NCBI RefSeq assembly: GCF_001194135.2
Contig: NC_069001.1
Span: 11,107,455 to 11,143,239 of the forward strand
DNA: 35,785 bases
Direction of reading: 5' to 3'
Source of the DNA: Octopus bimaculoides
Taxonomy: Eukaryota
Shown: positions 1 through 35,785 of the stretch, in pieces
Position numbering within the stretch: the stretch's first letter is position 1
How the letters are laid out: each line of letters starts with the position of its first letter
Translations under genes and position numbers: made by a program
The notes under the pieces: model-generated
What the model was told of the DNA's origin: nothing
What the model saw: only the letters and a program-made list of their open reading frames with translations
Database searches by the model: none

Positions 1-21860: not shown

Positions 21861-22132
21861 AGCCATAAGAGCCGGTTTCTCGGTTTCATTGGTGCATAGG
21901 TTACTCACCTGACGGGACGCCGGTCCGTCGCAGGTGAGCTGCTAGGTGCAGGAGGAAAGAGTGAGAGAAAGTTGTGGCGAAAAAGTCAGAAGAAGTTCGC
22001 CATTACATTCTGCTGGAGCCGCGTGGAGCTTAGGTGTTTTGCTCAGAAACACACACACATCGGGCGGTCTGAGAATCGAACCCGCGATCCCTCGACCGCG
22101 AGTCCATTGCTCTAACCACTAAGCCATGTGCC
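21861..22132 (-). mobile_element. tRNA-derived SINE with V-SINE-like central domain
   Basis: The minus strand gives GGCACATGGCTTAGTGGTTAGAGC (A-box), GGGTTCGATTCTC (B-box) and CCTGCGACGGACCGGCGTCCCGTC, resembling the V-domain as recalled. Confidence 0.8.
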
Positions 22133-22199
22133 ACCACTTGTGGTAAAGAAATATTATAGGTGATGCGTCAGACCCACATGTGATCTAATGCAGTTCTAG

Positions 22200-22235
<36 letters not shown>
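22200..22235 (+). repeat. Poly(A)36
   Basis: Read directly from the sequence. Confidence 0.95.
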
Positions 22236-22236
<1 letters not shown>

Positions 22237-23599
22237 CAGTAAGCTCACTTAAACTGAAAACTCCACTATAGAAACGATATTAATATAAACTCATAACAGG
22301 TTCATAGCATAATGTTAAATGTTAGTCAGTTGAGTCATCACATCACACTGGAAAGATTTAACTTAAAGCGAACATTTCTTGATATATTCTAGATAGCATA
22401 ATTACACGTTATATTCCGTTATAACATGTAATTTTACGCCTGTTCTTAGACATGTAAAAGGTTGTCGTGACCTTTAAACAATTTGCAAACTTGTTTAATA
22501 GTTGATATCTTTAGAACTGTGGTAAAGCAGTTTGGTATCGTTCATGTTTTTCCCTTGTATTATTATTTTTTTCCTTTTATAGCTTCACTTATTTTAAAAG
22601 GTATTTTATTCTGTATATTTTTCCAAAGCAAATACGCGATGTTTGAGATATTGTTACTAAATTCAATGTATGTTACATTCGCCCAAACAGCTACAACGAT
22701 TGTTGGATATTAAAAATAGAGGTTTTACAGAGGACTAATTCGATGCAGTCACTGGTCTCTCTCTCCACATGGACGTTAGCAAGCAAATCAATGTTGACAA
22801 CAAAGAGATATGAAGTGTAATTAAACTTTCCATTGGGTTGAAATGCAATCGCAGATCAAGTCATAATCTTCATTGGTAATTACACGAACGATGCAAGAAC
22901 GATATGAAGAAAATGAACTTTGGAACTAATCTCCGATAATTAACAGGATAACCAGGTTGTGATGAAACGAGATTTCAAACACTCGTTATCTGATATTATA
23001 ATCTTGAAATGTAATTAAATTATCTTACCACTCACCTTCTCTAGGAAGAGAAGAAGGAGTAAGAAGGAAATAGAATGAGGTAGAGACGTAGAGTAACAGA
23101 AAGACAAAGACTTAATGAGAGAGAGAGAGCGAGGGGGGAGGAGAGAGTGAAAAAAAGAAACTTGTTAGAAATATATACAGATTACTTCAAGGAAAGTGGG
23201 GGAGAGACAGAGAGAGAGAGAGAAAGAGAGAGGAAGAGAGATAGAGACTGGAAGAGAGAAAATAAGAGATGAGGGGAGAGAGAGAGAGAGAGAGATAGGA
23301 GGAAGACGATGGTAGTCTGGTGGAAGGATAGGGAGGACTAGGGGTTGAGGACGGGGAAGGGCTGTGTCGGTTTCTTTCAATGATATTAGAATGACTAAAT
23401 TAGGAACGTGTAATAGACAAAGAGATGCAATGAATGTCTCACCTCAATTTGCTGCTGGAATTGAACAGGATTGAACAGGGTTGGCGATAGGGCGTCTAAT
23501 AGTTTGTGATATTCATTTCAACAATCAACTCTTCTAACACTATCCTGCACACGTAGTGACACGTAGACACAGGGACACATGGAGAAGAAAATACGAAAC

Positions 23600-23960
23600 A
23601 TTTACATACACACACTTATACATACATACATACATATATGTGTGTGTGTGTACATGCAAACAAGCGTATATACATACACATATATATATACATATTTACA
23701 TACATGCGAACATACATACATACAAACAAACAAACATACATACATATGTGTGTGTGGGTGTGTATACATGCATACAAGCGTATATATATTCATATGTACA
23801 TACATACGAACATACATACAAACAAACATACATACATATATACATACGTACATAGTACACACATACATACGTACGTATGTACATACATACATACACACAT
23901 GAATACGTATATACATACATATGCATACATACATCCATATATACATACACACACACATAG
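23600..23960. repeat. Degenerate (CATA)n/(TA)n/(CA)n tract with internal duplication
   Basis: TACATGCA.ACAAGCGTATAT and CGAACATACATACA.ACAAAC blocks recur ~118 bp apart. Confidence 0.85.
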
Positions 23961-24429
23961 ACTCGTGTATTAATTAACTTAATTCCTGTGATAGCGTATT
24001 TGCAGATAAGTTCTAAATAAAGTTATGTTTATTTGCTAAAAATGGATTTAGACTCATTGTACACCAGCCTCTCTCTGCAGAACAACTCAGCTAGCTTTCC
24101 AGTTCTACAACTTCGTCATGAAGGTTTGTGTCATCAAAACAGTAAGAAGAGAGGTGGAAGACAGAGAGAGACAGACAGAAATAGAGAGGCCGAGAGAGAA
24201 TGTGCGTGTATGTGTGCATAGCTTAGCTTTAAAAAAGATATGATGAACAACAGAGATTGCTTTTGTTTCTTTGTATAATCATTTGATACGATGCTGACGT
24301 ATAAGCTGTTTAAGTACAAAGTATTTGTGGATAAGGTTAGTCGTTTAACAAGCCAATTAGCTAGTTAGGAGATCTCTATAAGAGAGGGTAGCAGTAACTA
24401 TTACTGAGAAGCAATGCTTATTGCCACTG

Positions 24430-24660
24430 AAGCATGGCTGTTCAGTAGGAACCGGCGTTACTGCTATTTTTAATCCCAGAGAGACGCCTCCTCCAGCTGG
24501 TTATTCGATGCAAACTGCACTCGATGTATATTACAAACAGGGGAGTGAACTCCTACTATCATCTAGCCACGAGGCCACCAGATTGTACGGTTTCGACCGC
24601 TTTCTAGTCACCCTCGGTGGTGGATACTCACTCGCTAGGGATAGGATTTGAACGTTTCCT
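24430..24660 (-). mobile_element. Possible SINE-like element (single copy in window)
   Basis: GC-richer island ending in GGATTTGAAC (minus-strand B-box GTTCAAATCC at ~24644-24653). There is no second copy to confirm it. Confidence 0.35.
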
Positions 24661-25032
24661 ATTTGATTTGGGGTTCAAGAAATCTGAATATCTCTGCTGA
24701 ATTTTATTTATTAGTTGAAATTGTTAGTTATTTGCTTTAGAGTTTCCATCACCACAATACGCAGACGACAATATCTACAACGTAATGATAACTGATTGTT
24801 ATCCTGTTACCGTGTTGCAGTATTAGTCATTGTCTTTTTTTAGCGCCCAGAATTCCGGAGAAATAACCGAATGAAACCAGCATTAAAGCCACTCCCAGAA
24901 GACCTCAGAATTTAACCCAAATCAAAACACTTTGTGGTAATGTATTGTTATGCCTTCGTCGTGAGTATTGGTGACACAGTTACACCGTGTGTTTCAAGCA
25001 ATCAAATCTTACATCAATGAAAATAATTCTTG

Positions 25033-25225
25033 GGCGGTGAGCTGACAGAATCGTTACCGCACCGGATAAAATTCTTGTGGCATTTCGTCTGTTTTTTAGG
25101 TTCTGAGTTCATATTCCGCTGAGGTCAAATTTGTCTTTCATCCTTTCGGGTTCGATAAAATAAAGTACCAGTTGAACAATTGGGTCGGTGTAATCGACTT
25201 AAAATCTCCGCTGAAATTGCTGGCC
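25033..25225 (+). mobile_element. SINE family B copy
   Basis: GGCGGTGAGCTGACAGAATCGTTA head, TTCTGAGTTCATATTCCGCTGAGGTC, CTTTCATCCTTTCGGGTTCGATAAAAT. Confidence 0.88.
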
Positions 25226-25303
25226 AATTAAAGTGATTTTACAGAGAACCAATTAAAGTGATTCTACAGAAAACCAATTAAAGTGATTCTACAGAAAACC
25301 AAT
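25224..25303 (+). repeat. 25-bp tandem repeat x3
   Basis: AATTAAAGTGATT(T/C)TACAGA(G/A)AACC at 25226, 25251 and 25276. Confidence 0.95.
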
Positions 25304-26036
25304 ACTACGTCCGAAGACAAGGAATTAACAACAGGAATATATCCGAAATTGAGCAATGTTGTATTACTAACCATCAGTAGGCCCATACTGCTTGCACAGA
25401 AGAGGAACATTGCCATTCACATTAATAACAAACCAGTTGATTTTCAGAAATGGTATCGAGATTATCTTCGAATAATCATAACCTCTCTGTAATTTCTAAT
25501 TTTTTTCTTCCAGAAAACTCACCTCCAGCGCTCCCAGGAAGATGATTACGTATAACTGGTGAATTTCCATTTATTCTGAACGTAAACAGCTCGCGTTTCA
25601 GCTACATGTTACTTCTACATTTTCAATACCCATTTAACGGCTATTGGTGTCTGAGAGGATCGCACGTTTTCTGGCGTATCAAAACATCCTTCGTGTCATA
25701 TTGACCTCTTGCAGAAGCAACTGCAACTGAAAAATTTCTCTCGCATCTTCAATTTTAAATCTCTCTCAACAAACAACCTGAATAATGGCTCTGAGGTTAT
25801 GATAACATCAGAACTCCCTCTACAGGTGACATATAAAACTCCGTTTCGAGAGATCACATTTAAGGTTCCTTGGGGCGAGTAATTACCGACACAGTTGTCG
25901 TTATTTCTGAAATGATAATCGATGAAGTTGCCGTGCTGTGATGGGGACACTATGGTGAAACTGATGAGAGTTTAATTGTCAGAAATAGTGAGAGAGATCC
26001 CTATACTAAGGCATCAATAATATTTAAGCATGTTAA

Positions 26037-26253
26037 GGCGGCAAGCAAACAGAATAGTTAGTATGTCGGATAAAACGCTTAGCGCATTTTCTCCGTCTTC
26101 ACATTCTGAGTTCAAATTCCGCCGAGGTCGACTTTGCCTTTCATTTTTGCCGGATCGATAAAATATGCTTAGTTGAGCACAGATGTTGATGTAATCGATC
26201 AGCTCCGCTCTCCTAAAACTTCAAGTCGTGGGCTTATAGTAGAAAGGATTATT
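26037..26253 (+). mobile_element. SINE family B copy (diverged)
   Basis: TTCTGAGTTCAAATTCCGCCGAGGTCGACTTTGCCTTTCAT core, with an AGTAGAAAGGATTATT tail. Confidence 0.85.
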
Positions 26254-26484
26254 TTTACTGACACCTGGAATGTCATTAGGCGCTCACTGCCCTTTATCAG
26301 ATGGTCAGTATGTTCGGTGGAAGTTCTACGGTAGCAATACATAGAAATCTAGACGTGGACAAGAACGGTGTCGTTCTCGGAGAAATTCTAGATGTCGATG
26401 AGGATGAACTAGCTGGTCGGTTTCGAAGGACTTTAGGATCCGCTACTACCATGGATAATCTCTATAAATCCCTGGCTTGCCAGT

Positions 26485-26596
26485 GATTTCAAGGTCGAAG
26501 AAATAAATACCAGTTGAGCAACAGGGTCAATGAAATCGATTTACCCTTCCCCCGTAGTTGCTTGCTGATGTGCCAAACTTAGAAATCAATATTATT
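26485..26596 (+). mobile_element. SINE family B 3' fragment
   Basis: GGTCGA..AAATAAATACCAGTTGAGCA..GGGTCAATG.AATCGA..TAGAAATCAATATTATT resembles the family B 3' half. Confidence 0.6.
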
Positions 26597-27220
26597 TATG
26601 TACATCCACGAACGATTTTAGATCAATTACCACCGAATTCAGCTTTTGTTTACCGCAATGGAGAAAACCTGATGGAAATAACAGATAAATCTCCCTCATT
26701 ACTTCCAACAGTCTTAAAAATAGGCAGAATAATGTAGTCCTGGATACACTCCTCATGAAAATCAAAAGACAGCTCGACCAAATTTCGATAGGCTCGGGTC
26801 GTCCCATATCACGTGACTGAAAGTAGGAGGACAGAAACTCTTGAAGCATGACCGATGGGTTGTGTCCAACAAGTCAAGGATCTGTGACAATCACACACTG
26901 CGATATGCTACATCAACGGTAGATATCTATGGATTATCCAAATATCCACGCGATAATTCAGTGAGTTTAGTTGTTTAGTTGATAGGATTACTGTATAGAG
27001 AAGGCCTGCAAGTTCTTACCGAAATCCATTTATTTAGTTTAACGTGATATGTATGCATGTGTATGTATATGTATGCATGAACGTATACATATTTGTACGT
27101 ATGTATATGGATGAGTGTGTATGTATGCATGATTATATGCATGCAGTGTATAAATGTTTGTACAAAAATACGTGTGCGCACACACATATAGATGCATGCG
27201 TACATATTTATACATACATG

Positions 27221-27252
<32 letters not shown>

Positions 27253-28391
27253 CAGACAGATTACGAGGACTCCCTTCAATTAGATAGTTCATATGTTTTA
27301 AATATTAATAATAATTTGTGATGTAATACTATGTAGATACATGTATGCGCATGTGCGTGAGTGTGTGTATATATTTATGTAACTAGATCGCACCCTATGT
27401 AAAATATCCAAGCATAGTCTAAATGAATCAGTGCTTATTTATGAGCGAGGTTCTATTTCACAGCTATAGTGCTTTAGTCATTATTTTGATGAGAAACAAA
27501 AATTGTTATAGGAATTCCGGAATAGAACAGGAGGATTCTTACGAATCAATAATTATTTTGAATCATTATTAATCTCGATGGTTAAGACACGCTGAACCAG
27601 CTGAAGTGTATTAAAAGAATAAAGTTTGGTCACCTTCGTTTTCAGCTTAACACCTCTGAAATGTCCACTTTTATCATTTACCTCGATGTCCACCGCTCTA
27701 TCAGAATTATTCTGATCAGATCTTTGGTTGCGAATAACATTTCAGCCATGGATTGTTCCTCCATTCTATCCAGTCCAGTCACGGAATTCCTAGCAAAAGG
27801 TCATGCGAGTTGGCCCTTCCTCTTCTGACTAAGCTTTTAACAAATACAAAAATAAATCATGACTCATCACTAAGGATCCTTTCCCCTATACAATTCCCTT
27901 ATAAAACTCGCCTGAGTGACTTGTCACAAGATATCAATACTATGTTGATATTAACGACCGTAGTTTATGAGAGAGAAGACACTGTTCATTTTTTGTTTTA
28001 ATTTACTTCAATAATTCTTTCTTCATTTTTTGTATATTGACTTAGAAATGGTTAGATTTCTGAATATCTTCATTATTTTGCTGGTATCACGTCTTGCATA
28101 CTTTCTGTAGGGTTGCAAATGTATTGTAAGATATATATCAATTAAAATTCCAGCCCTTTAGTCACGGGTGATTGTAAAGTTTATGACAAGAATGCTAGTT
28201 GTAACACAAGACGCATGGTTCGAAGAAACACCACAATTAAGACTGAAGCATAAAAATTGCATCGGGATTAATTGCCAATACACACACACACACACACACA
28301 CACACTTACTAACGCAGACAGAGGCATACATTACATACACAATGTAGAGAGACATTCATGGCTACTCATGTATCTTTATATACCTGCATAT

Positions 28392-28397
<6 letters not shown>

Positions 28398-28474
<77 letters not shown>
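28398..28474. repeat. (TG)n microsatellite
   Basis: Read directly from the sequence. Confidence 0.95.
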
Positions 28475-28476
<2 letters not shown>

Positions 28477-29639
28477 AAGGAAATACATTTTGTGACGGTT
28501 CGTACCGGTTTCGTGTTTTCGATTTTTTCAACTAAGAGTAAAACAAAGGTGAATATTAATTAAGAAAAACAATTAAATTGAAGAAAGAATGGAATGTTTT
28601 GTAAATATTTCCATAGTGTTCTAAAAGCCAAATAACAACAACAACCACAACCACAACTTGAAATTAAGCTCTCCAGTTTAAAACCAAGCTTGCTGTTGGG
28701 TATTTTTTAAGTTTGGTGTTTCTATGGGAATAGTGTACCTTGTGAAGATCTAAAAATTTCAATGCAATCAACTGTCACCTGAAAAAATGTTGATATGTCG
28801 TCCTCTAAAAAACGCCAAGATGTGACGCCTATTCTTTAACTGGATTTTTTTCATTGTTTCAAATGCTTCTTGCTCCGCTTTACCATATTGCACTATTGAA
28901 TGCTTCACAGAAACTTTGAAATCACTACTGTACTCTAATTAAGCATGTATTTGTTCTACAAATCTGCGGACTTTGAACAAGCAATATGCGTATACCTACT
29001 CAAGGTACCAGTTTACATAGAGAGTCACTGATCCGAGCCGGGATGACATAAGTGTCTTTTGATTGTATAAGAGTTCGGTAGTGTTTATTGTAATCTATGC
29101 CACTAATTCTCTAGAAGGTGAACTGAGCAGCGCTACGCCTACGTAAGACGAAAATAAAAGAAAACGAAAAATTATCTAACACAAGAATCCATTAGATTTA
29201 ATGAACACTTTAAATGCAATAGGACGAAAGCTGTTATTACCATTCAGCATTGCTAAACAGCAATAGCTCAATGCCTATTGGCTAACGATAGTCGGAAGGA
29301 AGAGAAGGTGAAAAGAAGTGAAGTTGTTTGCACGCAACATGGGGCAAGTTGTTTCTCGATGCCACATTTAAAAATTTAAGATGGCGTCAGACACGTTATC
29401 GCTGTTTAAATACTCTGTGGAAAAAAGGGGTCCTGATTGAAGCAGCTTCCGCCTGTAATGGACTTTATCAGCTTAGGAACCTTGTTTCTCCGCTGACAAG
29501 CTTTGCCGTGATTAAAACGTTTTCACTGGAAATGTACGATAAAAGAAATGATGTTGATGTAACTTAAGTAGGGTCTTTTTTGGTGACTGCGGGGGTGGAT
29601 GTGGCTGGGAAGGAGTTGAGGTGAGAAAAGAGAGGTAGA

Positions 29640-29649
29640 TAAACAGATG

Positions 29650-29695
<46 letters not shown>

Positions 29696-31149
29696 AAGAG
29701 AGAGAAAGAGTGAAAGAGAGAGTGTGAGTGTATGTGTGTGTATGTGTGTAAAAAAATTGATAAGTATTTTAGTAAAATGAGTGATAGAGAAGAAACAGTG
29801 AATTTAAAGAGAGAGAGAGAGAAATGGAGAGAGAAAGAGAGAGAGAAATGGAGAGAGAAAGAGAGAGAGACAGAGAGAAAGAGAGAGAGACAGAGAGAAA
29901 GGGAGAGTGAGAGAGAAAGGAGGAGTGACAGAGACAGAGACAAGGAAACAGTGAGACAAAGAAGCAAAGATGTGCATTTGAAGTAAAAAAGGGAGAGGAG
30001 GAAAATGGTTGACAGAAAGAGGGAAGAAGGTAAATTTGACGACAGTGAGAATGCGTTTGTATTTGTTAATGAGAGAGGGGGAAGAGGGGGGAGAGAGAGA
30101 GAGGGAGGGAGAGAGGGAGAGAGAGAGGGNNNNNNNNNNNNNNNNNNNNNNNNNNNNNNNNNNNNNNNNNNNNNNNNNNNNNNNNNNNNNNNNNNNNNNN
30201 NNNNNNNNNNNNNNNNNNNNNNNNNNNNNNNNNNNNNNNNNNNNNNNNNNNNNNNNNNNNNNNNNNNNNNNNNNNNNNNNNNNNNNNNNNNNNNNNNNNN
30301 NNNNNNNNNNNNNNNNNNNNNNNNNNNNNNNNNNNNNNNNNNNNNNNNNNNNNNNNNNNNNNNNNNNNNNNNNNNNNNNNNNNNNNNNNNNNNNNNNNNN
30401 NNNNNNNNNNNNNNNNNNNNNNNNNNNNNNNNNNNNNNNNNNNNNNNNNNNNNNNNNNNNNNNNNNNNNNNNNNNNNNNNNNNNNNNNNNNNNNNNNNNN
30501 NNNNNNNNNNNNNNNNNNNNNNNNNNNNNNNNNNNNNNNNNNNNNNNNNNNNNNNNNNNNNNNNNNNNNNNNNNNNNNNNNNNNNNNNNNNNNNNNNNNN
30601 NNNNNNNNNNNNNNNNNNNNNNNNNNNNNNNNNNNNNNNNNNNNNNNNNNNNNNNNNNNNNNNNNNNNNNNNNNNNNNNNNNNNNNNNNNNNNNNNNNNN
30701 NNNNNNNNNNNNNNNNNNNNNNNNNNNNNNNNNNNNNNNNNNNNNNNNNNNNNNNNNNNNNNNNNNNNNNNNNNNNNNNNNNNNNNNNNNNNNNNNNNNN
30801 NNNNNNNNNNNNNNNNNNNNNNNNNNNNNNNNNNNNNNNNNNNNNNNNNNNNNNNNNNNNNNNNNNNNNNNNNNNNNNNNNNNNNNNNNNGAGAGAGAGA
30901 GAGAAAGAGAAAGAGAGAGAGAGAGAAAGAGAGAGAGATAGAGAGAGACAGATAGACAGATAGATAGACAGACATACAGACAGAAAAAGAGAGAGATAGA
31001 TAGATAGAGAGAGAGAGAGAAAGAGAGAAAGAGAGAGAGAGAAAGAAAGAGAGAGAGAGAAAGAAAGAGAGAGAGAGAGAAAGAAAGAGAGAGAGAGAAA
31101 GAGAGAGAGAGAAAGAAAGAGAGAGAAAGAAAGAAAGAGAGAGAGAGAA

Positions 31150-31180
<31 letters not shown>

Positions 31181-31250
31181 AAGAAAAAGAGTGAGTGAGA
31201 GAAAAGGAGAGCAAGAAGAAGATAGAGTATATTAGAGGAAATGAGATATG
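29640..31250. repeat. Long (GA)n-rich polypurine tract spanning a gap
   Basis: Read directly; N-gap at 30130-30890. Confidence 0.92.
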
Positions 31251-31894
31251 AGAATCATATGAGAGGCAGTGACAAAGAGATGGAGAATGTAAGACGATGA
31301 AGAGAGTTGTAGGGGTGGGATATAAAGGAGAGGAATATGACGGAGAGGAACGGGGAAACTGTTTCGAATGAGATAAAGAAATGGAGTGATGTGGTTAGGG
31401 TGGGGGAGGATATCGATGAGAATGTCGATAGGAAGATAAGGTGTAGAGGAGGCAAGGAGAAATTAAAGATATGGGCGACAGAGGATGAGATTAAATGGCG
31501 GTGAGAGCGAAGAGAATGAGGAGAAAGAGTGGGAGGAAGGGAGAGGGAGTGATGGTGTAAGGGCGAAACGTCGATGGAAGGTTTGATCTAGGAAGAAGAA
31601 AAAAAAGAAGTAGAAGAAGGAGAAGAAGAAGAAGAAGAAGAAGAACAACAACAACAAAGAGGTGGTAAGAGAGAGTGAAAAGAGGAATGGAGATCGGGAG
31701 AGATAAGAAGTGCTGGAGAAAGAGCAGCTGATTGTCGGACAAAGAGGTGAAGGGTCGACAGTTCAAACCATTTCCTCGGCGTTATATGATATTTCTAAGC
31801 AATATCAATGCCAGTCACAATCACTCAGCACTGCTCCAGAAGTAAGCTGGCACCGCAAATGTGTGTGTGTGTGTGTAGATATATATATATATAT

Positions 31895-32130
31895 ATGAGT
31901 CTATGCATATATACGTACAGGTATGTGCATACCTACGTCTACCTGTATATACAGGTGCATATCTGGGTACAGGACGTTGCAAACAAAACGTAGACAAGAA
32001 AATAATAATAATAATAACCAGAATACAGAAAACACACAAGCCACATAGAGAACATTTTCCTTCATCAGATACTCCCGTTTTAACACCGGCGTTTCGAAGA
32101 GTTGGGCAGGACGCATCGTTAAAACGGCTC
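31895..32130 (-). mobile_element. Dispersed repeat family P1, copy 2
   Basis: Homologous to 1567-1745, ends in (TA)n(TG)n and has an internal (AAT)n at ~32001-32017. A 10-bp inverted repeat lies at 32075-32084/32118-32127. Confidence 0.7.
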
Positions 32131-32484
32131 ATCCCATGAACCGCAAATTAAATTTGTATACACAAATTAAACCTGTGTCATCGAGGAATGTAGTGGCGGA
32201 CAAAAAACCAGACAGGAAAATAAACGGAAAAGAAAACAAGACAGGAATATATATATATATATACATACATACATACATACATACATATAGAGCAAAACTT
32301 CTCTAGCTTCGTTACCCGAAATATTCGCAAACAGGAACTATTTTCCTTATACGAAATTCAAGAGGACGCACGCACGCCGGATTCGTGCCGTGAGGTGCAC
32401 TGCGCGAAAGCTATTCAACATCTGATGTCTTCACAGGGTTACTCCACTGGGAACGACTTTGCCCTTCATCATGTAAGGCTTCAT

Positions 32485-32554
32485 GACGGGCCTCTTTCTG
32501 TTTCCGTCTGCCAAATCCACTCACGGGGCTTTGGTCGGCGCGAGGATATAGTAG
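32485..32554 (-). mobile_element. SINE family A internal fragment, minus strand
   Basis: GACGGGCCTCTTTCTGTTTCCGTCTGCCAAATCCACTCAC..GGCTTTGGTCGGC matches 6033-6105. Confidence 0.85.
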
Positions 32555-32565
32555 TAATCCTTCTC

Positions 32566-32602
32566 AGTGGATTTGGTTGACGAAAACTGGAAGAAGACCC
32601 TC

Positions 32603-32637
<35 letters not shown>

Positions 32638-33074
32638 AAAGATAATAAGAGTGAAAAAACTACAGAAGGCTTGTGTTACATGGTTAAAGTATATATTTAA
32701 ATTATGTCAGAAACATGTTATAAAATCTTTTTGGTATATAAACATTTTATTTTTAGAAATAACCGGTTTCGTGTTGTCTTTTCAAATTTCTCTACTTCAT
32801 TGTAACGTGTTCGTTCCAGTCTGAAAAAGAAGAGAACTCTTCTTTTTCAGATTGAAGCGAACACGTTACAATGAAGTAGAGAAATTTGAAAAGACAACAC
32901 GAAACCGGTAATTTCTCAAAATCCAATGTTTATATACCAAAAAGATTTTATAACATTTTTCTGACATAATTTAAATATATACTTTAACCATGTAACACAA
33001 GCCTTCTGTAGTTTTTTCACTCTTATTATCTTTTATACATCCAAACACGTCCTTCACATACCAACTTTCTCACA

Positions 33075-33116
<42 letters not shown>

Positions 33117-33215
33117 TTTGTCTGTGTATGTTTCTCCACCACAAGCGAACTGGTGTTGGTGTATTTACGTCTCCATAACTTAGTGGTTCAGCAAAAAAGA
33201 ACCAGGAGAACGATA
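32566..33215 (+). mobile_element. 5'-truncated SINE family A interrupted by the palindromic insert
   Basis: AGTGGATTTGGTTGACGAAAACTGGAAGAAGACCCTCGT plus (TG)(TA) at 32566-32633. The 3' half TGTTGGTGTATTTACGTCTCCATAACTTAGTGGTTCAGCAAAA lies at ~33114-33215. Confidence 0.75.
32634..33037. repeat. 404-bp near-perfect inverted repeat (two 201-bp arms, 2-nt loop)
   Basis: Arms 32634-32834 and 32837-33037, centre AGAG-AA-CTCT. I count 8 mismatches and no indels by eye. Confidence 0.97.
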
Positions 33216-33279
33216 ATCAAAAGCGTTCCATCTATGATGACACTGTTTGATACCTGGCGCTTTATTATCCAACTACACC

Positions 33280-33314
<35 letters not shown>

Positions 33315-34254
33315 CTATTTATCTACTTTCAGTCTTTAGAGTGTTCTCCTTTGTCTCCGGTACAGGTCTATGATCAAAGATCTTCCAATCGTATTTTCAA
33401 TGTATACTATGATTTCCATCCGTCCTATTGCGTATGATTCGAAGGAGATTTGGTTGATATTTCGAAAACGGTTGAGCAACCAATTAAACTCTCTTTCTGT
33501 ATCTCAAGAAGTGGCAAGAATAAATACTAACAGCAACTATAACAACAACATCAACAACAACTGCAATATCAATTACAAATGCTTTCTCAAACCGCATTAG
33601 ATAAATTTAATTTAAACAGGGATCCGGAATGGAAGGGGTTGCTGGTAGAATTAGCAATAATAACAAATATTGCAACAACGATAGCAACAGTAATATATGG
33701 AAAAGCAATGAGTAATAGTAAAGACAAGAAAAGCAACATAACAGGAGAAACGGGAATAACGTCAACAATAATCGCCGTAATAACAAGCCAGAAAATAAAT
33801 TGTAAGAGCTTATTTGAAATGCATTGCGGAGGGGGTGCTGTGAGAATGGTGGAAGGAGGAAAATTAACAAGCACAATAGTGATAGCAATAATAATATTGA
33901 CTATAACGACAGAAATAATTAGTAAAAATCTTTAAAAAGAAATAAATAAATAATACAACAACTAACATAGCAATAGCTGGCAAGAGTAATTAGAGGAACA
34001 GTGAAAACGACAGAAGAGGGTGGGAAGAATCAGGTTGAATAATAATATTTGATTAGAAATTTTTATTGAATGAACGAATCGAGAGTAATAAAAGACTAAG
34101 GAAAATAATAATTATGATGTAATAATATATGATAGTTGTAATAATTATCTGAGTGAGATCATTATGATACTGGCGGTAAGTAGTTCGTTGTGAGTCGTAT
34201 GAGTAATTAACGGTCCCAGGTGTTTTTTTACAATGCCAGTAATTTCTGAGAAGC

Positions 34255-34416
34255 GGGTGGAAGTCGTTACATCGACCCCGCAAGATTTAATATAAGTACT
34301 TATTTTATCGACTCCGAAAGGATAAAAGGTAAAGTCAACATCGCTAGAATTTGAACTCAGAGTATAAAGACAGACGAAAAGTCGCTAAGCATTGTGCCGG
34401 CCGTGCTAACGATTCT
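34255..34416 (-). mobile_element. SINE family B, diverged copy lacking its first ~16 nt
   Basis: TTTTATCGACTCCGAAAGGATAAAAGGTAAAGTCAAC..GAATTTGAACTCAGA..GCTAAGCAT..GTGCTAACGATTCT. Confidence 0.85.
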
Positions 34417-34648
34417 TATTTCTTTATTGCCCACAAGGGGTTACACACAGAGGGACAAACAGGGACAGACAAACGGATTAAGTCGATTACATCGACCCCA
34501 GTACTCAACTGATACTTAATTTATCAACCCCGAAAGGATGAAAGGCAAAGTCGACCTCGGCGGAATTTGAACTCAGAATTTAGCGATGGCCGAAATACCG
34601 CTAAGCATTCCGTCCAGCGTGCTAACGATTCTGCTAGCTCGCCGCCTT
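34417..34648 (-). mobile_element. SINE family B, well-preserved copy directly joined to the previous one
   Basis: Full core GAAAGGATGAAAGGCAAAGTCGACCTCGGCGGAATTTGAACTCAGAA, with the head ending GCTCGCCGCCTT. Confidence 0.92.
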
Positions 34649-35070
34649 CCTGTTTATCAATACCAAAAACATGAGGTTATTTGATACAACACTAAGAATT
34701 CTGAAATGGAAGTTAAAGAACAGGGTTTAGTGAATACTATCTACAGTTCATAAAGGCAATGGGAAAATACTCTGAGAGAAACTTTCTAACCTAATCGTAA
34801 TTTTTCCTGGGATGGGGTATGCCTTTGGTCCACCCATTCCATCTCTCTAAAGGCATTTTCTCTTTCTTACTGATCTAGCGGGGCAGAAACAACTAAGATT
34901 GTGTTCGTCTCAACACTCGATTTCACATCAGAATTCAGGAATCTTACGAAACAAATACATATTAAGATTAGTTATAATTGTAATACAAATCTTCATCGCA
35001 AACATGAACCGTTTTCAATGAGAGCAACGAGTACAGAAAGAGCGGTTGTTGTATTCAATGGGAGTTGTTT

Positions 35071-35100
35071 TACTACTACTACTACTACTACTACTACTAC

Positions 35101-35132
<32 letters not shown>
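35071..35132. repeat. (TAC)n(AAT)n microsatellite
   Basis: Read directly from the sequence. Confidence 0.92.
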
Positions 35133-35440
35133 GCACAAAGAATATTAATATGATATGGAGGAGAAGCAAGTACTAAATCGTCAACAATAAAAGAAAAAAA
35201 AATTACACTATTAATAATAGTAAAATAAACTGATCCTAATATTCAGAGAAACAACAGCTAAACCTAACAATGAATTTTGCCCCAAGGAAAAAAAAATAGC
35301 CATTAAAAAGGAACTTATAATAAATCATTTAATAATCTAAGCACGAACATTATATAAAAAATGAGAATAGAAGATAACCCAGAGAGACACGAAGTAATGC
35401 TATCATTACCTCCCCCTCTTCTTCTTCTTCTTCTTCTTCG

Positions 35441-35462
<22 letters not shown>

Positions 35463-35471
<9 letters not shown>

Positions 35472-35785
35472 CCCGCCTCAGCGAAGGCGGAGGTATTGTT
35501 TTCAGTCGTATTTGTTTGTTTGTCCGTGGATAACATATCTCAAGAACCGCTGGATGGATTCGGATGAAACATTCAGGAATGTTTTGACCTCGTTCGTGAC
35601 TGGCACCCGAACTGATTAGATTCTGGGATCGATCCCGTAGCCCGACAAGGATTCTGGATTATTTTTCCTGTTTTTTACTTAATTTTTGAGAGCGGTCGGG
35701 TTCATTTTTAGTATTCTCGTTTGTGAGAGCAGTCGAGTCTGTTTCAGATGTTCTCATTTTAAAAATCATCTCTAGCTAATCGTTG
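35463..35785 (+). mobile_element. Probable non-autonomous Helentron-type (HINE/DINE-1-like) element, running off the window
   Basis: Starts in a TT/ATT context with hairpin CCGCCT-CAGCGA-AGGCGG (35473-35490). It continues TTTGTTTGTTTGTCCGT and GGATGGATTCGGATGAAAC, the layout I recall for HINE 5' ends. The 3' end is not visible. Confidence 0.65.

What the first reader, a model, noticed from the sequence alone, without database searches (positions are those of the whole stretch)
32634..33076. 404-bp near-perfect palindrome inserted in a SINE microsatellite
Two 201-bp arms with a 2-nt loop and ~8 mismatches, made of complex (non-microsatellite) sequence. The right arm continues for 39 unpaired nt to ...CTTTCTCACACC(TA)n, echoing the P2 ends ...ATTCTCCC(AT)n and ...ATTCTCAC(TA)n. 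It therefore looks like a retroelement 3' terminus with an inverted copy of itself; inverted terminal arrangements are known for Penelope elements. Spacer-less palindromes this long are usually unstable, so its persistence with some divergence is notable. If transcribed it gives a ~200-bp dsRNA hairpin, a potential ADAR substrate or endo-siRNA source against its own family.
Basis: partly seen in the sequence, partly recalled or inferred. Interest (0 to 1): 0.72.

Follow-up and report, generated by a model that had tools for sequence, protein, structure and literature searches.

The report
Head-to-head retroelement-end palindrome in a SINE
A real 404-bp near-perfect DNA palindrome with a 39-base extension on one side sits in the (TA)n tract of an octopus-type SINE, and it most likely is two head-to-head copies of one short retroelement end, the pattern Penelope-like elements are known to leave, so it is a tidy example of a known kind rather than something new.

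Summary
The arms are 32631-32834 and 32837-33040: 204 nt, 9 mismatches, a 2-nt centre. About 39 unpaired, A+C-rich bases follow (33038-33076), then (TA)18.

Removing 32638-33076 restores a normal tRNA-derived SINE with an unbroken (TG)n(TA)n tract. The whole 439 bp, extension included, is therefore one insert.

This matches published Penelope-like element (PLE) insertions on three points: head-to-head inverted ~200-bp terminal repeats, an optional 30-40-bp "tail" on one of them only, and a preference for (TA)n.

Membership is not proven. There is no hammerhead ribozyme, no RT or endonuclease ORF anywhere in the window, and no second copy of the arm.

The dsRNA, ADAR and siRNA ideas could not be tested.

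Main rivals:
- a palindromic TA-flanked MITE plus a separate 39-nt insert;
- a plain insertion later duplicated in inverted orientation by a replication template switch;
- a LINE end that snapped back during reverse transcription;
- an assembly artefact, unlikely because the arms differ by 4.4%.

Verdict: probably a new member of a known kind, of modest interest.

The parts
32556..32603 (+). Host SINE, end of the tRNA-derived head (positions 116-163 of the reference copy at 16670-16832)
   Evidence: blastn against the full SINE copy: 79% over 48 nt. It aligns colinearly with intact copies.
32604..32637 (+). Left part of the host SINE's internal microsatellite, (TG)7(TA)10, forming the left insertion junction
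   Evidence: Sequence read. Intact SINE copies carry the same CCCGTCG-(TA)n-(TG)n layout.
32638..32834 (-). Left arm: the inverted copy of the inserted unit, whose outer end lacks the extension. The repeat finder extends pairing to 32631 through TA-run bases.
   Evidence: Arms 32631-32834 / 32837-33040, 204 nt, 96% complementary. The 9 mismatches are listed.
32835..32836 (.). Centre of the palindrome: 2 unpaired bases (AA), read as the head-to-head junction of the two copies
32837..33037 (+). Right arm: the direct copy of the inserted unit
33038..33076 (+). One-sided 39-nt extension ('tail') of the right copy. It is A+C-rich (A12 C17 G1 T9) and is not host SINE sequence.
   Evidence: Pairing ends here. 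Composition. Unique in the window. No similarity beyond chance to the SINE or to the host flanks on either strand; 11 of 12 comparisons at or below shuffle level, and the P2b minus strand nominal only (z 2.3, 14/300). Removing it together with the arms restores a normal SINE.
33077..33113 (+). Right part of the split microsatellite, (TA)18.5, forming the right junction (host tract and/or target duplication)
   Evidence: Tandem Repeats Finder row 33077-33113; alignment of the joined flanks.
33114..33203 (+). Host SINE, start of the 3' body. The blastn match covers 33154-33203, which are positions 43-92 of the reference tail.
   Evidence: blastn 88% over 50 nt; colinear alignment from the TG-rich leader onwards.
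32485..32550 (-). Context: an inverted fragment of a SINE head (positions 97-162), head-to-head with the host SINE and 5 nt from it. This is an older, more diverged inverted duplication beside the palindrome.
   Evidence: blastn 86% over 66 nt on the minus strand; inverted repeat I17.

Best explanation
A single retrotransposition event placed two head-to-head copies of the same ~200-240-nt retroelement end into the (TA)n tract of an older SINE. The element is most likely a Penelope-like element (PLE) terminal repeat (pLTR), or a short non-autonomous derivative of one.

The two outer ends of the palindrome are element 3' ends, and the centre is where the two 5' ends meet. The right copy started 39 nt further downstream on the RNA than the left copy. 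That difference is the one-sided 'tail'.

Shown:
- The 439-bp insert is one unit inside a SINE microsatellite.
- It consists of an inverted copy, a direct copy and a one-sided 39-nt extension.
- It carries no ORF and no hammerhead ribozyme.

Inferred:
- The PLE enzyme cut the (TA)n target. cDNA synthesis was then primed either from both cut strands on a short RNA and run to its 5' end, or from one strand followed by self-priming or a template switch onto the new cDNA. Either route explains why both copies stop at the same base.
- The left junction formed at an internal TATA of the element that matches the (TA)n target.

Today the locus is most likely inert DNA. As DNA it can extrude a cruciform. 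If transcribed it would give a ~200-bp dsRNA hairpin. Neither was tested.

The stated confidence of 0.5 is a compromise between two narrower estimates: about 0.6 for 'made during reverse transcription of a retroelement end' and about 0.45 for PLE specifically.
For: 1. Joining the flanks 32540-32637 and 33077-33230 gives a sequence that aligns colinearly with intact SINE copies at 16770-17010 and 17868-18080. The 39 nt therefore belongs to the insert, not to the host. It has no similarity beyond chance to the SINE or the flanks.

2. The geometry matches published PLE insertions:
[quoted passage not shown] Head-to-head is the commonest arrangement and is attributed to self-priming (PMC3846280).
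- Here the copies are about 240 and 201 nt, a difference of 39 nt.

3. A purified PLE protein cleaves and extends both DNA strands. It starts reverse transcription at two sites, and the sequence between them is the tail. One of those starts lies in an AC-rich stem-loop (PMC11167929). The extension here is 74% A+C.

4. [quoted passage not shown]

5. Penelope-type PLEs are numerous and recently active in Octopus vulgaris (30 families). The host SINE is shared with O. vulgaris.

6. Another repeat, P2 at 12876-13075, also sits inside the (TA)n of a SINE copy in this window. These tracts are therefore recurrent landing sites.
Against: - No RT or GIY-YIG coding remnant was found. Pfam found nothing in all six frames of 31230-35785, nor in any stop-free stretch of at least 45 aa with non-repetitive composition in the rest of the window.
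- There is no hammerhead ribozyme even at E <= 10. Canonical Penelope, Neptune and Nematis pLTRs carry one.
- Naiads, which lack it and prefer (TA)n, are reported as only ancient remnants in cephalopods. The arms here are 96% alike.
- No ATG or ORF start lies near the 3' end of the arm, unlike the A. vaga pLTR.
- No second copy of the arm was seen, so it has not been shown to be a repeat family at all.
- Published inverted pLTRs usually flank a longer unit. A bare, exactly symmetric pair is inferred here, not documented.
- A target-site duplication cannot be read inside (TA)n.
Confidence: 0.5

Rival explanations
1. A palindromic non-autonomous DNA transposon (MITE) of about 396 bp (32638-33033, AAAG...CTTT) with a TA target duplication, of Tc1/mariner type. 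It would have landed in the (TA)n tract next to an unrelated, earlier 39-nt insert.
For: - TA lies directly on both sides of the core: 32636-32637 and 33034-35.
- Tc1/mariner elements always insert at TA, so (TA)n tracts are natural sinks (my knowledge).
- Near-perfect palindromic TA-flanked MITEs are a known class, for example human MADE1 and the C. elegans PALTA families (my knowledge).
- Tc1-Mariner and MITE families are numerous in O. vulgaris.
Against: - The 39 nt between the right arm and (TA)18 is not host SINE sequence. This reading therefore needs a second, independent event lying exactly against the MITE end.
- TA flanks carry no information inside a TA run.
- The terminal sequence AAAGATAATAAGAG does not resemble the CAGT-type ends I recall for Tc1-like elements. 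That is a recollection, not a test.
- No transposase remnant and no other copy are present in the window.
Confidence: 0.18
2. A two-step origin. An ordinary ~240-bp retroelement fragment (right arm plus 39 nt) first inserted into the SINE (TA)n. Later a replication fork switched template at its left end, copied 201 nt back, and returned to the original template at TATA/(TA)n microhomology, producing the inverted copy.
For: - The left junction coincides with an internal TATA of the right copy (33034-33037) that matches the (TA)n flank.
- (TA)n tracts are themselves hairpin-forming and stall forks (my knowledge).
- A second inverted duplication of SINE sequence lies 80 bp away at 32485-32603, hinting at a locally rearrangement-prone site.
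Against: - It needs two events where one suffices.
- It does not explain why the size difference falls in the 30-40-nt range typical of PLE tails.
- The neighbouring SINE inverted pair is much more diverged (~78%), so it is not part of the same event.
Confidence: 0.12
3. A 5'-truncated end of a microsatellite-targeting LINE (for example the Dong/R4 group) or of its SINE partner. Its cDNA snapped back on itself, or was twin-primed, during target-primed reverse transcription. No PLE is involved.
For: - Dong-R4 LINEs are the most numerous recently active LINEs in O. vulgaris.
- Relatives target simple repeats, and R2-like reverse transcriptases jump templates (my knowledge).
- L1 twin priming gives 5'-inverted copies (my knowledge).
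Against: - Twin priming inverts a different, upstream part of the RNA with only a small overlap. It does not produce a 200-nt exact duplicate (my knowledge).
Confidence: 0.1
4. An assembly or library artefact: a fold-back chimera, or a larger spacer between two inverted repeat copies collapsed in a short-read scaffold.
For: - The window is a gapped short-read-style scaffold with 10 N-runs.
- PLE-type inverted structures are known to cause assembly problems.
- Reads could not be consulted.
Against: - Technical fold-backs give identical arms. These differ at 9 of 204 positions, and the differences are clustered.
- The palindrome lies inside 4.9 kb of gap-free sequence with coherent SINE flanks on both sides.
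Confidence: 0.05

Closest known systems
Penelope-like element insertions with inverted pseudo-LTRs and a one-sided 'tail' (e.g. Adineta vaga Pen2a; Naiad elements; Poseidon of Anolis)
   Same: - Head-to-head inverted copies of the element's terminal ~200 bp.
- One copy 30-40 nt longer than the other (here 39; 37 and 31 in Pen2a).
- Insertion into (TA)n, as for Naiads.
- Heavy 5' truncation.
- An A+C-rich region at the reverse-transcription start.

   Different: - No ORF lies between or beside the repeats.
- No hammerhead ribozyme.
- No ORF start in the repeat.
- The two copies end at exactly the same base, with only 2 nt between them.
- No family or autonomous partner has been identified.
Palindromic TA-flanked MITEs (human MADE1 / mir-548 source; C. 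elegans PALTA-type repeats) - from my knowledge
   Same: - Almost the whole element is a palindrome.
- TA lies on both sides.
- No coding capacity.
- Would fold into a long hairpin RNA if transcribed.
   Different: - The 39-nt non-host extension on one side has no place in a cut-and-paste element.
- The core, at ~400 bp, is much longer than MADE1 (80 bp).
- Copy number and terminal motifs are unknown.
LINE-1 twin-priming 5' inversions - from my knowledge
   Same: A retrotransposition product whose 5' part is inverted relative to its 3' part. It is formed by priming from both cut target strands.
   Different: Twin priming inverts upstream sequence with a short deletion or duplication at the joint. 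Here the inverted part duplicates the same 201 nt.
Human palindromic AT-rich repeats (PATRR11/22/17) - from my knowledge
   Same: - Several hundred bp long, AT-rich (74% A+T here) and nearly perfect, with almost no spacer.
- Expected to extrude a cruciform and to be hard to clone and assemble.
   Different: - PATRRs are defined by recurrent translocation breakage, which is untested here.
- Their origin is not a transposon insertion.
- The arms here carry mismatches, three of them within 22 nt of the centre, which should dampen extrusion.

Membership tests
Penelope-like element (PLE) insertion | Inverted 5'-truncated copy or pLTR lying head-to-head with a direct copy | tested here: met
   Arms 32631-32834 and 32837-33040, 96% complementary, with the 3' ends facing outwards if the extension marks the 3' end. 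Definition taken.
Penelope-like element (PLE) insertion | Optional 30-40-bp terminal extension ('tail') on one end only | tested here: met
   39 nt at 33038-33076 (36-42 by other cuts) on the right copy only. It is not host sequence. Definition taken.
Penelope-like element (PLE) insertion | Hammerhead ribozyme motif in the pLTR (canonical Penelope/Poseidon, Neptune and Nematis; absent in Naiad/Chlamys) | tested here: not met
   An Rfam E-value scan of 32200-33500 up to E = 10 gave no hammerhead family. It returned only sub-threshold hairpin look-alikes of plant MIR families. The gathering-threshold scan of the whole window found nothing.
Penelope-like element (PLE) insertion | ORF with PLE-type RT and GIY-YIG endonuclease in the same family (autonomous partner) | not testable with these tools
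   No Pfam domain in six frames of 31230-35785, nor in the screened stop-free stretches (at least 45 aa, non-repetitive) of the rest of the window. The source genome could not be searched. Scans of other collections were empty and, by the SINE control, uninformative.
Penelope-like element (PLE) insertion | Microsatellite insertion bias ((TA)n for Naiads) | tested here: met
   The insert splits (TG)7(TA)10 | (TA)18 of a SINE. Definition taken.
Penelope-like element (PLE) insertion | pLTR contains the start of the element's ORF (as in A. vaga Pen2a) | tested here: not met
   The only ATG in the last ~100 nt of the right copy is followed directly by TAA. The feature is not universal among PLEs.
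Palindromic MITE (Tc1/mariner-type, TA duplication) | Terminal inverted repeats at both extreme ends of the inserted unit | tested here: not met
   The inserted unit defined by the SINE empty-site alignment is 32638-33076. On the right, 39 non-palindromic nt lie outside the repeat. The feature would be met only if a second, separate insert is assumed.
Palindromic MITE (Tc1/mariner-type, TA duplication) | TA target-site duplication | tested here: inconclusive
   TA flanks the 396-bp core on both sides, but the site is a TA run, so this would be seen by chance.
Palindromic MITE (Tc1/mariner-type, TA duplication) | Many dispersed copies with the same ends and structure | not testable with these tools
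   No other copy in the window or in 20 kb of O. vulgaris. No access to the genome.
Foldback (FB-type) transposon | Long inverted arms built of tandem sub-repeats | tested here: not met
   Tandem Repeats Finder reports no array inside 32638-33037. The arms are complex sequence.
LINE twin-priming inversion | Inverted 5' segment derived from upstream RNA sequence, with only a short overlap or deletion at the joint | tested here: not met
   The inverted segment duplicates the same 201 nt as the direct segment. The definition is from my knowledge.
Hairpin RNA gene (miRNA / endo-siRNA / ADAR substrate) | Transcription plus small RNAs or clustered A-to-G changes in RNA reads | not testable with these tools
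The predicted hairpin is very stable. Rfam matches are below every family's gathering score.

The most novel reading that the evidence does not exclude
The locus may be a natural record of the PLE integration reaction so far seen only in vitro. In one event, both cut strands of a (TA)n target would have primed reverse transcription of a short (~240-nt), ribozyme-less, non-autonomous PLE RNA. One strand would have used the distal RT start site and the other the proximal one, and both would have run to the RNA's 5' end. That would point to an undescribed family of very short PLE-mobilised elements in octopus that routinely land as near-perfect AT-rich palindromes. Such a family would be a steady source of cruciform-prone DNA and, where transcribed, of long dsRNA for the unusually active cephalopod ADAR system.
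Probability: 0.15. Interest if true: 0.55.

Novelty: new member of a known kind. Interest (0 to 1): 0.3.

Why it matters
If the PLE reading is right, the locus is a minimal example of the peculiar PLE insertion signature: an inverted pair plus a one-sided tail in a (TA)n target. It would come from a cephalopod, and a genome-wide census of its family could show how often PLE integration yields bare palindromes.

Near-spacerless AT-rich palindromes of this size break chromosomes in other animals and are hard to assemble. Knowing that a transposon class seeds them would matter for the quality of octopus assemblies and for genome stability.

The dsRNA/ADAR angle is attractive in cephalopods but rests on no data here.

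As it stands this is one dead, non-coding insertion in a repeat-only region.

Tried and rejected

2. Other copies of the arm:
- blastn of the arm plus tail against the window found only itself.
- A 29-nt match at 28503-28531 is at chance level (local alignment score 36 against 31 +/- 6 for shuffles).
- The terminal 24-mer and the 39-mer, each with up to 3 mismatches, are unique.
- Exact 22-mers gave 0 hits in metagenome, viral and prokaryote genome collections.
- As a control, a conserved SINE 20-mer gave only 3 chance hits with no extended similarity. Those collections therefore hold no DNA of this animal, and the negatives say nothing about copy number.

3. Fishing for spurious ORFs from other copies: concatenated stop-free frames of the arm against 5.8 billion proteins gave no hit. 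Exact look-ups of two neighbouring ORFs were not on record (the second was given with its first codon missing).

4. Sampling a related genome: the SINE antisense ORF hit one Octopus vulgaris 'hypothetical protein'. Its 20-kb locus holds several SINE copies but no arm and no P2. Sampling enough genome this way was not feasible.

5. Coding remnants: Pfam found nothing in six frames of 31230-35785, nor in the screened stop-free stretches (at least 45 aa, non-repetitive composition) elsewhere in the window.

6. Hammerhead or other RNA families: none. The sub-threshold plant MIR matches only reflect a long perfect hairpin, so I rejected them.

7. The 39-nt extension as host or P2-related sequence: rejected.

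8. Foldback-type sub-repeats in the arms: none.

Full report
**The observation**

The palindrome is real in the sequence as given. The repeat finder reports arms 32631-32834 and 32837-33040, 204 nt each, 96% complementary and 2 nt apart. A base-by-base check gives 9 mismatches, at 32633, 32714, 32747, 32748, 32754, 32761, 32814, 32816 and 32819. The centre is AA, and pairing is lost immediately outside the arms.

The outermost 6-7 nt of each arm are TA-run, so the complex palindromic core is about 32638-33034. To the right, 39 unpaired nt (33038-33076, CATCC...CTCACACC; A12 C17 G1 T9) lead into (TA)18 at 33077-33113.

As RNA the region folds into a single hairpin of -296.7 kcal/mol, against -68.5 +/- 4.7 for shuffles (z = -48). 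The arms have 26% G+C against 39% for the window. They contain no tandem sub-repeats.

**Where it sits**

The window carries several copies of a tRNA-derived SINE. The SINE has a head with A and B boxes that ends ...GAAGCCCGTCG, an internal (TA)n(TG)n tract, and a conserved 3' body.

- The best copy is at 16670-17100. Others are at 17768-18164, 6032-6196 (minus strand) and 13129-13318.
- Around the palindrome, 32556-32603 matches SINE head positions 116-163, and 33154-33203 matches the 3' body.
- Joining 32540-32637 to 33077-33230 in a script gives a sequence that aligns colinearly with the intact copies: head end, then an unbroken (TG)n(TA)n tract, then the body.

The insert is therefore the whole 439 bp at 32638-33076, including the 39 nt. 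That segment aligns no better than shuffled sequence to two SINE copies, to either host flank, or to P2a. The single nominal exception among 12 comparisons is the minus strand against P2b (z 2.3, 14 of 300 shuffles as good).

The SINE family is shared with Octopus vulgaris. Its antisense translation hits one annotated O. vulgaris protein, and the 20-kb locus around that gene holds full-length SINE copies. The window is thus from an Octopus-like genome. I did not determine the species.

**What the anatomy resembles**

A cut-and-paste element must have its inverted repeats at its very ends. Here the right repeat is followed by 39 nt that arrived with the insert. That asymmetry is what the Penelope-like element (PLE) literature describes.

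- Craig et al. 2021 (PMC8557442) state that insertions are heavily 5'-truncated. [quoted passage not shown] - Arkhipova et al. [quoted passage not shown] They attribute the prevalent head-to-head arrangement to self-priming.
- Frangieh et al. 2024 (PMC11167929) show that a purified PLE protein cleaves and extends both target strands. It initiates reverse transcription at two internal sites, and the interval between them is the tail. Initiation lies in an AC-rich stem-loop.

The present insert has copies of about 201 and 240 nt head-to-head, a 39-nt A+C-rich difference on one side only, and a (TA)n target. Penelope-type PLEs are numerous and recently active in O. vulgaris (30 families).

**Most likely mechanism**

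These steps are inferred. A PLE enzyme cut the SINE's (TA)n tract. A short RNA ending ...CTCACACC was then reverse-transcribed twice in opposite orientation. One synthesis started at the distal site and kept the tail. The other started 39 nt upstream, at an internal UAUA that also matches the (TA)n target.

Both copies end at the same base. That fits either run-off at the 5' end of a ~240-nt RNA or self-priming (a template switch) onto the fresh cDNA.

What is shown is narrower: the unit structure of the insert, its position, and its lack of coding capacity.

**What argues against PLE membership**

- No hammerhead ribozyme is present at E <= 10. Canonical PLE pLTRs have one.
- Naiads lack it, but they are reported as only old remnants in cephalopods.
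- No RT, GIY-YIG or transposase remnant exists in six frames of 31230-35785 or in the screened stop-free stretches of the rest of the window.
- No ORF start lies in the repeat.
- No second copy was found, so the family is undefined.

I therefore file it as working like a PLE inverted-pLTR pair, with membership unproven.

**Rivals**

1. A 396-bp palindromic TA-flanked MITE (32638-33033). TA does flank the core on both sides, and Tc1/mariner elements and MITEs abound in octopus. However, TA flanks mean nothing inside a TA run, and the 39 nt would need a separate insert lying exactly against the MITE end.
2. A simple 240-bp insertion followed by a replication template switch that copied 201 nt back and re-entered at TATA microhomology. 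This is plausible but needs two events and leaves the tail-sized asymmetry a coincidence.
3. A microsatellite-targeting LINE end (Dong/R4 types are active in octopus) that snapped back. The PLE authors note that tails are not seen with non-LTR elements.
4. An assembly artefact. The scaffold has 10 N-runs and reads could not be checked. Against this, artefactual fold-backs are identical, whereas these arms differ at 4.4% of positions.

**Age and stability**

The 9 differences give a JC distance of 0.0455, or 0.023 per arm. With the calibration used for O. vulgaris repeats (JC 0.09 is about 25 My and 0.2 is about 56 My), this is roughly 6 My. The estimate assumes the arms were identical at birth and ignores gene conversion between them.

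The differences are clustered: four within 15 nt and three within 6 nt near the centre. A permutation test gives P of about 0.02. The clustering could reflect error-prone synthesis at formation, or selection for central asymmetry that damps cruciform extrusion. I cannot tell which.

The 'echo' of the P2 ends is a shared heptamer and is not significant.

P2 is still informative in another way. The copy at 12876-13075 also lies inside the (TA)n of a SINE: CCCGTCG(TA)7 | P2 | (AT)n(GT)n followed by the SINE body. These tracts are therefore repeated landing sites.

The dsRNA, ADAR and siRNA proposal is structurally reasonable given the -297 kcal/mol hairpin. It has no supporting data here.

**What I could not do**

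I could not search the source genome, lay reads, or examine RNA. Scans of the metagenome, viral and prokaryote collections were empty. A SINE control shows those collections contain no DNA of this animal. A protein-space search for ORFs from other copies was empty.

**Verdict**

This is a genuine, well-delimited palindromic insertion. The best explanation is a PLE-type head-to-head retroelement end with a one-sided tail. It is a new member of a known kind and of modest interest.

Noticed in passing
window 32485-32603: An inverted SINE head fragment (positions 97-162, minus strand, 32485-32550) lies 5 nt from the host SINE head (positions 116-163, plus strand, 32556-32603). This is a second, older head-to-head inverted duplication, with arms ~78% alike, only 80 bp from the big palindrome.
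   Followed up: partly
window 12855-13318 and 16030-16212: The ~200-bp repeat 'P2' (ends ...GTAAATTCTCCC / ...TTCTCAC) is inserted in the (TA)n tract of another SINE copy: CCCGTCG(TA)7 | P2 | (AT)n(GT)n followed by the SINE body. A second P2 copy is also followed by TA/CA microsatellite. SINE (TA)n tracts look like recurrent landing sites.
   Followed up: partly
window, whole: No Pfam domain was found in six frames of 31230-35785 or in the screened stop-free stretches (at least 45 aa, non-repetitive) elsewhere. The window is repeat and microsatellite DNA with 10 N-runs totalling 3182 N, typical of a short-read scaffold.
   Followed up: yes
P0001 / L004 10001-10387 (Octopus vulgaris OX597836.1): An annotated O. 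vulgaris 'hypothetical predicted / secreted protein' of 128 aa matches the antisense translation of the SINE (74% identity). A SINE copy lies under it at L004 10050-10420, so it is probably a repeat-derived gene model.
   Followed up: partly
window 5254-5438, 10313-10380, 15269-15453, 34248-34432, 34464-34648: A second SINE-like family with the core GGTGGAATTTGAACTCAGAAC. Two copies sit 216 bp apart in tandem at 34248 and 34464.
   Followed up: no
window 19019-19984, 29600-31227, 11309-11839: Very long purine-rich arrays, split by N-runs: (GAT)n/(GAA)n of about 1 kb, (GA)n-type arrays of more than 1.5 kb, and AGG-rich 109-bp units. These are candidate triplex-forming tracts and probable causes of the assembly gaps.
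   Followed up: no
window 13634-13889, 25224-25303, 3838-3942: Small tandem arrays of complex units: 78 bp x 3.2, 25 bp x 3.2 (96% matches) and 49 bp x 2.2. Their origin is unknown.
   Followed up: no
window 32762-32909: The centre of the palindrome scores against several plant MITE-derived MIR precursor models in Rfam (e.g. MIR837, 74.8 bits against a gathering score of 117). All are below threshold and reflect only the long perfect hairpin.
   Followed up: yes
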